Source: a virus (taxonomy: Duplodnaviria; Heunggongvirae; Uroviricota; Caudoviricetes). From it: 35,809 nucleotides of DNA. The translations under genes and the position numbers were made by a program. The notes under the pieces were generated by a model. The model ran no database searches, was not told the origin of the DNA, and was given only the letters and a program-made list of their open reading frames with translations. The stretch is taken from IMG/VR virus record IMGVR_UViG_2690316210_000007, positions 1-35,809 of that record; one strand, given 5' to 3'. Shown one piece after another: positions 1 to 35,809 of this stretch. Every line of letters starts with the position of its first letter. Positions within the stretch are counted from its first letter, which is position 1.

Positions 1-210
1 CCTGTTATCAGAGACTGCCAGCGTTGTGGTGGTCGTGGCTGTGAAAGACTACCATCAACGGAGGCATTTAATGCCATATGCAAAGTGACGAGTGCTATCA
101 CGCTTGATACGTGGAAAAAATCAGTGAAACGCTTTTACGATACGTTGGTGGTTCGGTTTGACATTGAAGAGGCATGGGCGGAGCGGCAGTTAAAGAGGGT
201 AACGCGATAG
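1..210 (+). CDS. Q: Late antiterminator Q (lambda Q family), C-terminal fragment; 5' end lies outside the window
   Basis: Frame-1 translation ...CQRCGGRGCERLPSTEAFNAICKVTSAITLDTWKKSVKRFYDTLVVRFDIEEAWAERQLKRVTR* (stop TAG 208-210) aligns by eye with the Cys-containing C-terminal region and tail of lambda Q (recalled ...CGRCKGVGYSRMPASAAYRAVTMLIPNLTQPTWSRTVKPLYDALVV...AVTR). A pR'-like sequence follows immediately. Confidence 0.7.
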   Translation, partial: PVIRDCQRCGGRGCERLPSTEAFNAICKVTSAITLDTWKKSVKRFYDTLVVRFDIEEAWAERQLKRVTR

Positions 211-211
211 T

Positions 212-250
212 GTTGTTGATTTTTCCCGAATCTGTGGTAAATTTGCTCTA
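212..250 (+). promoter_or_regulatory. Candidate late promoter pR' with Q-utilisation (qut) region
   Basis: Sequence tgttgttgatttttcccgaatctgtggtaaatttgctctaacgatggg resembles the recalled lambda pR' region (GGGTAAATTTGACTCAACGATGGGTTAAT). Candidate -10 TAAATT at 238-243 with a TTGA-type -35 about 17 bp upstream. Position directly after Q. Confidence 0.45.
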
Positions 251-290
251 ACGATGGGCGTTTTATGCCTGACGTTAGAAGATTTTTTAC

Positions 291-314
291 ACCCCGCCGC
301 CTGGCGGGTTTTTT
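291..314 (+). terminator. Candidate tR'-like intrinsic terminator (end of short pR' transcript)
   Basis: GC-rich hairpin cccgccgcc/tggcggg followed by T6 (accccgccgcctggcgggtttttt). Confidence 0.5.
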
Positions 315-436
315 ATGACTGAAATCGCGTCAGTACAGTAAACGCGCTGGTGGCGGTGAATACCTGTCTTTCAGCTTGCTGGCTTTTTCGACAAGAGTTA
401 TTGGTGTGTCACGTTAACCGGAAAAGGGAAAAAGAC

Positions 437-634
437 ATGCTAAAACAGCAGGATATGACAGAAACCGCCAGAGTAGTGTTTAATGAATTAAGCGTTACCG
501 AACCGGCGACAGTCGGGGAGATTGCACAGAATACTTACCTTTCACGCGAACGCTGCCAGTTAATACTGACCCAGCTGGTTATGGCGGGTCTGGCAGACTA
601 TCAGTTCGGTTGTTACAGACGCCTTCCGCAGTGA
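437..634 (+). CDS. Small hypothetical protein (65 aa), possibly helix-turn-helix
   Basis: ATG at 437 preceded by a purine-rich RBS (aaagggaaaaagac). Translation MLKQQDMTETARVVFNELSVTEPATVGEIAQNTYLSRERCQLILTQLVMAGLADYQFGCYRRLPQ; the segment TVGEIAQNTYLSRERCQLIL looks like an HTH. The ORF-track start at 350 is an upstream extension. Confidence 0.4.
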   Translation: MLKQQDMTETARVVFNELSVTEPATVGEIAQNTYLSRERCQLILTQLVMAGLADYQFGCYRRLPQ

Positions 635-784
635 AGGCTTTTTTATTTGTGGTAAATGGGCGGCTGGTGGGTGTTAGGGGCACCCACCAGCCATCTGCTC
701 ATGCGTTGGGTTCACAAGCAAACCTCAGGCCCACTGCTTTGCGCAAAAGCAGAATGAGCCTATCAGAGACAGGCTTAATGATCC

Positions 785-1834
785 ATGCTTAATACTGTAA
801 AAATATCCAGTTGTGAGTTAATCAACGCCGACTGCCTGGAATTTATCCGGTCGTTACCCGAAAATTCTGTTGACCTGATAGTCACGGACCCGCCGTACTT
901 TAAAGTGAAGCCTGAGGGCTGGGATAACCAGTGGAAGGGCGACGATGATTACCTGAAGTGGCTGGACCAGTGTCTGGCGCAGTTCTGGCGGGTGCTGAAA
1001 CCTGCCGGAAGTCTTTACCTGTTCTGTGGTCATCGCCTGGCATCTGATATCGAAATCATGATGCGTGAACGCTTCAGTGTGCTGAACCATATTATCTGGG
1101 CGAAGCCGTCCGGACGCTGGAACGGATGCAACAAGGAAAGCCTGCGGGCGTATTTCCCCGCCACAGAGCGCATTCTGTTCGCGGAACATTATCAGGGGCC
1201 GTATCGTCCGAAAGATGCCGGGTATGCGGCGAAGGGCAGTGCACTGAAACAGCATGTGATGGCCCCGCTGATTTCTTACTTTCGTGATGCGCGCGCGGCC
1301 CTGGGGATAACGGCAAAACAGATTGCAGATGCCACAGGAAAGAAAAACATGGTGTCGCACTGGTTCAGTGCCAGTCAGTGGCAGCTACCGAATGAAAGCG
1401 ATTATCTGAAATTACAGGCGCTGTTTGCCCGGGTGGCAGAAGAGAAGCATCGGCGTGGTGAACTGGAAAAGCTCCACCACCAGCTGGTGGATACGTATAC
1501 CTCACTGAACCGGCAGTATGCGGAGCTGCTGAGTGAATATAAACATCTGCGGCGGTATTTTGGCGTGACGGTGCAGGTGCCGTATACCGATGTGTGGACG
1601 CATAAACCGGTGCAGTTCTATCCCGGGAAACATCCGTGCGAAAAACCGGCAGAAATGCTGCAGCAGATAATCAGCGCAAGTAGCCGTCCTGGTGATCTGG
1701 TTGCGGATTTTTTCATGGGGTCGGGTTCAACGGTAAAAGCGGCGATGGCACTGGGGCGTCGTGCGATTGGTGTTGAGCTGGAGACCGGACGTTTTGAGCA
1801 GACAGTCAGGGAAGTTCAGGATTTAATCGTTTGA
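785..1834 (+). CDS. DNA amino-methyltransferase (N6-adenine or N4-cytosine), encoded in the late operon
   Basis: 349-aa ORF with DPPY motif IV near the N-terminus (DLIVTDPPYF) and an FxGxG AdoMet motif I near the C-terminus (DLVADFFMGSGST), i.e. beta-class motif order. Confidence 0.85.
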   Translation: MLNTVKISSCELINADCLEFIRSLPENSVDLIVTDPPYFKVKPEGWDNQWKGDDDYLKWLDQCLAQFWRVLKPAGSLYLFCGHRLASDIEIMMRERFSVLNHIIWAKPSGRWNGCNKESLRAYFPATERILFAEHYQGPYRPKDAGYAAKGSALKQHVMAPLISYFRDARAALGITAKQIADATGKKNMVSHWFSASQWQLPNESDYLKLQALFARVAEEKHRRGELEKLHHQLVDTYTSLNRQYAELLSEYKHLRRYFGVTVQVPYTDVWTHKPVQFYPGKHPCEKPAEMLQQIISASSRPGDLVADFFMGSGSTVKAAMALGRRAIGVELETGRFEQTVREVQDLIV

Positions 1835-1883
1835 AACGGATGAGATTGCAGAATTAATTACGCACCATTATTATTCTGCTCCC

Positions 1884-1959
1884 GGCCCTTTAGCTCAGTG
1901 GTGAGAGCGAGCGACTCATAATCGCCAGGTCGCTGGTTCAAATCCAGCAAGGGCCACCA
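1884..1959 (+). tRNA. ileZ: tRNA with CAT anticodon (tRNA-Ile2 lysidine type or tRNA-Met), 76 nt with encoded CCA
   Basis: Cloverleaf read by hand: acceptor GGCCCTT/AAGGGCC, D-stem GCTC/GAGC, anticodon loop CTCATAA (CAT), T-arm GCTGG-TTCAAAT-CCAGC, discriminator A plus CCA. Stx-type lambdoid phages carry ileZ-argN-argO here; the ileZ symbol is by analogy only. Confidence 0.85.
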
Positions 1960-2059
1960 TCACAAACCGCCATTAGCTTATCAGGAAGAGCAGACGACAC
2001 GATAACAGGGTTGTTGGTGCGGGGGCGGGTCCCCGATGGCGGTCCATTATCGGTATTCA

Positions 2060-2136
2060 GCGTTGTTAGCTCAGCCGGACAGAGCAATTGCCTTCTAAGC
2101 AATCGGTCACTGGTTCGAATCCAGTACAACGCGCCA
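2060..2136 (+). tRNA. tRNA-Arg (anticodon TCT), 77 nt with encoded CCA
   Basis: Acceptor GCGTTGT/ACAACGC, D-stem GCTC/GAGC, anticodon stem ATTGC/GCAAT with loop CTTCTAA (TCT), T-arm ACTGG-TTCGAAT-CCAGT, discriminator G plus CCA. Confidence 0.85.
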
Positions 2137-2150
2137 CACTTATTTTCCCT

Positions 2151-2177
2151 GGCTCGCTTTTGCGGGCTTTTTTTTAA
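2151..2177 (+). terminator. Intrinsic terminator downstream of the tRNA genes
   Basis: Hairpin gctcgc-tttt-gcgggc followed by a T8 run. Confidence 0.5.
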
Positions 2178-2181
2178 ATGT

Positions 2182-2398
2182 CTCACAATTCAGGCGGTTG
2201 ACTGTTGTCTGGTTTGCGGGGAGTTTGTTAAAAGAAACTGGCATGGTGAATCCCCCTGTGCGGAGGGGCAATCAGCGAGTAGGTATATGGGATAATCGCG
2301 GATTCAGGTGCTGGTACTGAATTCACCGGGAGGCACCCGGCACCATGCAATGGCACATAGCGCCACTCTCCAGCCCCTCTCCGGAGGGGCTTTTCTGT
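2182..2398 (+). repeat. Copy 1 of a ~220-bp hairpin-rich unit; candidate structured ncRNA/sRNA locus
   Basis: Begins CTCACAATTCAGG..TTGAC; contains gcatggtgaatccccctgtgcggaggggc, caccgggaggcacccggcaccatgc and a terminal hairpin cccctctccggagggg followed by CTTTTCT. The same architecture recurs at 2650-2886. Confidence 0.4.
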
Positions 2399-2585
2399 GC
2401 CGGATACATCACAGTTTCTGGAACCTTAGGTACTACAGTATCAGTCAGGGTGCTATATTTTCAGATGTGATGAAAGCCTGTCAGCAGGCAGGGCGTATCG
2501 GAAATGACCCAGTAGAGAAAACGTTGACTCAGATACCGGTGCTGAGTTACCGGGAAACCGGCATCACATGACCGCTATCCTTCCA

Positions 2586-2612
2586 GGCCCATCCGCTCCG
2601 GTGGGCCTTTTT
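2586..2612 (+). terminator. Intrinsic terminator-like hairpin between the two repeat units
   Basis: ggccca-tccgctccgg-tgggcc followed by TTTTT. Confidence 0.45.
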
Positions 2613-2649
2613 ACTGCAGAAAACAGGTTCCCCGTTAAATGCTATGTTG

Positions 2650-2886
2650 CTCACAATTCAGTAAGTTGACAGTTGCCTGTCAGACTGGGCATTTGTTAAA
2701 AAAATTTCGCATGGTGAATCCCCCTGAGCGGAGGGGCGACTGGTGACGGTATAATCTCTGATTATCAAAACGAGAATGACGCGGGTTTAGTGGCACCGGG
2801 CTGAACTCACCGGGAGGCACCCGGCACCATGTGCATGATGATACAGATACGCGGCTTTAGCCCCTCTCCGGAGGGGTTTTCTTGTG
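2650..2886 (+). repeat. Copy 2 of the hairpin-rich unit; candidate structured ncRNA/sRNA locus
   Basis: Begins CTCACAATTCAG..TTGACA; shares the 5' block (gcatggtgaatccccctgagcggaggggc) and 3' block (tcaccgggaggcacccggcaccatg ... cccctctccggagggg + TTTTCTT) with copy 1, with a different central segment that includes TATAAT. Confidence 0.4.
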
Positions 2887-3111
2887 GGCAAAAAAAGCCC
2901 GCGCTGGGAGACGCGGGCGGCAAGGAATAAACAATAAAACGTGAAGTAATATTTCAGCTGGCGAATAATACCCCATAGTAATCACTCTGCGCAACTGCGC
3001 GGTCTTTTTCGAATTGCGGGCTGTCGTCTCTCTTCTGCCATTGTCCTGTAACTTCCGGACTTCAGCCCGCTCCTTATTTTACTCACAATATTATCCCGGC
3101 CGGGAGGATTC

Positions 3112-4968
3112 ATGGCATTTAAACACTATGACGTGGTCAGGGCGGTATCGCCGTCAGACCTTGCGAAACGACTGACACAAAAACTGAAGGAGGGCTGGCA
3201 GCCGTTTGGTAGTCCGGTGGCCATAACCCCTTATACCCTGATGCAGGCGATTGCAGCAGAAGGTGATGTGGTGGTCAGTGGTGCAACTGAGCCGGATTGG
3301 TACTACGTCATCGTACTGGCCGGGCAGTCCAATGCCATGGCTTACGGTGAAGGGCTTCCGCTGCCGGATTCATACGATGCGCCCCATCCGCGCATTAAGC
3401 AACTGGCCCGTCGTAACACAGTGACTCCCGGTGGTGAAGTATGCGTATTTAACGACATCATTCCTGCTGACCATTGTCTGCATGATGTTCAGGATATGAG
3501 TACGATTAACCATCCCCGGGCTGACCTGAGCAAAGGGCAGTACGGCTGTGTCGGACAGGGCTTACATATTGCCAAAAAACTGCTTCCGTATATCCCTAAT
3601 AACGCGGGGATCCTGCTGGTACCATGCTGTCGTGGTGGTTCGGCATTCACCCAGGGCACGGAGGGGACATTCAGCGAGTCCACGGGGGCCAGTCAGGATT
3701 CGGCTCGCTGGGGAGTGGGTAAGCCGTTATATCAGGATCTGCTTTTCCGCACGAAGGCAGCATTGCAGAAAAACCCGAAAAACGTTTTGCTGGCGATATG
3801 CTGGATGCAGGGGGAATTCGATATGACGAATGCCAGTTACGCCCAGCAGCCAGCAGCATTTCTTGCAATGGTACAGCAGTTCCGTGCTGACCTTGCCGGG
3901 CTGGCGGCGCAGTGTCACGGTGGAAGTCCGGCATCAGTCCCCTGGATTTGTGGCGACACGACATACGCGTGGAAACAAGAACACGGTACGCAATATGAAG
4001 TGGTATATGGTGCATATAAAGGTAAAGAATCCCAGCAGATTTATTTTGTTCCCTTTATGACCGATGGTAGCGGAGTTAATACACCGACAAACAACCCGTC
4101 AGAAGATCCTGATATTGCCGGGTCTGGTTATTACGGTTCGGCATCCCGAACGAACAAAAACTGGGTATCATCAAATCGCCCGACGCATTTCAGCTCATGG
4201 GCGCGTCGTGGCATTATTCCCGATCGTATGGCAACTGCTATTCTGAACGTAGCCGGTCGCACCTTAGCCTTCATTAGTGGTAAGGCACCGGAAATCAAAC
4301 CCTCGCCCGGCGGCGACACTCCATCGGGGCCGTCTGATGGTGACACATCCGTTCGTACAGTCTCCCTGCTGCCGACAGCCGGAGAGGCTGCTGCGCAGGG
4401 CTGGACCATCACCGGCGGCAGTGTTGCGCTGGAAGATGGTGTGTTTAAGGTTACCAAGCAGAGCAATAAAACCTGGTCCCTGATGCATCCGGTGGATGAC
4501 GCAGTCTCCCTGCTGACACGGGGTGGCAGACTGAGCTGTAAGTTTCGACTGTCAGGCGCACTGACCAACAACCAGTTCGGTCTGGGAATTTATCTGTATA
4601 CCGATGTAGCGTTACCTGACGTCGTGGCGATGACCGGGACTGGTAACCCGTTCCTGATGTCGTTCTTCACCCAGACCACAGACGGCAAACTGAATCTGAT
4701 GCATCACAGGAAAGCAGGAAACACAAAGTTGGGCGAGTTCGGGAATTACAGTAACGACTGGCAGACGCTGGAGCTGGTGTTCACCGCCGGCAGTGCCACG
4801 GTTACTCCGAAACTGAATGGAGTGGCTGGCCCGGCATTCCAGGTCATAAAAGACAGTCTGACACTGGGGCTGAATGCGCTGACGCTGACGGATATTACCA
4901 AAAATGCAGCGTATGGCGTTGAGATAGAAAGTCTGGTGCTGGAGATAAATGCACCAGCATCATCATAA
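3112..4968 (+). CDS. nanS-p: Prophage sialate O-acetylesterase (nanS-p-like; SGNH/SASA-type esterase with C-terminal extension)
   Basis: 618-aa ORF with RBS ggagga before ATG 3112. Contains the GQSN esterase motif (VIVLAGQSNAMAYGEG). It sits between the tRNA/stx-equivalent region and the lysis cassette, as nanS-p homologues do in Stx and Stx-like prophages. Confidence 0.7.
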   Translation: MAFKHYDVVRAVSPSDLAKRLTQKLKEGWQPFGSPVAITPYTLMQAIAAEGDVVVSGATEPDWYYVIVLAGQSNAMAYGEGLPLPDSYDAPHPRIKQLARRNTVTPGGEVCVFNDIIPADHCLHDVQDMSTINHPRADLSKGQYGCVGQGLHIAKKLLPYIPNNAGILLVPCCRGGSAFTQGTEGTFSESTGASQDSARWGVGKPLYQDLLFRTKAALQKNPKNVLLAICWMQGEFDMTNASYAQQPAAFLAMVQQFRADLAGLAAQCHGGSPASVPWICGDTTYAWKQEHGTQYEVVYGAYKGKESQQIYFVPFMTDGSGVNTPTNNPSEDPDIAGSGYYGSASRTNKNWVSSNRPTHFSSWARRGIIPDRMATAILNVAGRTLAFISGKAPEIKPSPGGDTPSGPSDGDTSVRTVSLLPTAGEAAAQGWTITGGSVALEDGVFKVTKQSNKTWSLMHPVDDAVSLLTRGGRLSCKFRLSGALTNNQFGLGIYLYTDVALPDVVAMTGTGNPFLMSFFTQTTDGKLNLMHHRKAGNTKLGEFGNYSNDWQTLELVFTAGSATVTPKLNGVAGPAFQVIKDSLTLGLNALTLTDITKNAAYGVEIESLVLEINAPASS

Positions 4969-5118
4969 AAAGTGAGCCAGTCAAATGGAAGGTATCGTTA
5001 AACTCACCGGTAGTGTCAGTGGGTCGTCTGAGATGCCTGCATGAGTTATCAGAGCCATCAGTACTTAACTGGTGGCTTTTTTTATTGTTGTCAGCTTCCG
5101 GATAACGGGAGACGGGGT

Positions 5119-5334
5119 ATGTACCAGATGGAAAAAATCACAACAGGTGTGTCATACACCACGTCAGCGGTGGGAACGGGCTACTGGTTCCTGCAGTTGC
5201 TGGACAGGGTTTCCCCGTCTCAGTGGGCGGCAATAGGCGTGCTGGGGAGTCTGCTGTTTGGGCTGCTGACATATCTGACTAACCTGTATTTCAAAATCAG
5301 AGAGGACCGTCGTAAGGCTGCACGGGGAGAGTAA
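5119..5334 (+). CDS. S: Class II holin / pinholin, phage-21 S family (71 aa) with dual-start motif
   Basis: [71 protein letters not shown] closely resembles recalled S21 (..[59 protein letters not shown]). Met1 and Met4 give the antiholin/holin dual start. RBS gggagacgggg. The ORF-track start at 5041 is an upstream extension. Confidence 0.85.
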
Positions 5335-5338
5335 TTCA

Positions 5339-5653
5339 ATGACTCAAAACTATGAACTGATTGTGAAAGGGATCCGCAATTTTGAGAATAAAGTTACGGT
5401 AACTTTAGCGTTACGGGACAAAAAACGCTTTGACGGTGAAATTTTTGACCTGGACATCTCGCTGGACCGTGTTGAAGGTGCCGCGCTGGAGTTTTATGAG
5501 GCAGCAGCCAGAAGGAGCATCAGACAGGTCTTCCTGGATGTTGCTGCCGGGTTATGTGAAGGGGACGAGCTGTTGCCAGAAACGCGCCCCTGTTCAGAGG
5601 CGCGGTATACCATAAAAATTAACAGTTCTGATAACTCGATTACGGGTTGTTAG
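5339..5653 (+). CDS. Hypothetical protein (104 aa) inserted between holin and endolysin
   Basis: Intact ORF with RBS (ggggagagtaattcaATG), tightly packed between S (ends 5334) and R (starts 5709). No lysis-protein motifs recognised; no TM segment or signal peptide seen. Confidence 0.5.
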   Translation: MTQNYELIVKGIRNFENKVTVTLALRDKKRFDGEIFDLDISLDRVEGAALEFYEAAARRSIRQVFLDVAAGLCEGDELLPETRPCSEARYTIKINSSDNSITGC

Positions 5654-5708
5654 CTTTTTGCAGTTGGCTTTCCAGTATCTTTCATTGGTAGCATCCTGAT
5701 AAATATCC

Positions 5709-6242
5709 ATGAGCGCAAAAATCAAATACGGCCTGTCAGCTGCTGTTCTGGCGCTGATTGCTGCAGGCGCGTCTGCTCCTCAAATACTTGACCAGTTTCT
5801 GGATGAAAAAGAGGGTAACCACACTACGGCATACCGCGATGGTTCCGGTATATGGACCATCTGTCGTGGTGCCACAATGGTGGATGGTAAGCCCGTCATA
5901 CCGGGAATGAAGCTGTCGAAGGAAAAATGCGACCAGGTTAACGCTATTGAACGTGATAAGGCGCTGGCATGGGTGGAGCGCAATATTAAAGTACCACTGA
6001 CCGAACCACAGAAAGCGGGTATAGCGTCATTATGTCCCTATAACATTGGCCCCGGTAAGTGTTTCCCGTCGACGTTTTATAAGCGGCTGAATGCCGGTGA
6101 TCGTAAGGGCGCATGCGAGGCGATTCGCTGGTGGATAAAAGATGGTGGGCGCGATTGCCGCATACGTTCAAATAACTGCTATGGACAGGTTATTCGTCGT
6201 GACCAGGAAAGCGCATTAGCCTGTTGGGGGATAGATCAGTGA
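5709..6242 (+). CDS. R: SAR endolysin (T4-lysozyme-type muramidase, phage-21 R-like)
   Basis: N-terminal signal-anchor-release segment ([17 protein letters not shown]) followed by a catalytic E...D...T arrangement ([22 protein letters not shown]). Paired with a pinholin upstream, the canonical pinholin/SAR-endolysin system. Confidence 0.85.
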
Positions 6243-6697
6243 GCAGAGTCGCAGCGATTATTTATACTCTGGTTATCTGCACCATCGTCTGCCTGTCATG
6301 GGCTGTTAATCATTACCGCGATAACGCCATTACCTACAAAGCCCAGCGCGACAAAAATGCCAGAGAACTGAAGCTGGCGAACGTGGCAATTACTGACATG
6401 CAGATGCGTCAGCGTGATGTAGCAGAACTCGACGCCAGATACACAAAGGAGCTTGCTGATGCTAACGCGACTATCGAAAGTCTTCGTGCTGATGTTTCTG
6501 CTGGGCGTAAGCGCCTGCAAGTCGCCGCCACCTGTGCAAAGTCAACGACCGGAGCCAGCGGCATGGGCGATGGAGAAAGCCCAGGACTTACAGCAGATGC
6601 TGAACTCAATTATTACCGTCTCCGAAGTGGAATCGACAAGTTAACCGCTCAGGTCAACTACCTGCAGGAGTACATCAGGACGCAGTGCTTAAAATAA
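6239..6697 (+). CDS. Rz: Rz i-spanin
   Basis: GTG start overlapping the R stop (caGTGAgc). [61 protein letters not shown]... is near-identical to recalled lambda Rz ([61 protein letters not shown]...). Confidence 0.85.
6453..6644 (+). CDS. Rz1: Rz1 o-spanin lipoprotein, embedded in the +1 frame of Rz
   Basis: 63-aa ORF inside Rz with lipobox LLGVSAC and a proline-rich mature region ([16 protein letters not shown]), as in lambda Rz1. Confidence 0.75.
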
Positions 6698-6737
6698 TTT
6701 TAATTTCACTGAAATTTAATACGTGACTTTCAGGAAA

Positions 6738-6764
6738 ATGCCTCGCAGATGCGGGGCATTTTTG
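6738..6764 (+). terminator. Intrinsic terminator downstream of Rz/Rz1
   Basis: 9-bp stem atgcctcgc/gcggggcat (one G-U pair), loop agat, followed by TTTTT. Confidence 0.45.
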
Positions 6765-7113
6765 TACAGGTATTTCACCGCGCACCGCAGCGCACTCAAC
6801 CACGTCGAACCAAACCCTTTGGAATGAGCCTTTGAGTAGTCAGTTAGTGCTGGTGAGCCTTGACGGGCTGATCTCCTATGCAGCAAAGGTTCATCTCAAA
6901 GTAAGACGAACGCTATGACAAACCAAGATTCTATAGACCTATCTGATCTTCGTGGAATGGTCATTTTTCCAGACAAAAGGTAATCACCATAGTCGTATGG
7001 CTATGAATCTTGTTGCTGCAGATAAGCATTTTGTGATTGAAGTGGTCAAATCTCTCAAATGCAGTAAAATGCAGTGCGCTATAATTCAATAACGGAGGGA
7101 GTAAGGAGAAGTC

Positions 7114-7734
7114 ATGAAAGATCAAGATGTTAGGTTCGCGGTGCATCATAAGCTTTTGAAAGAATCGCATTTAGATCCAGACTGCCTTGTGGTCGATGAA
7201 TTTTCCATATCCCTTGGCGCCAGTAGAGCAGACATTGCTGTAATAAATGGTGTTATACACGGGTACGAGCTCAAAAGTGAATATGACTCTTTGGAGCGTT
7301 TGCCTCTTCAAATCAAGCATTATTCTTCTGTAATGGACAAGGTTACTCTTGTCGTAGCTGAGAAACACCTTGAGGGAGCATTAAAGTTAATCCCAGGTTG
7401 GTGGGGCGTTAAAACGGTTTCTGTTGGGCCAAAAGGCGCCATTCTTATAAAGCACATGCGTGGAGAAAAGCTTAATCGAAACCATGACACATTGATGCTC
7501 GCTCAATTGCTTTGGAAAGATGAATGTATCGACGTACTTGAACGATGGGGCTATTCCAAAGGAATCAAAAGCAAGCCCCGATTTGAGTTATGGAATATTA
7601 TTGCGGAAAATATTCCAATAGCGAATCTCAGGCCTGAAGTCAGAACAGCCTTAAAGAAACGCGTAGGCTGGAAAGTTAAGGCTTGGCAGGCTGAGTCTGC
7701 GCCAACCAATAAAGCTGTCTCACGACTAACGTAA
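7114..7734 (+). CDS. Hypothetical protein (206 aa) of the AT-rich cargo island; candidate PD-(D/E)xK-type nuclease
   Basis: RBS aaggag 6 nt before ATG 7114; TATAAT at 7080-7085 upstream. Translation shows an ordered E...hhhhD...hhh(E)hK pattern (LLKESHL..CLVVDEF..ADIAVINGVIHGYELKSE). No similarity to lambda late proteins. Visibly lower GC than the flanking phage backbone. Confidence 0.55.
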   Translation: MKDQDVRFAVHHKLLKESHLDPDCLVVDEFSISLGASRADIAVINGVIHGYELKSEYDSLERLPLQIKHYSSVMDKVTLVVAEKHLEGALKLIPGWWGVKTVSVGPKGAILIKHMRGEKLNRNHDTLMLAQLLWKDECIDVLERWGYSKGIKSKPRFELWNIIAENIPIANLRPEVRTALKKRVGWKVKAWQAESAPTNKAVSRLT

Positions 7735-8743
7735 TATGGTGCGTATGTGCAACTTTACGCCATTCTTTAGAGCCGCCAGATTTGTTAGCGCCTAATGATC
7801 TTTGGTAAATGTAATCATCCCCCCAACTAAATTTGGAGCCAAAGACTTGATACTCTGGCGAACTAACAAGGGTAGTACATAAGTTTTTAGTTTGGCCCCA
7901 TCCATTTCCTTTAACTGCGGTACCTTTTACAAAGATCCATGAGGTATCGTTCGAATATCTCACTGAGACATACTGAGACATGAAGCGTGGGTCTACGCTC
8001 GTAATGGTAGAGCTAGCGGTGGGATAATCACTAAAACTTGGCGTTCTTCCATTGCTAAAATTCTGTACTACGTACATCCAAAGATCGTATTCATGGCGCG
8101 GAATATGATGAACTTGATGTTGCGGTATCCCTGCCTGTGATGCCGGGTATGCGGTTGAAGATAAAATCAAGTTTCTCCACGGAGCTTGGCCTGATAATGT
8201 GTTGACCATGCTTAATGCTTGTTGTTTTAAACTATCAGTTGCGTTTTGAATATCTCCAAAATCAATGATTACATCAATTAAACTAGGATGAATATTTAAG
8301 TGGTTAACCAGACTTGTGAATTGGTGCCATGTCTGGGGGGTGATAGATATAGCGAGCCCATTGATTAAGTTGCGTTGAACAGCATGTATATAGTTTGTTG
8401 AATATGCGGGAGAAACAACAGGGATAATTTCCTTACCATTTACTCTAGCATCTTGGATACACATATCTAGAGGATGATGGCGGCTCGAACCATGTTTATC
8501 TAAATATTTAACATCCAGCAAAACAGGACGATTGGCTTTCCAGGATGCCGCAAGGTTAATACCGAAGTCAGATAAGTAAGAACTCAAATTCTTCTTGTAG
8601 CATTCGTTTTCATAATCCCAGTCTATGTCTGGAATGGTAATGATCGGAGTAAAACCAGAGAGCGTAGTTTGATCTAAAAGCATCAGAGATTCATATTCAG
8701 CAGGCTTCCATTTCAGCTGTGGATAATATTGATGTTGACTCAT
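7676..8743 (-). CDS. Hypothetical protein (355 aa) of the AT-rich cargo island, convergent with the 206-aa ORF
   Basis: Minus-strand ORF with RBS AAGGAG 5 nt before its ATG (8741-8743). Alternating short hydrophobic strands (VLLDVKYL, IIPVVSP, GLAISIT, IDVIIDFGDI, NLILSST) suggest an alpha/beta fold. No recognised catalytic motif and no match to lambda proteins. Its 3' end overlaps the 3' end of the + ORF by 59 bp. Confidence 0.55.
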   Translation of the reverse strand: MSQHQYYPQLKWKPAEYESLMLLDQTTLSGFTPIITIPDIDWDYENECYKKNLSSYLSDFGINLAASWKANRPVLLDVKYLDKHGSSRHHPLDMCIQDARVNGKEIIPVVSPAYSTNYIHAVQRNLINGLAISITPQTWHQFTSLVNHLNIHPSLIDVIIDFGDIQNATDSLKQQALSMVNTLSGQAPWRNLILSSTAYPASQAGIPQHQVHHIPRHEYDLWMYVVQNFSNGRTPSFSDYPTASSTITSVDPRFMSQYVSVRYSNDTSWIFVKGTAVKGNGWGQTKNLCTTLVSSPEYQVFGSKFSWGDDYIYQRSLGANKSGGSKEWRKVAHTHHITLVVRQLYWLAQTQPAKP

Positions 8744-8966
8744 TAAAACTCCTTAAAATCTTTACTTATCCTAAGTATAGTGTTATGGCGTAACGCCAAT
8801 TGTTTTTATACACTTGAAAACATTGGGAAAAGTTGAGCTATATCTAAATTTACAAAATTGGATGTTATAGAAATCGAGGTTTCAACTAGGCATGGAACTG
8901 CAAAATTTTTAATGCCTGCACGCGAAAGTCGTTGGCGGGTCCTTTCCGGTGATCCAGATCGTTACG

Positions 8967-8978
8967 GGGCGGCGACCT
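8967..8978 (+). other. cos: cos site: cosN 12-nt cohesive-end sequence (cosB region extends rightwards to roughly 9100)
   Basis: GGGCGGCGACCT followed by CGCGGTTTTTCACTATTTATGAAAATTTT, matching the recalled lambda left end GGGCGGCGACCTCGCGGGTTTTCGCTATTTATGAAAATTTTCC; Nu1 follows about 180 bp downstream. Confidence 0.85.
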
Positions 8979-9153
8979 CGCGGTTTTTCACTATTTATGA
9001 AAATTTTTCAGGGAAAATCGTGTCGGTACTTCTCGAATATAACTTTTTGTTTTTTTTAATATTGCATTCATAAATGTCCGACATGAAAGTGTCCGAAAAT
9101 GCCTTTTTCTGGCGTTTTCATGTCGGGCCTTGTATTTGATAATGGGTTGTTCT

Positions 9154-9702
9154 ATGAAGGTTAATAAAAAGAGGCTTGCCGAAATTTTTAACGTGGACCC
9201 GCGGACGATTGAACGCTGGCAGTCTCAGGGGCTCCCTTGCGTCTCCAAAGGCAGTAAGGGCATTGAATCTGTATTTGATACTGCCATGGCAATTCAGTGG
9301 TATGCGCAGAGGGAAACTGATATCGAAAACGAAAAGCTCCGCAAAGAACTGGCCGATTTGCGTGCGGCAGCGGAGTCAGATTTACAACCCGGCACCATTG
9401 ACTATGAACGCTACCGGCTCACAAAAGCGCAGGCAGATGCGCAGGAACTGAAAAATGCCCGTGAAGACGGAGTGGTGCTGGAAACTGAACTGTTTACCTT
9501 CATTCTGCAACGTGTGGCACAGGAGATTTCGGGGATACTTGTGCGTGTGCCGTTGACATTACAGCGTAAATATCCGGACATTTCACCATCACACCTTGAT
9601 GTGGTGAAAACTGAAATCGCGAAAGCCTCCAATGTTGCAGCTAAGGCCGGTGAAAACGTGGGCGGGTGGATCGATGATTTCAGACGCACAGAAGGCAGCT
9701 AA
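9154..9702 (+). CDS. nu1: Terminase small subunit Nu1
   Basis: [28 protein letters not shown]... versus recalled lambda Nu1 MEVNKKQLADIFGASIRTIQNWQEQGMP...; conserved ..[33 protein letters not shown].. throughout. The ORF-track start at 9130 is a TTG upstream extension. Confidence 0.9.
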
Positions 9703-11602
9703 TGCAGCCGGTGCGATAGCTACAGGGCTTTTATCTCTCATTATTCCTGTTCCACTGACGACAGTTCAGTGGGCCAATAAACATTATTACCTTCCTAAAG
9801 AGTCGTCTTATACCCCGGGGCGGTGGGAAACACTGCCGTTTCAGGTTGGCATCATGAACTGTATGGGCAACGATTTGATTCGCACTGTTAACCTGATTAA
9901 ATCTGCCCGTGTTGGTTATACAAAGATGTTGCTGGGAGTGGAGGCTTATTTTATTGAGCATAAATCACGCAACAGCCTTCTTTTTCAGCCCACGGACTCA
10001 GCTGCTGAAGATTTTATGAAATCTCATGTTGAGCCAACGATAAGGGATGTTCCTGCATTGCTGGAGCTGGCTCCATGGTTCGGAAGAAAACACCGCGATA
10101 ATACGCTCACCCTGAAGCGTTTTTCCTCCGGTGTGGGTTTCTGGTGTCTGGGGGGAGCGGCAGCAAAAAACTACCGTGAAAAATCCGTGGATGTGGTTTG
10201 TTATGACGAGCTTTCCTCGTTCGAACCGGATGTTGAAAAAGAGGGTTCGCCAACCCTGCTGGGGGATAAACGTATTGAGGGCTCTGTATGGCCAAAATCC
10301 ATTCGCGGCTCGACGCCTAAAATCAAAGGCTCCTGCCAGATCGAAAAAGCCGCTAACGAGTCGGCACATTTCATGCGTTTTTATGTGCCCTGTCCGCACT
10401 GTGGGGAGGAGCAGTATCTGAAATTTGGCGATGATGCCTCGCCTTTCGGTCTTAAGTGGGAGAAGAATAAGCCAGAAAGTGTTTTCTACCTTTGTGAGCA
10501 TCATGGCTGTGTGATCCATCAGTCTGAGCTTGACCAGAGTAACGGGCGGTGGATCTGTGAAAACACGGGCATGTGGACTCGTGACGGTCTGACATTTTTC
10601 AGCGCCGCGGATAATGAAATTCCGCCGCCGCGCTCCATCACATTCCATATCTGGACGGCGTACAGTCCGTTCACCACCTGGGTACAGATTGTCTATGACT
10701 GGCTGGATGCACTGAAAGATCCCAACGGCCTGAAAACCTTTGTGAACACCACGCTGGGCGAGACCTGGGAAGAGGCCGTGGGCGAAAAACTCGATCACCA
10801 GGTGCTGATGGATAAGGTTGTGCGTTACACGGCTGCGGTGCCTTCCCGGGTGGTTTATCTGACGGCGGGCATTGACTCGCAGCGAAACCGTTTTGAGATG
10901 TATGTCTGGGGATGGGCTCCGGGAGAGGAAGCCTTTCTGGTGGATAAAATCATCATTATGGGGCGTCCCGATGAGGAAGAGACGCTGTTACGTGTGGATG
11001 TGGCGATCAACAAAAAATACCGCCATGCAGACGGAACCGAAATGACCATTTCCCGTGTCTGCTGGGACACCGGGGGGATCGATGGCGAAATTGTCTATCA
11101 GAGGTCAAAAAAACACGGTGTTTTCCGGGTGCTGCCGGTAAAAGGTGCATCTGTTTATGGCAAGCCGGTGATCACCATGCCAAAAACCCGCAATCAGCGG
11201 GGCGTGTATCTGTGCGAAGTGGGGACGGACACCGCAAAAGAAATTCTCTATGCCCGTATGAAAGCCGATCCCACGCCTGCGGATGAAGCCACGTCGTATG
11301 CCATCCGTTTTCCTGATGATCCGGAGATTTTTTCGCAGACAGAGGCGCAGCAACTGGTGGCGGAAGAGCTTGTGGAGAAGTGGGAAAAAGGAAAGATGCG
11401 TCTGCTGTGGGATAACAAAAAGCGGCGTAACGAAGCGCTGGACTGCCTGGTGTATGCCTACGCGGCATTACGTGTGTCCGTGCAACGCTGGCAGCTTGAT
11501 CTGGCTGTACTGGCAAAATCCCGGGAAGAAGAGACGACCCGGCCAACCCTTAAAGAACTGGCAGCGAAGCTGTCCGGAGGAGTGAATGGTTACAGTCGCT
11601 GA
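9674..11602 (+). CDS. A: Terminase large subunit gpA
   Basis: Strong similarity along the whole length to recalled lambda gpA (..[24 protein letters not shown].., ..[14 protein letters not shown].., ..[16 protein letters not shown].., ..[10 protein letters not shown]..). ATG 9674 overlaps the end of nu1; the ORF-track start at 9632 is an alternative. Confidence 0.9.
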
Positions 11603-11792
11603 ACTGCAGGCGCTGCGTCAGGCGCGCCTTGATTTATTAACCGGTAAACGGGTGGTGTCTGTCCAGAAAGATGGTCGCAGAATTGAATATACGGCAGCTT
11701 CTCTGGATGAGCTTAACCGGGCGATCAATGATGCGGAGTCGGTACTGGGGACAACCCGCCGTCGCCGTCGTCCGCTGGGAGTGAGGTTATGA
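11586..11792 (+). CDS. W: Head-tail joining protein gpW
   Basis: 68 aa; ..LLTGKRVVSVQKDGRRIEYTAAS.. versus recalled lambda W ..[23 protein letters not shown].. Confidence 0.85.
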   Translation: MVTVAELQALRQARLDLLTGKRVVSVQKDGRRIEYTAASLDELNRAINDAESVLGTTRRRRRPLGVRL

Positions 11793-13381
11793 AACGAACG
11801 CCTGTCCTGATTGATGTGAACGGCGTTCCGCTTCGGGAGAGCCTCAGCTACACCGGTGGCGGTGCAGGATTTGGCGGGCAAATGGCAGAGTGGTTGCCAC
11901 CCTCGCAGAGTGCCGATGCGGCCCTGCTGCCCGCGTTGCGTCTGGGGAATGCCCGTGCAGATGATCTGGTGCGCAATAACGGAATAGCGGCCAATGCGGT
12001 GGCCCTGCATAAGGATCACATTGTCGGGCATATGTTTCTGATTAGCTACCGTCCGAACTGGCGCTGGCTGGGGATGCGGGAGACCGCGGCAAAAAGTTTT
12101 GTCGATGAGGTGGAGGCGGCCTGGTCAGAATACGCAGAAGGGATGTTTGGTGAGATCGACGTGGAAGGGAAACGCACGTTTACGGAATTTATCCGTGAAG
12201 GTGTGGGCGTTCATGCGTTTAACGGCGAAATCTTTGTGCAGCCGGTCTGGGATACGGAGAGTACGCAACTGTTTCGTACGCGTTTTAAAGCCGTGAGTCC
12301 GAAACGGGTGGACACGCCAGGACACGGTATCGGGAACCGTTTTCTGCGGGCCGGTGTGGAGGTTGATCGATATGGCCGTGCCGTTGCGTACCATATCTGT
12401 GAGGATGATTTTCCTCGCTCCGGGAGTGGACGATGGGAACGGATCCCGCGTGAACTACCCACCGGGCGTCCGGCCATGCTGCATATTTTCGAGCCGGTGG
12501 AGGACGGGCAGACCCGTGGAGCCAATCAGTTTTACAGCGTTATGGAACGGCTGAAGATGCTGGATTCCCTGCAGGCAACACAGCTTCAGTCGGCCATAGT
12601 GAAGGCGATGTATGCAGCGACGATTGAAAGTGACCTTGATACCGAAAAGGCCTTTGAATATATCGCCGGTGCGCCGCAGGGGCAGAAGGATAATCCGCTT
12701 ATTAATATTCTGGATAAGTTCTCCACCTGGTATGACACGAATAGCGTGACGCTGGGCGGTGTCAAAATTCCGCACCTTTTCCCCGGTGATGATCTGAAAC
12801 TTCAGACCGCGCAGGATTCAGACAATGGATTTTCGGCGCTTGAACAGGCGCTGCTGCGGTATATCGCCGCCGGTCTTGGCGTTTCCTACGAACAGTTGTC
12901 CCGTGATTACTCGAAGGTCAGTTACTCAAGTGCCCGCGCATCCGCCAATGAGTCGTGGCGCTATTTTATGGGGCGGCGAAAATTTATTGCGTCCCGGCTG
13001 GCCACGCAGATGTTTTCCTGCTGGCTGGAAGAGGCACTTCTTCGGGGGATTATTCGTCCGCCACGGGCACGGTTTGATTTTTATCAGGCGCGATCAGCCT
13101 GGTCACGGGCTGAGTGGATTGGAGCCGGAAGAATGGCCATTGACGGGCTCAAGGAGGTTCAGGAATCAGTGATGCGCATTGAGGCCGGACTGAGCACGTA
13201 TGAGAAAGAGCTGGCGCTGATGGGCGAGGATTATCAGGACATTTTCCGCCAGCAGGTCAGGGAATCTGCAGAGCGGGAAAAAGCCGGACTCTCACGTCCG
13301 GTGTGGATAGCGCAGGCGTATCAGCAGCAGATAGCGGAGAGTCGCAGGCCGGAAGAGGAGACAACACCACGTGAGACGTAA
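11789..13381 (+). CDS. B: Portal protein gpB
   Basis: 530-aa ORF in the canonical position after W, overlapping both neighbours; length matches lambda B (~533 aa). Confidence 0.85.
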   Translation: MKRTPVLIDVNGVPLRESLSYTGGGAGFGGQMAEWLPPSQSADAALLPALRLGNARADDLVRNNGIAANAVALHKDHIVGHMFLISYRPNWRWLGMRETAAKSFVDEVEAAWSEYAEGMFGEIDVEGKRTFTEFIREGVGVHAFNGEIFVQPVWDTESTQLFRTRFKAVSPKRVDTPGHGIGNRFLRAGVEVDRYGRAVAYHICEDDFPRSGSGRWERIPRELPTGRPAMLHIFEPVEDGQTRGANQFYSVMERLKMLDSLQATQLQSAIVKAMYAATIESDLDTEKAFEYIAGAPQGQKDNPLINILDKFSTWYDTNSVTLGGVKIPHLFPGDDLKLQTAQDSDNGFSALEQALLRYIAAGLGVSYEQLSRDYSKVSYSSARASANESWRYFMGRRKFIASRLATQMFSCWLEEALLRGIIRPPRARFDFYQARSAWSRAEWIGAGRMAIDGLKEVQESVMRIEAGLSTYEKELALMGEDYQDIFRQQVRESAEREKAGLSRPVWIAQAYQQQIAESRRPEEETTPRET

Positions 13382-14876
13382 TCTTTCACACATTATTGCA
13401 GCAGCATTCAATGAACCGCTGCTTCTGGAGCCCGCCTATGCGCGGGTTTTCTTTTGCGCGCTGGGGCGCGAGATGGGGGCAGCAAGTCTTTCGGTACCGC
13501 AACAGCAGGTACAGCTTGATGCTCCCGGGATGCTGGCTGAAACGGACGAGTACATGGCCGGAGGTAAACGACCGGCCCGTGTTTACCGGGTGGTGAACGG
13601 TATTGCGGTACTGCCGGTGACCGGCACGCTGGTGCACCGGCTGGGGGGGATGCGGCCATTTTCCGGAATGACTGGCTATGACGGCATTGTCGCCTGTCTT
13701 CAGCAGGCAATGGCAGATAGCCAGGTGCGGGGCATACTGCTGGACATTGACAGTCCGGGCGGGCAGGCCGCCGGCGCGTTTGACTGCGCTGACATGATTT
13801 ACCGCCTCCGGCAGCAGAAGCCGGTCTGGGCACTGTGTAATGACACGGCCTGTTCTGCGGCCATGCTGCTGGCGTCGGCCTGCTCCCGACGGCTGGTTAC
13901 CCAGACATCCCGTATCGGTTCCATTGGCGTGATGATGAGCCATGTCAGCTATGCCGGTCATCTGGCGCAGGCCGGTGTGGATATCACGCTGATTTACTCA
14001 GGGGCGCACAAGGTGGATGGCAATCAGTTTGAAGCGTTGCCGGCAGAGGTTCGCCAGGACATGCAGCAGCGGATTGATGCGGCGCGCCGGATGTTTGCCG
14101 AAAAAGTGGCGATGTTTACCGGTCTGTCTGTTGATGCAGTCACGGGAACAGAGGCCGCTGTTTTTGAAGGTCAGTCCGGCATTGAGGCCGGGCTGGCGGA
14201 TGAATTAATCAATGCGTCGGATGCCATCAGTGTGATGGCCACGGCGCTGAACAGTAATGTCAGAGGAGGCACTATGCCGCAATTAACTGCAACGGAAGCC
14301 GCCGTGCAGGAGAACCAGCGAGTGATGGGGATCCTGACATGCCAGGAAGCGAAAGGACGTGAACAGCTTGCCACGATGCTGGCAGGGCAACAGGGCATGA
14401 GCGTTGAACAGGCCCGGGCGATTCTGGCCGCGGCGGCACCGCAGCAGCCGGTGGCATCCGCGCAGAGTGAAGCCGATCGCATTATGGCGTGTGAAGAAGC
14501 GAACGGTCGTGAACAACTGGCGGCAACGCTGGCGGCGATGCCGGAGATGACGGTGGAAAAAGCCCGCCCGATCCTGGCGGCTGCACCACTGGCGGATGCC
14601 GGGCCCTCGCTTCGTGATCAGATCATGGCCCTGGATGAGGCAAAAGGGGCAGAAGCGCAGGCTGAAAAACTGGCGGCCTGCCCGGGAATGACCGTGGAGA
14701 ACGCCCGGGCTGTGCTGGCTGCGGGATCAGGTAAGGCCGAACCGGTCTCTGCATCCACAACCGCCCTGTTTGAACATTTCATGGCGAATCATTCACCGGC
14801 AGCGGTGCGGGGTGGCGTGTCACAGACGTCAGCAGACGGTGATGCGGACGTGAAAATGCTCATGGCCATGCCATGA
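13371..14876 (+). CDS. C: Head maturation protease / scaffold gpC (S49 family), with the Nu3-like scaffold region in its C-terminal part
   Basis: ..AFNEPLLLEPAYARVFFCALG.., ..GIAVLPVTGTLV..YSGMTGY.., ..LLDIDSPGG..AGAFDCAD.., ..VWALCNDTACSAA..LASACSRRLVTQTSRIGSIGVMMSH.. match recalled lambda C. The C-terminal region carries three diverged ~40-aa repeats. Confidence 0.85.
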   Translation: MRRNLSHIIAAAFNEPLLLEPAYARVFFCALGREMGAASLSVPQQQVQLDAPGMLAETDEYMAGGKRPARVYRVVNGIAVLPVTGTLVHRLGGMRPFSGMTGYDGIVACLQQAMADSQVRGILLDIDSPGGQAAGAFDCADMIYRLRQQKPVWALCNDTACSAAMLLASACSRRLVTQTSRIGSIGVMMSHVSYAGHLAQAGVDITLIYSGAHKVDGNQFEALPAEVRQDMQQRIDAARRMFAEKVAMFTGLSVDAVTGTEAAVFEGQSGIEAGLADELINASDAISVMATALNSNVRGGTMPQLTATEAAVQENQRVMGILTCQEAKGREQLATMLAGQQGMSVEQARAILAAAAPQQPVASAQSEADRIMACEEANGREQLAATLAAMPEMTVEKARPILAAAPLADAGPSLRDQIMALDEAKGAEAQAEKLAACPGMTVENARAVLAAGSGKAEPVSASTTALFEHFMANHSPAAVRGGVSQTSADGDADVKMLMAMP

Positions 14877-14912
14877 AGTCAGTGCTGACCATCAATATGA
14901 GGTTTTAACAAA

Positions 14913-15260
14913 ATGGTGACGAAAACCATCACTGAACAGCGTGCGGAAGTACGTATTTTTGCCGGTAATGATCCGGCTCATACCGCCACAGGCAGCAGCG
15001 GGATTTCTTCTGCAACACCGGCTCTGACGCCCCTGATGCTGGATGAAGCCACCGGGAAACTGGTGGTCTGGGATGGACAGAAAGCCGGTAGTGCGGTTGG
15101 CATACTGGTACTGCCGCTTGAAGGCACAGAGACGGTGCTGACCTATTACAAGTCGGGGACCTTTGCGACGGAGGCAATCCGCTGGCCTGACAGTGTGGAT
15201 GAACACAAAAAGGCAAATGCCTTTGCCGGCACAGCCCTGAGTCACGCGGCTCTGCCGTAA
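14913..15260 (+). CDS. D: Head decoration protein gpD
   Basis: 115 aa; ..GNDPAHTATGSSG..TPLMLDEATGKLVVWDG..VGILVLPLEGTETVLTYYKSGTF.. versus recalled lambda D. Confidence 0.85.
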   Translation: MVTKTITEQRAEVRIFAGNDPAHTATGSSGISSATPALTPLMLDEATGKLVVWDGQKAGSAVGILVLPLEGTETVLTYYKSGTFATEAIRWPDSVDEHKKANAFAGTALSHAALP

Positions 15261-15317
15261 CACGTTATCAGGCCACCATGGTGACCTGACTGATTTCTGA
15301 ATGAAAGGAACTGATTT

Positions 15318-16346
15318 ATGGGATTGTTTACGACCCGCCAGTTACTCGGTTATACCGAACAAAAAGTGAAATTCCGTGCGCTGTTTCTGGAGCTGTTTTT
15401 CCGCCGTACGGTGAATTTCCACACCGAAGAGGTGATGCTGGACAAAATTACCGGAAAAACGCCGGTGGCGGCCTATGTCTCCCCGATCGTTGAAGGAAAA
15501 GTGCTTCGCCATCGCGGTGGTGAAACCCGCGTGTTACGTCCGGGCTACGTCAAGCCGAAACACGAATTTAATTACCAGCAGGCGGTTGAGCGCCTTCCTG
15601 GTGAAGATCCGGCTCAGCTGAACGACCCGGCCTACCGTCGTCTGCGTATCATTACCGATAACCTCAAACAGGAAGAGCACGCCATTGTCCAGGTGGAAGA
15701 AATGCAGGCGGTGAATGCCGTGCTGTATGGCAAATACACCATGGAAGGGGATCAGTTTGATACTGTCGAGGTGGATTTCGGGCGCTCTGAAGGAAATAAC
15801 ATTGAGCAGGCTGACGGTAAAAAATGGTCTGAGCAGGACCGTGATACGTTTGATCCGACGCATGATATTGACCTCTACTGCGATCAGGCCAGCGGCCTTG
15901 TGAATATCGCCATTATGGACGGTACGGTCTGGCGTCTGCTGAATGGCTTTAAGCTGTTCCGCGAAAAACTGGATACCCGTCGCGGCTCAAATTCACAACT
16001 CGAAACGGCAGTGAAAGATCTGGGCGCAGTGGTGTCCTTCAAGGGGTATTACGGCGATCTGGCCATTGTGGTGGCGAAAACGTCTTATGTGGCAGAGGAC
16101 GGTACCGAAAAACGTTATCTGCCGGAGGGCATGCTGGTGTTGGGGAATACGGCGGCAGAGGGGATTCGTTGCTATGGTGCCATTAAGGATGCACAGGCGT
16201 TGTCTGAAGGAGTGGTGGCTTCTTCCCGTTACCCGAAACACTGGCTGACCGTGGGCGATCCGTCCTGTGAATTCACCATGACGCAGTCCGCTCCGCTGAT
16301 GGTGCTGCCGGATCCGGATGAGTTTGTGGTGGTACAGGTGAAATAA
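15318..16346 (+). CDS. E: Major capsid protein gpE
   Basis: 342 aa; ..VSPIVEGKVLRHRGGETRVLRPGYVKPKHE.., ..VEEMQAVNAVLYGKYTM.., ..LDTRRGSNSQLETAVKDLG.., ..MTQSAPLMVLPDPDEF.. versus recalled lambda E. Confidence 0.9.
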   Translation: MGLFTTRQLLGYTEQKVKFRALFLELFFRRTVNFHTEEVMLDKITGKTPVAAYVSPIVEGKVLRHRGGETRVLRPGYVKPKHEFNYQQAVERLPGEDPAQLNDPAYRRLRIITDNLKQEEHAIVQVEEMQAVNAVLYGKYTMEGDQFDTVEVDFGRSEGNNIEQADGKKWSEQDRDTFDPTHDIDLYCDQASGLVNIAIMDGTVWRLLNGFKLFREKLDTRRGSNSQLETAVKDLGAVVSFKGYYGDLAIVVAKTSYVAEDGTEKRYLPEGMLVLGNTAAEGIRCYGAIKDAQALSEGVVASSRYPKHWLTVGDPSCEFTMTQSAPLMVLPDPDEFVVVQVK

Positions 16347-16397
16347 TCCGTGAGCGGGGGCGAAATGCCCCCGTGTCTTTTTTCACAGGAGGCTGAG

Positions 16398-16781
16398 ATG
16401 GCAACAAAAGAAGAAAATCTGAATCGTCTTCGTCAACTGGCTGACCTGCTGGGGCGCGAGGCGGATATGTCGGGGAGTGCTGCGGATATTGCTCAACGTG
16501 TGTCTGAGTGGGAAGAGGAGCTTGCTGTTTCCCCGGAGGGCATTATGCACTCTGATGAGAGCGGGGCTGATCAAAATCACACAGACGATGGTGAGCAGTT
16601 GAACAACACGGATGCTCCGGATGATGTTAAAGCCGTCCGGGTACGGAAGTGCCTGCAAGTAATGGGGTATTGCCCGGAGACAGGTCGTCCCGTTGAGCTG
16701 GCGTTACGGGGTATGCGTGTTCTGGTGCCATCATCACTGGCAACGGCCATGATACAGCACGGAACGGCTGAATATGCGTGA
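16398..16781 (+). CDS. FI: DNA packaging / head assembly protein gpFI
   Basis: RBS aggagg then ATG 16398 (MATKEENLNRLRQLADLLG...); acidic central region; position between E and FII. The ORF-track start at 16350 is an upstream extension. Confidence 0.65.
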   Translation: MATKEENLNRLRQLADLLGREADMSGSAADIAQRVSEWEEELAVSPEGIMHSDESGADQNHTDDGEQLNNTDAPDDVKAVRVRKCLQVMGYCPETGRPVELALRGMRVLVPSSLATAMIQHGTAEYA

Positions 16782-17127
16782 TTTTCAGAATGCCTTTGAT
16801 GCTGCCCTCGCCGGGGTAGACAGTACGATCGTTGAAGTGATGGGGCTCTGTGCGCAGTTCACCTCGGGGGCACAGTGTGGCAGCGAAGTTCAGGGGGTTT
16901 TTGATGATCCGGAGTCGCTGGGGTTTGCCGGTGGCGGGGTCCGTATTGAAGGAAGCAGCCCGTCATTATTTGTGCGGACGGATACGGTTCGTGCCGTGCG
17001 GCGTGGTGACACGCTGACCATTAATGGTGAGATATTCTGGGTGGATCGTGTTTCTCCGGATGACGGGGGCAGCTGTTATCTCTGGCTCAACCGTGGTCAA
17101 CCACCCGCAGTTAACCGGCGACGATAA
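16774..17127 (+). CDS. FII: Head completion protein gpFII
   Basis: 117 aa; ..GVRIEGSSPSLFVRTDTVRAVRRGDTLTINGEIFWVDRVSPDDGGSCYLWLNRGQPPAVNRRR versus recalled lambda FII ..GVRVEGSSPSLFVRTDEVRQLRRGDTLTIGEENFWVDRVSPDDGGSCHLWLGRGVPPAVNRRR. Confidence 0.85.
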   Translation: MRDFQNAFDAALAGVDSTIVEVMGLCAQFTSGAQCGSEVQGVFDDPESLGFAGGGVRIEGSSPSLFVRTDTVRAVRRGDTLTINGEIFWVDRVSPDDGGSCYLWLNRGQPPAVNRRR

Positions 17128-17142
17128 ACGCAGGGTGAAATT

Positions 17143-17676
17143 ATGGCGATAAAAGGGCTTGATCAGGCGATTGACAATCTGAGCCGGGTTCGTAAAAACG
17201 CCATTCCGGCGGCTTCAGCAATGGCCATTAACCGCGTGGCCACAACGGCGATTAATCAGTCTTCATCACAGGTTGCCCGGGAGACAAAGGTTCGCCGGAA
17301 ACTGGTTAAGGAACGGTCCAGACTGAAACGGGCGACGGTCAGAAATCCGAATGCCAGAATTATCGTTAACCGCGGTGATCTCCCTGTGATTAAGCTGGGG
17401 ATCAGGATGCTGGGGCGTCGCCCGAACAGCATACTTAAAGCCGGTCAGCATCGGTATCAGCGGGCATTTATTCAGCGATTAAAAAATGGTCGCTGGCATG
17501 TCATGCAGCGTGTGGCCGGGAAAAACCGTTACCCCATTGATGTGGTGAAAATCCCGATGGCGGCCCCACTGAAACAGGCATTTGATGAGAATGTTGACCG
17601 TATCCGGCGTGAACGCCTGCCTAAAGAACTGGCATACGCGCTGAAACAACAACTGAGGATTGCAATAAAACGATGA
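17143..17676 (+). CDS. Z: Tail completion protein gpZ
   Basis: MAIKGLDQAIDNLSRV... and ..LKNGRWHVMQRVAGKNRYPIDVVKIPMA..RIRRERLPKEL.. versus recalled lambda Z. Confidence 0.8.
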   Translation: MAIKGLDQAIDNLSRVRKNAIPAASAMAINRVATTAINQSSSQVARETKVRRKLVKERSRLKRATVRNPNARIIVNRGDLPVIKLGIRMLGRRPNSILKAGQHRYQRAFIQRLKNGRWHVMQRVAGKNRYPIDVVKIPMAAPLKQAFDENVDRIRRERLPKELAYALKQQLRIAIKR

Positions 17677-18068
17677 AACACACTGACATTCGTGCCGCAG
17701 TGCTGGATGCACTCGAGCAGCATGAACACGGGGCGACGCTGTTTGATGGTCGCCCCGTTGTTTTTGACGAAGAGGATTTTCCTGCGATCGCGGTTTATCT
17801 GACGGATGCAGAGTATACCGGTGAAGAGCTGGATGCAGATACCTGGCGGGCCACGCTGCATATTGAGGTGTTTTTACCGGCACAGGTACCGGATTCAGAG
17901 CTTGATCAGTGGATGGAAAGCCGGATTTACCCGGCGATGACCGCGATCCCGGCACTGGCAGGACTGATTACCACGATGGTTACGCAGGGCTATGAGTATC
18001 GTCGTGATGACGATATGGCGTTATGGAGTTCTGCAGATCTGACTTATTCCATTACATACGAGATGTGA
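17673..18068 (+). CDS. U: Tail terminator protein gpU
   Basis: 131 aa, near-collinear with recalled lambda U ([48 protein letters not shown]...[25 protein letters not shown]...). Confidence 0.85.
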
Positions 18069-18075
18069 GGACGAT

Positions 18076-18828
18076 ATGGCAACACCAAATCCCCTTGAGC
18101 CGGTAAAAGGTGCCGGTACCACTCTGTGGGTTTACAACGGCAAGGGTGATGCTTATGCAAACCCGTTGTCAGACGATGACTGGCAGCGACTGGCTAAGGT
18201 GAAGGATCTGACGCCGGGCGAGATGACGGCAGAATCCTACGATGATAACTACCTGGATGATGAAGACGCGGACTGGACCGCGACCGGGCAGGGGCAGAAA
18301 TCTGCAGGTGATACCAGTTTTACGCTGGCCTGGAAACCGGGAGAGGAAGGCCAGAAAGGGCTTATAGGCTGGTTTGAAAGCGGCGATGTCCGGGCCTATA
18401 AAATCCGTTTTCCGAATGGCACGGTGGATGTGTTTCGTGGCTGGGTCAGCAGTATCGGTAAGGCCGTGACGGCGAAAGAAGTGATCACCCGCACGGTGAA
18501 AGTCACTAACGTGGGTAAACCTTCTGTAGCGGAAGAACGCAGCAAAATTACGCCGGTCAGTGCGATTAAGGTGACGCCGACATCCGGTACGGTGGCAAAA
18601 GGGAAAACAACCACCCTGACGGTTTCTTTTGAGCCGGAAAGTGCAACCGACAAGACGTTCAGAGCGGTTTCCGCCGATCCGTCGAAAGCCACCATTAGTG
18701 TGAAAGATATGACAATTACGGTAAACGGCGTGGCGACAGGTAAGGTGCAGATCCCTGTGGTGAGCGGAAATGGTCAGTTCGCCGCAGTGGCTGAAGTCAC
18801 CGTTACTGAAGCGGGCGCTGCAGGGTAA
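18076..18828 (+). CDS. V: Major tail protein gpV (with C-terminal Ig-like domain)
   Basis: 250 aa; ..[73 protein letters not shown].. versus recalled lambda V. Confidence 0.9.
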
Positions 18829-18841
18829 ACGGAGGTAATAC

Positions 18842-19273
18842 ATGTTTCTGAAAACAGAACAATTTGAATATAACGGTGTGTCTGTCACGCTTTCCGAATT
18901 GTCTGCGCTGCAGCGTATCGAGCATCTTGCCCTCCTGAAACGGCGTGCAGAACAGGCAGAATCCTGCGGCAACCTGCAGGTAAGCGTGGAAGATCTCGTC
19001 AGAACCGGCGCGTTTCTGGTGGCGATGTCCCTGTGGCATAACCATCCACAGAAAACGCAGTCACCGTCAATGAATGAGGCCGTGATGAAGATAGAGCAGG
19101 AAGTGCTCACCACCTGGCCTGCCGATGCCATTGCCCGGGCGGAAGACGTGGTGTTGTGCCTGTCCGGGATGATCGAAGCTGTTCGTCCGGATACTGATAT
19201 TACTGAAGTGGCGAAAAATAACACGCTGACTGATGATGATTTTTCTGCGGGAAAGTCTTCGACGGCGAGCTGA
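18842..19273 (+). CDS. G: Tail assembly chaperone gpG
   Basis: 143-aa ORF directly after V; it ends at the slippery heptamer G GGA AAG (19249-19255), in the zero frame. Confidence 0.8.
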   Translation: MFLKTEQFEYNGVSVTLSELSALQRIEHLALLKRRAEQAESCGNLQVSVEDLVRTGAFLVAMSLWHNHPQKTQSPSMNEAVMKIEQEVLTTWPADAIARAEDVVLCLSGMIEAVRPDTDITEVAKNNTLTDDDFSAGKSSTAS

Positions 19274-19713
19274 ACTTTGCCCTCAGACTGGCGCGTGAGA
19301 TGGGGAGACCCGACTGGCGCGCCATGCTTGCCGGGATGACATCCACCGAATATGCCGACTGGCACCGTTTTTACCGCACGCATTATTTTCAGGATACCCA
19401 GCTGGATATGCATTTTTCCGGGCTGACGTACGCTGTACTCAGCCTGTTTTTTTGCGATCCGGATATGCATCCCTCTGATTTCAGTCTGCTTGTCCCCCGG
19501 CATGAGGAAGAGCAGGTGGAGAGGCCGGATGAGGACAAAATGCTGATGCAGAAAGCGGCAGGACTTGCCGGAGGCGTCCGGTTCGGTGGGGACGGAGGGC
19601 GCGATATTTTATCGTCTGCGGATGTGGCGGATGTCATGGTGGATGATGCCGCATTAATGATGGCTTCAGCGGGGATTCCGGGAGGTGTGAGATATGTCCC
19701 AGCCGGTTGGTGA
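18842..19713 (+). CDS. T: gpG-T fusion produced by programmed -1 ribosomal frameshift (T segment about 19255-19713)
   Basis: Canonical lambda-type slippery site GGGAAAG at 19249-19255 in the correct codon phase; the downstream ORF (19300-19713) is open in the -1 frame and runs into the start of H. Confidence 0.7.
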
Positions 19714-22267
19714 TCTTGTTATTGACCTGAGTCTGGATGCTGTCCGTTTCGATGAGCAGATGAGCCGGGTAAGGCGTCATTTTTCAGGTCTGGATACCGA
19801 CGCCAGAAAAACCGCCAGTGCTGTTGAACAGGGCCTGAGCCGCCAGGCGCTGGCTGCACAAAAAGCCGGGATTTCCGTCGGGCAGTATAAAGCGGCCATG
19901 CGAACCCTGCCCGCACAGTTTACGGATATCGCCACGCAGCTTGCCGGTGGTCAGAATCCCTGGTTGATCCTGCTGCAACAGGGCGGTCAGGTGAAGGACT
20001 CCTTCGGCGGGATGATCCCCATGTTCAGGGGGCTTGCCGGTGCGATCACCCTGCCGATGGTCGGGGTCACCTCGCTGGCGGTGGCGACAGGTGCGCTGGC
20101 GTACGCCTGGTACCAGGGCGACGCCACGCTTTCAGAATTTAATAAAACGCTGGTCCTTTCCGGCAATCAGGCCGGACTGACTGCCGATCGTATGCTGACG
20201 CTCTCAAGAGCCGGGCAGGCAGCAGGGCTGACGTTTAACCAGGCGAGAGAGTCACTGGCAGCCCTGGTGAATGCCGGTGTGCGTGGTGGTGAACAGTTTG
20301 ATGCCATCAACCAGAGTGTCGCGCGTTTTGCGTCTGCATCCGGTGTGGAGGTGGATAAAGTCGCTGAAGCCTTCGGGAAGCTGACCACTGACCCGACGTC
20401 GGGACTGATGGCGATGGCGCGCCAGTTCCGTAACGTGACGGCAGAGCAGATTGCGTATGTTGCACAGCTGCAGCGTTCCGGAGACGAGGCCGGGGCATTG
20501 CAGGCGGCGAACGATATCGCCACGAAAGGCTTTGATGAGCAGACCCGTCGCCTGAAAGAAAACATGGGAACACTGGAGACCTGGGCGGATAAAACAGGGA
20601 AGGCATTCAAATCGATGTGGGATGCCATTCTGGATATCGGTCGTCCGGAATCCTCAGCGGATATGCTCGCCAGTGCGCAGAAGGCATTTGATGAGGCGGA
20701 TAAAAAATGGCAGTGGTACCAGAGCCGGAGCCAGCGCCGGGGAAAGACCTCCTCTTTTCGTGCGAACCTTCAGGGGGCATGGGATGACCGGGAAAATGCC
20801 CGTCTGGGTCTGGCAGCGGCCACGCTGCAGTCGGATATGGAAAAAGCCGGTGAACTGGCGGCAAGGGACAGGGCTGAGCGTGAGTCGTCACAGCTGAAGT
20901 ATACCGGAGAGGCGCAGAAGGCGTATGAGCGCCTGCAGACGCCGCTGGATAAATATACCGCCCGTCAGAAAGAGCTGAATAAGGCCCTGAAAGACGGAAA
21001 AATCCTGCAGGCGGATTACAACACGCTGATGGCGTCGGCAAAAAAGGATTATGAATCGACGCTGAAAAAGCCGTCAGGTGTGAAGGTGTCTGCCGGTGAG
21101 CGCCAGGAAGACCGGGCGCATGCAGCCCTGCTGGCGCTTGAAACCGAGCTCAGGACGCTGGAAAAACACAGCGGTGTGAATGAGAAAATCAGCCAGCAGC
21201 GCCGGGATTTATGGGAAGCGGAAAGTCAGTATGTGGTCCTGAAAGAGGCCGCCACGAAACGGCAGTTATCTGAGCAGGAAAAATCCCTGCTGGCTCATGA
21301 GAAAGAGACGCTGGAGTACAAACGCCAGCTGGCTGAGCTGGGAGACAAGATTGAACACCAGAAGCGGCTGAATGAGCTGGCACAGCAGGCGGCGCGGTTT
21401 GAACAGCAGCAAAGCGCGAAGCAGGCGGCAATCAGCGCAAAAGCCCGCGGCCTCACCGACCGTCAGGCGCAGCGGGAGTCGGAAGAGCAGCGCCTTCGTG
21501 AGGTGTACGGTGATAATCCGGCTGCGCTGGCGAAGGCCACATCGGCACTGAAGAACACCTGGTCTGCGGAGGAGCAGCTTCGTGGAAGCTGGATGGCCGG
21601 GATGAAGTCCGGCTGGAGTGAGTGGGAAGAGAGCGCCACGGACAGTATGTCACAGGTTAAAAGTGCAGCCACGCAGACCTTTGATGGTATTGCACAGAAT
21701 ATGGCGGCGATGCTGACCGGCAGTGAACAGAACTGGCGCAGCTTCACCCGCTCCGTGCTGTCCATGATGACAGAAATTCTGCTTAAGCAGGCAATGGTGG
21801 GGATTGTCGGGAGTATCGGCAGCGCCATTGGCGGGGCTGTTGGTGGCGGCGCATCCGCGTCAGGCGGTACAGCCATTCAGGCCGCTGCGGCGAAATTCCA
21901 TTTTGCAACCGGGGGATTTACGGGAACCGGCGGCAAATATGAGCCAGCGGGGATTGTTCACCGTGGTGAATTTGTCTTCACAAAGGAGGCAACCAGCCGG
22001 ATTGGCGTGGGGAATCTCTACCGGCTGATGCGCGGCTATGCCACCGGTGGTTATGTCGGTACACCGGGCAGTCTGGCTGACAGCCGGTCGCAGGCGTCCG
22101 GGACGTTTGAGCAGAATAACCATGTGGTGATTAACAACGACGGCACGAACGGGCAGATAGGTCCGGCTGCTCTGAAGGCGGTGTATGACATGGCCCGCAA
22201 GGGTGCCCGTGATGAAATTCAGACACAGATGCGTGATGGTGGCCTGTTCTCCGGAGGTGGACGATGA
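19694..22267 (+). CDS. H: Tail tape measure protein gpH
   Basis: 857 aa (lambda H is about 853), long alpha-helical/coiled-coil central region, Gly-rich C-terminal region, canonical position between G-T and M. Confidence 0.9.
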   Translation: MSQPVGDLVIDLSLDAVRFDEQMSRVRRHFSGLDTDARKTASAVEQGLSRQALAAQKAGISVGQYKAAMRTLPAQFTDIATQLAGGQNPWLILLQQGGQVKDSFGGMIPMFRGLAGAITLPMVGVTSLAVATGALAYAWYQGDATLSEFNKTLVLSGNQAGLTADRMLTLSRAGQAAGLTFNQARESLAALVNAGVRGGEQFDAINQSVARFASASGVEVDKVAEAFGKLTTDPTSGLMAMARQFRNVTAEQIAYVAQLQRSGDEAGALQAANDIATKGFDEQTRRLKENMGTLETWADKTGKAFKSMWDAILDIGRPESSADMLASAQKAFDEADKKWQWYQSRSQRRGKTSSFRANLQGAWDDRENARLGLAAATLQSDMEKAGELAARDRAERESSQLKYTGEAQKAYERLQTPLDKYTARQKELNKALKDGKILQADYNTLMASAKKDYESTLKKPSGVKVSAGERQEDRAHAALLALETELRTLEKHSGVNEKISQQRRDLWEAESQYVVLKEAATKRQLSEQEKSLLAHEKETLEYKRQLAELGDKIEHQKRLNELAQQAARFEQQQSAKQAAISAKARGLTDRQAQRESEEQRLREVYGDNPAALAKATSALKNTWSAEEQLRGSWMAGMKSGWSEWEESATDSMSQVKSAATQTFDGIAQNMAAMLTGSEQNWRSFTRSVLSMMTEILLKQAMVGIVGSIGSAIGGAVGGGASASGGTAIQAAAAKFHFATGGFTGTGGKYEPAGIVHRGEFVFTKEATSRIGVGNLYRLMRGYATGGYVGTPGSLADSRSQASGTFEQNNHVVINNDGTNGQIGPAALKAVYDMARKGARDEIQTQMRDGGLFSGGGR

Positions 22268-22593
22268 AAACCTTCCGCTGGAAAGTGAAACCCGGGATGG
22301 ATGTGACATCGGCTCCTTCCGTCAGGGAGGTGCGCTTTGGTGATGGCTATTCCCAGCGTGCGCCTGCCGGGCTGAACGCTGACCTGAAAACGTACAGCGT
22401 GACGCTGTCTGTCTCCCGTGAGGAGGCCACGGCGCTGGAGTCGTTTCTGGCTGAGCACGGGGGCTGGAAGGCCTTTCTGTGGACGCCGCCTTATGGTTAC
22501 AGGCAGATAAAGGTGACCTGCGCAAAATGGTCGTCGCAGGTCAGTATGTTGCGTGTTGGGTTCAGCGCAGAGTTTAAACAGGTGGTGAACTGA
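22264..22593 (+). CDS. M: Tail tip assembly protein gpM (copy 1)
   Basis: 109 aa, same length as lambda M; starts by ATGA overlap with the H stop. Confidence 0.85.
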   Translation: MKTFRWKVKPGMDVTSAPSVREVRFGDGYSQRAPAGLNADLKTYSVTLSVSREEATALESFLAEHGGWKAFLWTPPYGYRQIKVTCAKWSSQVSMLRVGFSAEFKQVVN

Positions 22594-23618
22594 TGCAGGA
22601 TATCCGGCAGGAAACACTGAATGAATGCACCCGTGCGGAGCAGTCGGCCAGCGTGGTGCTCTGGGAAATCGATCTGACAGAGGTCGGTGGAGAACGTTAT
22701 TTTTTCTGTAATGAGCAGAACGAAAAAGGTGAGCCGGTCACCTGGCAGGGGAGGCAGTATCAGGCGTATCCCATTCAGGGGAGCGGTTTTGAACTGAATG
22801 GCAAAGGCACCAGTACGCGGCCAACGCTGGCAGTCTCTAACCTGTACGGCATGGTCACCGGTATGGTGGAAGATATGCAGAGTCTGGTCGGCGGAACGGT
22901 GGTCCGGCGTAAGGTTTACGCCCGTTTTCTGGATGCGGTGAACTTCGTCAACGGAAACAGCGACGCCGATCCGGAACAGGAGGTGATCAGCCGCTGGCGC
23001 ATTGAGCAGTGCAGCGAACTGAGCGCGGTGAGTGCCTCTTTTGTACTGTCCACGCCGACGGAAACAGATGGCGCTGTTTTTCCGGGACGTATCATGCTGG
23101 CCAACACCTGCACCTGGACCTATCGCGGACTGCTTAAGCAGGCAATGGTGGGGATTGTCGGGAGTATCGGCAGCGCCATTGGCGGGGCTGTTGGTGGCGG
23201 CGCATCCGCGTCAGGTGGTACAGCCATTCAGGCCGCTGCGGCGAAATTCCATTTTGCAACCGGGGGATTTACGGGAACCGGCGGCAAATATGAGCCAGCG
23301 GGGATTGTTCACCGTGGTGAATTTGTCTTCACGAAGGAGGCAACCAGCCGGATTGGCGTGGGGAATCTCTACCGGCTGATGCGCGGCTATGCGGAAGGTG
23401 GTTATGTGGGCGGTGCCGGAAGTCCGGCGCAGATGCGGCGGGCTGAAGGCATTAATTTTAATCAGAACAATCACGTGGTGATTCAGAACGACGGTACGAA
23501 TGGTCTGCCAGGTCCACAGATGATGAAGGCCGTGTATGACATGGCCCGCAAGGGTGCCCGTGATGAAATTCAGACACAGATGCGTGATGGTGGCCTGTTC
23601 TCCGGAGGTGGACGATGA
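22593..23618 (+). CDS. Chimeric ORF: gpL N-terminal ~179 aa fused in frame to the C-terminal ~163 aa of gpH (duplication junction product)
   Basis: Residues 1-179 (MQDIRQETLNECTRAEQSASVVLWEIDL...LANTCTWTYRG) are lambda L-like. From LLKQAMVGIVGSIGSAIGG onward the sequence repeats the H C-terminus of 21778-22267, partly identical at nucleotide level. Confidence 0.7.
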   Translation: MQDIRQETLNECTRAEQSASVVLWEIDLTEVGGERYFFCNEQNEKGEPVTWQGRQYQAYPIQGSGFELNGKGTSTRPTLAVSNLYGMVTGMVEDMQSLVGGTVVRRKVYARFLDAVNFVNGNSDADPEQEVISRWRIEQCSELSAVSASFVLSTPTETDGAVFPGRIMLANTCTWTYRGLLKQAMVGIVGSIGSAIGGAVGGGASASGGTAIQAAAAKFHFATGGFTGTGGKYEPAGIVHRGEFVFTKEATSRIGVGNLYRLMRGYAEGGYVGGAGSPAQMRRAEGINFNQNNHVVIQNDGTNGLPGPQMMKAVYDMARKGARDEIQTQMRDGGLFSGGGR

Positions 23619-23944
23619 AAACCTTCCGCTGGAAAGTGAAACCCGGTATGGATGTGGCTTCGGCCCCTTCTGTAAGAAAGGTGCGCTTTGGTGATGGCTA
23701 TTCCCAGCGAGCGCCTGCCGGGCTGAATGCCAACCTGAAAACGTACAGCGTGACGCTTTCTGTCCCCCGTGAGGAGGCCATGGTACTGGAGTCGTTTCTG
23801 GAAGAGCACGGGGGCTGGAAAGCCTTTCTGTGGACGCCGCCTTATGAGTGGCGGCAGATAAAGGTGACCTGCGCAAAATGGTCGTCGCGGGTCAGTATGC
23901 TGCGTGTTGAGTTCAGCGCAGAGTTTGAACAGGTGGTGAACTGA
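23615..23944 (+). CDS. M: Tail tip assembly protein gpM (copy 2, on the duplicated segment)
   Basis: 109 aa, near-identical to copy 1 with scattered substitutions. Confidence 0.85.
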   Translation: MKTFRWKVKPGMDVASAPSVRKVRFGDGYSQRAPAGLNANLKTYSVTLSVPREEAMVLESFLEEHGGWKAFLWTPPYEWRQIKVTCAKWSSRVSMLRVEFSAEFEQVVN

Positions 23945-24813
23945 TGCAGGATATCCGGCAGGAAACACTGAATGAATGCACCCGTGCGGAGCAGTCGGCC
24001 AGCGTGGTGCTCTGGGAAATCGATCTGACAGAGGTCGGTGGAGAACGTTATTTTTTCTGTAATGAGCAGAACGAAAAAGGTGAGCCGGTCACCTGGCAGG
24101 GGCGACAGTATCAGCCGTATCCCATTCAGGGGAGTGGTTTTGAACTGAATGGCAAAGGCACCAGTACGCGCCCCACGCTGATGGTTTCTAACCTGTACGG
24201 TATGGTCACCGGGATGGCGGAAGATCTACAGAGTCTGGTCGGCGGAACGGTGGTCCGGCGTAAGGTTTACGCCCGTTTTCTGGATGCGGTGAACTTCGTC
24301 AACGGAAACAGTGACGCCGATCCGGAGCAGGAGGTGATCAGCCGCTGGCGCATTGAGCAGTGCAGCGAACTGAGCGCGGTGAGTGCCTCTTTTGTACTGT
24401 CCACGCCGACGGAAACAGATGGCGCTGTTTTTCCGGGACGTATCATGCTGGCCAACACCTGCACCTGGACCTATCGCGGCGATGAGTGCGGTTATCACGG
24501 TCCGGCGGTCGCGGATGAATATGACCAGCCAACGTCCGACATCACGAAGGATAAATGCAGCAAATGCCTGAGTGGCTGTAAGTTTCGAGATGGCGCTGTT
24601 TTTCCGGGGCGTATCATGCTGGCCAACACCTGCACCTGGACCTATCGCGGTGATGAGTGCGGTTATCACGGTCCGGCAGTCGCGGATGAATATGACCAGC
24701 CGACGTCCGATATCACGAAGGATAAATGCAGCAAATGCCTGAGCGGCTGTAAGTTTCGCAATAACGTCGGCAACTTTGGCGGCTTCCTTTCCATTAACAA
24801 ACTTTCGCAGTAA
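23944..24813 (+). CDS. L: Tail tip protein gpL carrying an in-frame 57-codon tandem duplication
   Basis: 289 aa versus 232 for lambda L. The block DGAVFPGRIMLANTCTWTYRGDECGYHGPAVADEYDQPTSDITKDKCSKCLSGCKFR occurs twice in tandem (24418-24588 and 24589-24759). Confidence 0.8.
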   Translation: MQDIRQETLNECTRAEQSASVVLWEIDLTEVGGERYFFCNEQNEKGEPVTWQGRQYQPYPIQGSGFELNGKGTSTRPTLMVSNLYGMVTGMAEDLQSLVGGTVVRRKVYARFLDAVNFVNGNSDADPEQEVISRWRIEQCSELSAVSASFVLSTPTETDGAVFPGRIMLANTCTWTYRGDECGYHGPAVADEYDQPTSDITKDKCSKCLSGCKFRDGAVFPGRIMLANTCTWTYRGDECGYHGPAVADEYDQPTSDITKDKCSKCLSGCKFRNNVGNFGGFLSINKLSQ

Positions 24814-24818
24814 ATCCC

Positions 24819-25562
24819 ATGACAGAGACAGAATCAGCGATTCTGGCGCACGCCCGGCGATGTGCTCCAGCGGAGTCGTGCGGCTTCGTGGTAAGAACGC
24901 CGGAGGGGGAAAGATATTTCCCCTGCGTGAATATCTCCGGTGAGCCGGAGGCGTATTTCCGTATGTCGCCGGAAGACTGGCTGCAGGCAGAGATGCAGGG
25001 TGAGATTGTGGCACTGGTCCACAGCCACCCCGGTGGTCTGCCCTGGCTGAGTGAGGCCGACCGGCGGCTGCAGGTGCAGAGTGATTTGCCGTGGTGGCTG
25101 GTCTGCCGGGGGGCGATTCACAAGTTCCGCTGTGTGCCGCATCTCACCGGGCGGCGCTTTGAGTACGGGGTGACGGACTGTTACACACTGTTCCGGGATG
25201 CTTACCATCTGGCGGGGATTGAGATGCCGGATTTTCATCGTGAGGATGACTGGTGGCGTCACGGTCAGAATCTCTATCTGGATAATCTGGAGGCCACAGG
25301 GCTGTATCAGGTGCCGTTGTCAGCGGCGCAGCCGGGCGATGTGCTGCTGTGCTGTTTTGGTTCATCGGTGCCGAATCATGCCGCCATTTACTGTGGTGAC
25401 GGCGAGCTGCTGCACCATATTCCTGAACAACTGAGCAAACGAGAGAGGTACACCGACAAATGGCAGCGACGCACACACTCCCTCTGGCGTCACCGGGCAT
25501 GGCACGCATCTGCCTTTACGGGGATTTGCAACGATTTGGCCGCCGCATCGACCTTCGTGTGA
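24819..25562 (+). CDS. K: Tail tip assembly protein gpK (MPN/JAB plus NlpC/P60-like)
   Basis: MTETESAILAHARRCAPAESCGFVVRTPEGERYF...HSHPGG...; near-identical to recalled lambda K. Confidence 0.85.
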   Translation: MTETESAILAHARRCAPAESCGFVVRTPEGERYFPCVNISGEPEAYFRMSPEDWLQAEMQGEIVALVHSHPGGLPWLSEADRRLQVQSDLPWWLVCRGAIHKFRCVPHLTGRRFEYGVTDCYTLFRDAYHLAGIEMPDFHREDDWWRHGQNLYLDNLEATGLYQVPLSAAQPGDVLLCCFGSSVPNHAAIYCGDGELLHHIPEQLSKRERYTDKWQRRTHSLWRHRAWHASAFTGICNDLAAASTFV

Positions 25563-26131
25563 AAACGGGTGCCGAAGCCATCCGGGCGATGGCCACACAG
25601 CTCCCTGCGTTTCGTCAGAAGCTGAGCGACGGCTGGTATCAGGTGCGTATTGCCGGGCAGGATGTTAGCACGTCCGGATTAACGGCGCAGTTACATGAGG
25701 CTCTGCCTGACGGCGCTGTGATTCATATTGTTCCCAGAGTCGCCGGGGCCAAGTCAGGTGGTGTATTCCAGATTGTCCTGGGAGCAGCCGCCATTGCCGG
25801 ATCATTCTTTACCGCCGGAGCCACCCTTGCAGCATGGGGGGCTGCCATTGGTGCCGGTGGTATGACCGGCATTCTGTTTTCTCTCGGTGCCAGTATGGTG
25901 CTCGGCGGTGTGGCTCAGATGCTGGCACCGAAAGCCAGAACTCCCCGCACACAGACAACGGATAACGGTAAGCAGAACACCTATTTCTCCTCACTGGATA
26001 ACATGGTTGCCCAGGGCAATGTTATGCCTGTTCTGTATGGTGAAATGCGCGTGGGGTCACGTGTGGTATCTCAGGAGATCAGCACGGCAGACGAAGGGGA
26101 CGGTGGTCAGGTTGTGGTGATTGGTCGCTGA
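25460..26131 (+). CDS. I: Tail tip assembly protein gpI
   Basis: 223 aa, MAATHTLPLASPGMARICLYGDLQRFGRRIDLRVKTGAEAIRA..., near-identical to recalled lambda I; overlaps the 3' end of K. Confidence 0.85.
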   Translation: MAATHTLPLASPGMARICLYGDLQRFGRRIDLRVKTGAEAIRAMATQLPAFRQKLSDGWYQVRIAGQDVSTSGLTAQLHEALPDGAVIHIVPRVAGAKSGGVFQIVLGAAAIAGSFFTAGATLAAWGAAIGAGGMTGILFSLGASMVLGGVAQMLAPKARTPRTQTTDNGKQNTYFSSLDNMVAQGNVMPVLYGEMRVGSRVVSQEISTADEGDGGQVVVIGR

Positions 26132-26191
26132 TGCAAAATGTTTTATGTGAAATCGCCTCCGGGCGGTTTTATCGTTTATGGAGCATGACGA

Positions 26192-26462
26192 ATGGGTAAA
26201 GGCAGCAGTAAGGGGCATACCCCGCGCGAAGCGAAGGACAACCTGAAGTCCACGCAGCTGCTGAGTGTGATCGATGCCATCAGCGAAGGGCCGGTTGAAG
26301 GTCCGGTGGACGGATTAAAAAGCGTGCTGCTGAACAGTACGCCGGTGCTGGACAGTGAGGGGAATACCAACATCTCCGGCGTCACGGTGGTGTTCCGGGC
26401 AGGTGAGCAGGAGCAGACACCGCCGGAGGGTTTTGAATCCTCCGGCTCCGAGACGGTGCTGA
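26192..26462 (+). pseudogene. J: gpJ (central tail fibre / host specificity) N-terminal fragment, truncated by IS insertion or deletion
   Basis: MGKGSSKGHTPREAKDNLKSTQLLSVIDAISEGPVEGPVDGLKSVLLNSTPVLDSEGNTNISGVTVVFRAGEQEQTPPEGFESSGSETVL matches the N-terminus of the full J at 33724. Homology stops at 26462, where IS3-family sequence begins. Confidence 0.8.
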
Positions 26463-27600
26463 TGAAAATCAACTTTCGATCAGTGAAGGCGCTTCCCGAT
26501 TATCTCTTCCTGAAGGCACTTTAGGACAATGGGTTACCGCCGCCAGAAAAGGGCTCGGTACTCCTGGTTCCCGCACGGTGGCTGAACTGGAATCTGAAAT
26601 TCTGCAACTGCGTAAGGCGTTAAATGAAGCTCGCCTTGAGCGAGATATATTAAAAAAAGCAACAGCGTATTTTGCACAGGAGTCGCTGAAAAATACGCGT
26701 TAATCGAACAATGGCGACAACAATTTCCCATTGAAGCGATGTGTCAGGTATTTGGTGTATCCAGGAGCGGTTATTACAACTGGGTACAGCATGAACCCTC
26801 AGACAGAAAACAAAGTGATGAGCGGCTAAAACTGGAGATTAAGGTGGCACATATCCGCACTCGCGAAACATATGGAACCCGGCGGCTCCAGACGGAGCTG
26901 GCAGAGAATGGCATCATCGTTGGTCGTGACCGACTGGCACGTCTTCGTAAGGAGCTAAGGCTACGCTGTAAGCAGAAACGCAAGTTCAGAGCGACTACGA
27001 ACTCGAACCACAATCTGCCAGTTGCGCCAAATCTGCTGAACCAGACGTTCGCTCCTACAGCACCAAATCAGGTCTGGGTGGCGGACCTGACGTATGTTGC
27101 CACACAGGAGGGATGGTTGTACCTCGCTGGCATCAAAGATGTTTATACGTGCGAAATTGTCGGCTACGCCATGGGAGAGCGCATGACAAAAGAGCTGACA
27201 GGTAAAGCCCTGTTTATGGCGCTCAGGAGCCAGCGCCCACCTGCCGGGCTAATCCACCACTCTGATCGAGGTTCACAGTACTGCGCATACGATTACCGGG
27301 TCATACAGGAGCAGTCTGGTCTGAAAACATCAATGTCGCGTAAAGGTAACTGTTACGACAACGCTCCGATGGAAAGCTTCTGGGGAACGCTGAAAAATGA
27401 GAGCCTGAGCCACTATCGTTTTAATAACCGGGATGAAGCCATCTCAGTAATACGGGAATACATTGAGATTTTCTACAATCGTCAGCGTCGTCACTCTCGT
27501 CTGGGGAATATCTCCCCGGCAGCCTTCAGGGAAAAATATCATCAGATGGCTGCTTAAAAAAAGAACAAATGGTAGTGTCCGCTATTGCCAGTACACCTCA
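26463..27600 (+). mobile_element. IS3-family insertion sequence, 5'-truncated (lacks left inverted repeat and the start of orfA)
   Basis: Partial orfA (..TVAELESEILQLRKALNEARLERDILKKATAYFAQESLKNTR*, stop 26701-26703); slippery A-run AAAAAAAG at 26652-26659; orfB in the -1 frame with DDE-type core (HHSDRGSQY, GNCYDNA). Right end TGAGGTGTACTGGCAATAGCGGACAC (reverse complement of ~27575-27600) resembles IS3-family terminal repeats. Confidence 0.8.
26739..27557 (+). CDS. IS3-family transposase orfB (DDE integrase core); normally expressed as an OrfAB frameshift fusion
   Basis: 272-aa ORF; ..QVWVADLTYV..GWLYLAGIKDVYTCEIVGYAMGERMT.., HHSDRGSQYCA, KGNCYDNAPMESFWGTLK, RRHSRLGNISPAAF are typical of IS3-family OrfB. 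Confidence 0.85.
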   Translation: MCQVFGVSRSGYYNWVQHEPSDRKQSDERLKLEIKVAHIRTRETYGTRRLQTELAENGIIVGRDRLARLRKELRLRCKQKRKFRATTNSNHNLPVAPNLLNQTFAPTAPNQVWVADLTYVATQEGWLYLAGIKDVYTCEIVGYAMGERMTKELTGKALFMALRSQRPPAGLIHHSDRGSQYCAYDYRVIQEQSGLKTSMSRKGNCYDNAPMESFWGTLKNESLSHYRFNNRDEAISVIREYIEIFYNRQRRHSRLGNISPAAFREKYHQMAA

Positions 27601-27652
27601 CTCTGACGGAGAGTTTGTGGCAGTGGCTGCGGTGACCGTCAGCGCACCATAA
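27601..27652 (+). pseudogene. V: Remnant of a second major tail protein gene (V), last ~17 codons only
   Basis: ..GEFVAVAAVTVSAP* immediately after the IS right end parallels the C-terminus of V copy 1 (..[18 protein letters not shown]). Confidence 0.55.
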
Positions 27653-27672
27653 CAGGACGATACTCATCATTG

Positions 27673-27697
27673 CCCCGGTTATCCGGGGCTTTTTGCA
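27673..27697 (+). terminator. Intrinsic terminator-like hairpin between the V remnant and G copy 2
   Basis: ccccgg-ttat-ccgggg followed by CTTTTTG. Confidence 0.4.
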
Positions 27698-27710
27698 TCC
27701 GGAGAACATG

Positions 27711-28097
27711 ATGTTTCTGAAACAGGATACGTTTAATTATGAAAAACAGTCCGTGGTGCTCAGTGAGCTGTCCGGGCTGCAGAGAATTGAATATCTGACG
27801 TTTGTTCAGCAGCGAACGGCAAAGTTTGATGCACAGGAGGGAGAACTGCCGGAGGCTGAACGACAGATTGCTTTTCTGCGTATGGGAATGGATATCAATG
27901 CCTGGCTGGTTTCCCGCTCACTGTGGAATGCTGAGCAGTCTCAGGATGTTGAGACGCTTTGCGCATCCATTATGACAACATGGTCGTATGATGCGCTGGG
28001 CGCGGGGGCGGAGAGGGTTCTGTCGCTGAGCGGTATGGGGACCATTGAGAATGCCGGGGATGATGATCATGAGGCGCTGACGCCGGAAAAGTCCTGA
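27711..28097 (+). CDS. G: Tail assembly chaperone gpG (copy 2, divergent)
   Basis: MFLKQDTFNYEKQSVVLSELSGLQRIEYL... parallels G copy 1 (MFLKTEQFEYNGVSVTLSELSALQRIEHL...). RBS ggaga 5 nt before ATG 27711; the ORF-track start at 27693 is a TTG extension. Confidence 0.8.
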   Translation: MFLKQDTFNYEKQSVVLSELSGLQRIEYLTFVQQRTAKFDAQEGELPEAERQIAFLRMGMDINAWLVSRSLWNAEQSQDVETLCASIMTTWSYDALGAGAERVLSLSGMGTIENAGDDDHEALTPEKS

Positions 28098-28435
28098 CGC
28101 GGGAAATGCAGTTTGTCATGCGGCTTGCCCGGGAGTTCCGGCGGGCAGACTGGCGGCGGATGCTGTCGGATATGTCGGCCACTGAGCTTGGTGAGTGGGG
28201 CGATTATTTCCGGATGCAGAGCTTCAGTGATGTGTGGATGGATGCGCAGTTTGCCTCGCTGAAGGCATTGATCGTGAGAATGGTGTCCGGCAGCAGCGAT
28301 GCTGCGGTGGCTGATTTCAGCCTTTTACCGGAAGAGAACGGGATACCGGAGCGAACGGACGAAGAACTGATGCATCTTGGGGAAGGTATTTCCGGAGGTG
28401 TGCGTTATGGACCAGATAGCCAACCTGGTCATTGA
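27711..28435 (+). CDS. T: gpG-T fusion (copy 2) by presumed -1 frameshift near the end of G
   Basis: The downstream ORF 28106-28435 is in the -1 frame relative to G and runs into the H copy 2 start. The probable slip region CCGGAAAAGTCC (28086-28097) is not the canonical GGGAAAG. Confidence 0.55.
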
Positions 28436-30242
28436 TTTGGGGATTGATGCGGCAGAGTTTAAAAATGAAATTCCCCGTATCAAAAACCTTCTGAATGGTG
28501 CAGCCAGCGATGCAGAACGGTCTTCTGCCCGTATGCAGCGTTTTATGGAGCGTCAGACTCAGGCGGCCCGGCAGACAATGCAGGCGGCTTCTTCGGCTGC
28601 AACAGCAGCATCAGCCCATGCGCAGACGGTGGAAAAGAACGCACGGGCTCATGAACGCATGGCCCGTGAGGTGGAACAAACCCGTCTGCGCGTGGATGCC
28701 CTGAATCAGAAAATGCTCGAGGAACAGGCGCAGGCCAGGGCACTGGCGGAGGCGCAGGATAAAGCGGCTGCCGCCTTTTATCGCCAGATTGACAGTGTGA
28801 AACAGGCCGGTGCGGGGCTTCAGGAATTACAGCGTATTCAGCAGCAGATCCGACAGGCCAGAAACAGTGGCGGGGTTGGTCAGCAGGATTATCTGGCGCT
28901 GATTTCGGAGATCACGGCGAAAACCCGTGCCCTGACGCAGGCAGAGGAACAGGCCACCCGGCAGAAAGCGGCGTTTATCCGCCAGCTTAAAGAGCAGGCA
29001 ACCCGCCAGAATCTGTCGTCTTCTGAGTTGCTTCGCGCCAGGGCGGCTCAGCTGGGGGTAAGCAGTGCTGCAGAAGTGTATATCCGCAAAATGGAGCGGG
29101 CAGGAAAAGCCACACATTCGCTGGGGCTGAAAAGTGCGGCAGCCCGGCGGGAGCTGGGGGTGTTAATCAGTCAGATGGCGCGCGGCAATTTTGGTGCGCT
29201 GAGGGGATCCGGGATAACGCTGGCTAACCGTGCCGGATGGACAGGCGCACTGATGTCGCCGAAAGGCATGATGACTGGCGGCGTTATTGGCGGACTTGTC
29301 GCGGCGGTCCTGGGTCTGGGTAAAGCCTGGCATGACGGCCGGAAGGAGGGCGAGGAATTTAACCGTCAGCTGGCGCTGACGGGACATTATGCCGGTGTCA
29401 CTGTCGGGCAGTTGTGGAAACTCAGCCGGGCCATATCCGGGAATGGTATCACGCAACATGCGGCAGCCGGTGCGCTGGCACAGGTGGTGGGCAGTGGGGC
29501 ATTTCATGGAAACGATATTGGTATGGTGGCGAAAGCTGCCGCACAGATGGAGCGATCGGTTGGCCAGTCGGTCAGCGATACCATAAATCAGTTTAAGCGG
29601 CTGAAGGATGATCCTGTAAATGCCGCGAAGGCGCTGGACAATGCGCTGCATTTTTTGACTGCCACTCAGCTTGAGCAGATACGCGTCCTTGGGGAGCAGG
29701 GGCGGTCCAGTGATGCGGCCCGGATCGCCATGTCTGCGCTGGCAGAGGAAACCGGTAAACGCACATCTGATATTGATAATAATCTCAATGCGCTGGGTAG
29801 TACGCTGCAAACCTTGTCTGACTGGTGGAAGCAGTTCTGGGATGCGGCCATGAATATTGGTCGTGAAGACTCGCTGGATGCGCAGATTGATGCGTTACAG
29901 GAAAAAATTCAGCGCGCGAAAAAATATCCGTGGACAAACGCCTCCACACAGGTGGAGTACGATCAGCAGCGTCTTAACGATCTTCAGGAGAAAAAACGCC
30001 GGAAGGATTTGCAGGATGCAAAAGCGCAGGCAGAACGGAATTACCAGGAGCAACAGAAACGCCGGAATGCTGAAAATGCCGCGCTGAACCGGATGAATGA
30101 AACGGAAGCTGCACGACATCAGCGTGAAAATGAACGTTACGAAAAAGCCATTAAGAAAAATACACGGGCAACCCGTAATGATGAGGCCACCCGGTTATTG
30201 CTGCTGCCAGACAGTCAGCAGGCATTGCCACTGAAAGGATGA
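28407..30242 (+). CDS. H: Tail tape measure protein gpH copy 2, N-terminal ORF
   Basis: RBS ggaggtg before ATG 28407; MDQIANLVIDLGIDAAEF... parallels the H copy 1 start MSQPVGDLVIDLSLDAVRF...; coiled-coil-like composition. Ends at TGA 30240-30242, overlapping the ATG of the next ORF. Confidence 0.75.
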   Translation: MDQIANLVIDLGIDAAEFKNEIPRIKNLLNGAASDAERSSARMQRFMERQTQAARQTMQAASSAATAASAHAQTVEKNARAHERMAREVEQTRLRVDALNQKMLEEQAQARALAEAQDKAAAAFYRQIDSVKQAGAGLQELQRIQQQIRQARNSGGVGQQDYLALISEITAKTRALTQAEEQATRQKAAFIRQLKEQATRQNLSSSELLRARAAQLGVSSAAEVYIRKMERAGKATHSLGLKSAAARRELGVLISQMARGNFGALRGSGITLANRAGWTGALMSPKGMMTGGVIGGLVAAVLGLGKAWHDGRKEGEEFNRQLALTGHYAGVTVGQLWKLSRAISGNGITQHAAAGALAQVVGSGAFHGNDIGMVAKAAAQMERSVGQSVSDTINQFKRLKDDPVNAAKALDNALHFLTATQLEQIRVLGEQGRSSDAARIAMSALAEETGKRTSDIDNNLNALGSTLQTLSDWWKQFWDAAMNIGREDSLDAQIDALQEKIQRAKKYPWTNASTQVEYDQQRLNDLQEKKRRKDLQDAKAQAERNYQEQQKRRNAENAALNRMNETEAARHQRENERYEKAIKKNTRATRNDEATRLLLLPDSQQALPLKG

Positions 30243-31339
30243 CTGAAGCGCATAAACAGCTTCTGGCCCTGCAGCAGCGCATCAGCGACCTGGACGGGAA
30301 AAAGCTGACGGCAGATGAAAAGAGTGTGCTGACCCGTAAGAATGAGCTGATTCAGGCGCTGACGCTGCTGGATGTGAAACAGCAGGAGCTGCAGAAACAG
30401 ACAGCGCTTAACGACCTGAGAAAAAAAACGGTTCAGCTGACCAGCCAGCTGGCAGACAAAGAACGTGCACTGCGTGAGCAGCACAATCTGGATATTGCCA
30501 CTGCAGGTATGGGGGATAAGCAGCGGCAGCGCTACCAGGCACAGTTGCGCATCCGGCAGGAATACCGGCAACAGTTGCAACAGCTTGAGAATGACAGTCG
30601 CCAGAAAGGCACTTACGGGACGGAGGACTACCGGAGGGCTGAGGAGGTGCTGAAGGGGAGCCTGAAGCGACAACTGAATGAAAACAAACGCTACTGGCAG
30701 GAACTGGAAGTGGCGCAGGGCGACTGGAAAAACGGTGCCATGCGGGCGTTTCAGCATTTTACGGCGGATGCGGATAATGCGGCGGGAACGGCAGAACAGA
30801 TGTTTACAGTGGCATTCAGCAGTGCCGGTAATGCACTGGCGACATTCTGTACCACCGGTAAGCTGAATTTTAAATCCTTCACCTCTTCCCTGTTGTCAGA
30901 TATGGCCAGAATTATGGCACAGATGGCCATGATGCAGGCGGTAAAGGGCGTCGGTTCTTTATTCGGCTTCACGACTAATGCTGATGGCGGTGTTTACCAG
31001 TCTGCTGATTTGAGTCGCTACAGTGGCACGGTGGTTAACCGTCCGACGTTTTTTGCTTTTGCAAAAGGCGCGGGTGTGATGGGGGAAGCGGGACCTGAAG
31101 CCATTCTGCCACTGCGTCGCGGTGCTGATGGTAAGCTGGGGGGTGTGGCGGATACTGGTGGTTCAGGCATGGTGATGTTTGCCCCGCAGTACAACATTGA
31201 GATCAATAACGATGGCACGAACGGGCAGATAGGTCCGGCTGCCCTGAAGGTGGTTTATGACCTCGGGAAAAAAGCGGCCGCGGACTTTATGCAACAGCAG
31301 GCCCGTGATGGTGGCCGGTTAAGTGGAGCATACCGGTAA
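30239..31339 (+). CDS. H: Tail tape measure protein gpH copy 2, C-terminal ORF in a different frame
   Basis: 366 aa ending ...FAPQYNIEINNDGTNGQIGPAALKVVYDLGKKAAADFMQQQARDGGRLSGAYR, homologous to the H copy 1 C-terminus (..NNDGTNGQIGPAALKAVYDMARKGARDEIQTQMRDGGLFSGGGR). Confidence 0.75.
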   Translation: MTEAHKQLLALQQRISDLDGKKLTADEKSVLTRKNELIQALTLLDVKQQELQKQTALNDLRKKTVQLTSQLADKERALREQHNLDIATAGMGDKQRQRYQAQLRIRQEYRQQLQQLENDSRQKGTYGTEDYRRAEEVLKGSLKRQLNENKRYWQELEVAQGDWKNGAMRAFQHFTADADNAAGTAEQMFTVAFSSAGNALATFCTTGKLNFKSFTSSLLSDMARIMAQMAMMQAVKGVGSLFGFTTNADGGVYQSADLSRYSGTVVNRPTFFAFAKGAGVMGEAGPEAILPLRRGADGKLGGVADTGGSGMVMFAPQYNIEINNDGTNGQIGPAALKVVYDLGKKAAADFMQQQARDGGRLSGAYR

Positions 31340-31668
31340 TGGAGACGTTTCACTGGAAAGTGCGCCCGGATATGAATGTGGTATCAGAGCCGAAAGTGGT
31401 GACAGTGAAGCTGGGCGATGGTTATGAACAGCGTCGTGCGGCGGGACTGAATAACCAGTTGTCGACTTACAGCGTGACGATACGTGTTCGTAAAGGTGAA
31501 CACCCATTTTTAAAAGCCTTTCTGGAACGGCACGGTGGCGTCCGCGCATTTCAGTGGACGCCACCTTATGACTGGAAGCCGATCAGGGTGGTTTGTCGTA
31601 AATGGTCGGCAAGCGTGGGGGCGTTGTGGGTAACCATAACGGCAGATTTTGAACAGGTCGTGGCATAG
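31339..31668 (+). CDS. M: Tail tip assembly protein gpM (copy 3, divergent)
   Basis: 109 aa, METFHWKVRPDMNVVSEPKVVTVKLGDGYEQRRAAGLN..., collinear with the other M copies. Confidence 0.85.
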   Translation: METFHWKVRPDMNVVSEPKVVTVKLGDGYEQRRAAGLNNQLSTYSVTIRVRKGEHPFLKAFLERHGGVRAFQWTPPYDWKPIRVVCRKWSASVGALWVTITADFEQVVA

Positions 31669-31677
31669 GAGGCTCTG

Positions 31678-32376
31678 ATGCAGGATATTCCACAGGAAAC
31701 ACATCATGAGACGACACGCCTCACTCAGTCAGCCCAGGTGGTGCTCTGGGAAATCGATCTGACAGAGGTCGGTGGTGAACGTTATTTTTTCTGTAATGAG
31801 CAGAACGAAAAAGGTGAGCCGGTTACCTGGCAGGGGCGGCAGTATCAGGCATACCCCATTCAGGGGACGGGATTTGAACTGAACGGCAAGGGCAGTGCTG
31901 CCCGTCCGACACTGACGGTTTCTAACCTGCACGGAATGGTCACCGGGATGGCGGAAGACCTGCAGAGTCTGGTCGGCGGAACGGTGGTCAGGCGTAAGGT
32001 TTACGCCCGTTTTCTGGATGCGGTGAACTTCGTCAACGGAAACAGCGACGCCGATCCGGAACAGGAGGTGATCAGCCGCTGGCGCATCGAGCAGTGCAGC
32101 GAACTGAGCGCGGTCAGTGCCTCTTTTGTGCTGGCCACACCAACGGAGACGGATGGCGCGGTTTTCCCGGGGCGTATCATGCTGGCGAATACCTGTATGT
32201 GGACTTACCGTTCTGATGAGTGTGGTTACACGGGCAGGGCAGTGGCTGACGAGTTCGACAAACCAACGACGGATATCCGGAAGGACAAATGCAGCAAGTG
32301 TATGCGCGGGTGTGAGTTGCGCAACAATACCGGTAATTTCGGCGGTTTCCTTTCCATCAATAAACTTTCTCAGTAA
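31678..32376 (+). CDS. L: Tail tip protein gpL (copy 3, 232 aa, no internal duplication)
   Basis: Lambda-length L with C-terminal Cys cluster (DECGYTG...CSKCMRGC) and ..NFGGFLSINKLSQ* end. Confidence 0.85.
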   Translation: MQDIPQETHHETTRLTQSAQVVLWEIDLTEVGGERYFFCNEQNEKGEPVTWQGRQYQAYPIQGTGFELNGKGSAARPTLTVSNLHGMVTGMAEDLQSLVGGTVVRRKVYARFLDAVNFVNGNSDADPEQEVISRWRIEQCSELSAVSASFVLATPTETDGAVFPGRIMLANTCMWTYRSDECGYTGRAVADEFDKPTTDIRKDKCSKCMRGCELRNNTGNFGGFLSINKLSQ

Positions 32377-32380
32377 ATCC

Positions 32381-33124
32381 ATGACACAGACAGAATCAGC
32401 GATTCTGGCGCACGCCCGGCGATGTGCTCCAGCGGAGTCGTGTGGCTTCGTGGTGAGAACGCCGGAGGGAGACAGGTATCTTCCCAGCGAGAATATCTCC
32501 GGTGAGCCGGAGGAACGGTTCCGGATGGCTCCGGAGGACTGGCTGCGGGCACAAATGCAGGGTGAGATTGTGGCGCTGGTCCACAGTCATCCCGGTGGTC
32601 TGCCCTGGCTGAGTGAGGCTGACCGGCGGCTGCAGGTGCAGAGTGATTTGCCGTGGTGGCTGGTCTGCCGGGGGGCGATTCACAAGTTCCGCTGTGTGCC
32701 GCATCTCACCGGGCGGCGCTTTGAGCACGGGGTGACGGACTGTTACACGCTGTTCCGGGATGCTTATCATCTGGCAGGGATTGAGATGCCGGATTTTCAT
32801 CGCGGGGATGACTGGTGGCGTAACGGTCAGAATCTCTATCTTGACAATATGGAGGTGACGGGTTTTTACCGTGTCGCACTGACAGAGGCACAGCCGGGCG
32901 ATGTGCTGCTGTGCTGTTTTGGTTCATCGGTGCCGAATCATGCCGCCATTTACTGTGGTGACGGCGAGCTGCTGCACCATATTCCTGAACAACTGAGCAA
33001 ACGAGAGAGGTACACCGACAAATGGCAGCGACGCACACACTCCCTCTGGCGTCACCGGGCATGGCGCGCATCTGCCTTTACGGGGATTTACAACGATTTG
33101 GTCGCCGCATCGACCTTCGTGTGA
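32381..33124 (+). CDS. K: Tail tip assembly protein gpK (copy 2)
   Basis: MTQTESAILAHARRCAPAESCGFVVRTPEGDRY...HSHPGG...; the ORF-track start at 32117 is an upstream extension overlapping L. Confidence 0.85.
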   Translation: MTQTESAILAHARRCAPAESCGFVVRTPEGDRYLPSENISGEPEERFRMAPEDWLRAQMQGEIVALVHSHPGGLPWLSEADRRLQVQSDLPWWLVCRGAIHKFRCVPHLTGRRFEHGVTDCYTLFRDAYHLAGIEMPDFHRGDDWWRNGQNLYLDNMEVTGFYRVALTEAQPGDVLLCCFGSSVPNHAAIYCGDGELLHHIPEQLSKRERYTDKWQRRTHSLWRHRAWRASAFTGIYNDLVAASTFV

Positions 33125-33663
33125 AAACGGGGGCTGAAGCCATCCGGGCACTGGCCACACAGCTCCCGGCGTTTCGTCAGAAACTGAGTGACGGCTGGTA
33201 TCAGGTGCGCATTGCCGGGCGTGATGCAGGTGAAACCGAATTGTCTGCCCGTCTTAATGAGCCGCTGGCAAATGGTGCAGTGATCCACATAGTACCGCGT
33301 CTGGTGGGAGCTAAAAGTGGCGGTGTGTTTCAGGCGGTGCTGGGGGCGGCTGTTATGGCGGTTGCTATATGGATGCCGGGGGTAGGAATTATGGCGAGTA
33401 ATCTGCTGTTTTCTCTCGGTGCCAGTATGACGCTTGGCGGTGTTGCACAGATGCTGGCACCGAAAGCCAGAACTCCCCGTACACAGACAACGGATAACGG
33501 TAAGCAGAACACGTATTTCTCGTCACTGGATAACATGGTTGCCCAGGGCAATGTTCTGCCCGTTCTGTACGGTGAAATGCGCGTGGGGTCACGTGTGGTT
33601 TCTCAGGAGATCAGCACGGCAGACGAAGGGGATGGTGGTCAGGTTGTGGTGATTGGTCGCTGA
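33022..33663 (+). CDS. I: Tail tip assembly protein gpI (copy 2)
   Basis: 213 aa, MAATHTLPLASPGMARICLYGDLQRFGRRIDLRVKTGAEAIRALATQLPAFRQ... Confidence 0.85.
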   Translation: MAATHTLPLASPGMARICLYGDLQRFGRRIDLRVKTGAEAIRALATQLPAFRQKLSDGWYQVRIAGRDAGETELSARLNEPLANGAVIHIVPRLVGAKSGGVFQAVLGAAVMAVAIWMPGVGIMASNLLFSLGASMTLGGVAQMLAPKARTPRTQTTDNGKQNTYFSSLDNMVAQGNVLPVLYGEMRVGSRVVSQEISTADEGDGGQVVVIGR

Positions 33664-33723
33664 TGCAAAATGTTTTATGTGAAACCGCCTGCGGGCGGTT
33701 TTGTCGTTTATGGAGCGTGAGGA

Positions 33724-35809
33724 ATGGGTAAAGGCAGCAGTAAGGGGCATACCCCGCGCGAAGCGAAGGACAACCTGAAATCCACGCAGTTGCTGAGTGT
33801 GATTGATGCCATCAGCGAAGGGCCGGTTGACGGTCCGGTGGATGGATTAAAAAGCGTGCTGCTGAACGGTACGCCGGTCCTGGACAGCGAGGGGAAGACA
33901 AACTTTTCCGGTGTTACGGTGGTGTTCCGTGCAGGTGAGCAGGAGCAGACACCGCCGGAGGGTTTTGAATCCTCCGGCTCCGAGACGGTGCTGGGTACGG
34001 AAGTGAAATATGACACGCCGATCACCCGGACCATCACGTCGGCAAACATCGACCGTCTGCGCTTTACCTTCGGTGTGCAGGCACTGGTGGAAACCACCTC
34101 AAAGGGTGACCGGAATCCGTCGGAAGTCCGCCTGCTGGTTCAGATACAGCGTAACGGTGGCTGGGTGACGGAAAAAGACATCACCATTAAGGGCAAAACC
34201 ACTTCGCAGTATCTGGCCTCGGTGGTGGTGGGTAACCTGCCGCCGCGCCCGTTTAATATCCGGATGCGCAGGATGACACCGGACAGCACCACAGACCAGC
34301 TGCAGAACAAAACGCTCTGGTCGTCATACACCGAAATCATCGATGTGAAACAGTGCTACCCGAACACGGCGCTGGTCGGCGTGCAGGTGGATTCAGAGCA
34401 GTTCGGTAACCAGCAGGTGAGTCGCAATTATCATCTTCGCGGGCGCATTCTGCAGGTGCCGTCGAACTATAACCCGCAGACGCGGCAATACAGCGGTATC
34501 TGGGACGGAACGCTTAAGCCAGCATACAGCAACAACATGGCCTGGTGTCTGTGGGACATGCTCACTCATCCGCGCTACGGCATGGGGAAACGTCTTGGTG
34601 CGGCAGATGTGGACAAATGGGCGCTGTATGTCATCGGCCAGTACTGCGACCAGTCAGTGACGGACGGATTTGGCGGCACGGAGCCGCGCATCACCTGTAA
34701 CTCTTACCTGACCACACAGCGTAAGGCGTGGGATGTTCTCAGTGATTTCTGCTCGGCGATGCGCTGTATGCCGGTATGGAACGGACAGATGCTGACGTTC
34801 GTGCAGGACCGACCGTCGGATAAGGTGTGGGCCTATAACCGCAGTAATGTGGTGATGCCGGACGATGGCGCGCCGTTCCGCTACAGCTTCAGCGCCCTGA
34901 AGGACCGCCATAATGCCGTTGAGGTGAACTGGATTGACCCAGATAACGGCTGGGAGACGGCGACAGAGCTTGTGGAGGATACGCAGGCCATTGTCCGTTA
35001 CGGTCGTAACGTCACGAAGATGGATGCCTTTGGCTGTACCAGCCGGGGGCAGGCACACCGCGCCGGGCTGTGGCTGATTAAAACGGAACTGCTGGAAACG
35101 CAGACCGTGGACTTCAGCGTGGGCGCAGAAGGGCTTCGCCATGTACCGGGTGATGTCATTGAAATCTGCGATGATGATTATGCCGGTATCAGCACCGGTG
35201 GTCGCGTACTGGCGGTGAACAGCCAGACCCGGACGCTGACGCTCGACCGTGAAATCACGCTGCCGTCCTCCGGTACCACGCTGATAAGCCTGGTTGACGG
35301 AAGTGGCAATCCGGTCAGCGTGGAGGTCCAGTCCGTCACCGACGGCGTGAAGGTGAAAGTGAGCCGTGTTCCTGACGGCGTTGCAGAATACAGCGTGTGG
35401 GGGCTGAAGCTGCCGACGCTGCGCCAGCGTCTGTTCCGCTGCGTGAGTATCCGTGAGAACGACGACGGCACGTATGCCATCACCGCCGTGCAGCATGTGC
35501 CGGAAAAAGAGGCCATCGTGGATAACGGGGCACACTTTGACGGTGACCGGCGCGGCACGGTGAATGGTGTCACGCCGCCAGCGGTGCAGCATCTGACCGC
35601 CGAAGTCACCGCAGACAGCGGGGAATATCAGGTGCTGGCGCGCTGGGACACGCCGAAGGTGGTGAAGGGTGTGAGCTTCCTGCTTCGCCTGACCGTGGCA
35701 GCGGACGACGGCAGTGAGCGGCTGGTCAGCACAGCCAGGACGACGGAAACCACATACCGCTTCAGGCAGCTGGCGCTGGGGAACTACAGGCTGACAGTCC
35801 GGGCAGTAA
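33724..35809 (+). CDS. J: Central tail fibre / host specificity protein gpJ (copy 2), 5' portion; continues past the window end
   Basis: ATG 33724 (MGKGSSKGHTPREAKDNLKSTQLL...). The frame was spot-checked as open at 34081 and at the window end (..FRQLALGNYRLTVRAV); the ORF track omits it because it is unterminated in the window. Confidence 0.85.
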   Translation, partial: MGKGSSKGHTPREAKDNLKSTQLLSVIDAISEGPVDGPVDGLKSVLLNGTPVLDSEGKTNFSGVTVVFRAGEQEQTPPEGFESSGSETVLGTEVKYDTPITRTITSANIDRLRFTFGVQALVETTSKGDRNPSEVRLLVQIQRNGGWVTEKDITIKGKTTSQYLASVVVGNLPPRPFNIRMRRMTPDSTTDQLQNKTLWSSYTEIIDVKQCYPNTALVGVQVDSEQFGNQQVSRNYHLRGRILQVPSNYNPQTRQYSGIWDGTLKPAYSNNMAWCLWDMLTHPRYGMGKRLGAADVDKWALYVIGQYCDQSVTDGFGGTEPRITCNSYLTTQRKAWDVLSDFCSAMRCMPVWNGQMLTFVQDRPSDKVWAYNRSNVVMPDDGAPFRYSFSALKDRHNAVEVNWIDPDNGWETATELVEDTQAIVRYGRNVTKMDAFGCTSRGQAHRAGLWLIKTELLETQTVDFSVGAEGLRHVPGDVIEICDDDYAGISTGGRVLAVNSQTRTLTLDREITLPSSGTTLISLVDGSGNPVSVEVQSVTDGVKVKVSRVPDGVAEYSVWGLKLPTLRQRLFRCVSIRENDDGTYAITAVQHVPEKEAIVDNGAHFDGDRRGTVNGVTPPAVQHLTAEVTADSGEYQVLARWDTPKVVKGVSFLLRLTVAADDGSERLVSTARTTETTYRFRQLALGNYRLTVRAV

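Follow-up and report, generated by a model that had tools for sequence, protein, structure and literature searches.

A conserved structured element, a candidate antisense RNA, precedes an M.EcoGII-type adenine methyltransferase gene in the late operon of a lambda-like prophage

How is a dangerous DNA-modifying enzyme kept off while its gene resides in a prophage? The question is raised by positions 437-1834 of a 35,809-nt stretch of viral DNA (Caudoviricetes; IMG/VR record IMGVR_UViG_2690316210_000007, positions 1 to 35,809; hereafter the window), where a 65-codon gene, here called ORF65, is followed by an adenine methyltransferase gene. The methyltransferase is a relative of M.EcoGII, a commercial reagent for chromatin-accessibility and proximity-labelling methods, and in itself adds little, being one more copy of a widespread family present in about 60% of complete E. 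coli genomes. What is new is the manner in which such an enzyme may be controlled: between the two genes lies a non-coding element that equals codon positions 1+2 of the methyltransferase in conservation, has helices backed by covariation and seems to favour the antisense strand.

An M.EcoGII-type methyltransferase gene in a late operon

The coordinates of the features are collected in Table 1. The two open reading frames of the original prediction, of 65 and 349 aa, were confirmed by ORF calls. Its assignment of the longer product to the beta-class amino-methyltransferases, made from a DPPY motif followed by FxGxG, is borne out by the Pfam profile N6_N4_Mtase (PF01555; E 4e-43, 148.2 bits against a cut-off of 26.7, residues 29-340) and by the beta-class order of the motifs, with DPPY at residues 35-38 (nt 887-898) and FMGSG at residues 310-314 (nt 1712-1726). 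Comparison with the M.EcoGII sequence given in Table S1 of PMC11551740 (a machine reading of the PDF, in which artefacts are visible) yielded 331 identical residues out of 350 (~95%); the approximately 16-18 residues that differ are located mostly in the central target-recognition region. The enzyme is also 95% identical to that of phage 1720a-02, which has been named a close homologue of M.EcoGII (PMC5778455). Conserved sites carry no unusual residue: all residues reaching a consensus of at least 90% among 35 homologues are kept, and the catalytic and SAM motifs are intact. Judged by these comparisons, the gene is an intact prophage copy of an already known and characterised type of enzyme.

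Upstream of the module, the window opens with the end of a Q antiterminator gene, whose encoded C-terminal part shares 40% identity with that of lambda Q. In the late promoter that follows, GGTAAATTTGCTCTAACGATGGG of the window aligns with GGTAAATTTGACTCAACGATGGG of lambda pR'; the hexamers were assigned by reading the sequence, and their score lies under the promoter-scan threshold of 9/12. Two tRNA genes lie downstream of the methyltransferase, as is also the case in the annotation of the homologous E. coli locus, and further downstream are genes for lysozyme, Rz, Nu1, gpA and portal, all on the + strand. The lambda-type order of a late operon is complete in the window (Q, pR' with its pause element, an intrinsic terminator and + strand late genes), and the annotation of E. 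coli ATCC 11775 has the identical gene order. Positions 437-1834 are a cargo module in the late operon of a lambda-like prophage, and this module is found behind four different Q families (Klebsiella, Buttiauxella, Salmonella). The earlier proposal that the methyltransferase is under Q-dependent late transcription fits this placement, with Q, pR', tR' and a second terminator upstream and late genes downstream; we infer the Q-dependence from gene order alone. That the module joins an intact M.EcoGII-type methyltransferase to a Q-dependent late-operon logic is, in our judgement, highly probable.

The second terminator-like hairpin, which overlaps the stop codon of ORF65, was absent from the original prediction. 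An equivalent hairpin with a U-rich tail is located 5-8 nt upstream of the conserved element at approximately 40 of 52 loci. Such equivalents occur also at loci that lack ORF65, and compensatory changes are present in the stem.

Table 1. Features of the module and its surroundings (positions in the window).
Feature	Position	Strand	Basis
Q antiterminator gene, 3' end (last 69 codons)	1-210	+	Pfam Antiterm PF03589, E 1e-17
Lambda-type late promoter pR'	215-255	+	-35 TTGATT 215-220, -10 TAAATT 238-243
Start and pause element of pR' (AACGAT)	250-255	+	Aligns to lambda
tR' intrinsic terminator (CCCGCC gcct GGCGGG, then T6)	293-315	+	Terminator scan, inverted repeat, lambda tR' T-run alignment
ORF65, gene for a 65-aa predicted winged-helix protein (PHROG_331)	437-634	+	ATG 437, stop ends 634; PHROG, AF2
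Second terminator-like hairpin (GCCTTC cgcagt GAAGGC, then T6AT)	621-645	+	Terminator scan; overlaps ORF65 stop codon
Conserved structured non-coding element (~140 nt)	649-787	- (favoured)	Conservation, covariation, strand asymmetry
Helix P0	657-661/729-733		
Helix Pa	662-673/681-692		
Helix Pb	696-703/713-720		
Helix Pc	734-740/746-752		
Further hairpin of the element	757-775	-	
Possible alternative helix (P0')	727-730/758-761		
349-aa beta-class N6-adenine DNA methyltransferase (M.EcoGII/M.EcoGI orthologue)	785-1834	+	Pfam PF01555, sequence identity
tRNA(CAT), named tRNA-Ile in relatives (context only)	1884-1959	+	ARAGORN, Rfam tRNA
tRNA-Arg(TCT) (context only)	2060-2136	+	ARAGORN, Rfam tRNA

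The conserved element before the methyltransferase start codon

Two hairpins had been predicted in the leader of the methyltransferase. Both are real, but their coordinates were one base off and the first (Pa) is a perfect stem of 12 rather than 11 bp, closed by a 7-nt loop; the second (Pc) has 7 bp. Rather than simple leader hairpins, they are helices of a conserved multi-helix element whose pairing is better on the opposite strand. The leader fold has a z-score of -4.65 against dinucleotide shuffles, none of 200 shuffles being as stable. Over 630 locus pairs, the mean identity of the element is 0.87, compared with 0.85 at codon positions 1+2 of the methyltransferase and 0.49 at position 3. 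By this measure, purifying selection on the element is strong, and the element is anchored at the start codon of the methyltransferase.

The helices themselves are supported by compensatory changes, and this holds for all four of them. Within a diverse set, compensatory double changes were found at 25 of 29 pairs, as against 10.2 +/- 1.8 in shuffles, in counts that were made on an alignment fitted to the model and that draw their power from about 10 divergent sequences, most copies being highly conserved. In a MAFFT alignment, 89.9% of the cells are paired, versus at most 41% when the partners are slid.

Some 50 loci carry the element, in bacteria ranging from E. coli to Vibrio and Acinetobacter, and it lies nearly always directly 5' of the methyltransferase gene or, in distant relatives, of a Mu Com-like gene; the methyltransferase is directly downstream in 117 of the 120 viral contigs that carry the core motif of the element. 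A covariance model detected copies on which it had not been trained in Pseudocitrobacter, Vibrio, Acinetobacter and others, with the four helices rebuilt from different sequence. In relatives from Acinetobacter, Shewanella and Vibrio, a Com-type zinc-ribbon ORF lies directly upstream of the methyltransferase or overlaps it (PF10122, E 8e-13 at locus L068 and E 3e-8 at locus L057), so that a putative Mu Com-type activator is inserted between element and enzyme gene. No Com-like Cys4 zinc-ribbon ORF is present at positions 635-784 of the window.

Other explanations of the 150-nt spacer were considered and rejected. Coding potential (a 33-aa ORF at 656-757 and a 60-aa ORF at 610-792) was ruled out by frame-breaking 1-nt indels between genera. 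A hairpin sequestering the start codon (AUCAG/CUGAU, before the AUG) was discarded on account of U-to-C and U-to-G changes that are uncompensated in 15 sequences; the conserved UGAUC is probably a weak Shine-Dalgarno-like sequence, complementary to the 3' end of 16S rRNA. The element matches no RNA family described in Rfam: the + strand of the window gave no match in Rfam 15 at E <= 10, and ten diverse copies gave none at gathering thresholds. A sub-threshold minus-strand match at 661-725 to RF00630 (Pseudomonas sRNA P26) is driven by the AUGGCUGGUGG...CCACCAGCC hairpin, and membership of that family was rejected, since the score of 24.2 bits falls short of the gathering score (36) and the first P26 helix is unformed (4 non-pairs).

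Strand of the element and a proposed antisense control

Three measures, namely the kinds of mismatched pairs, the energy of the aligned fold and the z-scores, agree in favouring the minus strand. Read on the + strand, the non-Watson-Crick cells comprise 88 A.C and 17 G.U in the model-fitted alignment (108:17 with MAFFT). RNAalifold gives -41.3 kcal/mol for the minus strand versus -26.7 kcal/mol for the plus strand. Furthermore, 31 of 32 sequences fold more stably as the minus strand, whose z-score is more negative in 8 of 8 copies and whose minimum-energy fold reproduces the consensus architecture. The element is predicted to be a minus-strand cis-antisense RNA lying over the ribosome-binding site of the methyltransferase, an interpretation that we favour and regard as fairly probable.

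Scans of the window and of loci L050 and L216 detected neither a sigma-70 promoter of at least 9/12 for such an RNA nor a canonical minus-strand intrinsic terminator. Candidate promoter hexamers of about 8/12 were read by eye on the minus strand, and the U-tract that follows P0 has only 3 U in enterobacterial copies. In methyltransferase codons 1-15, the expected place of an antisense promoter, synonymous sites are nearly frozen; so close to a start codon, such freezing could stem from a constraint on translation initiation as well. As for published small RNAs, six strings from the element, searched on both strands, had no match in the Hfq-CRAC sRNA table and probe list of E. coli O157 Sakai (Tree et al. 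2014), a strain whose prophages may or may not carry the module, and a 2026 preprint on Pas sRNA does not mention the methyltransferase. The StxS paper has no bearing on the module, since Sakai Sp5 has just ~500 nt from tR' to stx2.

Alternatively, the element could be a sense-strand structured 5' leader of the methyltransferase mRNA, acting in translation, processing or stability and possibly switching between P0 and P0'; we consider this a credible but rather unlikely interpretation. Watson-Crick pairing of the helices is equal on both strands and the + strand folds well too (z -3.8 to -4.65 in the window), but its alignment-fold energy is 15 kcal/mol worse than that of the minus strand, its single-sequence folds are mutually inconsistent, and A.C cells are five times commoner on it than G.U. 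The position of the element suits a leader, in that a + strand terminator precedes it and its end invariably coincides with the start codon of whichever ORF comes first in the unit, methyltransferase or com-like; the final 35 nt before the AUG, on the other hand, have no conserved + strand pairing. One column with two covarying partners is switch-like, and the scans that returned no minus-strand promoter or terminator also speak for a leader.

Control of the enzyme may proceed as follows. In the lysogen, the methyltransferase should be transcriptionally silent behind pR', tR' and the second terminator, and upon induction only a Q-modified, terminator-resistant RNA polymerase would read it. If the element is an antisense RNA, as we favour, a minus-strand transcript of ~130-140 nt that begins close to the methyltransferase ATG and has its 3' end at ...GCCCAUUU would cover the weak UGAUC ribosome-binding site and curb leaky translation of the host-toxic enzyme during lysogeny, until the burst of late transcription outruns it. 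The enzyme would then hypermethylate replicating phage DNA prior to packaging, as its family suggests, and the progeny would be broadly protected from m6A-blocked restriction enzymes, with no single recognition motif. Such a control would be toxin-like, with an RNA antitoxin on top of Q antitermination. More tentatively, the copies from Escherichia to Vibrio and Acinetobacter may represent an undescribed family of structured antisense RNAs that silence non-specific adenine methyltransferases, or Com-like activators, in lysogeny.

ORF65, enzyme specificity and related systems

ORF65 matches PHROG_331 (E 1e-37) and bears the NCBI name 'TrmB family transcriptional regulator'. Identity among 26 homologues is 78% at codon positions 1+2 and falls to 49% at position 3, a pattern by which ORF65 is a real gene under purifying selection. 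The invariant GGAAAAAGACATG supports the start at ATG 437, and upstream indels of non-triplet length support it too and rule out a 94-aa version beginning at GTG 350; in RefSeq, the CDS at the homologous ATCC 11775 locus likewise has 198 nt (65 codons). The original suggestion of a helix-turn-helix protein held at the level of the predicted fold and failed at that of profiles. The AF2 model (pLDDT 92.2) is a winged helix, with three helices (residues 9-17, 26-33 and 37-49) and a beta-hairpin wing (strands 53-56 and 59-62), for which Foldseek retrieved from the PDB the winged-helix domains of OhrR, MarR and IclR (TMq 0.76-0.80, E about 1e-3). Pfam TrmB scored 18 bits, under its cut-off of 25.6, and NCBIfam models gave no match to ORF65. 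A function as a DpnI-type, m6A-reading winged helix was rejected, since all matches of the fold search were winged-helix domains of a generic kind (MarR, IclR and O-methyltransferase).

It had also been proposed that the 65-aa protein is the cognate regulator of the methyltransferase. This is unproven, and we deem it unlikely that ORF65 is a dedicated regulator, whether DNA-binding and C-protein-like or an RNA-binding activator in the role of Mu Com. Its place upstream is conserved, with a fixed spacer of 147-154 nt, and it is present in 104 of the 111 viral contigs with room for it; yet it is missing at ~16 of 48 species-level loci (about a third) that retain methyltransferase and element, unrelated cargo being found instead, and phage phiSTEC1575-Stx2k carries ORF65 without the methyltransferase, so that the two genes are separable in both directions. 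In Pseudocitrobacter and Proteus, distant methyltransferases are preceded by distant homologues of ORF65, and in Vibrio an 85-aa upstream ORF resembles a winged helix (by eye, with weak Pfam matches); Vibrio sinus, however, has an ORF65-type protein in addition to a Com-like gene, which argues against a replacement of Com. The predicted winged-helix fold would suit a regulator, but its matches are generic, it is not of the Xre type found in C proteins, no operator-like repeat was identified, and a terminator separates ORF65 from the methyltransferase. The module contains no restriction endonuclease gene, its neighbours being Q and tRNAs. From its distribution, ORF65 often accompanies the methyltransferase but can be dispensed with.

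[quoted passage not shown] The original proposal of an anti-restriction function agrees with this published, likewise presumptive, view. Homologues at 92-93% are listed as 'nonspecific' in a REBASE-based table, and no additional methylated motif was detected in lysogens (PMC6602927). The window copy probably methylates adenine independently of context as well. The phage-specific methylation motif that had been expected is not supported: at ~95% identity to a context-independent enzyme, a missing motif is the expected positive result and not a refutation.

A sequence-specific enzyme with a discrete motif seems very unlikely to us. The residues differing from M.EcoGII do cluster at 148-254, the presumed target-recognition region, and the biochemical characterisation in the cited papers concerns M.EcoGII only; however, ~95% identity is also the level between M.EcoGI and M.EcoGII (333/349), both treated as non-specific (PMC5778455), homologues at 92-93% are tabulated as non-specific (see above), and far more divergent ancestral reconstructions remain non-site-specific (PMC11551740, title and Table S1). 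Least probable of all is that the element acts as DNA, as a protein-binding site or a single-stranded minus-strand structure: G.T wobble is favoured in single-stranded DNA too, so that strand asymmetry alone is no proof of RNA, but distant copies rebuild the helices from entirely different sequence, against a sequence-specific duplex binding site, the fixed position at the start codon suits expression control, and lambdoid genomes are not known to pass through a stage in which this stretch stays single-stranded.

The closest known system is that of M.EcoGII/M.EcoGI in E. coli O104:H4 C227-11 (Murray et al. 2018, PMC5778455), which resembles the window in length (349 aa), ~95% identity, beta-class motif order and location on a prophage. 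Silence in the lysogen, harm on constitutive expression and a presumed anti-restriction role are reported there, whereas for the window copy these properties are predictions. PMC5778455 makes no mention, for M.EcoGII, of an upstream winged-helix gene, of terminators or of a conserved intergenic element.

The com-mom operon of Mu and the Com-linked, non-specific methyltransferases Hia5 and Hin1523 (Drozdz et al. 2012, PMC3299994) likewise represent a host-toxic, broad-spectrum adenine modification expressed late under multilayer control. In the Acinetobacter, Shewanella and Vibrio relatives, the Com-type ORF is placed relative to the methyltransferase as com is to mom in Mu, whereas the window has no com-like ORF and its element directly adjoins the methyltransferase ATG. 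Furthermore, Mom falls outside the methyltransferases, and Hia5-type enzymes belong to the alpha class, unlike the beta-class enzyme of the window. Control differs too, being probably by Q antitermination in the window and by the C protein with Dam and OxyR for Mu mom.

Under the minus-strand interpretation, the likeness to lambda OOP, P22 sar, hok/sok-type and restriction-modification antisense RNAs, which act in cis on toxic or timing-critical genes of phages and plasmids, would lie in the silencing of a harmful gene. The putative RNA, of ~130-140 nt, would pair along its full length with the 5' untranslated region and ribosome-binding site of the methyltransferase; its architecture, a three-way junction, sets it apart from OOP, sar and Sok, which are simple stem-loops. 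If confirmed, it would constitute a new RNA family, would offer a concrete explanation for the silence of M.EcoGI/M.EcoGII in lysogens, and would link the cargo of lambdoid late operons to Mu mom, the paradigm of DNA-modification genes under several layers of control. Its relevance would extend to Shiga-toxin phages, some of which carry the module between pR' and stx2.

A known methyltransferase in a lambdoid late operon

The region is organized as a lambdoid-prophage late operon. The window opens within a Q antiterminator gene whose C-terminus shares 40% of its residues with lambda Q. 3′ of its stop codon, GGTAAATTTGCTCTAACGATGGG can be aligned with lambda pR′ (GGTAAATTTGACTCAACGATGGG) at almost every base; in lambda terms the string holds the −10 hexamer TAAATT and, at +1 to +6, the AACGAT element. 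From this alignment and the lambda positions, pR′ is therefore placed at 215–243, with a predicted start near 250. The methyltransferase gene lies behind pR′, tR′ and a second terminator-like hairpin missing from the original prediction, in a lambda-like late operon. The homologous locus of E. coli ATCC 11775 has the same annotated order (RusA, antiterminator, 65-aa hypothetical protein, DNA methyltransferase, three tRNAs, holin, lysozyme, terminase).

Several smaller observations concern this setting. The predicted transcript terminated at tR′ (250–315) is only ~65 nt long, whereas lambda 6S RNA has 194 nt, and similarity to Stx-phage late regions starts exactly at the terminator, at position 293. 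A non-coding block upstream of the 65-aa gene (375–411, CTTGCTGGC...ACAAGAGTTATTGGTGTGTCA) is conserved in E. coli, Klebsiella, Buttiauxella and Salmonella; convincing sigma-70 hexamers were not found in it. Two tRNA genes were called in the window and three, tightly spaced (Ile, Arg, Arg), in close relatives; the 100 nt between those of the window (1960–2059) may be what is left of an argN-type gene, or may have taken its place. Two full STnc100 copies and a third, sub-threshold match at 2441–2614 (30.1 bits; gathering score 47) form a tandem array that separates the tRNAs from the esterase gene, and a terminator-like site lies on the minus strand at 2918–2897. The esterase presumably resembles the NanS-p type of Stx and other lambdoid prophages.

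Features of the module and its surroundings (window positions unless a homologous locus is named)
Feature	Position	Strand	Remarks
Q antiterminator gene, 3′ part	window start to stop ending at 210		Pfam Antiterm, E 1e-17
tR′ intrinsic terminator	293–315		CCCGCC-gcct-GGCGGG-T6; terminator scan and inverted repeat
ORF65	437–634	+	65 codons
Second terminator-like hairpin with T-run	621–645		overlaps ORF65 stop codon
Spacer between ORF65 and methyltransferase ORF			150 nt
Structured element	649–787		
P0	657–661/729–733		UGGGC/GCCCA; closes three-way junction
Pa	662–673/681–692		first predicted hairpin; 12-bp perfect stem
Pb	696–703/713–720		nGCUCAUG/CACAAGCn; outer pair seen as C-G, A-U, U-A, U-G
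Pc	734–740/746–752		second predicted hairpin; 7 bp
Methyltransferase	785–1834	+	349 codons
tRNA(CAT), tRNA-Arg	downstream of methyltransferase	+	
STnc100 sRNA family, two full copies	2212–2402, 2680–2889	+	136 and 161 bits
Sialate-O-acetylesterase-type gene	3112–4968	+	618-aa cargo protein; DUF1737, SASA domain (sialic-acid-specific acetylesterase), DUF6645
Lysozyme, Rz, Nu1, gpA, lambda-type portal	downstream of esterase-type gene	+	
com-like ORFs	L064 2829–2939; L068 2820–3008; L057 2877–3044; L058 2880–3041		Vibrio, Acinetobacter, Shewanella relatives; directly upstream of or overlapping methyltransferase start

The ORFs and motifs had been correctly located by the original prediction, and so had the enzyme class: DPPY (aa 35–38) precedes FMGSG (aa 310–314), the beta-class order. 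The protein matches PF01555 (E 4e-43); its nearest solved structures (9c3u/8urk, M.RsrI and CcrM) are distant, with E-values of 1e-25 to 1e-17 and only the two conserved lobes aligned. M.EcoGII, described by Murray et al. (PMC5778455) from a prophage of E. coli O104:H4, is a beta-class enzyme of 349 aa that methylates adenine whatever the neighbouring bases. It is silent in the lysogen, and its constitutive expression makes cells sick; the same paper names the enzyme of phage 1720a-02 as “very similar”. The window protein is identical to M.EcoGII, as machine-read from Table S1 of the SUPREM paper (PMC11551740), at 331 of 350 positions and is 95% identical to the 1720a-02 enzyme, the same level as between M.EcoGI and M.EcoGII (333/349). 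By sequence, it is an M.EcoGII orthologue. It also appears intact, without sign of decay, since it departs at no residue from the ≥90% consensus of 35 homologues. A table on O111 STEC lists homologues at 92–93% as “nonspecific”, and no mark from them could be detected when lysogen methylomes were read (PMC6602927). Of 5426 complete E. coli genomes, 3397 match the region, as do many Stx2a, Stx2c and Stx2d phages, so that it is very common. Given this identity level, the published family and the commonness of the region, the gene is already known; the same goes for the late-operon arrangement of a methyltransferase behind a small HTH protein, which is real. Earlier publications cover the enzyme family, where it sits in prophages, its silence in lysogens and the anti-restriction role presumed for it. 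Lack of a phage-specific motif, previously taken as grounds for refutation, would be the expected result for an M.EcoGII-type enzyme; the original interpretation needs correcting here, the window enzyme being predicted to be non-specific and to have no motif.

The 65-aa winged-helix protein

Comparative evidence identifies ORF65, the 65-aa gene upstream, as a real gene: it matches PHROG_331 (E 1e-37), has hundreds of homologues in Escherichia, Salmonella, Klebsiella, Citrobacter and Buttiauxella, and is 78% identical at codon positions 1+2 vs 49% at position 3. AlphaFold2 (22 homologues, pLDDT 92) predicts three helices and a beta-hairpin, a winged helix, which agrees with the earlier HTH call; the Pfam TrmB match that gave the protein its public name is below threshold. 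The PDB matches from Foldseek were all generic: DNA-binding domains of the MarR/OhrR and IclR types, and winged-helix dimerisation domains of O-methyltransferases (E ~1e-3, TMq up to 0.8).

In three other genera the pair, with a spacer of 147–154 nt, stands downstream of Q genes from four different families, and in Pseudocitrobacter and Proteus distant ORF65 homologues lie upstream of distant methyltransferases. The linkage nevertheless appears not to be obligatory, because in ~16 of 48 species-level loci the methyltransferase and spacer are kept and unrelated cargo replaces ORF65, while phage phiSTEC1575-Stx2k carries an ORF65-type small gene without the methyltransferase. The proposal of a cognate regulator is weakened by these same loci, and a regulatory role of ORF65 is possible but unsupported.

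A conserved structured element in the spacer

Both hairpins noticed earlier in the spacer are present, the earlier coordinates being one base off, and the leader folds far better than its dinucleotide shuffles (z = −4.65). In a module alignment of four genera the spacer shows long invariant runs, whereas the flanking coding DNA varies at third positions. Among methyltransferase loci collected from one genome per species, ~130 nt 5′ of the ATG were found by blastn in nearly all those with a methyltransferase at least 70% identical, including loci without ORF65. Over 630 locus pairs this element is 87% identical, as compared to 49% for methyltransferase codon position 3 and 85% for positions 1+2. 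Its homology starts abruptly at TGTGGAAATGGGC, always just 3′ of a sequence-variable hairpin with a U-rich tail. Single-base indels rule out the spacer as coding sequence.

Four helices (P0, Pa, Pb and Pc) were derived from RNAalifold and manual inspection. In the MAFFT alignment 89.9% of cells are paired, against at most 41% with slid partners, and double changes occur in nine pairs (3.9 ± 0.9 in shuffles). A covariance model trained on the aligned copies recovered untrained ones upstream of methyltransferases only 41–58% identical (Pseudocitrobacter, Vibrio sinus, an unclassified gammaproteobacterium and Acinetobacter), as well as further copies in viral contigs; in distant copies each of the four helices is formed anew by different sequence. 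With 32 diverse sequences, in an alignment fitted to the model, compensatory changes affect 25 of 29 pairs, compared with 10.2 ± 1.8 when shuffled and at most 11 when slid. The comparative support for the element is unusually strong. No Rfam family matches it at any useful threshold, nor was it found in the literature searched; this structured element, which holds the two hairpins, is the part deserving follow-up.

A second helix, AGGC/GCCU (727–730 with 758–761; columns 93–96/129–132 of the model-fitted alignment), overlaps P0 by two bases and is 91–100% paired, with A-U variants in loci L266 and L273 and C-G in L068. One alignment column covaries with both partners, in P0 or in this helix, which could reflect a switch, that is an alternative conformation, or a pseudoknot.

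The core motif occurs in 120 viral contigs; in 117 of them the methyltransferase follows it directly, and two contigs end there. The remaining one (IMGVR_UViG_2671180727_000005, element ~2202) lacks a methyltransferase homologue despite 3 kb downstream. In Enterobacter sp. Bisph1 (L066, 1560–3300) the element, still scoring 148 bits, and a truncated methyltransferase (residues 3–95, start codon lost) lie directly 3′ of a 416-aa ORF resembling, by eye, isocitrate dehydrogenase, an arrangement that looks like a prophage remnant.

Strand of the element and likeness to com-mom

On the plus strand, A.C or C.A cells far outnumber G.U cells (88 vs 17 in the model-fitted alignment, 108 vs 17 with MAFFT). 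Since A.C on this strand is G.U on the other, the minus strand is 96% paired and the plus strand 88–90%. The RNAalifold core energy is −41.3 kcal/mol for the minus and −26.7 for the plus strand; the minus strand is more stable in 31 of 32 single-sequence folds and has the more negative z-score against dinucleotide shuffles in all eight copies tested (for example −4.63 vs −2.53 in Vibrio and −4.12 vs −1.86 in Acinetobacter). Its minimum-energy folds reproduce the consensus architecture, whereas those of the plus strand are mutually inconsistent. The minus-strand 3′ end would be ...GCCCAUUUCCACA, or CCCACUUUUUUCA in Pseudocitrobacter, exactly where homology stops. Across genera, synonymous sites of methyltransferase codons 1–15 (785–830) are almost frozen (majority-codon fraction 0.92 vs ~0.57 elsewhere), which points to a further constraint of non-coding kind on this stretch, perhaps from an antisense promoter within the first 45 nt of the gene or from a translation-initiation element.

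Weak minus-strand hexamers are visible by eye at a constant position beside the reverse complement of the start codon. Most enterics have TCAACA-16-TATTTT, the window has CTCACA-17-TATTAA, and two com-linked copies have TTGACA-15-TACTGT and TGGACA-15-TAATGT. No hexamer pair reached the threshold of the minus-strand promoter scan and no canonical minus-strand terminator was called, which would suit a sense-strand leader. Such a leader seems rather unlikely given the pairing, energies and discordant folds of the plus strand. Taking the pairing ratio, fold energies, z-scores, folds, end point and frozen codons together with the weak hexamers and lack of a terminator, we rate an antisense RNA above it and regard this as the somewhat probable identity of the element. 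The antisense transcript would block leaky methyltransferase translation in lysogens. The gene itself would be transcribed only by Q-modified polymerase; the window copy would methylate adenine without context dependence, and progeny DNA would thereby be shielded from restriction.

Between element and methyltransferase, the distant relatives carry a small Cys4 zinc-ribbon ORF, usually overlapping the start of the methyltransferase gene. Pfam Zn_ribbon_Com (PF10122) is above threshold in two of these ORFs (Acinetobacter, E 8e-13; Shewanella, E 3e-8) and just below it in two from Vibrio. This arrangement is shared with com-mom of phage Mu and likewise with Hia5 and Hin1523, Com-linked alpha-class non-specific methyltransferases (PMC3299994). 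The family picture is a consistent one, of a broad-spectrum, host-toxic adenine-modifying enzyme expressed late under several control layers. Unlike Mu, the window has no com gene; its element runs right up to the methyltransferase ATG, in front of which there is only a weak Shine-Dalgarno-like sequence, UGAUC. A 78–79-aa protein with several CxxC pairs (MGICSGCAKPL...CPEC...CPAC), for which Pfam gave no significant family (single match E 0.1, far below cut-off), also adjoins the methyltransferase in L023 and L024 (2558–2797) and L056 (4143–4379), upstream in Kosakonia and a ‘Vagococcus’ contig and downstream in Proteus. As for the com-like ORF, the element is immediately 5′ of it in L064 and L068.

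Follow-up and report, generated by a model that had tools for sequence, protein, structure and literature searches.

Where Shiga-toxin phages carry stxAB, between the phage tRNA genes and a nanS-p-type esterase gene, the Caudoviricetes genome studied here (IMG/VR record IMGVR_UViG_2690316210_000007; the whole stretch of 35,809 nucleotides is referred to as the window) holds two related sequence units, and the question is what they encode. A first-pass annotation had proposed phage-encoded structured non-coding RNAs, which is borne out by an Rfam match and by covariation; the units lie in the "moron" slot of the late operon. Judged by their Rfam scores, units 1 and 2 are copies of a known small RNA (sRNA) family, STnc100 (Rfam RF02076).

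Layout and coding potential of the locus

The array is preceded by two plus-strand tRNA genes, both supported by ARAGORN, Rfam and the annotation of UTI89. An ileZ-type tRNA with anticodon CAT (1884–1959; Rfam tRNA model, 72.5 bits), whose equivalent in UTI89 is named tRNA-Ile in RefSeq, forms part of the upstream context, and an argO-type tRNA-Arg (UCU) at 2060–2136 is the last gene before the array. The terminator scan places an intrinsic terminator (GGCTCGCTTTTGCGGGCT plus T-run; 2151–2175, plus strand) 3′ of the tRNA genes; it is also annotated in 933W, upstream of stx. The downstream edge of the sRNA cluster is the esterase gene (3112–4968, plus strand), with DUF1737, SASA and DUF6645 domains. 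Identity of the window with UTI89 was rejected: the two agree exactly only over 2140–3110, the ungapped register is lost elsewhere, and nanS-p is intact in the window and truncated in UTI89.

Units 1 and 2 occupy 2182–2398 and 2650–2886, as first annotated, and are 81% identical over about 240–260 nt. Each starts with CTCACAATTCAG (at 2182 and 2650) and is closed by a terminator made up of the hairpin AGCCCCTCTCCGGAGGGG and a T-run (2372–2398 and 2859–2885). The 5′ block GCATGGTGAAT is present at 2241–2251 and 2709–2719, as are the partners suggested for it: CACCATGC at 2341–2348, its unit 2 version CACCATGT at 2825–2832, which produces a terminal G-U pair, and ATTCACC (2321–2327) and ACTCACC (2805–2811). 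A third CTCACAAT, first placed at 3080–3087, actually lies at 3082–3089 on the plus strand, 23 nt before the start codon of nanS-p, and is conserved in Sp4 and 933W. The number of CTCACAAT matches in the window is not significant (3 against 1.27 expected; 15 of 100 shuffles reach 3). This third motif is identical to the PasD target motif CUCACA, and no seed matching CUCACA was found in the region.

The initial statement that the region lacks a credible open reading frame (ORF) holds: no ORF overlapping 2137–3112 exceeds 94 amino acids, the longest being ones that extend over the tRNA genes. The RefSeq annotation over unit 1 consists only of a partial pseudo-CDS, labelled "hypothetical protein" and placed on the minus strand. 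This entry would fit decayed protein-coding remnants or chance repeats, and the first-pass annotation had itself named decay from a coding gene as an outcome that would overturn its proposal. The reading is refuted by the shortness of all ORFs, by covariation that preserves base pairing in the helices, by very high Rfam scores and by orthologues that are expressed sRNAs; we give it practically no credence, and a coding-remnant identity was rejected on the short ORFs and covarying helices.

Assignment to the STnc100 family

With the curated Rfam gathering score of 47 bits as cut-off for membership, the cmscan search against Rfam suggested by the first-pass annotation matched both units to RF02076 far above threshold, unit 1 at 136.3 bits (2212–2402) and unit 2 at 161 bits. 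STnc100 comprises sRNAs of lambda-like prophages that bind Hfq in pathogenic E. coli. We found the family in 2869 of 5426 complete E. coli genomes (about half), with a median of 2 and a maximum of 14 matching places per genome with a match; three tandem copies, as in the window, occur in 353 of the 5426 (~6.5%). Orthologues have been detected by Northern blots and RNA-seq in EDL933, Sakai and LT2; for EDL933, 11 copies are listed with RNA-seq read counts, one of them confirmed by Northern blot (PMC5331693). STnc100 has also been detected in outer-membrane vesicles, and SNPs in it were predictive of haemolytic uraemic syndrome in a machine-learning study. Reading of the raw sequence thus found genuine non-coding RNA genes, though of a family already catalogued, whose names include STnc100, EcOnc05 and EcOnc27. 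STnc100 adjoins stx2 in Shiga-toxin phages.

Unit 1 (plus strand) is the EcOnc05 allele. EcOnc05 is an Hfq-crosslinked sRNA of about 222 nt from prophage Sp4 of O157 Sakai (Tree et al., 2014), and alignment shows that Sp4 carries the unit 1 orthologue together with the corresponding downstream region. The Hfq-CRAC peaks of EcOnc05, EcOnc08 and EcOnc21 map onto the part of Sp4 that matches the window, and the reverse complement of the EcOnc05 probe is found exactly at 2270–2304. Counted from CTCACAAT through the last base of its T-run, unit 1 measures 217 nt, which fits the Northern species of ~222 nt; the same species compares with a CTCACAAT-to-terminator distance of 214 nt in Sp4, and one of ~235 nt with ~233 nt in 933W.

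Unit 2 (plus strand) scores 99.9 bits with a further model, R1, which is independent of Rfam, and alignment with 933W identifies its leader and core as the counterpart of EcOnc27/sRNA103 of Stx2 phages, with a terminator of the unit 1 type. In 933W the copy of the unit 2 type lies 34 nt after stx2B, holds the EcOnc27 probe target and is followed by the convergent AsxR gene. Hfq binding and the loss of a 247-nt EcOnc27 species in an hfq deletion strain have been reported (PMC4104026). The comparison with 933W qualifies the initial description of the locus as an stx-equivalent slot. Because 933W has stxAB after the tRNA terminator and before its unit-2-type copy, the stx position is taken by unit 1 and by the middle copy described below, whereas unit 2 normally follows stx2B.

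A divergent middle copy and a convergent sRNA gene

The 250-nt "spacer" that separates units 1 and 2 is itself a divergent STnc100 copy, the third of the array (2451–2615, plus strand). It scores 30.1 bits with RF02076, below the cut-off, and 28.4 bits with model R1 (E 1.6e-6), the next R1 match in the window having an E-value of at least 0.28. An extended -10 element (TGCTATATT, 2451–2459) precedes the copy's helix P1, formed by AUGUGAUG (2465–2472) and CAUCACAU (2562–2569) and compensated relative to units 1 and 2. P2 (2476–2489), a pseudoknot (2495–2501 with 2536–2542), P4 (2525–2532 with 2542–2549), a P5 hairpin of the form CCGG-GAAA-CCGG (2550–2561) and a terminator (2585–2615) complete it. 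A PasD identity of the middle copy or of unit 2 was rejected, since the seed UGUGAG is absent and P5 is present.

On the opposite strand, mapping of CRAC peaks, the terminator scan and folding together delimit a convergent sRNA gene at 2890–2994 (minus strand), a homologue of EcOnc08. Its -35 element is TTGCGC (2994–2989) and its -10 element TATTAT (2970–2965); the RNA body extends from 2964 to 2919 and the terminator from 2918 to 2890. The EcOnc08 Hfq-CRAC peak of Tree et al. maps onto 2892–2964 (minus strand), and the element resembles the EPEC RIL-seq sRNA E2348C_1409.E2348C_1408.IGR. Its terminator faces that of unit 2 (2859–2885, plus strand, against 2918–2890, minus strand), as in the convergent pairs defined by Tree et al. 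(2014). Together with the STnc100 array, the EcOnc08 homologue makes up such a pair, which those authors described for the moron site. Neither the middle copy nor the minus-strand gene had been noticed in the first-pass annotation, and the STnc100 identity had likewise been missed.

Promoters, linkers and terminators

A promoter-like block was read by eye in unit 1 (2198–2234, plus strand), with TTGACT at 2198–2203, TTGTCT at 2205–2210 and an extended -10 element TGTTAAAAG at 2226–2234; a simple consensus promoter scan did not report the unit promoters read in this way. Start sites were placed from Northern sizes and promoter-like sequence. The predicted start of unit 1, at about 2240, coincides with the first base of P1, and an EcOnc06 species of ~177 nt fits such an internal start. 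A similar promoter layout precedes PasD2, whose 5′ end, based on RNA-seq, is at P1.

Scan and folds show a single-stranded stretch followed by a Rho-independent terminator with U-tail in units 1 and 2. The variable linker of unit 1 (AAUGGCACAUAGCGCCACUCUCC, 2349–2371, plus strand) lies between core and terminator (2372–2398, plus strand), at the position of the PasD seed; that of unit 2 covers 2833–2858, ahead of the terminator at 2859–2885, and that of the middle copy 2570–2584. The EcOnc05 Hfq-CRAC peak in the Sp4 copy runs from the variable region into the terminator, which matches the linker stretch of unit 1.

Covariation and the pseudoknotted core

The covariance analysis suggested by the first-pass annotation covered a diverse set of 75 homologues that represent a dozen enterobacterial genera. 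It supported helices P1 and P4, and it did not support the alternative helix discussed below. The homologue set was gathered using GGGAGGCACCC, so that much of the apparent sequence invariance stems from the mode of collection. The overall covariation score was 0.298; shuffles gave 0.150 (0 of 500 reaching 0.298) and slid controls about 0.11. The proposed pairing of GCAUGGUG with CACCAUGC is genuine: it forms the long-range closing helix P1, in which both partners have changed in 6 of 8 pairs and 89.5% of cells of the 75-homologue alignment are paired. In P4, the downstream hairpin, such double-sided changes occur in all 7 of 7 pairs.

A pseudoknot that joins the loop of P4 to the segment following P2 is likewise supported by covariation. 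It was assessed in an alignment-free manner, comparing duplexes with a sequence's own loop to duplexes with the loops of other sequences: the mean energy was -8.6 kcal/mol for own loops and -4.2 kcal/mol for others (0 of 5000 permutations), and a contiguous helix of at least 6 bp formed in 81% of own pairings against 30% of the others, with 53 distinct helix sequences. Counted on the MAFFT alignment, just 43% of cells are paired, a low figure because indels misalign the strands. A word search of the most recent dedicated paper returned no mention of this pseudoknot.

In unit 1 the structured core (2241–2348, plus strand; covariation, pseudoknot test and minimum-free-energy fold) scores 98.2 bits with model R1 and consists of P1 (2241–2248 with 2341–2348), the P2 hairpin (2252–2268), the pseudoknot between 2271–2276 (AUCAGC) and 2310–2315 (GCUGGU) in the P4 loop, P4 (2300–2307 with 2317–2324) and the P5 hairpin (2326–2340). 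The corresponding elements of unit 2 are P1 at 2709–2716 and 2825–2832, P2 at 2720–2736, the pseudoknot between 2740–2745 (CUGGUG) and 2794–2799 (CACCGG), P4 at 2783–2790 and 2801–2808, and P5 at 2810–2824. Minimum-free-energy folds of both units use the helices supported by covariation, with a modest gain in stability over shuffles (z -1.8 and -2.1). By cmscan, covariation and minimum-free-energy folding, the nested STnc100 consensus is found here, with its closing long-range helix, internal hairpins and terminator. A CsrA-type GGA motif in the P2 loop was considered by eye (GCGGAGGGG, GCGGUGGGG, GCGGCGGGG) and rejected because the A of GGA varies.

A conformational switch is not supported

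The first-pass annotation had further proposed that the 5′ block takes part in mutually exclusive helices retained in both copies, so that GGUGAAU would alternate between AUUCACC and CACCAUGC in the manner of a riboswitch or attenuator. One half of this proposal is P1, with its 6 of 8 double-sided changes. The other half, GGUGAAU:AUUCACC, shows no covariation among the homologues (0.102 against 0.101 for shuffles, 112 of 500 shuffles pairing at least as many cells). All 7 of its pairs can form in only 12 of 75 homologues, pair 15–142 is broken in 55 of 75, and changes in the 5′ strand are compensated in the P1 partner alone. Moreover, its 3′ strand falls within P4, where all 7 pairs covary; the minimum-free-energy and centroid folds use P1; and the terminators of units 1 and 2 lie beyond both candidate helices and overlap neither. 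The two helices are not both conserved and covarying, as expected of a riboswitch or attenuator, and no known riboswitch or leader family matched in Rfam even at E≤1. Two points would speak for a switch, namely that both candidate 3′ partners flank P5 symmetrically and that 57 of 75 homologues keep the sequence for a 5-bp GGUGA:UCACC pairing. Given this conservation, the pairing may conceivably occur in a transient folding intermediate. As a conserved switch, the reading is largely refuted by covariation, and we regard it as very improbable.

A proposed mode of action and its rivals

The cluster follows Q/PR′ and the phage tRNAs and precedes nanS-p and the lysis genes. We consider it likely that it is a cluster of sRNA genes in the lambdoid "moron" slot, in which each unit forms an autonomous gene with a structured core, a seed-bearing linker and a terminator that binds Hfq. 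Each STnc100 gene has one or more putative promoters of its own, a core of ~110 nt that P1 closes and that holds P2, P4, P5 and the pseudoknot, a variable single-stranded linker and a Rho-independent terminator. In the lysogen, on the model of the EHEC, EPEC and Salmonella orthologues, each unit would be transcribed from its own promoter and stop at its own terminator; Hfq may bind the 3′ linker and terminator; the linker would pair in trans with host or prophage mRNAs, as proposed for PasD; and the pseudoknotted core could act as a stable scaffold. After induction, Q-modified RNA polymerase would pass all terminators into nanS-p and the lysis genes. For orthologues, others have demonstrated transcription, Hfq crosslinking, Hfq-dependent stability and RIL-seq target sets. 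Published targets within the group come only from PasD, by RIL-seq, and from sRNA103, by overexpression, and the effects on fimZ and espA reported for an STnc100 member likewise derive from overexpression.

Alternatively, the units might act mainly in cis. Their stacked terminators would block transcription from PR′, the tRNA promoter and the moron promoters in the lysogen, ahead of nanS-p and the lysis genes, and their structures would be processing or stability elements of the Q-antiterminated late transcript. The site is in keeping with this idea: in several other genera copies lie invariantly upstream of holin genes, and downstream of the Q gene in the one locus checked for it. Three plus-strand terminators within 700 nt add to the one after the tRNAs, and terminators are annotated in the corresponding stretch of 933W. 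A terminator role, however, needs no covarying pseudoknotted core of 110 nt, promoter-like elements were read by eye in each unit, and discrete Hfq-bound orthologue sRNAs were detected without any reported phage induction. In addition, a strict scan of 185 homologous copies found a terminator after 108 and none after 77, a scan which undercounts imperfect stems and from which we claim no terminator-less leader copies. Action mainly in cis hence appears unlikely.

A conserved pseudoknotted core in tandem or back-to-back repeats is unusual for a seed-pairing sRNA, and the base-pairing model may therefore be incomplete. The STnc100 core (P1, P2, the pseudoknot, P4 and usually P5) could be an autonomous functional module that binds a conserved partner from host or phage, be it a protein, another RNA or a small-molecule ligand, and serve for instance as decoy, sponge or sensor, linker pairing being secondary or absent. 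This is compatible with STnc100 membership and differs from the sRNA model only in mechanism. P1, P2, the pseudoknot and P4 are kept across at least 12 genera and also in the divergent PasD2 and middle copy, while linkers and terminators vary. Copies stand in tandem arrays of 3–5, on a Pantoea plasmid back-to-back cores are separated by about 10 nt that hold no terminator, and the exact P5 GGGAGGCACCC recurs in 29 of 36 co-located copies that lie outside the ascertainment. On the other hand, the core is not known to bind any such partner, the 3′ part is where Hfq crosslinks and RIL-seq chimeras of orthologues map, P5 is absent from PasD2 and altered in the middle copy, and the apparent invariance is largely a product of homologue collection. 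We thus put this forward as a tentative idea, somewhat doubtful on present evidence; if true, lambdoid prophages throughout the Enterobacterales would carry arrays of core modules, in tandem and sometimes back to back, in the leader of the late operon.

The present analysis adds a corrected structure with a covarying pseudoknot as an experimental handle. Further handles are P1 as the putative 5′ end of the short form, the variable 3′ linker as the likely seed, and tandem repetition across genera.

Comparison with known systems

The window units share with STnc100 (RF02076, listed as "Gammaproteobacterial sRNA STnc100") the nested helices, the site in the late region of prophages and the multi-copy habit. 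Units 1 and 2 span the whole model; the middle copy falls under the threshold (30.1 against 47 bits). The nested consensus line of RF02076 lacks the pseudoknot seen here, and the first ~29 positions of the model cover the apparent internal promoter of the window units. In EHEC, members of the family are named EcOnc05, EcOnc06, EcOnc27 and sRNA103 (Tree et al., 2014; Gruber and Sperandio, 2015). The probe target of EcOnc05 from O157 is contained in unit 1 without a mismatch. EcOnc27 (equal to sRNA103; 933W/Sp5) has leader and core in common with unit 2, but differs from it in 3′ linker and terminator, and its probe has no match in the window. The O157 phages have a convergent pair between moron slot and nanS-p-like ORF, as does the window; Sp4 and Sp5, however, hold one STnc100 copy each against three here, and the Stx2 phages carry stx, whereas the window is without stx genes.

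PasD1 and PasD2 of EPEC E2348/69 lie after Q, PasD2 directly upstream of a SASA esterase gene, like the window units (Pearl Mizrahi et al., 2021; Zhu, Shabalina and Storz, 2026). Both act as hubs that depend on Hfq and carry their seed in the 3′ linker (PMC8550237), and common ancestry of PasD and STnc100 was proposed by the PasD authors themselves. PasD2 is found by model R1 at 30.6 bits; P1 stands at the 5′ end of its RNA-seq coverage, and P2, a 7-bp pseudoknot, P4, linker and terminator are likewise present. PasD is, however, without the P5 hairpin that occurs in all three window copies, and the PasD seed UGUGAG has no counterpart (TGTGAG) within 1800–3200. The absence of UGUGAG and the presence of P5 therefore place the window units with STnc100 proper, not with PasD.

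AsxR and AgvB (RF02703 and RF02702) belong to a class of RNAs of 51–60 nt with a conserved 3′ region of ~42 nt. The first-pass annotation had judged the units not to be anti-sRNAs of this EHEC type, and rightly so: neither family matches within 1800–3200 at E≤1, while AsxR of 933W, as positive control, scores 88 bits. AsxR/AgvB identity of the plus-strand units was rejected on this lack of an Rfam match and on the opposite strand of AsxR in 933W, where these RNAs occupy the convergent minus-strand slot right after the STnc100 terminator. The element in that slot of the window (2890–2964) is of the EcOnc08 type and lacks the conserved ~42-nt 3′ region.

Type III antitoxins (ToxI) are phage-associated tandem repeat RNAs of ~36 nt that fold into pseudoknots. 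The window resembles them in its tandem, phage-associated pseudoknot units, a likeness that serves only as a lead for the idea of an autonomous core module. ToxI units measure ~36 nt against 120–250 nt here, most units here have their own terminators, and no ToxN-like gene follows the STnc100 copies, which are followed by an esterase or holin gene instead; the window units are not members of the ToxI class.

Identity of the two units

The two units on the plus strand (unit 1, 2182-2398; unit 2, 2650-2886) are members of the STnc100 family. The Rfam scan assigns the regions 2212-2402 of unit 1 and 2680-2889 of unit 2 to RF02076 (STnc100) with 136 and 161 bits, respectively (gathering score 47); every defining feature of the family that can be tested is present, and we regard this identity as nearly certain. 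The tested defining features of AsxR/AgvB and of PasD are missing from both units, which rules out either identity. As structured ncRNA genes the units are thus already known: the first-pass annotation correctly rediscovered from sequence an sRNA family that is common and medically adjacent, and for which a sharper structural model can now guide follow-up. Three results go beyond the claim of that annotation and may be new: the pseudoknot, the third copy, and the finding that tandem arrays are general.

The relation between the units and their ends were described correctly in that annotation: CTCACAATTCAG heads both (at 2182 and 2650; 81% identity), and a hairpin AGCCCCTCTCCGGAGGGG with a T-run closes each. 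The 5′ block GCATGGTGAAT occurs at 2241 and 2709 with both of its candidate partners present, the P1-type partner in unit 2 being corrected to CACCATGT. A third CTCACAAT does exist, its position being corrected to 3082-3089; the count of this motif in the window is not significant (3 versus 1.27 expected; 15/100 shuffles reach 3). The hexamer CUCACA, present at the head of both units (2182-2187, 2650-2655) and at 3082-3087, 25-30 nt 5′ of the nanS-p start codon, is the exact RIL-seq target motif of PasD (PasD seed UGUGAG). Since UGUGAG is absent from 1800-3200, pairing with CUCACA would need a PasD-type sRNA of another prophage. That the units are remnants of a coding gene appears practically negligible: as had been noted, 2137-3112 holds no credible ORF. 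The sole RefSeq annotation across this stretch is a partial pseudo-CDS.

Published 'STnc_100' qPCR primers match unit 1 exactly, and the EcOnc05 Northern probe (Tree et al. 2014 supplement, PMC4104026) is the exact reverse complement of 2270-2304. In Sakai prophage Sp4, argO and a nanS-p homologue flank a single unit-1-type copy, and 3′ of that copy lies a region nearly identical to 2880-3111 of the window. The probe and Sp4 matches from this supplement settle the tie of the window units to experimentally defined RNAs. In phage 933W, a unit-2-type copy that includes the target of the EcOnc27 probe begins 34 nt 3′ of stx2B, and AsxR follows it in convergent orientation. Measured from CTCACAAT through the end of the terminator, the Sp4 copy spans 214 nt and the 933W copy about 233 nt; the published Northern sizes are ~222 nt (EcOnc05) and ~235/247 nt (EcOnc27) (PMC4104026); the size of the ~177-nt EcOnc06 species is consistent with a start near P1, the long-range closing helix.

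The variants reported as HUS-predictive at +90 and +103 after stx2B (PMC12711010) map to the sequence TTTGTTAAAAAAATTTC, which immediately precedes P1 (about 2790-2807 in 933W, corresponding to about 2690-2708 of the window, a count perhaps off by 1-2 bases). This sequence, putatively an extended -10 plus leader, is not part of the structured core, and the variants could affect expression rather than pairing.

Conserved fold and pseudoknot

Two DNA patterns were used to gather homologues, which came from 42 loci in about a dozen enterobacterial genera and from 120 viral contigs; this set was thinned to 75 diverse cores. Thermodynamic folds of both units use P1, the core hairpins P2, P4 and P5, and the terminator. 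In pair counts on the alignment of the 75 homologues, 80.4% of cells in the nested helices are paired versus 71.3% in shuffles, and the covariation score is 0.298 versus 0.150 in shuffles (reached by 0/500) and about 0.10-0.12 in slid controls. Changes on both sides occur at 6/8 pairs of P1 and 7/7 of P4. The annotation had proposed mutually exclusive helices, and both partners of the 5′ block are indeed there; the covariation score of the alternative helix, however, is 0.102 versus 0.101 in shuffles. The inner pair of this helix is broken in 55/75 homologues, only 12/75 can form all 7 pairs, and where its 5′ strand changes, compensation is seen only in the P1 partner. We therefore consider a conformational switch very unlikely.

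The alignment first suggested a pseudoknot between the stretch directly 3′ of P2 and the P4 loop (AUCAGC/GCUGGU in unit 1, CUGGUG/CACCGG in unit 2). Because MAFFT misaligns these strands, pairing was tested without alignment: duplex energy with the own loop averages -8.6 kcal/mol versus -4.2 with loops of other sequences (0/5000 permutations), and an uninterrupted helix of 6 bp or longer forms in 81% of own pairings versus 30% of others, the helices comprising 53 distinct sequences. In PasD2 the pseudoknot measures 7 bp (AAUGAUC/GAUCAUU). The pseudoknot is absent from the nested consensus line printed by cmscan for RF02076, and the word itself from the 2026 Pas/STnc100 paper.

Middle copy, distribution and neighbours

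The stretch between the units, taken for a spacer in the first-pass annotation, is a divergent third STnc100-like copy (2451-2615, plus strand). Rfam scores it at 30 bits, under threshold; model R1, built from the 75 cores, which exclude this copy, gives 28.4 bits (E 1.6e-6), the next match anywhere in the window having E of at least 0.28. Compensatory change preserves P1 (AUGUGAUG/CAUCACAU); P2 and P4 are retained, as is the pseudoknot, and P5 carries a GAAA cap in place of AGGCA. An extended -10 element and a terminator of the copy's own also lie within 2451-2615. At the equivalent site between its two copies, phage PhiR5_2 matches too, but more weakly (18.3 bits, E 0.0011).

Across the 42 genomic loci, model R1 finds 78 copies, and across 100 viral loci it finds 136; arrays of three to five copies are common. 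On Pantoea sp. plasmid pAPP145_2 (reverse strand, 6008-7060), STnc100 cores stand back to back with gaps of ~10 nt, the first directly followed by a further core-like element; with no terminator in between, multi-core transcripts are implied. Holins lie downstream of copies in distant genera, and individual loci there have a Q antiterminator or PerC-type activator upstream. Many ExPEC genomes (UTI89, S88, IHE3034 and ATCC 11775 among them) match region 2140-3110 with 100% identity, and the region has a match in 2869/5426 complete E. coli genomes (median 2, maximum 14 places each), with most of the three-unit arrangement in only 353 of the 5426; phage-record matches are mostly Stx2-converting phages.

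The window opens inside the C-terminus of a Q antiterminator (PF03589), and the gene order from there is DNA methylase (785-1834), tRNAs, array and nanS-p esterase. A promoter-like stretch and a strong terminator (about 293-316) 3′ of Q are probably PR′ and tR′, and a 198-nt ORF (437-634) comes next, for which the equivalent UTI89 position has a hypothetical-protein annotation. The argN slot between two tRNA genes (1967-2046, plus strand) holds a decayed tRNA remnant uncalled by ARAGORN and Rfam; the argN gene from an Stx2a phage can be aligned with its acceptor half and its T-arm half, but its anticodon arm is scrambled. UTI89 has a RefSeq tRNA-Arg there, with differing sequence. nanS-p (3112-4968) is intact in the window (618 aa), whereas the UTI89 annotation lists it as a truncated pseudogene, so the window comes from a related, not identical, prophage, despite 100% identity over 2140-3110.

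Proposed function

Transcription of STnc100 orthologues has been shown, for one copy by Northern blot (PMC5331693), and sigma-70 occupies Salmonella copies (PMC10794520). Hfq crosslinks to orthologues, and the 247-nt EcOnc27 species is destabilised without Hfq (PMC4104026). PasD is an Hfq-dependent RIL-seq hub, and its seed lies in the linker that immediately precedes the terminator. By analogy, we consider it probable that every unit is an autonomous sRNA gene, that Hfq would bind the 3′ linker and terminator, that the variable linker (2349-2371, 2570-2584, 2833-2858) would be the seed on a stable scaffold core, and that Q-modified polymerase would read through after induction; trans-pairing itself we propose with moderate confidence.

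A core with a partner of its own, which does not exclude the model above, is the main rival and a possible, if clearly less likely, reading. GGGAGGCACCC in the P5 loop is part of both DNA patterns, so its invariance in the homologue set is partly built in; it is kept in 29/36 co-located copies not used for ascertainment. A purely cis role as insulator or processing element, to which the terminators and a Q gene upstream might point, seems improbable next to the Hfq data on orthologues.

Convergent minus-strand sRNA

Facing the plus-strand units is a minus-strand sRNA gene, an EcOnc08 homologue, at 2890-2994 with an extension to 3055. Its RNA of ~70 nt (2890-2964) is delimited by a promoter (TTGCGC and TATTAT, 18 nt apart) and a strong terminator; the EcOnc08 Hfq-CRAC peak (Tree et al., PMC4104026) maps to 2892-2964 and the EcOnc21 Hfq peak to 2970-3055. 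The published Northern size of ~271 nt points to a longer antisense RNA reaching the nanS-p start. This gene occupies the slot held by AsxR or AgvB in other prophages; its sequence differs from theirs, without a match to RF02702/RF02703, and closely resembles the EPEC RIL-seq sRNA E2348C_1409.E2348C_1408.IGR (seed CUUGCG). Tree et al. described "convergent sRNA pairs 3′ of PR′ in the moron insertion site"; with three plus-strand copies, the window holds a three-copy version of such a pair.

Follow-up and report, generated by a model that had tools for sequence, protein, structure and literature searches.

The lysis cassette and its surroundings

The window, by which we mean the whole stretch of 35,809 nucleotides of viral DNA that was analyzed (IMG/VR record IMGVR_UViG_2690316210_000007), contains a lysis cassette on its plus strand. 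The cassette begins with the gene of a 71-residue S21-type class II holin of the pinholin type (5119..5334). This protein matches the Pfam family 'P21 holin S' (PF04971, E=9e-33) and PHROG holin families, is named 'class II holin family protein' in RefSeq, and has two possible starts, Met1 and Met4. The endolysin R (5709..6242) is a phage lysozyme of 177 residues (PF00959, E=4e-24; PHROG 7, endolysin), the N-terminus of which is rich in alanine and glycine and SAR-like; this N-terminus matches that of R of phage 933W. The next gene codes for the Rz spanin (6224..6697; PF03245, E=7e-40). Embedded in Rz, in the +1 frame, the list of open reading frames has a further frame at 6453-6644, whose lipobox-like LGVSAC is what one would look for in Rz1.

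Between the holin and the endolysin lies an intact open reading frame of 104 codons (5339..5653, plus strand), with its ATG at 5339 and its TAG at 5651-5653, which is a gene of the ydfR family. An initial annotation of this DNA had described it as a well-formed frame that splits a pinholin-SAR endolysin pair and has a ribosome-binding site of its own, and both statements were borne out. The Shine-Dalgarno sequence GGGGAGAG (5323..5330, plus strand), identified in the sequence and by comparing the junction with those of 933W and K-12, sits within the 3' end of the holin gene about 7 nt upstream of the ydfR ATG. The holin stop codon (5332-5334) precedes the same ATG by 4 nt. A spacer of 55 nt (5654..5708, plus strand) separates ydfR from the endolysin ATG at 5709. 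The 3' end of the spacer is the AU-rich GATAAATATCC, and there is no Shine-Dalgarno-like purine run before the endolysin ATG. The same GATAAATATCC is found upstream of R in phage BP-4795 and in locus L035 of the survey described below, and a near-copy is present in K-12.

No promoter or terminator belonging to ydfR itself was found. The gene would be part of the late operon, because of its orientation and because the order nanS-p, S, R, Rz, terminase is syntenic with lambdoid late regions. Its translation would start from the Shine-Dalgarno sequence in the holin 3' end, which in cassettes lacking ydfR is used by the endolysin gene. The operon is the one that controls toxin release and lysis.

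The region 785-4968 has a layout like that of Stx phages, without stx. It includes a DNA methylase gene (785-1834), a tRNA gene with the anticodon CAT (1884-1959) and a tRNA Arg-TCT gene (2060-2136), and a NanS-p-like esterase of 618 residues (DUF1737, SASA and DUF6645) is encoded directly upstream of the lysis cassette. The near-identical prophage of E. coli 55989 has three tRNAs compared to two in the window. A terminator-like hairpin (5051-5079, plus strand), consisting of 12 pairs followed by TTTTTATTGTT, is located about 40 nt upstream of the holin start and inside the late operon. It may be a read-through site under Q antitermination or a chance match. Downstream of the cassette, between Rz and the terminase, in the slot that bor occupies in 933W, are two genes called 'sce7726 family' (7114-7734, plus strand) and 'beta family' (7676-8743, minus strand) by RefSeq in 55989. 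They are probably a prophage-borne anti-phage defense pair, because they match the PADLOC models 'cll' (E=4e-31) and PD-Lambda-2_C / 'beta' (E=6e-32), respectively.

Family, architecture and selection

The 104-codon frame is a bona fide YdfR/DUF1327 gene, and as such is already catalogued and annotated. It matches Pfam DUF1327 (PF07041) with 132.8 bits against a cut-off of 25 (E=5.1e-39), residues 1-96 aligning with profile positions 1-90 of 93, and it matches PHROG 2735, a family with no assigned function (E=3.5e-55). The K-12 YdfR protein is 65% identical to the window protein (BLASTP, E=4e-47), and in residues 1-72 the identity is 59/72 (82%). The score above the Pfam threshold, the homology to K-12 YdfR and the slot between an S21-type holin and a lysozyme agree in placing the gene in DUF1327. 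No NCBIfam model and no PADLOC defense model matches the window protein. The same DNA (100%) is found in many E. coli chromosomes, where RefSeq labels the product 'YdfR family protein'. Among these is E. coli 55989, whose copy (WP_000193273.1) is DNA-identical to the window gene and whose prophage is 99% identical to window positions 1547-9017. The frame had initially been called unexplained, which holds for its function alone; the gene is known as DUF1327/YdfR and is annotated by RefSeq in thousands of genomes. The window copy itself is an ordinary gene that had been annotated before, and the only new observations reported here are the pattern of convergent partner genes and the scar left by a deletion.

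YdfR-family genes are among the commonest uncharacterized genes of E. coli prophages, including those of Stx1, Stx2c and some Stx2 phages. Related DNA occurs in 4249 of 5426 complete E. coli genomes (78%), at up to 8 places per genome, and tblastn found YdfR in 101 phage records, chiefly of Stx1a, Stx2c and mEp460-like phages. The family is nevertheless very narrow, because a profile search of 1.84 billion representative proteins returned 77 matches only, and a scan of one genome per prokaryotic species confined it to Escherichia and Shigella, plus two metagenome bins. The contigs from these bins, which are labeled Veillonella parvula and Bacillota (L017 and L019), bear an S-ydfR-R cassette of the E. 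coli type, with S 79-80% and R 93-96% identical to the window proteins, and are most likely mis-binned Escherichia prophage DNA.

The product is predicted to be a small, soluble, cytoplasmic protein that consists of a β-β-β-α core and a poorly ordered tail. The conserved core (residues 1-75; 5339..5563, plus strand) was delineated from an AlphaFold2 model, from invariant alignment columns and from dN/dS. In the model, β-strands 5-15, 18-27 and 33-43 are antiparallel and are followed by a long α-helix (50-73), with a pLDDT of about 73-89 per 10-residue block. The only invariant columns in the widest alignment are Y5, Y53, E54 and A57, the last three of which form a Y53-E54-x-x-A57 pattern. The variable tail (residues 76-104; 5564..5650, plus strand) is predicted with low confidence, the pLDDT being below 50 at residues 75-96 and 99-104. 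Tails of different alleles are wholly different from each other except for a weak [RQ]Y-x-[IF]-K-I motif, and the length of the protein varies with the tail (103, 104, 114/116, 161, 176, 206, 268 and 296-330 residues). The window allele is the minimal form, a core with 29 additional residues. K-12 YdfR has the same predicted core-plus-tail layout, whereas its C-terminal tail is unrelated to that of the window protein from about residue 70 onwards.

The absence of a transmembrane segment that had been proposed from the sequence was confirmed, the maximal 19-residue Kyte-Doolittle mean being 0.75. The C-terminal half had also been described as acidic. The protein is acidic (pI 4.85), but this property is not restricted to the C-terminal half, as each half has a net charge of -2. 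The homology search that had been suggested led to Pfam DUF1327 and PHROG 2735; the accompanying structure search gave no significant fold match, with Foldseek finding nothing at E<=0.001 and no convincing fold in BFVD or the PDB. When the PDB was searched by sequence, neither the protein nor the family profile nor a long family member gave a meaningful match. A double-stranded-RNA-binding domain (dsRBD), which would call for an α-β-β-β-α fold with significant structural similarity, was among the folds considered.

The long forms of YdfR (P0130; L129, L139 and L145; gp05 of phage Stx2-86) are domain mosaics. The core is followed by a β-hairpin linker (PEKRPxILEAQxVxITYKGKLPGRITxSLK), a coiled coil that contains KDDIESRIEKLE, and a C-terminal domain of about 120 residues (WECNRPSFVV...). 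Each of these modules constitutes its own PHROG family (36381, 26186 and 15975), with no known function. YpeB regulates a lytic enzyme, and a similarity of the long form P0130 to PepSY/YpeB was considered. It was rejected as being at chance level (Pfam E=0.007, 16.9 bits versus a cut-off of 31.7; PDB entry 5boi, E=0.32).

Long forms are found in the same slot after the holin in Stx phages, as exemplified by gp05 of Stx2 phage 86 (268 residues) and forms of 296-330 residues; the 114-residue ORF47 of BP-4795 has this position too. The cores of these Stx-phage proteins are 52-57% identical to that of the window protein, which is minimal and lacks the linker, the coiled coil and the C-terminal domain of the long forms.

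The initial annotation had named a lack of conservation in related phages and of a coding signature as grounds for dismissing the frame. Both conservation and a coding signature are present, so that it does not fall on these grounds. The core dN/dS is 0.26 between the window and K-12, and 0.27-0.34 between the window and the Stx-phage type, for which dS is above 1.2. Among 40 distinct, close alleles of 104 codons dN/dS is 0.38, and in the tail of close alleles it is 0.13, calculated from few substitutions. The neighboring genes have lower values (0.07 for the holin S and 0.10 for the endolysin R). The gene is thus constrained, yet faster-evolving than the lysis genes, as is usual for accessory genes.

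It could be imagined that the frame is spurious or is the decaying, functionless remnant of a longer, multi-domain YdfR protein. The window form does have the shortest tail variant, a deletion scar adjoins the gene, and frameshifted and truncated variants are present in the databases. The frame is intact, however, in 80 of the first 100 loci fetched, the purifying selection extends across the deeper divergence, the ribosome-binding site is strong, and core-only homologs of 72-76 residues exist as stand-alone proteins. This explanation is highly improbable and was rejected on the basis of conservation and dN/dS.

The holin-endolysin junction and the convergent partner genes

The position of ydfR was surveyed in 252 loci, a set that is biased by the choice of queries. 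The initial annotation had proposed to look for the gene in related lysis cassettes, and it is there: in every Escherichia locus with a readable upstream gene (about 240 of the 252), ydfR starts 3-4 nt past the stop codon of an S21-type holin. In K-12 the gene (b1555, P76160) resides in the Qin prophage, where, as in the window, it begins 4 nt past an S21-type holin gene, essQ, and is followed by the lysozyme gene rrrQ and then by rzpQ. In K-12 the end of ydfR and the start of the lysozyme gene overlap by 4 nt, in contrast to the 55-nt spacer of the window.

Phage 933W has the same types of S and R without ydfR. The ATG of its R gene lies 4 nt past the holin stop, behind GGGGAGAG, so that ydfR occupies the translational slot of the endolysin. 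In cassettes that carry ydfR, R either has the AU-rich GATAAATATCC leader or overlaps the ydfR stop, as in K-12. Insertion of ydfR may change the ratio of holin to endolysin translation, because ydfR uses the GGGGAGAG that R uses in 933W and R is left without a Shine-Dalgarno sequence. The expectation that holin and endolysin genes of this type are normally adjacent is correct for 933W, which lacks ydfR, but prophages of E. coli, K-12 Qin among them, very often have a ydfR in between.

YdfR is carried by about 101 phage records, compared to 374 that match a query spanning the cassette. Its types are shuffled with respect to those of S: holins that are 100% identical are accompanied by YdfR cores that are 56% identical, and holins that are 82% identical by cores that are 99% identical. 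Neither the holin nor the endolysin alleles co-vary with those of YdfR. Remote homologs of 72-76 residues (30-36% identity, reciprocally confirmed at E=4e-7) have their genes in the tail region of lambda- and phi80-like phages, either between M and L or between I and J, and one is about 550 nt upstream of unrelated holin genes. One remote homolog used as a query against IMG/VR found nothing. As judged from these loci, YdfR is the product of an optional accessory gene, placed exactly at the holin-endolysin junction of S21-type cassettes in Escherichia lambdoid prophages. It does not appear to be an integral component of the lysis machinery, because 933W lacks it, the types are shuffled, and the remote homologs are located outside lysis cassettes.

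The constancy of this position, together with the takeover of the ribosome-binding site, invites the suggestion that YdfR is a cytoplasmic lysis-timing factor. It would bind the basic, cytoplasmic C-terminal tail of the S21 pinholin or the SAR endolysin before its release, so that triggering is delayed or made sharper, in the manner of RIII, the cytoplasmic antiholin cofactor of T4. Instead or in addition, the gene would act in cis on the holin:endolysin ratio by taking over the Shine-Dalgarno sequence of the endolysin. YdfR is acidic and the holin C-terminus is basic. Furthermore, the Keio ydfR mutant is an unvalidated match in a screen for envelope leakiness and lysis (Paradis-Bleau 2014, supplementary tables), and ydfR, with an MIC raised 3-fold, is on a list of candidate genes for survival of streptomycin (PMC12924614). 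The Keio result, however, may reflect polarity of the resistance cassette, which would affect the lysozyme gene rrrQ downstream of it. Phage 933W has a holin and an endolysin of the same types and lacks ydfR, the YdfR alleles vary independently of those of the putative targets, and remote homologs are in tail-gene modules. YdfR has no transmembrane segment, and Pfam, PHROGs and NCBIfam give no homology to an antiholin or a lysis family. The role of a lysis regulator or anti-holin, one of those offered by the initial annotation, is left with position and one unvalidated screen match in its favor and is unlikely. If it were true and YdfR did tune pinholin and SAR endolysin, it would represent a cytoplasmic lysis regulator of a new kind, which would matter for the release of Shiga toxin.

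Like ydfR, the genes of known antiholins and lysis regulators (S21-71, T4 RI and RIII, P1 LydB, and releasin gp25 of Mu) are adjacent to holin genes. T4 RIII demonstrates that a small cytoplasmic protein is able to modulate a holin (PMC8385771), and RIII has also been linked to the control of RNA decay (PMC9409239). An antiholin would be recognized by a membrane segment, holin-derived sequence or homology to a known regulator, none of which is found in YdfR. Unlike S21-71, RI, RIII, LydB and gp25, with which it shares no homology, YdfR has no membrane segment and is dispensable in related cassettes.

A further parallel is offered by the morons of lambdoid phages, such as bor after Rz and lom in the tail region, which, like ydfR, are optional genes at precise junctions between essential late genes. 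Unlike morons, ydfR is co-oriented with the late operon, is tightly coupled to it, and lacks a promoter and terminator of its own. The orientation typical of morons, on the opposite strand, is displayed by genes that accompany ydfR in its relatives.

All six loci of remote homologs have a convergent gene of 70-101 codons that lies 12-30 nt downstream of the YdfR-core gene, whatever its position in the genome. In the survey of 252 loci, gaps of at least 233 nt between ydfR and R contain a minus-strand frame of at least 60 codons in all cases but one, and in Escherichia these frames abut or overlap the 3' end of ydfR. The pattern is seen in loci L003-L008, L009, L010, L012, L014, L015, L035 and others. 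At least eight unrelated types of partner gene were distinguished, which include gp06 of Stx2-86 and a 'DUF1823-containing' protein, each of them downstream of long Stx-phage forms of YdfR. Two of the better-sampled types are real genes, because dN/dS in their minus frame is 0.24-0.26.

The window has no intact small convergent gene downstream of ydfR, only a remnant of one. The last 13 codons and the stop of a 79-residue partner, LPMKDTGKPTAKS* (5650..5691, minus strand), were recognized by alignment with L035 and by translation of the minus frame, and the stop codon of the remnant overlaps that of ydfR. Compared to L035, 315 bp are absent from the window, and the flanks are shared; the remnant now makes up part of the spacer that distinguishes the window from K-12, this spacer being a partner-containing gap after a deletion. 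The 79-residue partner is intact in 7 of about 80 loci with the same 104-residue YdfR, and its relatives are all unnamed and restricted to E. coli.

This arrangement suggests that the YdfR gene of the window could be the orphaned half of a mobile two-gene module, in which a YdfR core on the late strand works with a convergent gene on the opposite strand that is perhaps expressed in the lysogen. YdfR might, for example, be the late-phase antidote or regulator of a toxin, exclusion or defense protein made in the lysogen, with the window copy being a solo survivor. The occurrence of a convergent gene in six of six remote loci, its near-constant presence in the longer gaps, the number of its types, the selection on two of them and the remnant in the window are consistent with such a module. 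On the other hand, the partner types have no detectable homology to each other and no Pfam family. Five of six tested with PADLOC had no match, and the sixth had a marginal match to LmuB (E=0.001). No promoter-like site was found for the partner, and the adjacency could reflect an insertion hotspot shared by accessory genes. Furthermore, solo intact copies predominate in the survey (83 of the K-12 type and 67 of the window type). Since most copies are solo, intact and under purifying selection, YdfR must work without the partner. We consider the two-gene module improbable as an account of the window gene.

A broader version would have the YdfR core and its convergent, 3'-overlapping partner of many unrelated types form a small mobile module that inserts at exact late-gene junctions (S and R in Escherichia; M and L, or I and J, in tail modules elsewhere). 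YdfR would be a lytic-phase 'off switch' for lysogen functions of the prophage and, once the late operon fires, would inactivate or redirect the partner or a host factor that the partner depends on, such as RNase E. Solo copies would be survivors that have kept the host-directed activity. This proposal is speculative, and we regard it as quite unlikely.

RNase E and RNA

The direct functional data on ydfR come from the study of Göpel et al. 2026 (PMC13232886); other information is limited to unvalidated entries in two genome-wide screens. The first 72 codons of K-12 ydfR were obtained in a two-hybrid screen with RNase G as the bait, and this fragment gave stronger signals with RNase E constructs than with RNase G (PMC13232886). 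Full-length K-12 YdfR scored only with Rne1-597, and not with Rne1-498 or Rne1-415. Strep-tagged K-12 YdfR co-purified chromosomally encoded Rne1-598-FLAG from lysate as well as nucleic acid that was resistant to DNase. Overexpression of the protein changed few transcripts and did not slow growth (PMC13232886). Association with RNase E, RNase G and RNA has been reported for the K-12 protein only. The core of the window protein matches the 72-residue K-12 fragment that was sufficient for the RNase E and RNase G two-hybrid signal.

These findings are the basis of the explanation that we favor, tentatively and with less than even confidence. YdfR would be a late-expressed, cytoplasmic accessory protein that binds the catalytic half of RNase E, RNA, or both, and adjusts RNA turnover, and it would not belong to the lysis machinery. 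The window protein would bind the N-terminal, catalytic half of RNase E and/or RNA as its K-12 Qin relative does, and RNA turnover would be adjusted late in the lytic cycle. Among the roles initially offered for the frame, late-expressed cargo fits the evidence best, with late expression deduced from orientation and synteny. Our confidence that YdfR has a real effect on RNA decay is lower than that in the explanation as a whole.

Several observations limit how far this can be taken. The co-purification had no nuclease control for YdfR, so that RNA could bridge the interaction with RNase E. The small number of changed transcripts and the normal growth speak against RNase E being strongly inhibited or activated on a global scale. 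The acidity of YdfR is unusual for an RNA binder and counts against RNA binding. A role at RNase E does not explain the strict linkage of ydfR to the S21-type holin.

If the K-12 result carries over to the window protein, YdfR would join Dip (gp37) of phage phiKZ, Srd of T4 and gp0.7 of T7 as phage proteins that act on the main RNA-decay enzyme of the host. Srd, like K-12 YdfR, has been reported to act on the N-terminal half of RNase E. The binding site of Dip, however, is in the C-terminal scaffold of RNase E, and the T7 protein gp0.7 is a kinase. None of the three is related to YdfR in sequence, and YdfR has no structural similarity to Dip either. Dip, Srd and gp0.7 are the products of early genes of virulent phages, whereas ydfR is located in the late lysis cassette of temperate phages. 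A link between YdfR and RNase E or RNA, if true, would thus provide a late protein of temperate phages that acts on the host's central RNA-decay enzyme.

What the first reader, a model, noticed from the sequence alone, without database searches (positions are those of the whole stretch)
7050..8860. AT-rich convergent two-gene cargo island between Rz/Rz1 and cos: candidate prophage defence or abortive-infection module
Two ORFs (206 aa on +, 355 aa on -) sit between the last lysis gene and cos, at the extreme right end of the phage genome, where lambdoid phages carry lysogen-expressed morons such as bor. By eye the segment is markedly more AT-rich than the backbone. Each ORF has its own strong RBS and promoter-like elements, so they are not obviously Q-dependent late genes. 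Neither resembles any lambda late or structural protein I can recall. The pairing of a ~350-aa and a ~200-aa protein is vaguely reminiscent of paired families annotated as putative defence proteins in other genomes (names like sce7725/sce7726 come to mind), but I cannot verify that from sequence alone.
Basis: partly seen in the sequence, partly recalled or inferred. Interest (0 to 1): 0.85.

Follow-up and report, generated by a model that had tools for sequence, protein, structure and literature searches.

The report
Gop-less beta/cII prophage defence-like gene pair
An AT-rich two-gene cassette at the far right end of this lambdoid prophage pairs a TIM-barrel "beta" protein with a P4 cII-like nuclease; these are the two parts shared by two proven anti-phage systems, but this two-gene form has never itself been tested.

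Summary
A 206-aa ORF (7114-7734, +) and a 355-aa ORF (7676-8743, -) converge with a 59-nt overlap, between Rz/Rz1 and phage-21-type cos. They lie in a 2.0-kb island (6920-8931) with 40.5% GC against 54.9% elsewhere.

The 206-aa protein belongs to the sce7726 / Phage_P4_cII family. It has a PD-(D/E)xK nuclease fold, and E29-D40-E52-K54 is invariant in 80 homologues. The 355-aa protein is a Beta_protein (PF14350) TIM barrel that also matches PADLOC PD-Lambda-2_C.

These are two of the three genes of satellite P4's gop-beta-cII defence system, in the same convergent layout next to cos. There is no gop here.

With the cII-like protein as query, 78 of 80 species-level loci (at least 8 bacterial phyla, one archaeon, actinophages) carry the same convergent pair. 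None has gop, and 29 have a PD-lambda-2B-like peptidase upstream of beta. The bare pair therefore looks like the common core.

Natural IS or frameshift knock-outs of beta leave the nuclease gene intact, which argues against a simple toxin-antitoxin reading.

Verdict: a credible but untested defence candidate, a new variant of a known kind. The mechanism is inferred.

The parts
6920..8931 (.). AT-rich cargo island (2,012 bp) between a truncated P22-type rha remnant and cosQ/cosN
   Evidence: GC is 0.405 against 0.549 for the rest of the window, the lowest of 676 sliding windows. Homology to P22/BTP1 Rz-rha ends at 6919. Homology to phage-21-type cos regions starts at 8932-8935. The island is >=99% identical in 127 of 5426 complete E. 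coli genomes.
7029..7085 (+). Conserved promoter-like region of the cII-like gene: TGGTCA (7043-7048)-N16-TAAAAT (7065-7070), tandem AAATGCAGT x2 (7057-7065, 7067-7075), perfect TATAAT (7080-7085)
   Evidence: The block is invariant or nearly so across five copies from E. coli, Klebsiella, Edwardsiella and Pectobacterium with unrelated flanks. The consensus scan finds the site at 7043-7070. The exact tandem copies are at 7058 and 7068.
7103..7108 (+). AAGGAG ribosome-binding site of the cII-like gene
   Evidence: Read directly from the sequence; conserved as a purine-rich block.
7114..7734 (+). cII-like / sce7726-family gene (206 aa): PD-(D/E)xK nuclease fold plus a C-terminal helical domain
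7676..7734 (.). 59-nt 3'-3' overlap of the two convergent genes, with no terminator-like structure
   Evidence: Coordinates. Folding z-scores are about 0 on both strands. Convergent 3' ends that overlap or abut occur in 78/80 genome loci and 38/38 viral loci.
7676..8743 (-). beta-family gene (355 aa): TIM barrel with a C-terminal helical extension
8749..8754 (-). AAGGAG ribosome-binding site of the beta gene
   Evidence: Read from the sequence; invariant AAGGA in five taxa.
8805..8847 (-). Conserved promoter-like block upstream of beta: TTAGATnTAGCTCAAyTTTT (8847-8828) and TATAAA (8810-8805)
   Evidence: Conserved across five copies with unrelated flanks. It was not called by the consensus scan.
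6734..6763 (+). Context: strong terminator-like hairpin plus U-run after Rz, upstream of the island
   Evidence: 13-bp stem, -20.2 kcal/mol, z -5.75.
8967..8978 (+). Context: cosN cohesive-end sequence GGGCGGCGACCT (phage-21 type)
   Evidence: Sequence. 95-97% identity to the phage 21 cos / terminase small subunit region.

Best explanation
The island is a self-contained mobile two-gene module. It is the gop-less core of the beta/cII family, to which P4 gop-beta-cII and PD-lambda-2 belong.

I propose that it is expressed from its own promoters in the lysogen and protects the lysogen against other phages, as follows.

1. The fast-evolving TIM-barrel beta protein acts as the sensor or switch.
2. 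The highly conserved cII-like PD-(D/E)xK protein acts as the nuclease effector, and is harmless until beta licenses it.
3. A product of an infecting phage perturbs beta.
4. The nuclease then cuts DNA, and the infection is blocked or aborted.
5. The convergent, overlapping transcription probably sets the ratio of the two products by antisense interference. Q-dependent late read-through would favour the nuclease strand.

Shown here: family memberships, folds, the conserved catalytic motif, the conserved pairing and geometry, conserved upstream blocks, and tolerance of beta loss.

Inferred: expression in the lysogen, sensing by beta, nuclease activity, and the defence phenotype itself.
For: Homology.
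- The cII-like protein matches NF033832, PADLOC 'cll' and P4 cII.
- Beta matches PF14350, PADLOC PD-Lambda-2_C and 'beta', and P4 beta.
- P4 has the same convergent beta/cII layout next to cos.

Literature on homologous systems.
- gop-beta-cII protects against lambda and P1 (PMC9122126).
- It is triggered to kill cells by a phage accessory protein, orf184 (bioRxiv 10.1101/2023.04.06.535777).
- PD-lambda-2C, a beta homologue, is required for defence but not for neutralising the toxin (PMC9519451).

Structure.
- The cII-like protein has a PD-(D/E)xK fold, and E29-D40-E52-K54 is invariant in 80/80 sequences.
- Rousset's HHpred also gives MmcB-like for P4 cII.
- Beta is a TIM barrel with conserved acidic residues at strand ends.

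The pair as a unit.
- 78/80 species-level loci and 38/38 viral loci carry it convergent.
- Gordonia phage Powerball gp32/gp33 is another example.
- None of the 80 loci has gop, and 29/78 have a PD-lambda-2B-like gene.

Genomic contexts are those typical of defence genes and mobile elements.
- Next to a type I restriction-modification system in Edwardsiella.
- Next to integrases and prophages.
- In the same lysis-terminase slot and the same orientation in unrelated Klebsiella prophages.

Evolutionary rates fit a sensor and an effector: median identity to the window protein is 28% for beta and 43% for the cII-like protein.

Own regulatory DNA travels with the module.

At least six independent natural beta knock-outs leave the nuclease gene intact, so the nuclease is not lethal without beta.
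Against: - No experiment exists on any two-gene beta/cII pair.
- In P4 the known toxic component is Gop, a 2-TM protein, which is absent here.
- The validated PD-lambda-2 clone extends only about 396 bp beyond the beta stop codon. It could not hold a whole cII-like gene, so cII-like proteins are at least not needed for that system's defence.
- The biochemical activity of beta is unknown. Its structural matches are generic TIM barrels, with only faint GDPD/PLD-like or TGT-like hints.
- Recurrent beta knock-outs could simply mean the cassette is decaying, or that AT-rich DNA attracts IS elements.
- The consensus promoter scan is not enriched over shuffles.
- Expression in the lysogen was not measured.
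Confidence: 0.5

Rival explanations
1. A classical toxin-antitoxin (addiction) pair that stabilises the prophage. One protein poisons the cell and the other neutralises it, with no role in phage defence.
For: P4 gop/beta behaves like a toxin-antitoxin pair, and PD-lambda-2 is TA-like. The two genes are tightly coupled, overlapping and travel together.
Against: At least six natural beta knock-outs coexist with an intact cII-like gene and an identical promoter region, so beta is not an essential antitoxin for it. The text of PMC9519451 reports toxicity only for PD-lambda-2B, not for the beta homologue C. The TA-like partners of the known systems (gop; PD-lambda-2A/B) are absent here.
Confidence: 0.12
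2. The cII-like protein is mainly a regulator or a lysogeny/excision control factor, as the P4 name suggests, and beta is its enzymatic partner. On this reading the module serves the element's own life cycle rather than immunity.
Against: The catalytic E-D-ExK tetrad is invariant across phyla, which is not needed for a DNA-binding regulator. In this window the pair lies at the late-gene end, far from any integrase. The pair also occurs outside prophages, for example beside a type I restriction-modification system. Homologous systems give anti-phage phenotypes.
Confidence: 0.12
3. A DNA-repair or damage-tolerance accessory, or a selfish homing-type nuclease cassette that spreads between phage genomes with beta as a passenger.
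For: The closest structure is an MmcB-like protein, 3dnx, and one source names a homologue 'DNA repair protein MmcB-like'. The cassette has sharp borders and sits in the equivalent slot of unrelated phage backbones without a recombinase of its own.
Against: Strict co-occurrence with beta across phyla argues against beta being a passenger. The nuclease is far more conserved than is usual for homing enzymes. The published phenotypes of homologous systems are anti-phage.
Confidence: 0.08
4. A decaying, non-functional remnant of a three- or four-gene system that has lost gop or the PD-lambda-2 A/B genes.
For: The effectors known from experiments are missing. Beta is repeatedly disrupted in E. coli.
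Against: The bare pair is the commonest form: 49/78 loci have neither a gop homologue nor a PD-lambda-2B-like gene, and none of the 80 has gop. Both proteins keep full length and their invariant residues across phyla. The upstream regulatory blocks are conserved.
Confidence: 0.13

Closest known systems
gop-beta-cII of satellite phage P4 (DefenseFinder Rst_gop_beta_cll; Ghisotti 1990, Rousset 2022)
   Same: Both beta (PF14350, 355 aa in each) and cII (PF26915 / NF033832) are present. They are convergent with abutting 3' ends. The beta 5' end faces cos, and the module is non-essential cargo next to cos.
   Different: There is no gop. Only about 190 bp of non-coding DNA lies upstream of beta, and no homologue occurs anywhere in the window. 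Identity is only 21% (beta) and 27% (cII). The cII-like protein is 206 aa here against 264 aa in P4. The host element is a lambdoid prophage, not a P4-like satellite. Here the genes overlap by 59 nt; in P4 a 27-bp gap carries an annotated terminator.
PD-lambda-2 (Vassallo 2022, E. coli ECOR42)
   Same: The 355-aa protein scores best against the PADLOC PD-Lambda-2_C models (6e-32). In 29 loci from other species, PD-lambda-2B-like operons end in beta and face a convergent cII-like gene.
   Different: The HigB-like A gene and the Xre-M78 peptidase B gene are absent here. The published clone is too short to include a complete cII-like gene.
Bare beta / cII-like pairs already annotated elsewhere (Escherichia phage Rac-SA53 'beta' and 'CII phage-like protein'; Gordonia phage Powerball gp33/gp32; PGAP 'beta family protein' + 'sce7726 family protein')
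   Same: Same two-gene convergent overlapping architecture without gop, in temperate phages.
   Different: They sit in different positions in the phage genome: between the hok/mok genes and an IS1 element in Rac-SA53, and near the integrase and HicAB in Powerball. Identity is about 30% or less. None has been tested for function.
MmcB-like / restriction-endonuclease-like PD-(D/E)xK nucleases (e.g. PDB 3dnx, NucS, Can2 nuclease domain)
   Same: Same core fold, and an E...D...ExK motif.
   Different: No detectable sequence similarity to any solved structure. The protein has an extra C-terminal helical domain and an obligate genomic partner, beta.
Lambda bor-type morons (lysogen-expressed cargo between Rz and cos)
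   Same: Same slot, low GC, its own regulatory DNA, and one gene antisense to late transcription.
   Different: The products are cytoplasmic enzymes, not an outer-membrane lipoprotein.

Membership tests
P4 gop-beta-cII defence system | Beta protein (Pfam PF14350 Beta_protein) | tested here: met
   E 7.2e-56, full-length match 6-342. BLASTP to P4 beta gives E 3e-7 at 21% identity.
P4 gop-beta-cII defence system | cII protein (PF26915 Phage_P4_cII / NF033832 sce7726) | tested here: met
   NF033832 at 184 bits against a cut-off of 70. PADLOC 'cll' at 3.8e-31. BLASTP to P4 cII gives E 3e-19.
P4 gop-beta-cII defence system | gop: a small 2-TM protein encoded directly upstream of beta in the same operon | tested here: not met
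   No ORF of 20 aa or more lies on the beta strand between 8744 and cos. tblastn of P4 gop against the whole window gives only chance hits with E>=2.8. No hydrophobic small ORF occurs in the island arms.
P4 gop-beta-cII defence system | Convergent beta/cII arrangement | tested here: met
   The same geometry is seen in 78/80 and 38/38 related loci.
P4 gop-beta-cII defence system | Protection against phages (lambda, P1) or cell death on a phage trigger | not testable with these tools
   Needs cloning and phage challenge.
PD-lambda-2 | Component C (beta-like) | tested here: met
   PADLOC PDLC03984 at 6e-32 and PDLC03983 at 2.2e-25.
PD-lambda-2 | Components A (HigB-like) and B (Xre HTH + M78 peptidase) upstream of C | tested here: not met
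   No ORF lies upstream of beta. tblastn with a PD-lambda-2B-like protein and a DUF6932 protein against the window gives only chance hits.
NCBIfam sce7725/sce7726 pair | sce7726 family protein (NF033832) | tested here: met
NCBIfam sce7725/sce7726 pair | Partner is an sce7725 family protein | tested here: not met
   No NCBIfam model matches the 355-aa protein at E<=0.1 apart from a chance ndhI hit. None matches six other beta proteins, including myxobacterial ones, or the neighbours of the Nannocystis pair. What sce7725 is was not established.
PD-(D/E)xK nuclease superfamily | Restriction-endonuclease-like alpha/beta core fold | tested here: met
PD-(D/E)xK nuclease superfamily | Catalytic acidic residues plus an ExK motif | tested here: met
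   E29, D40, E52 and K54 are invariant in 80/80 homologues.
PD-(D/E)xK nuclease superfamily | Metal-dependent nuclease activity | not testable with these tools
   Needs biochemistry.
TIM-barrel enzymes | (beta/alpha)8 barrel fold | tested here: met
TIM-barrel enzymes | Assignment to a specific catalytic family (e.g. GDPD/PLC-like phosphodiesterase, TGT/DpdA) | tested here: inconclusive
   Only generic matches at 5-13% identity. A faint GDPD hit in BFVD has TM 0.38. No sequence match to any PDB chain was found even with a profile.
Type II toxin-antitoxin pair | Loss of the antitoxin is not tolerated while the toxin gene is intact | tested here: not met
   Beta is disrupted by IS1, IS5, an IS3-family element, IS1 again, a frameshift and an IS66 cluster in six E. 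coli genomes. The sce7726 gene is intact in all six. The reverse case (cII-like gene lost, beta intact) was not seen in the roughly 80 records inspected.
Lambdoid moron (bor slot) | Variable cargo between Rz and cos, with deviant GC and its own expression signals | tested here: met
   Different cargo occupies the same slot in related prophages. GC is given. Upstream blocks are conserved. Expression in the lysogen was not tested.

The most novel reading that the evidence does not exclude
The convergent, 3'-overlapping beta/cII-like pair is an ancient, autonomous two-gene immune core found across bacteria, archaea and temperate phages. On this reading gop (P4) and the Xre-peptidase module (PD-lambda-2) are lineage-specific add-ons bolted onto beta. 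The TIM-barrel beta protein would then be a previously unrecognised kind of sensor or enzyme that controls a PD-(D/E)xK nuclease. Present defence-finding rules would miss most of the family.
Probability: 0.35. Interest if true: 0.65.

Novelty: new variant of a known kind. Interest (0 to 1): 0.45.

Why it matters
Two validated E. coli defence systems, P4 gop-beta-cII and PD-lambda-2, share a beta protein whose role is unknown. This island shows that beta's universal partner is the cII-like nuclease, not gop or the peptidase toxin.

The two-gene form is the common one, and it spans many phyla and phage types. If the bare pair defends on its own, three things follow:

- it would define the minimal unit of the family;
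- it would reassign gop and PD-lambda-2A/B as accessories;
- it would give a compact, tractable model (about 1.9 kb, native promoters, present in E. coli 55989 and about 2% of complete E. coli genomes) for how a TIM-barrel protein controls a nuclease.

It would also mean that current annotation rules under-count this family. A survey found Rst_gop_beta_cll only in Proteobacteria, while the pair occurs in at least 8 bacterial phyla.

Tried and rejected
- Sequence searches of both proteins and of their family profiles against all PDB chains found nothing.
- NCBIfam has no model for the beta protein, so the sce7725 recollection could not be confirmed.
- A second word-indexed homologue search with a broad beta alignment added only six proteins and no domain fusions. 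The exhaustive representative search showed single-domain proteins only among the best 150.
- I looked for gop, PD-lambda-2B-like and DUF6932 genes in the window and found none.
- I looked for the AAATGCAGT repeat upstream of beta and found none. Genome-wide counts of the motif are at chance level.
- No terminator-like structure lies in the gene overlap.
- Megablast found no deposited phage genome carrying the island. By protein, only Rac-SA53 and a few actinophages carry distant copies.
- Ghisotti et al. 1990 (PMC249035) is not held, so statements about P4 cII genetics rest on secondary citations and on memory.
- The simple toxin (nuclease) / antitoxin (beta) model is rejected because of the natural beta knock-outs.
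- A cos- or packaging-related role is rejected because homologous pairs occur far from any cos site.
Full report
**The observation**

The window holds two convergent ORFs, 7114-7734 (+, 206 aa; "A" below) and 7676-8743 (-, 355 aa; "beta" below). Their 3' ends overlap by 59 nt. They lie after Rz (6224-6697, with a lipobox-bearing Rz1 embedded at 6453-6644). They lie before a phage-21-type cos, whose cosN sequence GGGCGGCGACCT is at 8967-8978, and before Nu1, which starts at about 9154.

Homology to P22/BTP1 continues from Rz through the first 72 nt of rha and stops at 6919. Homology to phage-21-type cos regions resumes at 8932-8935. The cargo island is therefore 6920-8931.

Its GC content is 0.405 against 0.549 for the rest of the window. 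That is the lowest of 676 sliding 2-kb windows. GC3 is 0.37-0.41, against 0.49-0.56 in the neighbouring genes.

Related prophages with the same flanks carry other cargo in this slot: ylcI, DUF6979, iss/bor, rha/PerC.

**What the proteins are**

A is a member of NCBIfam NF033832 (sce7726 family, 184 bits against a cut-off of 70). It also matches PADLOC 'cll' (3.8e-31) and phrog_984. Precomputed annotation of its homologues gives PF26915, which another tool names Phage_P4_cII.

Beta is a full-length Pfam PF14350 Beta_protein (7e-56). It matches PADLOC PD-Lambda-2_C (6e-32) and 'beta' (7e-10), and phrog_9159.

Satellite phage P4 carries gop (133 aa), beta (355 aa) and cII (264 aa) next to its cos, with beta and cII convergent. 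The window proteins align with P4 beta (21% identity, E 3e-7) and with P4 cII (27% identity, E 3e-19).

**What is known about those families**

- P4 gop-beta-cII protects E. coli against lambda and P1. Gop is toxic without beta (Rousset et al. 2022, PMC9122126).
- The same system kills cells when a phage accessory protein, orf184, is expressed (Silas et al., bioRxiv 10.1101/2023.04.06.535777).
- PD-lambda-2 has a HigB-like A, a toxic Xre-peptidase B and a P4-beta-like C. [quoted passage not shown] 2022, PMC9519451).
- I found no paper on the mechanism of beta or cII, and none on a two-gene form.

**What is missing here**

- No ORF of 20 aa or more lies on the beta strand in the DNA between beta and cos.
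- P4 gop, a PD-lambda-2B-like protein and a DUF6932 protein give only chance-level tblastn hits anywhere in the window.
- The island arms hold no small hydrophobic ORF.

The island is a bare beta/cII-like pair.

**Structures**

AlphaFold2 models are confident: pLDDT 93 for beta and 90 for A.

Across 74 beta proteins (median 28% identity to the window), these residues are conserved in at least 90% of sequences: Y6, E16, P33, D77, P108, D157, D161, R216, D239, Y240, Y263, W328 and H336. D77, D161 and D239 sit at the C-terminal ends of barrel strands. That is the usual catalytic or ligand-binding face of a TIM barrel.

Neither family has a solved relative detectable by sequence.

**The pair is the conserved unit**

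- All 38 IMG/VR loci found with beta carry a convergent cII-like gene.
- With the cII-like alignment as query against one genome per species, 78 of 80 loci carry beta convergent with it. The 3' ends usually overlap by 38-56 nt, with a range from a 110-nt overlap to a 39-nt gap. One of the two exceptions ends at a contig edge.
- The hosts span Proteobacteria, Myxococcota, Firmicutes, Actinobacteria, Chloroflexi, Desulfobacterota, Elusimicrobia, three candidate-phyla-radiation lineages and the archaeon Methanosuratincola.
- None of the 80 loci has a gop homologue.
- 29 of 78 have a PD-lambda-2B-like Xre-M78 peptidase directly upstream of beta on the same strand, often preceded by a DUF6932 gene. 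PADLOC scores for PD-Lambda-2_B are 1e-84 to 7e-140.
- 49 of 78 have neither.
- The beta family comprises 3,768 clusters at 50% identity with E<=1e-3. All of the best 150 are single-domain proteins.

Further bare pairs occur in:

- Escherichia phage Rac-SA53, where they are annotated 'beta' and 'CII phage-like protein';
- Gordonia phage Powerball, as gp33/gp32, with an 89-nt overlap, near the integrase and HicAB;
- a Vibrio prophage region next to an integrase;
- Edwardsiella, next to a type I restriction-modification system.

In Klebsiella prophages with unrelated lysis and terminase genes (no tblastn match to the window's proteins), a 77%-identical pair again sits between the lysis cassette and the terminase. 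There too the cII-like gene is co-oriented with the late genes and beta is antisense.

**Regulatory DNA travels with the module**

I aligned the upstream regions of copies from E. coli, Klebsiella, Edwardsiella and Pectobacterium, whose flanks are otherwise unrelated.

Conserved upstream of A:

- TGGyCA-N16-TAAAAT (7043-7070);
- a tandem AAATGCAGT repeat with a 10-bp period (7057-7075);
- a perfect TATAAT (7080-7085).

Conserved upstream of beta:

- TTAGATnTAGCTCAAyTTTT (8847-8828);
- TATAAA (8810-8805);
- AAGGAG.

The conserved module therefore spans about 7029-8890.

The consensus scan alone is not enriched over shuffles. A strong terminator-like hairpin (6734-6763, z -5.75) follows Rz. No terminator-like structure lies in the gene overlap. 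Each transcript must therefore run into the other gene. Q-modified late transcription would read A in sense and beta in antisense. These last two points are inferences.

**Population data**

The island is at least 99% identical in 127 of 5,426 complete E. coli genomes, including E. coli 55989. In 98 of them at least 80% of the 4.5-kb stretch 5700-10200, which includes both flanks, is also present.

Among the roughly 80 records I inspected, beta is disrupted in six strains:

| Strain | Disruption of beta |
|---|---|
| NMBU-W12E19 | IS1 |
| 100416 | IS5 |
| 2013C-3181 | IS3-family element |
| 1532WA | IS1, at a different site |
| PRO_A-1534 | frameshift |
| RM10410 | IS66 cluster |

In a seventh strain, CUVET17-972, IS2 sits just upstream of beta. 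In every case the cII-like gene is annotated intact.

If hits fell uniformly over the island, the chance that all seven would land in beta or its upstream arm is about 0.04. This is a crude estimate. It shows that the nuclease-like protein is tolerated without beta, which argues against beta being its essential antitoxin.

**Most likely mechanism (inferred)**

The pair is a lysogen-expressed immune module. Beta evolves faster and is needed for defence in PD-lambda-2, and it restrains Gop in P4. I take it to be the sensor or switch. The slowly evolving cII-like nuclease would be the effector, inert until licensed. A phage product would trigger it, leading to DNA cleavage and a blocked or aborted infection. 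Convergent overlapping transcription would tune the ratio of the two products.

Caveats:

- The proven toxic parts of the two validated relatives are absent here.
- The PD-lambda-2 clone (228989-232396, with genes at 229385-232009) is too short to include a whole cII-like gene. The nuclease is therefore not needed for defence in that system.
- Beta's activity is unknown.
- No expression data exist.

I put about 0.5 on 'functional anti-phage module' and less on the detailed steps. The rivals are an addiction toxin-antitoxin pair, a lysogeny/excision regulator, a repair or homing cassette, and a decaying remnant. They are listed separately with their evidence.

**Comparison and novelty**

The island is not a full member of gop-beta-cII, because gop was tested for and is absent. 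It is not a full member of PD-lambda-2, because A and B are absent. It shares their two-protein (or, for PD-lambda-2, one-protein) core.

RefSeq (PGAP) already labels the genes 'beta family protein' and 'sce7726 family protein'. What appears not to be in the literature I could search is threefold:

- the convergent beta/cII-like pair is the universal core;
- gop is a rare add-on;
- PD-lambda-2-type operons naturally face a cII-like gene.

A DefenseFinder-based survey reports Rst_gop_beta_cll only in Proteobacteria and at very low frequency. That fits a three-gene detection rule. The rule itself I recall from memory and did not verify.

Verdict: a real and correctly suspected defence-like cargo island, and a new variant of a known kind. 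It is of moderate interest and is readily testable.

Noticed in passing
L082, L094, L106 and 26 other genome loci (e.g. L106:4950-8590): PD-lambda-2-type operons (DUF6932 or none, then an Xre-HTH + M78 peptidase matching PADLOC PD-Lambda-2_B at 1e-84 to 7e-140, then beta) are always faced by a convergent cII-like nuclease gene. The published three-gene PD-lambda-2 clone is too short to contain such a gene.
   Followed up: partly
window 7676-8743 in other E. coli genomes (L010, L011, L137, L138, L139, L140; L012 for the upstream IS2): The beta gene has been knocked out repeatedly and independently (IS1 twice, IS5, an IS3-family element, an IS66 cluster, one frameshift). The adjacent cII-like gene stays intact in each case, and no disruption of it was seen.
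   Followed up: yes
window 7057-7075: An exact tandem repeat AAATGCAGT x2 with a 10-bp period overlaps the -35 position of the cII-like gene's promoter. It is conserved in Klebsiella, Edwardsiella and Pectobacterium copies and may be an operator. No copy lies upstream of beta.
   Followed up: partly
window 6600-6919: The stretch from the 3' end of Rz through the terminator-like hairpin at 6734-6763 to the first 72 nt of an rha gene (start 6847) is 89% identical to Salmonella P22/BTP1-type phages. The cos and terminase side is phage-21-like. The island therefore sits at a mosaic junction, inside a truncated rha.
   Followed up: partly
window 785-1834: There is an intact 349-aa N6/N4 DNA methyltransferase ORF (PF01555). 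In E. coli 55989 the equivalent region downstream of Q instead holds a Ser/Thr kinase, a PP2C phosphatase and only a methyltransferase fragment (L001). This is a second variable cargo slot.
   Followed up: no
window 1884-2136: Two phage-borne tRNA genes are present: tRNA with anticodon CAT (1884-1959) and tRNA-Arg TCT (2060-2136). RefSeq annotates three tRNAs (Ile, Arg, Arg) at the same place in E. coli 55989.
   Followed up: no
window 2137-4968: A 618-aa DUF1737 + SASA esterase + DUF6645 protein (NanS-p-like, 3112-4968) precedes the holin. The roughly 1 kb between the tRNAs and this gene has no ORF of 150 aa or more. From memory, this is the position where Stx phages carry stx.
   Followed up: no
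L131-L134 (Klebsiella prophages): A 77%-identical copy of the pair occupies the same lysis-terminase slot, in the same orientation relative to late genes, in a prophage whose lysis and terminase proteins show no similarity to those of the window.
   Followed up: yes
window 7690-7734 (residues 192-206 of the 206-aa protein): The E. coli variant of the cII-like protein has a disordered C-terminal tail of about 16 residues (pLDDT below 50) that most homologues (about 190 aa) lack. The tail lengthens the gene overlap from 11 nt in the 77%-identical relatives to 59 nt.
   Followed up: partly

What the first reader, a model, noticed from the sequence alone, without database searches (positions are those of the whole stretch)
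7050..7113. Promoter-like region with a 9-bp tandem direct repeat upstream of the 206-aa gene
AAATGCAGT occurs twice, one base apart (7057-7065 and 7067-7075), immediately upstream of a perfect TATAAT (7080-7085) and the RBS. This could be an operator for a regulator, giving lysogen-state expression independent of Q.
Basis: seen in the sequence. Interest (0 to 1): 0.35.

Follow-up and report, generated by a model that had tools for sequence, protein, structure and literature searches.

The report
Promoter of a mobile prophage defence-like cassette
The repeat sits inside the conserved promoter of a two-gene, defence-like cassette (relatives of satellite phage P4 cII and beta) inserted next to the cos site of a lambda-like prophage; this is an ordinary prophage accessory-gene ("moron") promoter, and nothing shows that the repeat is a regulator's binding site.

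Summary
AAATGCAGT occurs at 7057-7065 and 7067-7075, followed by TATAAT (7080-7085), a ribosome-binding site (7103-7109) and ATG 7114. The repeat alone is not significant: 12% of shuffled windows contain such a repeat.

The region is nevertheless a real, constrained promoter. Ten independent copies of the same cassette from other genera become alignable only from about 7030. Neutral sites in the adjacent gene are 50% identical, against 85-94% for the promoter hexamers.

The best-conserved pattern is T-R-G-Y-C-A (7043-7048), exactly 16 nt, then TA-N-AAT (7065-7070). I call this sigma-70 promoter P1. It lies inside the repeat.

The two copies diverge independently in relatives (6-9 of 9 identical). 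No regulator gene is present, and the partner gene's promoter lacks the motif. The operator idea is therefore unsupported, though not excluded.

The cassette is a gop-less version of the P4 beta/cII module. It is AT-rich, replaces rha, lies behind a strong terminator and ends about 40 bp from cosN. This is consistent with Q-independent expression in the lysogen, which remains untested. Interest is low to moderate.

The parts
6734..6764 (+). Intrinsic terminator after Rz. It is shared with P22-type phages and insulates the cassette from un-antiterminated upstream transcription.
   Evidence: Hairpin of -20.2 kcal/mol, z = -5.6, 0 of 200 shuffles as stable, followed by a U-run. It lies in the block shared with P22.
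6914..6985 (+). Junction with the rha locus. P22 homology ends at the rha ATG (about 6916-6920). A 23-codon remnant ORF follows.
   Evidence: Alignment to the P22 Rz-rha region, P22 annotation and megablast limits.
7030..7042 (+). Left edge of DNA shared between cassette copies (TTTTGTGATTGAAG in subtype a). It contains a TGTGA CRP-like half-site at 7032-7036.
   Evidence: Cross-genus alignments. In four lineages this segment is replaced by ATTGCCC-type sequence.
7043..7048 (+). P1 -35-like hexamer TGGTCA (T-R-G-Y-C-A across lineages).
   Evidence: T, G, C and A are invariant in 10 of 10 lineages. Listed by the promoter scan.
7057..7065 (+). Repeat copy 1, AAATGCAGT. It forms the 3' half of the P1 spacer plus the first T of the P1 -10.
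   Evidence: Mean pairwise identity is 0.82, against 0.50 at neutral sites and 0.59 in the 5' half of the spacer.
7065..7070 (+). P1 -10 hexamer TAAAAT (TA-N-AAT across lineages), exactly 16 nt after the -35.
   Evidence: Five of six bases are invariant. Only the third base varies (A, C or G). Spacing is 16 nt in 10 of 10 lineages. It is top or near-top in the PWM scan.
7067..7075 (+). Repeat copy 2, AAATGCAGT. It comprises the last four bases of the P1 -10 plus five discriminator bases.
   Evidence: Its 7th base is A, T or G in relatives. The GCAGT part has identity 0.72.
7079..7086 (+). P2: consensus -10 TATAAT (7080-7085) preceded by C, giving CTATAATT. It has no -35. It could be a second promoter (sigma-70 or sigma-S type) or a -10-like element at about +4 to +9 of the P1 transcript.
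   Evidence: Conservation: A at position 2 is invariant and T at position 6 is kept in 9 of 10 lineages. Variants are TATAAC (Pectobacterium), GATAAT (Providencia) and TATGAT shifted by 5 nt (Proteus). The -35 position reads AAATGC, 0 of 6 matches.
7103..7109 (+). Shine-Dalgarno sequence AAGGAGA, 4 nt before the ATG.
   Evidence: Purine-rich equivalents are present in all lineages.
7114..7734 (+). 206-aa gene: sce7726 family, a homologue of P4 cII, with a nuclease-like fold.
   Evidence: NF033832, E = 2.3e-54. PADLOC 'cll', E = 3.8e-31. tblastn to P4 cII at 26.8% identity. Model pLDDT 90.3. Invariant D40, E52 and K54. Weak PD-(D/E)xK-type fold matches.
7676..8743 (-). 355-aa convergent partner gene: Beta_protein family (relative of P4 beta and PD-Lambda-2C). 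Its 3' end overlaps the 206-aa gene by 59 bp.
   Evidence: PF14350, E = 7e-56. PADLOC PD-Lambda-2_C, E = 6e-32, and beta. The same convergent pair is found in all related loci and in P4.
8802..8850 (-). Conserved block upstream of beta (its presumed promoter), which also marks the right edge of the shared cassette.
   Evidence: TTAGAT-TAGCTCAA...GTATAAAA is conserved in 9 of 10 lineages. It has no AAATGCAGT-like motif.
8967..8978 (+). Lambda-type cosN cohesive-end sequence GGGCGGCGACCT. The cassette-specific DNA ends about 40 bp upstream, at about 8928.
   Evidence: Sequence read. The identity of the lambda cohesive end is from established knowledge. The right flank is shared with many E. coli prophages.

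Best explanation
The 7030-7113 segment is the native promoter and leader of a mobile, convergent two-gene cassette. The genes are a P4 cII-like, nuclease-fold gene on the + strand and a P4 beta-like gene on the - strand. The cassette is inserted as a 'moron' between the lysis genes and cos of a lambdoid prophage.

Transcription most likely starts from a sigma-70-type promoter, P1: -35 TGGTCA 7043-7048, a 16-nt spacer, and -10 TAAAAT 7065-7070. The predicted start is near 7076-7078. A second -10 element (P2: CTATAAT 7079-7085, with no -35) lies 15 bp downstream. P2 either acts as a tandem promoter tolerant of a missing -35, or lies in the initially transcribed region of P1.

The 9-bp repeat is not a separate device. 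Copy 1 is the promoter-proximal half of the P1 spacer. Copy 2 is the P1 -10 plus discriminator. Because the cassette brings its own promoter and sits behind a strong terminator, it can be expressed from the repressed prophage without Q.

Shown: the sequence elements, their conservation, the cassette boundaries and the gene families. Inferred: promoter activity, which hexamer is used, the start site, and expression in the lysogen.
For: 1. Footprint. Ten independent lineages of the cassette were compared: E. coli, Klebsiella, Edwardsiella, Cronobacter, Pectobacterium, Providencia, Proteus, an assembly labelled Pseudomonas cerasi, and two metagenomic copies. They sit in unrelated contexts and align only from about 7030 onwards.

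2. Constraint. Fourfold-degenerate sites of the adjacent gene have mean pairwise identity 0.50, and 7.5% are invariant. The -35 scores 0.85, the P1 -10 scores 0.94 and copy 1 scores 0.82. The 5' half of the spacer scores 0.59, close to neutral.

3. Promoter-type pattern. The invariant bases are the T, G, C and A of the -35 and TA-AAT of the -10. Only the tolerant third -10 base varies, and spacing is 16 nt in 10 of 10 lineages. The tool's scan lists this pair at 9 of 12 matches, and a PWM scan ranks it top or near-top in every lineage.

4. TATAAT is also conserved. P4 cII has TGCTATAAT 30 nt before its ATG.

5. Moron architecture.
- A terminator follows Rz.
- Cassette GC is 0.38-0.45, against 0.49-0.55 in the flanks.
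- The cassette is absent from P22-type relatives, which carry rha at this place.
- It is present in 127 of 5426 complete E. coli genomes at 99% identity or more.

6. Defence-type cargo. P4 gop-beta-cII protects against lambda and P1 (PMC9122126). The beta-like PD-lambda-2C is required for defence (PMC9519451).
Against: - No transcription start site or expression data exist for this locus. No paper in the library links strain 55989 with mapped start sites.
- The P1 -35 matches only 4 of 6 bases. P1 versus P2 cannot be decided from sequence.
- In four lineages a third candidate, TTGCCC-17-TACAGT, scores as well or better, so the true start may differ between lineages.
- Copy 1 is more conserved than a promoter spacer needs to be (0.82). 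A plain-promoter model does not fully explain this.
Confidence: 0.78

Rival explanations
1. Operator model. The two AAATGCAGT copies, one helical turn apart, bind a dimeric or tandem regulator that occludes or activates the core promoter. The regulator would be a host factor or one of the two cassette proteins.
For: - The 10-bp phasing puts both copies on one face of the helix, overlapping the core promoter.
- Copy 1 is conserved well above neutral and above the other half of the spacer: 0.82 against 0.50 and 0.59.
- A 6-9 of 9 repeat persists in all lineages.
- TATAAT lacks a -35, as activator-dependent promoters do.
Against: - The repeat alone is expected in 12% of shuffles.
- The copies drift independently. 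The 7th base of copy 2 is A, T or G. The 5th base of copy 1 is G, A or C.
- The best-kept bases are those of the -10-like hexamers.
- The 1.8-kb cassette has no regulator gene. The 206-aa product models as a nuclease-like fold with no recognised DNA-binding-regulator match.
- The beta promoter has no copy of the motif.
- No comparable repeat lies upstream of the 55-63% homologues or of P4 cII.
Confidence: 0.12
2. CytR/CRP-type control in the E. coli lineage. The repeat reads AATGCAGT-AA-AATGCAGT, which resembles two direct CytR octamers. A TGTGA half-site lies 20 bp upstream and could bind CRP.
For: - The CytR octamer consensus is AATGCAAC/GTTGCATT.
- Direct repeats with short spacers are bound by CytR, and CytR works with flanking CRP sites (PMC3454398).
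- Each window octamer matches 6 of 8 bases.
- TGTGA at 7032-7036 is conserved in six lineages.
Against: - The TGCA core is lost in relatives (TGCTG, TACAG, TACTA).
- Only one half of one CRP site is present. The other half, TGGTC, matches TCACA at 1 of 5 bases.
- The site centre is at about -37.5 relative to P1 or -52.5 relative to P2, neither a canonical position.
- Four lineages lack the TGTGA segment.
Confidence: 0.04
3. Pause-element model. P1 is the only promoter. The consensus TATAAT at about +4 to +9 recaptures sigma-70 and causes a promoter-proximal pause, as at lambda PR', limiting output of a potentially toxic nuclease-like gene.
For: - Both hexamers are conserved, with a fixed 9-nt gap in 9 of 10 lineages.
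- TATAAT has no -35.
- Sigma-70-dependent pausing at -10-like elements in initially transcribed regions is established knowledge (lambda PR', lacUV5).
Against: - The evidence is purely positional, and the P1 start site is only predicted.
- Proteus has the element shifted by 5 nt, and Pectobacterium has TATAAC.
- P4 and the distant homologues have a TATAAT-type hexamer with no upstream P1 equivalent. This favours TATAAT being a promoter -10.
Confidence: 0.08

Closest known systems
Prophage 'morons' (autonomous promoter-gene units inserted in lambdoid late regions, e.g. lambda bor and lom)
   Same: - Extra DNA that is absent from close relatives at the same place.
- Lower GC than the flanks.
- Preceded by a terminator.
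- Carries its own promoter.
- The cargo benefits the lysogen.
   Different: - The unit is a convergent two-gene cassette with a promoter at each end.
- It also circulates outside lambdoid phages, in P4-like satellites, integrative islands and other prophage slots.
Satellite phage P4 gop-beta-cII anti-phage system
   Same: - Homologous cII (sce7726 family) and beta (PF14350) genes.
- The same convergent orientation.
- The same position next to cos.
- A TATAAT-type hexamer about 30 nt before the cII start codon.
   Different: - No gop gene.
- The cII-like protein is 206 aa, against 264 aa in P4.
- The genes overlap at their 3' ends instead of being separated by a terminator.
- P4 has no P1-type upstream promoter and no direct repeat.
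Tandem or overlapping sigma-70 / sigma-S promoters of E. coli
   Same: - Two -10-like hexamers 15 bp apart.
- The downstream one has a C at -13 and lacks a -35, as is tolerated by sigma-S holoenzyme (PMC2759082).
   Different: No start-site or sigma-dependence data exist for this locus.

Membership tests
Sigma-70-type promoter | A -35 and a -10 hexamer, each matching consensus at 4 of 6 or better, with A at -11 and T at -7, spaced 16-18 nt apart | tested here: met
   TGGTCA-16-TAAAAT, 9 of 12 matches. The same holds in 10 of 10 lineages.
Sigma-70-type promoter | Purifying selection on the hexamers and their spacing, relative to neutral sites | tested here: met
   -35 identity 0.85 and -10 identity 0.94, against 0.50 at fourfold-degenerate sites. 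Spacing is invariant.
Sigma-70-type promoter | A mapped transcription start downstream of the -10 | not testable with these tools
   No transcript data. Literature search found nothing.
Prophage moron | Insert absent from related phages at the same position | tested here: met
   P22-type phages have rha at this place. Homology stops at about 6918 and resumes at about 8929.
Prophage moron | Own promoter and flanking terminators; deviant base composition | tested here: met
   Conserved promoter. Upstream terminator. GC 0.38-0.45 against 0.49-0.55. The downstream terminator at 8786-8798 is only a pattern match.
Prophage moron | Expressed in the lysogen | not testable with these tools
   Would need RNA data from a lysogen.
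P4 gop-beta-cII defence system | cII homologue | tested here: met
   NF033832, E = 2.3e-54. PADLOC cll, E = 3.8e-31. P4 cII tblastn, E = 5e-12.
P4 gop-beta-cII defence system | beta homologue, convergent with cII | tested here: met
   PF14350, E = 7e-56. P4 layout.
P4 gop-beta-cII defence system | gop gene upstream of beta | tested here: not met
   Only about 185 bp lie between the beta start (8743) and flank DNA (8929). No ORF lies on that strand. None is present in related loci either.
P4 gop-beta-cII defence system | Anti-phage activity | not testable with these tools
   Shown only for P4 gop-beta-cII (PMC9122126) and for PD-lambda-2 (PMC9519451).
Direct-repeat operator | Two or more helically phased copies at the promoter | tested here: met
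   Two copies with a 10-bp period.
Direct-repeat operator | Copies maintained as a repeat (concerted conservation) in orthologous loci | tested here: inconclusive
   Copy-to-copy identity is 6-9 of 9. The differences are independent between copies.
Direct-repeat operator | Cognate DNA-binding regulator, and the motif present at co-regulated promoters | tested here: not met
   No regulator gene. Nuclease-like fold. Motif absent upstream of beta.
CytR/CRP-controlled promoter | CytR octamers flanked by CRP sites, conserved in orthologues | tested here: not met
   6 of 8 per octamer in E. coli only. One CRP half-site. Not conserved.

The most novel reading that the evidence does not exclude
The repeat is an autoregulatory operator bound by the cassette's own cII-like, nuclease-fold protein. 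That would give P4 'cII', whose function has not been established, a role as a sequence-specific DNA binder that sets the dose of a gop-less beta/cII defence module. The excess conservation of copy 1 (0.82 against 0.59 for the rest of the spacer) is the only observation pointing this way.
Probability: 0.07. Interest if true: 0.5.

Novelty: new member of a known kind. Interest (0 to 1): 0.25.

Why it matters
The finding marks where a widespread but uncharacterised two-gene relative of the P4 beta/cII anti-phage module is switched on in E. coli prophages. The cassette is in 127 of 5426 complete E. coli genomes, including the reference enteroaggregative strain 55989.

Knowing the compact 80-bp native promoter makes the cassette easy to clone and test. 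It also defines the mobile unit (about 7030-8850) as running from one promoter to the other. The promoter itself is ordinary. The repeat that drew attention adds little beyond the promoter elements it overlaps.

Tried and rejected
- Chance test of the repeat: not significant on its own.
- Shared operator: I looked for the motif upstream of beta and found none.
- Comparable repeats upstream of the 55-63% homologues and of P4 cII: none.
- Known RNA families in 6600-9200: none.
- Conserved upstream ORF: the 46-aa ORF at 6952-7092 starts in E. coli-specific DNA and is not shared.
- LexA, IHF and DnaA boxes: checked by eye, with no convincing match. This rests on consensus sequences recalled from memory.
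- CytR/CRP: consensus verified in PMC3454398. I rejected it as a conserved feature because the core decays in relatives.
- Sequence search of both proteins against solved structures: nothing significant.
- Fold search of the 206-aa model: only weak nuclease-type matches.
- Ghisotti et al. 1990 on P4 transcription: not held in the library.
- Start-site data for strain 55989: none found.

Full report
**What is there.** The coordinates in the finding are exact.
- AAATGCAGT lies at 7057-7065 and again at 7067-7075, so the period is 10 bp.
- TATAAT lies at 7080-7085, AAGGAGA at 7103-7109, and ATG at 7114.
- The ATG opens a 206-aa ORF (7114-7734).

As a statistical object the repeat is weak. A run of at least 9 matches at offset 10 occurs in 12% of dinucleotide-preserving shuffles of the window. 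The window contains a second such repeat inside a coding region, at 7962-7981.

**Context.** The window is the late region of a lambdoid prophage. It contains, in order:
- a class II holin;
- lysozyme (5709-6242);
- Rz (6224-6697);
- the locus in question;
- Nu1 (9130-9702) and the large terminase subunit.

The DNA from about 6919 to 8928 is an insert.
- To its left, the sequence matches the P22-type Rz-terminator-rha region, and the match stops at the rha start codon.
- To its right, it matches the cos/Nu1 region of many E. coli prophages.
- The lambda cohesive-end sequence GGGCGGCGACCT lies at 8967-8978.

The insert is AT-rich, with GC 0.38-0.45 against 0.49-0.55 in the flanks. It follows a strong intrinsic terminator at 6734-6764 (-20.2 kcal/mol, z = -5.6). 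It is present at 99% identity or more in 127 of 5426 complete E. coli genomes, including strain 55989.

**The genes.** The 206-aa product belongs to the sce7726 family (NF033832, E = 2.3e-54). It matches PADLOC's 'cll' model and the cII protein of satellite phage P4.

The convergent 355-aa gene (7676-8743, minus strand) is a Beta_protein (PF14350, E = 7e-56). It is related to P4 beta and to PD-Lambda-2C.

P4 itself has beta and cII convergent, next to cos, with gop upstream of beta. Here there is no gop.

In the literature:
- P4 gop-beta-cII protects against lambda and P1 (PMC9122126).
- It is triggered by a phage accessory gene (bioRxiv 10.1101/2023.04.06.535777).
- The beta-like PD-lambda-2C is needed for defence (PMC9519451).

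The AlphaFold model of the 206-aa protein is confident (pLDDT 90.3), apart from a disordered C-terminal tail at residues 189-206. Its invariant D40, E52 and K54, together with weak fold matches to splicing endonucleases, Can2/Cdn1, Bax1 and SduA, suggest a PD-(D/E)xK-like nuclease rather than a repressor.

**Phylogenetic footprint.** I collected the same convergent cassette from other genera. The cII-like proteins are 77-85% identical. The contexts are unrelated: prophage tail or lysis regions, restriction-modification islands, and sites next to an integrase. About 20 distinct upstream sequences fall into 10 lineages.

They become alignable only from about 7030-7043. From there they stay alignable through the repeat and TATAAT into the gene. 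Divergence is high enough for this to be informative. Fourfold-degenerate sites in the gene have mean pairwise identity 0.50, and 7.5% of them are invariant.

Mean pairwise identity by segment:

| Segment | Window position | Identity |
|---|---|---|
| Fourfold-degenerate sites (neutral) | adjacent gene | 0.50 |
| -35-like hexamer | 7043-7048 | 0.85 |
| 5' half of the spacer | 7049-7056 | 0.59 |
| Repeat copy 1 (3' half of the spacer) | 7057-7064 | 0.82 |
| TAAAAT | 7065-7070 | 0.94 |
| GCAGT of copy 2 | 7071-7075 | 0.72 |

The invariant bases are what a sigma-70 promoter requires:
- T-G-CA of the -35;
- TA-AAT of the -10, with only the tolerant third base varying (A, C or G);
- a spacer of exactly 16 nt in all ten lineages.

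The tool's own scan lists this pair. An approximate PWM ranks it first or nearly first everywhere. I call it P1.

A at position 2 is invariant and T at position 6 is kept in 9 of 10 lineages. The variants are TATAAC, GATAAT and a 5-nt-shifted TATGAT. P2 has no -35 (AAATGC, 0 of 6 matches) and no TG at -15/-14.

P2 is preceded by a C (CTATAATT). This resembles the sigma-38 -10 consensus CTACACTT, and sigma-38 tolerates missing -35 elements (PMC2759082). P4 cII has TGCTATAAT 30 nt before its ATG. More distant cassettes have GTGCTATAAG or GTGCTATATA.

I therefore cannot say which hexamer is used. Tandem promoters are the simplest reading.

**What the repeat is.** Copy 1 is the promoter-proximal half of the P1 spacer plus the T of the -10. 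Copy 2 is the AAAT of the -10 plus five discriminator bases.

In relatives the two copies are 6-9 of 9 identical to each other, and they change independently.
- Copy 1 variants: AAATGCAGT, GAATGCAGT, AAATACAGT, AAATCTAGT, AAATACAAT, AGATGCAGT.
- Copy 2 variants: AAATGCAGT, AAATGCTGT, AAATGCGGT, AAATACTAT, CAATACGTT, GAATGCGGT.

The perfect 9 of 9 is particular to the E. coli lineage. In four lineages copy 1 reads TACAGT and pairs with TTGCCC at 17 nt, a third promoter-like combination. The region is thus a cluster of -10-like hexamers, which goes a long way towards explaining a repeated AAAT...T pattern.

**Operator idea.** In its favour are the helical phasing, the overlap with the core promoter, and the fact that copy 1 is more conserved than a spacer needs to be.

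Against it:
- the cassette has no regulator gene;
- the cII-like protein has a nuclease-like fold;
- the motif is absent from the conserved block upstream of beta (8802-8850);
- the motif is absent from the distant homologues and from P4.

A CytR/CRP reading fits the E. coli sequence: AATGCAGT-AA-AATGCAGT against the octamer AATGCAAC, with TGTGA at 7032-7036 (PMC3454398). It is not conserved, however, and a proper pair of CRP sites is missing.

A third idea is that TATAAT at about +4 to +9 of the P1 transcript is a sigma-70 pause element. This is positional inference only.

**Q-independence.** The architecture is that of a moron: a terminator, its own promoter, foreign base composition, and a cassette that also lives outside lambdoid phages. 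Expression from the repressed prophage is therefore plausible. It was not tested.

This is a new example of a known kind of element. Its interest lies mostly in the cargo, a gop-less beta/cII module next to cos, and not in the repeat.

Noticed in passing
window 7114-8743: The cII-like and beta-like genes are convergent and overlap at their 3' ends. The overlap is 59 bp here (7676-7734) and 11 bp in most relatives, whose cII-like protein is 190 aa. No terminator separates them, unlike in P4. The extra 16 residues of the E. coli protein are predicted to be disordered. Each transcript must run antisense into the other gene.
   Followed up: partly
window 6919-8928; L020, L010, L014, L017, L004: In every prophage context examined, the cII-like gene points the same way as the neighbouring late genes. 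Antiterminated late transcription would therefore be sense for cII-like and antisense for beta. This could switch the balance of the module during the prophage's own lytic growth.
   Followed up: partly
window 8929-8978: The cassette ends about 40 bp before lambda-type cosN (GGGCGGCGACCT, 8967-8978). The P4 gop-beta-cII locus is also adjacent to cos. The two unrelated elements thus carry the same cargo at the equivalent place.
   Followed up: partly
window 7962-7981: A perfect 10-bp tandem duplication, ACTGAGACAT x2, lies inside the beta coding region. On the minus strand it encodes M-S-Q-Y-V-S-V. The ORF has the same length as its homologues, so this is probably chance.
   Followed up: partly
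window 6914-6985: P22-type homology stops at the rha start codon. The ATG now opens a 23-codon ORF (MTNQDSIDLSDLRGMVIFPDKR) of unknown origin. The segment 6919-7029 is specific to the E. coli form of the insert and is not shared with cassette copies in other genera.
   Followed up: partly
window 7029-7050: TTTTGTGATTGAAGTGGTCAAA contains a perfect CRP half-site (TGTGA) and a poor second half. It overlaps the P1 -35. It is conserved in six of ten lineages and replaced by ATTGCCC-type sequence in the other four.
   Followed up: partly
window 8786-8810: A plus-strand terminator-like hairpin, TGGCGTAACGCCA followed by a T-run, lies inside the beta 5' leader. It would stop cII-like or late transcripts after they have crossed the whole beta gene in antisense. 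It is present only in the E. coli lineage.
   Followed up: no
L016, L018, L019 (Dickeya, Enterobacteriaceae): More distant copies of the same gop-less convergent pair sit beside P4-type primase and Ogr/Delta genes, that is, in P4-like satellites. The two-gene form therefore also occupies the P4 hotspot.
   Followed up: no
window about 440-4968 (from L001 annotation): The late operon upstream carries other accessory cargo between Q and the holin. This comprises a TrmB-family regulator, a DNA methyltransferase, three tRNA genes (Ile, Arg, Arg) and a 618-aa DUF6645/SASA-family esterase-like gene.
   Followed up: no

What the first reader, a model, noticed from the sequence alone, without database searches (positions are those of the whole stretch)
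7114..7734. 206-aa cargo protein shows a PD-(D/E)xK-like nuclease motif arrangement
The N-terminal third reads ..HHKLLKESHLDPDCLVVDEFSISLGASRADIAVINGVIHGYELKSEYD.., which is a conserved acidic residue, then a hydrophobic strand ending in D (LVVDEF), then a hydrophobic strand with ExK (GYELK). That order and spacing is the restriction-endonuclease-like signature, suggesting a nuclease effector.
Basis: inference. Interest (0 to 1): 0.6.

Follow-up and report, generated by a model that had tools for sequence, protein, structure and literature searches.

The report
Prophage P4-cII-like nuclease paired with beta
The 206-residue protein is a real member of the known phage P4 cII (sce7726) family and is predicted to have a restriction-enzyme-like nuclease fold with an intact active site. 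It is always paired with a tail-to-tail overlapping partner gene that also occurs in two proven anti-phage systems, and how the pair works has not been tested.

Summary
The ORF (7114-7734, +, 206 aa) and the quoted peptide are exact. The protein belongs to the sce7726 / Phage_P4_cII family (NF033832, 184 bits against a cut-off of 70).

**Motif.** D28 of VVDEF is variable (47%). The invariant set is E29, D40 (in RADIAVI), E52-x-K54 and Q66xxxY70.

**Context.**
- The gene converges on a TIM-barrel 'beta' gene (7676-8743, -), and their 3' ends overlap by 59 nt.
- In 77 of 78 informative loci from more than ten phyla the pair is kept. In 75 the genes overlap, always in the same codon phase.
- The pair is the core of P4 gop-beta-cII, a validated defence against lambda and P1. 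Elsewhere it is attached to the PD-lambda-2 A/B genes. Here there is no gop.
- It lies in a 2-kb low-GC island between Rz and cos of a phage-21-like prophage, present in 127 of 5426 complete E. coli genomes.

**Verdict.** It is most likely the metal-dependent nuclease subunit of a two-gene prophage defence module. Activity, target and the role of beta are untested. The family and its PD-(D/E)xK link were already on record.

The parts
6919..8928 (.). Cargo island between the lysis cassette (Rz ends at 6697) and cos/terminase. It is low in GC.
   Evidence: GC is 0.38-0.45 here against about 0.50 in the flanks. Only the flanks match other phages: 6700-6918 matches P22-like phages and 8929-9130 matches phage 21. 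1412 E. coli genomes match part of the region, but only 126 hold the whole island.
7043..7070 (+). Promoter-like site upstream of the cII-like gene (TGGTCA-16-TAAAAT). This is a consensus match only.
   Evidence: The region has fewer promoter-like sites than its shuffles, so this is weak evidence.
7103..7108 (+). Shine-Dalgarno AAGGAG, 5 nt before the ATG.
   Evidence: Read from the sequence.
7114..7734 (+). cII-like / sce7726-family gene, 206 aa. This is the finding.
   Evidence: NF033832 E 2.3e-54, 184 bits against a cut-off of 70. PADLOC 'cll' E 3.8e-31. PHROG 984. Precomputed Pfam family PF26915 Phage_P4_cII. 27% identity to P4 cII, E 3e-19.
7114..7473 (+). PD-(D/E)xK nuclease domain (residues 1-120). 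Codons of the invariant residues: E29 7198-7200, D40 7231-7233, E52 7267-7269, K54 7273-7275, Q66 7309-7311, Y70 7321-7323.
7489..7659 (+). C-terminal four-helix domain (residues 126-182), possibly SAP-like and DNA-binding. It contains the invariant W134 and E137; R183 follows just after it.
7676..7734 (.). 59-nt antisense overlap of the 3' ends of the two genes. Codon position 1 of one gene lies opposite position 1 of the other. It encodes the disordered tail of the cII-like protein and the last 19 residues of beta.
   Evidence: The tail 192-206 has pLDDT below 50. No terminator-like site or stable hairpin was found. The same phase is seen in 75 of 75 overlapping loci.
7676..8743 (-). 'beta' gene, 355 aa, a TIM-barrel protein and the obligate partner.
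8967..8978 (+). cosN-like GGGCGGCGACCT, which marks the end of the packaged chromosome. The island abuts it.
   Evidence: Exact string match. The flank matches the phage 21 cos/terminase region.

Best explanation
The 206-aa protein is a P4-cII-family (sce7726) enzyme. It has an N-terminal PD-(D/E)xK domain with a complete metal-binding and catalytic set, and a C-terminal helical, probably DNA-binding, domain.

Proposed catalytic roles: E29, D40 and E52 act as metal ligands. K54 is the general base or transition-state lysine. Q66xxxY70 lies on the following helix.

I take it to be a Mg2+-dependent nucleic-acid (most likely DNA) phosphodiesterase. It works as one half of an ancient two-gene module whose other half is the convergent TIM-barrel 'beta' protein. 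In this lambdoid prophage the module sits as cargo next to cos. It most likely serves the lysogen as an anti-phage (superinfection exclusion or abortive infection) system, with beta acting as the regulatory or sensing partner and the nuclease cutting DNA once the system is triggered. The overlapping 3' ends mean each mRNA must run antisense into the other gene, which would couple their expression.

Shown here: family membership, predicted fold, invariant active-site residues, obligate pairing, cargo location, and absence of gop.

Inferred: catalytic activity, DNA as substrate, the defence role of the gop-less pair, who senses and who kills, and any regulatory role of the overlap.
For: **Family and fold**
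- Family membership.
- Published HHpred for P4 cII gives PF06319 MmcB-like at 99.76%, plus NucS and PDDEXK families (Rousset 2022 Table S3, read).

**Active site**
- E29, E52, K54 and Q66 are 100% conserved, D40 99% and Y70 95% in 148 unbiased representatives.
- The set is also kept in P4 cII, Mx4, Bacillus phage Edson and Gordonia phage Powerball, apart from F for Y70 in P4 cII.

**Pairing**
- A convergent beta gene lies immediately downstream in 77 of 78 informative genome loci and in every context fetched by protein look-up.
- The two proteins' pairwise identities correlate, Mantel r 0.73, with 0 of 999 permutations reaching it.

**Defence link**
- P4 gop-beta-cII protects against lambda and P1 (PMC9122126) and is triggered by phage orf184.
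- The PD-lambda-2 beta homologue is required for defence (PMC9519451).
- The window's beta matches the PD-Lambda-2_C model at E 6e-32.

**Location**
- Here it is a low-GC island next to cos.
- Elsewhere the pair sits next to cI-like repressors, integrases or satellite primases.
Against: - No family member has a measured nuclease activity in the literature I could search.
- In P4 the demonstrated toxic component is the membrane protein Gop, which is absent here. The gop-less pair has never been shown to defend.
- PD-lambda-2 was validated from a clone that extends only 396 nt beyond the beta gene. A full convergent cII could not have been present, so beta-dependent defence does not always need cII.
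- Beta looks like an enzyme. Its conserved D, R, Y and H residues lie near strand ends. It may therefore be the effector itself.
- cII-like genes occur without beta in lytic phages and in one Xenorhabdus locus.
Confidence: 0.55

Rival explanations
1. Toxin-antitoxin or addiction module. The cII-like nuclease is a constitutive toxin that beta neutralises, and the pair mainly stabilises the mobile element.
For: - Beta neutralises Gop toxicity in P4.
- The pair is strictly linked and lives on mobile elements.
- The antisense 3' overlap is reminiscent of antisense-controlled toxins.
Against: - Natural beta-null alleles coexist with an intact cII-like gene. One strain has IS1A inside beta and one has a frameshifted beta. 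A third has IS2 between beta and its upstream region.
- cII-like genes stand alone in lytic phages with all catalytic residues kept.
- PD-lambda-2C is not needed to neutralise that system's toxin.
- A 355-aa TIM barrel with conserved active-site-like residues would be an odd antitoxin.
Confidence: 0.15
2. The protein is a non-catalytic DNA-binding regulator, as the historical name 'cII' and some database names suggest. It would use the nuclease fold only as a scaffold.
For: - Some sources name relatives 'regulatory protein' (P0028 and P0058).
- The C-terminal domain is helical and SAP-like.
- From my recollection of Ghisotti 1990, P4 cII was named from a plaque or lysogeny phenotype. The paper is not held in the library.
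Against: E29, D40, E52, K54 and Q66 are invariant or nearly so across 148 representatives at 50% identity and in relatives down to 27% identity. From general knowledge, inactivated PD-(D/E)xK scaffolds normally lose these residues.
Confidence: 0.1
3. The protein is a DNA-repair or DNA-processing accessory, like MmcB, that helps the phage or host deal with damaged or structured DNA. It would not be a defence component.
For: - The nearest solved structure is 3dnx.
- The nearest Pfam family by published HHpred is MmcB-like.
- One source names a relative 'DNA repair protein MmcB-like' (P0063).
- Stand-alone copies lie among early-type genes of lytic phages.
Against: - The protein does not match PF06319 by HMM search.
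- It is strictly paired with beta in accessory slots of prophages and satellites, and inside two experimentally validated defence loci.
Confidence: 0.1
4. The roles are reversed. The nuclease domain senses or processes an infection cue, such as phage DNA ends or structures, and the TIM-barrel beta enzyme or a host factor is the killing activity.
For: - Beta keeps invariant D, R, Y and H residues that lie near strand ends in the model, as enzymes do.
- Beta is the component shared by all three architectures: with gop, with HigB/Xre-peptidase, and alone with cII.
- Beta is required for PD-lambda-2 defence.
Against: - Beta has no specific structural neighbour that suggests a toxic chemistry.
- In P4 and PD-lambda-2 other proteins are the toxic ones.
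- PD-(D/E)xK domains are the usual effectors in defence systems (general knowledge).
Confidence: 0.2

Closest known systems
Phage P4 cII protein, in the gop-beta-cII defence locus of satellite P4
   Same: - Same protein family: NF033832/PF26915, 27% identity, E 3e-19.
- Same catalytic-type residues.
- Same partner (beta) and the same convergent orientation.
- Both loci lie next to a cos site.
   Different: - There is no gop gene here.
- P4 cII is 264 aa, with a longer C-terminus.
- In P4 the two genes do not overlap. They are separated by 27 nt that carry an annotated terminator.
- The host element is a lambdoid prophage, not a P4 satellite.
SPO1766 (PDB 3dnx) / MmcB-like family PF06319
   Same: - Published HHpred links P4 cII to PF06319 at 99.76%.
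   Different: - No HMM-level match to PF06319 or to any local Pfam-A model, and no sequence-level match to any PDB chain.
- 3dnx has 146 residues and lacks the C-terminal helical domain.
- That 3dnx belongs to PF06319 is my recollection and was not checked here.
PD-lambda-2 (Vassallo et al. 2022): HigB-like A, Xre-peptidase B, beta-family C
   Same: - The partner gene here matches PD-Lambda-2_C at E 6e-32, better than it matches the P4 'beta' model.
- In 13 loci from other phyla, 10 found from the cII side and 3 from the B side, the A-B-C genes are followed by a convergent, overlapping cII-like gene. PADLOC confirmed the A and B identities for L049.
   Different: - A and B are absent here.
- PD-lambda-2 as published has three genes and no cII.
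- Its clone could not have held a whole cII.
Nuclease domains of Can2, NucS and type II restriction enzymes (SdaI, NgoMIV, BamHI and others)
   Different: - Sequence identity is only 5-17%.
- There is no CARF domain, no PCNA-binding or N-terminal ssDNA-binding domain, and no adjacent methyltransferase.
- No recurrent third neighbour appears in 77 loci, except PD-lambda-2 A/B in about ten.

Membership tests
sce7726 / Phage_P4_cII family (NCBIfam NF033832; Pfam PF26915) | Score above the curated HMM cut-off over the full model. | tested here: met
   184.1 bits against a cut-off of 70, covering residues 1-183 of the protein and 1-182 of 184 model positions. All 67 aligned relatives also match. 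PF26915 is precomputed for the relatives, but that model is not in the local Pfam copy.
sce7726 / Phage_P4_cII family | Occurs next to a Beta_protein (PF14350) gene. | tested here: met
   Beta lies at 7676-8743. The pairing holds in 77 of 78 informative loci.
PD-(D/E)xK phosphodiesterase superfamily | alpha-beta-beta-beta-alpha-beta core fold. | tested here: met
   [not shown]
PD-(D/E)xK phosphodiesterase superfamily | Conserved Asp on strand 2 and (D/E)-x-K on strand 3. | tested here: met
D40 is 99% conserved and E52 and K54 are 100% conserved in 148 representatives.
PD-(D/E)xK phosphodiesterase superfamily | Divalent-metal-dependent phosphodiester cleavage. | not testable with these tools
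   Needs a biochemical assay. None was found in the literature searched.
MmcB-like (Pfam PF06319) | Match to the family HMM. | tested here: not met
   No Pfam-A hit at E up to 10 for the protein or any of 67 relatives. The only links are profile-profile (published) and structural. I treat it as a sister family, not as membership.
gop-beta-cII defence system (P4; PADLOC gop_beta_cll) | gop gene: a small two-TM toxin upstream of beta. | tested here: not met
   tblastn with P4 Gop finds nothing better than E 2.8. There is no minus-strand ORF of 30 aa or more between beta and cos. No recurrent small gene lies upstream of beta in 77 loci, apart from the HigB-like gene of the PD-lambda-2-type loci.
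gop-beta-cII defence system | beta and cII genes in convergent orientation. | tested here: met
gop-beta-cII defence system | Confers phage resistance. | not testable with these tools
   Shown only for the three-gene P4 locus.
PD-lambda-2 | HigB-like A and Xre/ImmA-IrrE peptidase B upstream of the beta-family C gene. | tested here: not met
   Only the C-type gene is present. The 223 nt (8744-8966) between beta and cosN (8967-8978) hold no such ORF.
Type II restriction-modification system | Cognate methyltransferase linked to the endonuclease. | tested here: not met
   No adjacent methyltransferase. The nearest one annotated is about 5 kb away, upstream of the tRNA genes and the lysis cassette. 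No recurrent methyltransferase neighbour appears in 77 loci.
RecB/Cas4/lambda-exonuclease-like branch | A Q-h-x-x-Y motif after ExK, and closest structural similarity to that branch. | tested here: inconclusive
   [not shown]

The most novel reading that the evidence does not exclude
Beta plus cII is an ancient, self-sufficient two-gene immune core. Its two genes have been welded tail to tail, with a 3' antisense overlap in one fixed codon phase, since before it spread across bacterial phyla. The published gop-beta-cII and PD-lambda-2 systems would then be two elaborations of this one core, each adding its own toxin. In the bare form carried by this prophage, the PD-(D/E)xK protein would be the effector, and the obligatory antisense read-through would act as the switch that sets the ratio of the two proteins.
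Probability: 0.3. Interest if true: 0.7.

Novelty: new member of a known kind. Interest (0 to 1): 0.4.

Why it matters
The finding as stated is a correct but already recorded family-level annotation. Its practical value is the corrected residue list for mutagenesis: E29, D40, E52 and K54, not D28.

The wider context is more useful. Two experimentally validated E. coli defence systems with unknown mechanisms, gop-beta-cII and PD-lambda-2, share a beta-family gene. This survey shows that beta is almost always welded to a cII-type nuclease gene, including in PD-lambda-2-like loci where that fourth gene has not been described.

The gop-less pair is by far the commonest form in the loci sampled. 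It is small (1.6 kb), it is present in 2.3% of complete E. coli genomes, and it is easy to clone. It is therefore a good entry point for working out what beta and cII actually do.

Tried and rejected
**Searches that found nothing**
- Sequence searches against PDB chains, with the single protein and with a 67-sequence profile, gave no meaningful hit.
- The local Pfam-A copy has no match for the protein or any relative. NCBIfam shows only sce7726, with no MmcB-type model.
- A search for gop by tblastn and by ORF inspection was negative.
- A search for a terminator or stable hairpin in the overlap was negative.
- Literature searches for sce7726, PF14350, Beta_protein and gop/cII mechanisms found no functional study beyond Rousset 2022, Vassallo 2022 and Silas 2023.

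**Resources that were unavailable**
- The afdb50 fold library was not available.
- Ghisotti 1990, the original P4 gop/beta/cII paper, is not held. Statements about the P4 cII phenotype therefore rest on recollection, apart from the fact that Gop is toxic without beta, which was taken.

**Readings considered and dropped**
- A restriction-modification reading. There is no linked methyltransferase.

**Checks I could not complete**
- Whether the original PD-lambda-2 locus of ECOR42 has a cII-like gene. A search from the B protein returned no E. coli entry among the 120 listed. The two plasmid contexts I opened were HigB + ImmA/IrrE pairs without beta.

Full report
**Observation**

The quoted peptide is residues 11-58. 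RefSeq calls the same ORF in an E. coli O78 genome that is 100% identical over the 2.4-kb stretch 6700-9130 that spans the island (WP_000654791.1, 'sce7726 family protein'). As a bare pattern the motif is weak evidence. A loose 'hydrophobic-hydrophobic-D ... hydrophobic-hydrophobic-[DE]xK' pattern occurs in 8.5% of shuffles of this protein and in 3 of 32 long ORF products of the window. The question is therefore decided by conservation and fold.

**Family**

- The protein matches NCBIfam NF033832 (sce7726 family) at 184 bits against a cut-off of 70.
- It matches the PADLOC model 'cll', the cII component of the P4 gop-beta-cII system, at E 3.8e-31.
- It matches PHROG 984.
- Its relatives carry the precomputed Pfam family PF26915, 'Phage_P4_cII'. 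That model is newer than the local Pfam copy, which gives no hit.
- Direct comparison with P4 cII gives 27% identity over the whole protein, E 3e-19.
- The family is large. A profile search of 1.84 billion cluster representatives finds 5619 clusters at E up to 1e-3 and 1383 at E up to 1e-30.

**Conservation**

I used 148 representatives clustered at 50% identity, found without any motif seed. In that set E29, E52, K54, D58, R62, Q66, E137 and R183 are 100% conserved, R7 and D40 99%, N121 99% and Y70 95%. P4 cII, Myxococcus phage Mx4, Bacillus phage Edson and Gordonia phage Powerball keep the E29/D40/E52/K54/Q66 set.

One caveat applies to a different set. The 80-locus genome set was seeded with the peptide HGYE[LI]KSxxD, so conservation of E52, K54, S55 and D58 in that set is not independent evidence. 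I rely for those positions.

**Fold**

An AlphaFold2 model built on a 67-sequence alignment has mean pLDDT 90.4 and pTM 0.85.

- The order of elements is two helices, then strands 25-32, 37-44 and 48-54, helix 63-73, strand 76-82, helix 83-92 and two more strands.
- A four-helix C-terminal domain follows (126-182), and then a disordered tail (192-206).
- E29 sits on the first strand, D40 on the second, E52 and K54 on the third, and Q66 and Y70 on the following helix. This is the canonical PD-(D/E)xK layout.
- Foldseek gives 3dnx as its only significant match (E 2.7e-4, prob 1.00).
- Sequence-only searches of the PDB find nothing.
- The link was already on record. Table S3 of Rousset et al. 2022 lists HHpred hits of P4 cII to PF06319 MmcB-like (99.76%), NucS, AHJR-like and several PDDEXK families. 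Annotators have also called relatives 'MmcB-like' or 'exonuclease'.

**Surroundings**

- The window is a lambdoid prophage. The genes run holin, YdfR-family, lysozyme, Rz (ending at 6697), then the island, then a cosN string GGGCGGCGACCT at 8967-8978, then phage-21-type terminase.
- The island (about 6919-8928) has GC 0.38-0.45 against about 0.50 in the flanks.
- 1412 complete E. coli genomes match part of the region. Only 126 hold the whole of it. The gene pair itself is found in 127 of 5426 genomes, always at 99% identity or more.
- The island holds just two genes: the cII-like gene and, converging on it, a 355-aa gene at 7676-8743 (-). That gene is a full-length Pfam Beta_protein (PF14350, E 7e-56).
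- There is no gop. P4 Gop finds nothing in the window, and there is no ORF of 30 aa or more on the beta strand between beta and cos.

**The pair elsewhere**

- In P4 the order is gop, beta (+), then cII (-), so beta and cII converge there too.
- Every context I fetched by exact-protein look-up shows cII converging on beta with no gop. This covers Enterobacteriaceae, Acinetobacter, Burkholderia, Pasteurella and Vibrio. The pair sits in prophage or satellite accessory slots next to a cI-like repressor, an integrase or a primase. The same holds in Gordonia phage Powerball.
- In 80 genome loci from more than ten phyla by record title, 77 have beta immediately downstream and convergent. These include candidate-phyla-radiation bacteria, Bacillota, Myxococcota, Acidobacteriota and Gastranaerophilales. 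Two of the remaining loci are cut by contig ends, and one Xenorhabdus locus truly lacks beta.
- The two proteins' pairwise identities correlate (Mantel r 0.73; 0 of 999 permutations reach it), as expected for a unit inherited together.
- cII-like genes also stand alone in the lytic phages Mx4 and Edson.

**The overlap**

- In the window the two ORFs share their last 59 nt (7676-7734).
- Among the 77 paired loci, 75 overlap stop-to-stop by 11-158 nt (median 50). All 75 overlaps equal 2 modulo 3, as does the window's. Codon position 1 of one gene therefore always faces position 1 of the other.
- The profile-alignable C-terminal ends of the two proteins themselves overlap by a median of 17 nt, which would explain why the phase cannot drift.
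- The two loci without overlap have other phases. P4 has a 27-nt gap with an annotated terminator.
- Three further loci reached from a different protein overlap by 155, 155 and 158 nt, again 2 modulo 3.
- There is no terminator-like site or unusually stable hairpin in the window's overlap. Each transcript must therefore extend antisense into the other gene. Whether this regulates anything is unknown.

**Link between two published systems**

- The window's beta matches the PADLOC PD-Lambda-2_C model (E 6e-32) better than the P4 'beta' model (E 6.8e-10).
- In about ten of the 77 loci, beta is preceded on its own strand by two further genes. In L049 these match PD-Lambda-2_B (E 1.8e-150) and PD-Lambda-2_A (E 9.6e-41).
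- Sampling from the B protein gives three more loci with A/B, beta and a convergent overlapping cII-like gene. A fourth has the same spacing but no gene call.
- The HigB-like plus ImmA/IrrE pair also exists alone on plasmids.
- The beta-cII pair therefore looks like a core to which different toxin modules are docked: Gop in P4, and HigB/Xre-peptidase in PD-lambda-2-type loci.
- PD-lambda-2 was described as three genes. Its clone extends only 396 nt past the end of C, too little for a whole cII. I could not check whether the ECOR42 locus has one.

**Mechanism**

What is known experimentally:
- P4 gop-beta-cII protects against lambda and P1, and Gop is toxic without beta (PMC9122126).
- The P4 system is triggered by a phage accessory gene, orf184 (bioRxiv 10.1101/2023.04.06.535777).
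- In PD-lambda-2 the beta homologue is needed for defence but not for neutralising the toxin (PMC9519451).

From this and the anatomy above, I think the window's pair is a prophage-borne defence module. In it the cII-like protein is a metal-dependent DNA nuclease and beta is the regulatory or sensing partner.

The simple alternative, cII toxin with beta antitoxin, is weakened by natural alleles. One E. coli genome has IS1A inside beta and one has a frameshifted beta, each with an intact cII-like gene. A third has IS2 just upstream of beta.

A purely regulatory, non-catalytic role is hard to square with the invariant catalytic set. That beta is itself an enzyme, and possibly the effector, remains open.

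**Verdict**

One of the three residues is misassigned. 'Effector' is not established. The protein is a new member of a known, named family whose PD-(D/E)xK affinity was already recorded, and I score the finding itself as modest. Two results go beyond the annotation and make the gop-less pair a reasonable target for experiments: the phase-locked overlap with beta, and the sharing of this core between gop-beta-cII and PD-lambda-2-like loci.

Noticed in passing
window 7676-7734; loci L017-L099: The cII-like and beta genes overlap tail to tail in 75 of 77 paired loci from more than ten phyla, by 11-158 nt. The overlap is always 2 modulo 3, so codon position 1 faces position 1. The two non-overlapping loci have other phases, and P4 has a 27-nt gap with a terminator. 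No terminator or stable hairpin lies in the window's overlap.
   Followed up: partly
L049 5416-8122; also L060, L071, L073, L079, L083, L088, L089, L091, L095, L097-L099: PD-lambda-2-type A (HigB-like) and B (Xre/ImmA-IrrE peptidase) genes sit upstream of beta, with a convergent overlapping cII-like gene as a fourth, undescribed member. The published PD-lambda-2 clone ends 396 nt past gene C, so it could not have held a whole cII.
   Followed up: partly
L103 (NZ_CP042892), L104 (NZ_CM136150), L105 (NZ_CP115370); equivalent to window 7676-8960: Natural variants of this same island exist. One has IS1A inserted in beta, one has a frameshift splitting beta, and one has IS2 between beta and cos. 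In all three the cII-like gene is intact, so the nuclease gene is tolerated without a working beta.
   Followed up: partly
window 8967-8978: The island abuts a cosN-like site (GGGCGGCGACCT). The P4 hotspot that carries gop-beta-cII is also described as adjacent to cos (Rousset 2022), so both elements keep this cargo at the end of the packaged chromosome.
   Followed up: no
L012 2992-3561 (Myxococcus phage Mx4); L013 2935-3528 (Bacillus phage Edson); L022 4968-5567 (Xenorhabdus koppenhoeferi): These cII-like genes have no beta within the sequence fetched (about 3 kb on each side). In the two phages they lie in co-directional gene runs and keep all catalytic residues.
   Followed up: partly
window 7679-8743 (-): The beta protein is a confident TIM barrel (pLDDT 92.7) with conserved polar residues, for example D161, R216, D239, Y240, Y263 and H336 in 72 diverse sequences. 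It has no specific solved relative and looks like an enzyme of unknown reaction.
   Followed up: partly
window 1884-1959 and 2060-2136; 785-1834; 3112-4968: ARAGORN finds two phage tRNA genes, with anticodons CAT and TCT. RefSeq annotates three in the near-identical genome: Ile, Arg and Arg. They lie downstream of a DNA methyltransferase gene and upstream of a 618-aa DUF6645 gene that precedes the lysis cassette.
   Followed up: no

What the first reader, a model, noticed from the sequence alone, without database searches (positions are those of the whole stretch)
7676..8743. 355-aa minus-strand cargo protein with no recognisable motif
Large ORF with a canonical RBS and low GC. The sequence alternates short hydrophobic strands with polar segments, suggesting an alpha/beta fold. 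It has no signal peptide, TM helix, Walker or HxH motif that I can identify. It may be a sensor or partner of the putative nuclease.
Basis: seen in the sequence. Interest (0 to 1): 0.6.

Follow-up and report, generated by a model that had tools for sequence, protein, structure and literature searches.

The report
Prophage beta/cII defence-like gene pair
The 355-aa ORF is a real, conserved gene of the known but mechanistically unsolved phage "beta protein" family, encoded tail-to-tail with a nuclease gene. Together they form a gop-less two-gene version of the phage P4 gop-beta-cII anti-phage module, carried as cargo in a lambda-like prophage.

Summary
The ORF at 7676-8743(-) is real: it has an AAGGAG RBS, GC of 0.41 against 0.54 for the window, and dN/dS of about 0.05-0.08. 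It is not motif-less. It matches Pfam PF14350 Beta_protein over its full length (E=7e-56), and RefSeq calls it "beta family protein". AlphaFold gives a confident TIM barrel (pLDDT 93) with an invariant polar pocket, and no specific enzyme superfamily stands out.

The 206-aa neighbour is an sce7726/P4-cII family protein with a PD-(D/E)xK nuclease fold and an E29/D40/E52-x-K54 motif.

In all 48 loci where both genes could be seen (33 distinct beta sequences, Proteobacteria to actinophages), the two genes are convergent. Their 3' ends usually overlap. P4's gop has no homologue in any other locus, so beta+cII is the conserved core of gop-beta-cII and PD-lambda-2, both experimentally shown anti-phage systems.

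Of about 93 of the 127 E. coli copies inspected, beta is knocked out six times independently and cII never. Beta is therefore not an essential antitoxin for cII.

Published data show that beta is positively required for killing or defence. The mechanism remains inferred. I favour an antagonistic pair: beta is the active, lysogen-expressed component and cII is its nuclease antagonist or guard.

Verdict: a new variant of a known kind, of moderate interest.

The parts
7676..8743 (-). beta gene: 355-aa Beta_protein (PF14350) family protein with a predicted TIM barrel
   Evidence: ORF. Pfam PF14350 E=7e-56, profile 1-342/342. PADLOC PD-Lambda-2_C 6e-32 and beta 6.8e-10. PHROG 9159. AF2 pLDDT 93.4. 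TIM-barrel matches. All family-invariant residues are present: Y6, P33, D161, P200, D239, H336.
8749..8754 (-). Shine-Dalgarno AAGGAG of beta, 5 nt upstream of the ATG at 8743
   Evidence: Read directly from the sequence.
7114..7734 (+). cII-like partner gene: 206-aa sce7726 / Phage_P4_cII family protein, a PD-(D/E)xK nuclease fold plus a C-terminal helical (SAP-like) domain
7103..7108 (+). Shine-Dalgarno AAGGAG of cII, 5 nt upstream of the ATG at 7114
   Evidence: Read directly from the sequence.
7676..7734 (.). 59-bp tail-to-tail overlap of the two convergent coding regions, with no terminator inside
   Evidence: Coordinates. No terminator-like site. No unusual RNA structure, z +1.2 / -0.7. 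3' overlap is found in 28 of 32 distinct loci, median 41 bp.
7043..7070 (+). Candidate sigma-70 promoter for cII (TGGTCA-16-TAAAAT); weak evidence
   Evidence: Consensus scan, 9 of 12 matches. The number of such sites in the region is not above the shuffled expectation.
8744..8929 (-). Upstream (presumed promoter) region of beta, up to the phage-21-like cos region; in one E. coli strain IS2 is inserted at 8882-8890
   Evidence: Sequence. IS2 insertion in L004. No confident promoter was called.

Best explanation
SHOWN
- The ORF encodes a Beta_protein-family TIM-barrel protein.
- With the convergent, 3'-overlapping cII/sce7726 nuclease gene it forms a mobile two-gene cassette.
- This cassette is the conserved core of the experimentally validated anti-phage systems gop-beta-cII (P4) and PD-lambda-2.
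- Here it is a moron between the lysis genes and cos of a lambdoid prophage.

INFERRED: the module is a prophage-borne superinfection-exclusion / abortive-infection device, and the two products act antagonistically rather than as a co-expressed complex.
- Beta is made in the lysogen from its own promoter, antisense to phage late transcription.
- Beta is the positively acting, costly component. It is either an enzyme or a ligand-triggered switch that uses the conserved polar pocket on the barrel.
- cII is an active DNA nuclease that restrains or guards beta.
- cII lies in sense with the late operon. When the resident phage goes lytic, read-through transcription raises cII and silences beta by convergent transcription, which spares the resident phage.
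- An incoming phage lacks this cover, or inhibits cII with an anti-nuclease such as the orf184 trigger of the P4 system. It then unleashes beta-dependent killing or blocking.
For: Identity: Pfam, PADLOC, PHROG and NCBIfam hits; RefSeq names.

Fold and pocket: a confident TIM barrel. Invariant E16, D77, D161, R216, D239, Y240, D251, R262, Y263, D309 and H335/H336 lie mostly at the C-terminal ends of strands.

Nuclease partner.

Core-pair status:
- Both genes are convergent in 48 of 48 loci (33 distinct betas), with a median 41-bp overlap.
- The reciprocal test, starting from cII relatives, also found beta.
- gop has no homologue in any locus other than P4.
- A PD-lambda-2-type locus also carries cII.

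Defence role of relatives:
- gop-beta-cII protects against lambda and P1.
- PD-lambda-2C is required for defence but not for neutralising the toxin.

Beta acts positively and cII is not needed for killing:
- Tn5 suppressors of orf184-triggered death map to beta and gop only.
- The PD-lambda-2 clone has no room for a complete cII.

Asymmetry between the two genes:
- There are 6 independent beta knock-outs plus 1 upstream IS, and 0 cII knock-outs, among about 93 E. coli copies.
- Beta is never found without cII, whereas cII-like genes occur alone in Mx4 and Edson.

Expression logic:
- cII is in sense and beta antisense to lytic operons in E. coli, Cronobacter, Klebsiella and Yersinia prophages and in Rac-SA53.
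- Beta lies directly downstream of a CI-type repressor (the lambda rex position) in two lineages whose betas are only 28% identical.
- There is no terminator in the overlap.

From naming convention only (not verified here): P4 cII was named for a clear-plaque phenotype. That is what loss of an antagonist of a killing module would give.
Against: - No experiment exists on this two-gene form.
- No toxicity, expression or interaction data could be obtained here.
- The knock-out asymmetry is statistically weak: (1068/1689)^6 = 0.064 if insertions were random by gene length.
- Ghisotti 1990, as cited, reported that gop is toxic without beta. That makes beta look like an antitoxin in P4, the opposite sign.
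- An invariant nuclease active site is more naturally that of an executioner than of an antidote.
- PD-lambda-2 cells tolerate beta without cII, so cII is not a universally required antidote.
- TIM-barrel toxins or effectors are rare in known defence systems.
- No promoter for beta could be called confidently.
- In the Acinetobacter locus cII is not in sense with a lytic operon.
Confidence: 0.35

Rival explanations
1. Cooperative sensor-effector pair. Beta is a sensor or activator that binds a phage protein or a small molecule in its barrel pocket. It then switches on the cII PD-(D/E)xK nuclease, which degrades phage and/or host DNA. In P4 and PD-lambda-2 the same sensor is wired to extra effectors (Gop; HigB/Xre-peptidase).
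For: - Nucleases are the commonest defence effectors, and cII has an invariant catalytic motif and a basic, DNA-binding-like C-terminal domain.
- Beta is required for defence or killing in both studied relatives, and a phage protein triggers the P4 system.
- Co-occurrence is strict.
- Loss of beta is tolerated, as expected for an activator.
Against: - Complex-forming sensor/effector pairs are normally co-transcribed. Here the genes are convergent in 48 of 48 loci, with colliding transcripts.
- cII is not a suppressor hit in P4 and is absent from the functional PD-lambda-2 clone.
- cII knock-outs should be as frequent as beta knock-outs, yet the count is 0 against 6-7.
- cII is positioned to be highly expressed in the resident phage's own lytic cycle.
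Confidence: 0.28
2. Not immunity. The pair serves phage DNA metabolism, repair or lysogeny control, for example a structure-specific MmcB-like nuclease plus a TIM-barrel DNA- or nucleotide-modifying enzyme. The defence phenotypes of relatives come from their add-on genes.
For: - cII-like genes sit inside ordinary co-directional operons of lytic phages (Mx4, Edson).
- The partner's top structural match is 3dnx (SPO1766), and one source labels a family member 'MmcB-like DNA repair protein'.
- P4 cII was named as a lysogeny (clear-plaque) gene (naming convention only).
Against: - Beta itself is required for defence or killing in PD-lambda-2 and P4.
- The cassette has moron-like low GC and sits at variable insertion sites: lysis-terminase, nin, the rex position, and next to integrase.
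- It is frequently lost in E. coli.
Confidence: 0.12
3. Classical toxin-antitoxin or restriction-modification logic with beta as the protective partner. Beta would neutralise the cII nuclease or modify DNA against it, so that loss of beta kills.
For: - Published descriptions call beta 'a P4 phage antitoxin'.
- Convergent gene pairs are common in R-M systems (general knowledge).
Against: - Six independent natural beta knock-outs coexist with a full-length cII carrying 0-2 substitutions.
- Tn5 insertions in beta rescue cells rather than kill them.
- PD-lambda-2C is not needed to neutralise toxicity.
Confidence: 0.05

Closest known systems
Satellite phage P4 gop-beta-cII (DefenseFinder/PADLOC 'gop_beta_cll'; Rousset 2022, PMC9122126; Ghisotti 1990)
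   Same: - Beta (355 aa in both) and cII are homologous: 20% and 27% identity, with the PADLOC 'beta' and 'cll' models hit.
- The tail-to-tail convergent layout is the same.
- Both are non-essential cargo next to a cos site on a mobile element.
   Different: - There is no gop gene or homologue.
- The host element is a lambdoid prophage, between Rz and cos, not a P4 satellite.
- The ORFs overlap by 59 bp, instead of a 27-bp gap with an annotated terminator.
- cII is 206 aa rather than 264 aa.
- Anti-phage activity is untested.
PD-lambda-2 (Vassallo 2022, PMC9519451)
   Same: - Component C belongs to the same Beta_protein family: PADLOC PD-Lambda-2_C 6e-32 for the window protein, and all 134 family members sampled hit these models.
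- C is required for defence.
   Different: - The HigB-like A and Xre-M78-peptidase B genes are absent here.
- PD-lambda-2 was defined without cII, although a PD-lambda-2-type viral locus, L026, does carry a convergent cII.
NCBIfam sce7725 / sce7726 family proteins
   Same: - The partner is a bona fide sce7726 family member, 184 bits against a cut-off of 70.
- The consecutive locus numbers in the two family names suggest an adjacent gene pair in the genome they are named after. This is my inference from the names, not something tested here.
   Different: - The window beta does not hit sce7725_fam.
- Only 1 of 134 beta-family members does, and only weakly (E 8.7e-4). sce7725 is therefore at best a distant branch.
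Lambda rexAB / bor-type lysogen-expressed morons (functional analogy only)
   Same: - Cargo transcribed against, or outside, the lytic operons.
- It occupies the same sites as bor (after Rz) and rex (downstream of cI).
   Different: - No sequence or fold relationship.
- Expression in the lysogen is inferred, not shown.
PDB 3dnx (SPO1766, protein of unknown function) and other PD-(D/E)xK nucleases, including the MmcB-like label one source gives a family member (for the partner protein)
   Different: - cII has an extra C-terminal helical domain (aa 126-182).
- It is tied to beta.
- No repair role is known.

Membership tests
Pfam PF14350 Beta_protein | Full-length match to the family HMM above the gathering threshold | tested here: met
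   190.6 bits against a cut-off of 27, E=7e-56, profile 1-342/342.
Pfam PF14350 Beta_protein | Family-invariant residues present | tested here: met
   Y6, P33, D161, P200, D239 and H336 are present, as are nearly all residues conserved at 90% or more. The exception is R133, which is S in this clade.
P4 gop-beta-cII defence system | beta homologue | tested here: met
   PADLOC 'beta' E=6.8e-10 over the full length; it aligns with P4 beta at 20% identity.
P4 gop-beta-cII defence system | cII homologue convergent to beta | tested here: met
   PADLOC 'cll' 3.8e-31; tblastn to P4 cII at 27% identity, E 5e-12; convergent layout as in P4.
P4 gop-beta-cII defence system | gop gene upstream of and co-transcribed with beta | tested here: not met
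   There is no same-strand ORF of at least 50 aa in 8744-9130. gop has no homologue in the window or in any non-P4 locus.
P4 gop-beta-cII defence system | Protection against phages (lambda, P1) / trigger-induced cell death | not testable with these tools
   Shown only for the P4-type three-gene locus.
PD-lambda-2 | Component C (beta-like) | tested here: met
   PDLC03984 at 6e-32, covering aa 141-344 only; PDLC03983 at 2e-25.
PD-lambda-2 | Components A (HigB-like) and B (Xre-HTH + M78 peptidase) upstream of C | tested here: not met
   No such ORFs upstream of beta. By contrast, locus L026 has B at E 6e-80.
NCBIfam sce7726 family (partner gene) | Score above the curated cut-off | tested here: met
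   184.1 bits against 70.
NCBIfam sce7725 family | Match of the 355-aa protein to NF033831 | tested here: not met
   No hit at E<=1. Only 1 of 134 family members hits, at E 8.7e-4.
TIM-barrel (beta/alpha)8 fold | Eight-fold beta/alpha barrel in a confident model, with structural matches to TIM barrels | tested here: met
Type II toxin-antitoxin with beta as antitoxin / R-M with beta as protective modifier | Loss of the protective gene is not tolerated while the toxin or nuclease gene is intact | tested here: not met
   Six independent beta knock-outs coexist with an intact 206-aa cII.
PD-(D/E)xK nuclease superfamily (partner gene) | Restriction-endonuclease-like fold with a D...(D/E)xK catalytic motif | tested here: met

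The most novel reading that the evidence does not exclude
Beta-cII is a very widespread, cross-phylum two-gene immune module: 3768 beta clusters at 50% identity. It would represent a new mechanistic class. A TIM-barrel enzyme would be the killing or blocking component. A PD-(D/E)xK nuclease would be its convergently encoded antagonist or guard. Self/non-self discrimination would be achieved by transcriptional collision with the resident phage's own lytic operon. gop and HigB/Xre-peptidase would be lineage-specific add-ons. Solo cII genes in lytic phages would be counter-defence genes.
Probability: 0.2. Interest if true: 0.75.

Novelty: new variant of a known kind. Interest (0 to 1): 0.45.

Why it matters
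Beta_protein is the one component shared by two experimentally validated E. coli anti-phage systems, gop-beta-cII and PD-lambda-2, yet nothing is known about what it does.

This analysis shows three things:
- The universal unit is not either published three-gene system. It is a gop-less, convergent beta + cII-nuclease pair, which neither published three-gene definition fits. Whether PADLOC or DefenseFinder would call it was not tested.
- Beta is a confident TIM barrel with an enzyme-like invariant pocket.
- Natural knock-outs and published transposon data rule out the textbook label 'antitoxin' for beta.

This turns an annotation curiosity into a compact 1.7-kb, directly testable system. It is present in about 2% of complete E. 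coli genomes, including the pathogen 55989.

Tried and rejected
- Sequence search of both proteins, and of the deep beta profile, against PDB sequences found nothing meaningful.
- An Rfam scan of 6000-9800 found no RNA family.
- The promoter/terminator scan was not enriched, gave no confident beta promoter, and found no terminator in the overlap.
- RNA folding of the overlap was unremarkable.
- A search for gop homologues in all loci found none.
- NCBIfam gave no family for beta.
- Literature searches for PF14350, sce7725, Phage_P4_cII and 'beta family protein' found nothing relevant. The sce7726 hits were only genome-annotation mentions.
- Ghisotti 1990 (PMC249035) is not held, so statements about it rest on citations and on recollection.
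- Locus L011 (Bacteroides) from the genome scan was a false positive.
- I rejected the R-M-like and beta-as-antitoxin readings because of the natural beta knock-outs and the Tn5 suppressor data.
- I did not use the metagenome scan or the third homologue search, because co-occurrence was already saturated.
Full report
1. OBSERVATION

The ORF exists exactly as described: 7676..8743 on the minus strand, ATG start, 355 aa. AAGGAG lies 5 nt upstream of the start (8749-8754). The gene has 41% GC, in a 0.40-0.45 GC island inside a 0.52-0.60 GC window.

The window is a lambdoid prophage. The gene order is holin, YdfR, lysozyme and Rz-like lysis protein (to 6697), then the island, then a phage-21-like cos region (8930-9130; 94.6% identity), Nu1-like small terminase, large terminase and portal. 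The island core has no near match among 50,697 deposited phage genomes. It is present at 99.3% identity or more in 127 of 5426 complete E. coli genomes, always chromosomal. One example is the E. coli 55989 prophage, where RefSeq names the two genes 'beta family protein' and 'sce7726 family protein'.

The gene is under strong purifying selection: dN/dS is 0.05-0.08 against 77-78%-identical orthologues from Klebsiella and Edwardsiella, with dS saturated.

There is no TM segment, no Walker A and no CxxC. Two do not hold. An H333-T-H335-H336 motif exists, and the protein is far from motif-less. It matches Pfam PF14350 Beta_protein end to end (E=7e-56), PHROG 9159 (5e-152) and the PADLOC models PD-Lambda-2_C (6e-32) and beta (6.8e-10).

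2. THE PROTEIN

The family is large. There are 3768 representatives at 50% identity, almost all single-domain proteins of 350-370 aa.

A 134-sequence alignment that includes P4 beta (20% identical) leaves these residues conserved:
- Invariant: Y6, P33, D161, P200, D239, H336.
- Conserved at 90% or more: E16, D77, R133, R216, Y240, D251, R262, Y263, Q284, S306, G308, D309, W328, H335.

Most of these lie at the C-terminal ends of the barrel strands in the model's secondary structure. That is where TIM-barrel active sites lie, so I infer an enzyme or ligand-binding pocket. The chemistry is unknown.

3. THE NEIGHBOUR

The 206-aa gene at 7114..7734(+) is an sce7726 family member (NF033832, 184 bits against a cut-off of 70). 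The same family is Pfam PF26915 Phage_P4_cII and the PADLOC 'cll' model. Across 44 homologues E29, D40 and E52-x-K54 are invariant.

4. THE PAIR

- I fetched loci using beta alone as bait: genomes, viral contigs and exact-protein contexts. I scanned them with my own HMMs.
- In 48 of 48 loci with both flanks available, a cII gene lies immediately convergent to beta. These loci hold 33 distinct beta sequences, down to 22% identity.
- The ORFs overlap at their 3' ends in 28 of 32 distinct cases. The median overlap is 41 bp and the range is -27 to +140.
- The same geometry is seen in Gordonia and Mycobacterium phages and in Rac-SA53.
- Starting instead from cII relatives in Acinetobacter, Burkholderia and an enterobacterial primase element also leads to a convergent, overlapping beta.
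- The reverse does not always hold. Myxococcus phage Mx4 and Bacillus phage Edson carry cII-like genes inside ordinary operons, with no beta within 2.5 kb.
- P4 itself has gop-beta rightward and cII leftward, with a 27-bp gap and an annotated terminator.
- gop has no homologue in any other locus.
- One viral locus (L026) has a PD-Lambda-2_B Xre-M78 peptidase translationally coupled upstream of beta, and it still has the convergent cII.

The conserved unit is therefore beta + cII. gop (P4) and HigB/Xre-peptidase (PD-lambda-2) are add-ons upstream of beta.

5. NATURAL VARIATION

I inspected about 93 of the 127 E. coli copies. Beta is inactivated six times independently:

| Lesion | Window position |
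|---|---|
| IS1 | 7878-7886 |
| IS5 | 8445-8448 |
| IS3-family | 8459-8479 |
| IS1 | 8623-8632 |
| 1-bp indel | within beta |
| IS66/IS2 composite | breakpoint at 8017 |

In addition, IS2 sits about 140 bp upstream of the beta ATG in one strain. In all seven strains cII remains a full 206-aa ORF with 0-2 substitutions. No copy with a disrupted cII was seen.

By gene length alone the chance of six hits in beta and none in cII is about 0.064. This is suggestive, not proof. Given the deep conservation, it says instead that beta can be lost while cII is kept. Beta is therefore not an essential antitoxin or protective modifier for the cII nuclease.

6. WHAT IS KNOWN EXPERIMENTALLY ABOUT RELATIVES

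- P4 gop-beta-cII protects against lambda and P1, and was interpreted as a TA-like abortive-infection system (PMC9122126).
- Its toxicity is triggered by a coliphage accessory gene, orf184 (bioRxiv 10.1101/2023.04.06.535777).
- In that study's suppressor screen, Tn5 insertions that rescue cells map to 'protein beta' and 'protein gop', not to cII (Supplementary File 5).
- The cloned PD-lambda-2 fragment leaves only about 390 bp beyond gene C, which is too little for a complete cII.

In both systems beta acts positively. cII is either dispensable for killing or could not be recovered.

7. CONTEXT AND ORIENTATION

- In four different prophage backbones (E. coli, Cronobacter, Klebsiella, Yersinia) the cassette sits between, or inside, the lysis genes and the terminase. 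These backbones have different terminases and lysis genes.
- In all four, cII is in sense with the late operon and beta is antisense.
- In Rac-SA53 the cassette is in the nin region, and cII is again in sense.
- In two lineages whose betas are only 28% identical, beta lies directly downstream of a CI-type HTH-S24 repressor on the same strand. This is the position of lambda rex.
- There is no terminator or stable structure in the overlap, so the two transcripts must collide.

8. MECHANISM (inference)

The strict convergent architecture argues for antagonistic rather than stoichiometric expression. I combine it with the asymmetry (beta is lost and cII kept; beta is never without cII), the positive requirement for beta, and the dispensability of cII for killing.

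My favoured model has confidence 0.35:
- Beta is the lysogen-expressed, active and costly component.
- cII is a genuine nuclease that also restrains or guards beta.
- The resident phage's lytic read-through raises cII and silences beta, which spares the resident phage.
- An invader that lacks this cover, or that inhibits the nuclease, sets beta off.

The main rival, at 0.28, is the conventional reading: beta is the sensor and the cII nuclease is the executioner. It fits the nuclease's invariant active site. It fits the architecture, the Tn data and the PD-lambda-2 clone less well.

A non-defence DNA-metabolism or lysogeny role is given 0.12. The beta-as-antitoxin or R-M reading is given 0.05 and is largely refuted.

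9. COMPARISON AND NOVELTY

The protein is a clear member of PF14350, and its partner is a clear member of sce7726/P4-cII. The locus fails the membership test for gop-beta-cII because it has no gop. It fails the test for PD-lambda-2 because it has no A or B. It is best filed as a two-gene variant, and apparently the ancestral core, of those systems.

I found no paper that describes the two-gene form, the fold of beta, or the universal pairing. That search covers only the held library.

Interest is moderate. A specialist would recognise the family at once. The core-pair result, the TIM-barrel fold and the rejection of the 'antitoxin' label make an unsolved defence component directly testable.

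Noticed in passing
window 6700-6919: This stretch is about 87% identical to the 3' part of the rha gene of P22/BTP1-type Salmonella phages. It is probably a recombination scar marking the left edge of the island.
   Followed up: no
window 8930-9130: This stretch is 94.6% identical to the phage 21 cos / terminase-binding / IHF region. The cargo island therefore abuts cos, as the P4 defence hotspot does.
   Followed up: partly
window 1884-2136: ARAGORN finds tRNA-Met(cat) and tRNA-Arg(tct). RefSeq annotates three tRNAs (Ile, Arg, Arg) at the corresponding place in E. coli 55989. The middle one (about window 1969-2045) was not called here.
   Followed up: no
window 3112-4968 (+): A 618-aa ORF lies upstream of the holin. 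It is annotated DUF6645 in one RefSeq genome and 'SASA family carbohydrate esterase' in another, and is a large late-region cargo gene.
   Followed up: no
window 7676-7734 / cII aa 188-206: The window's cII carries a 16-aa disordered C-terminal extension (pLDDT<50) that most orthologues (190 aa) lack. It lengthens the overlap with beta from 11 bp to 59 bp and is probably a recent stop-codon shift.
   Followed up: partly
L026:2727-5654: This viral locus is of PD-lambda-2 type: an Xre-M78 peptidase (PD-Lambda-2_B, E 6e-80) overlaps the beta start by 4 bp. It also has a convergent cII gene, which is not part of the published PD-lambda-2 definition.
   Followed up: partly
L055/L056:5152-8318: In a Yersinia prophage the beta/cII cassette is inserted inside the lysis cassette, between the endolysin and the spanin-like genes. 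Late transcription must cross it.
   Followed up: no
L042:2492-3061 and L043:2435-3028: Solo cII-like nuclease genes, with no beta within 2.5 kb, sit inside co-directional operons of Myxococcus phage Mx4 and Bacillus jumbo phage Edson. They could be ordinary nucleases or counter-defence genes.
   Followed up: partly
L002, L003, L004, L037-L040 (E. coli genomes): Five different IS types (IS1 twice, IS5, an IS3-family element, IS2, IS66) have landed in or just upstream of beta in different strains. This 1.5-kb AT-rich stretch may simply be an IS hotspot.
   Followed up: yes
window 8858-9073 (+): A 71-aa TTG-start ORF overlaps the cos region and has no family hit. It is probably not a gene.
   Followed up: no
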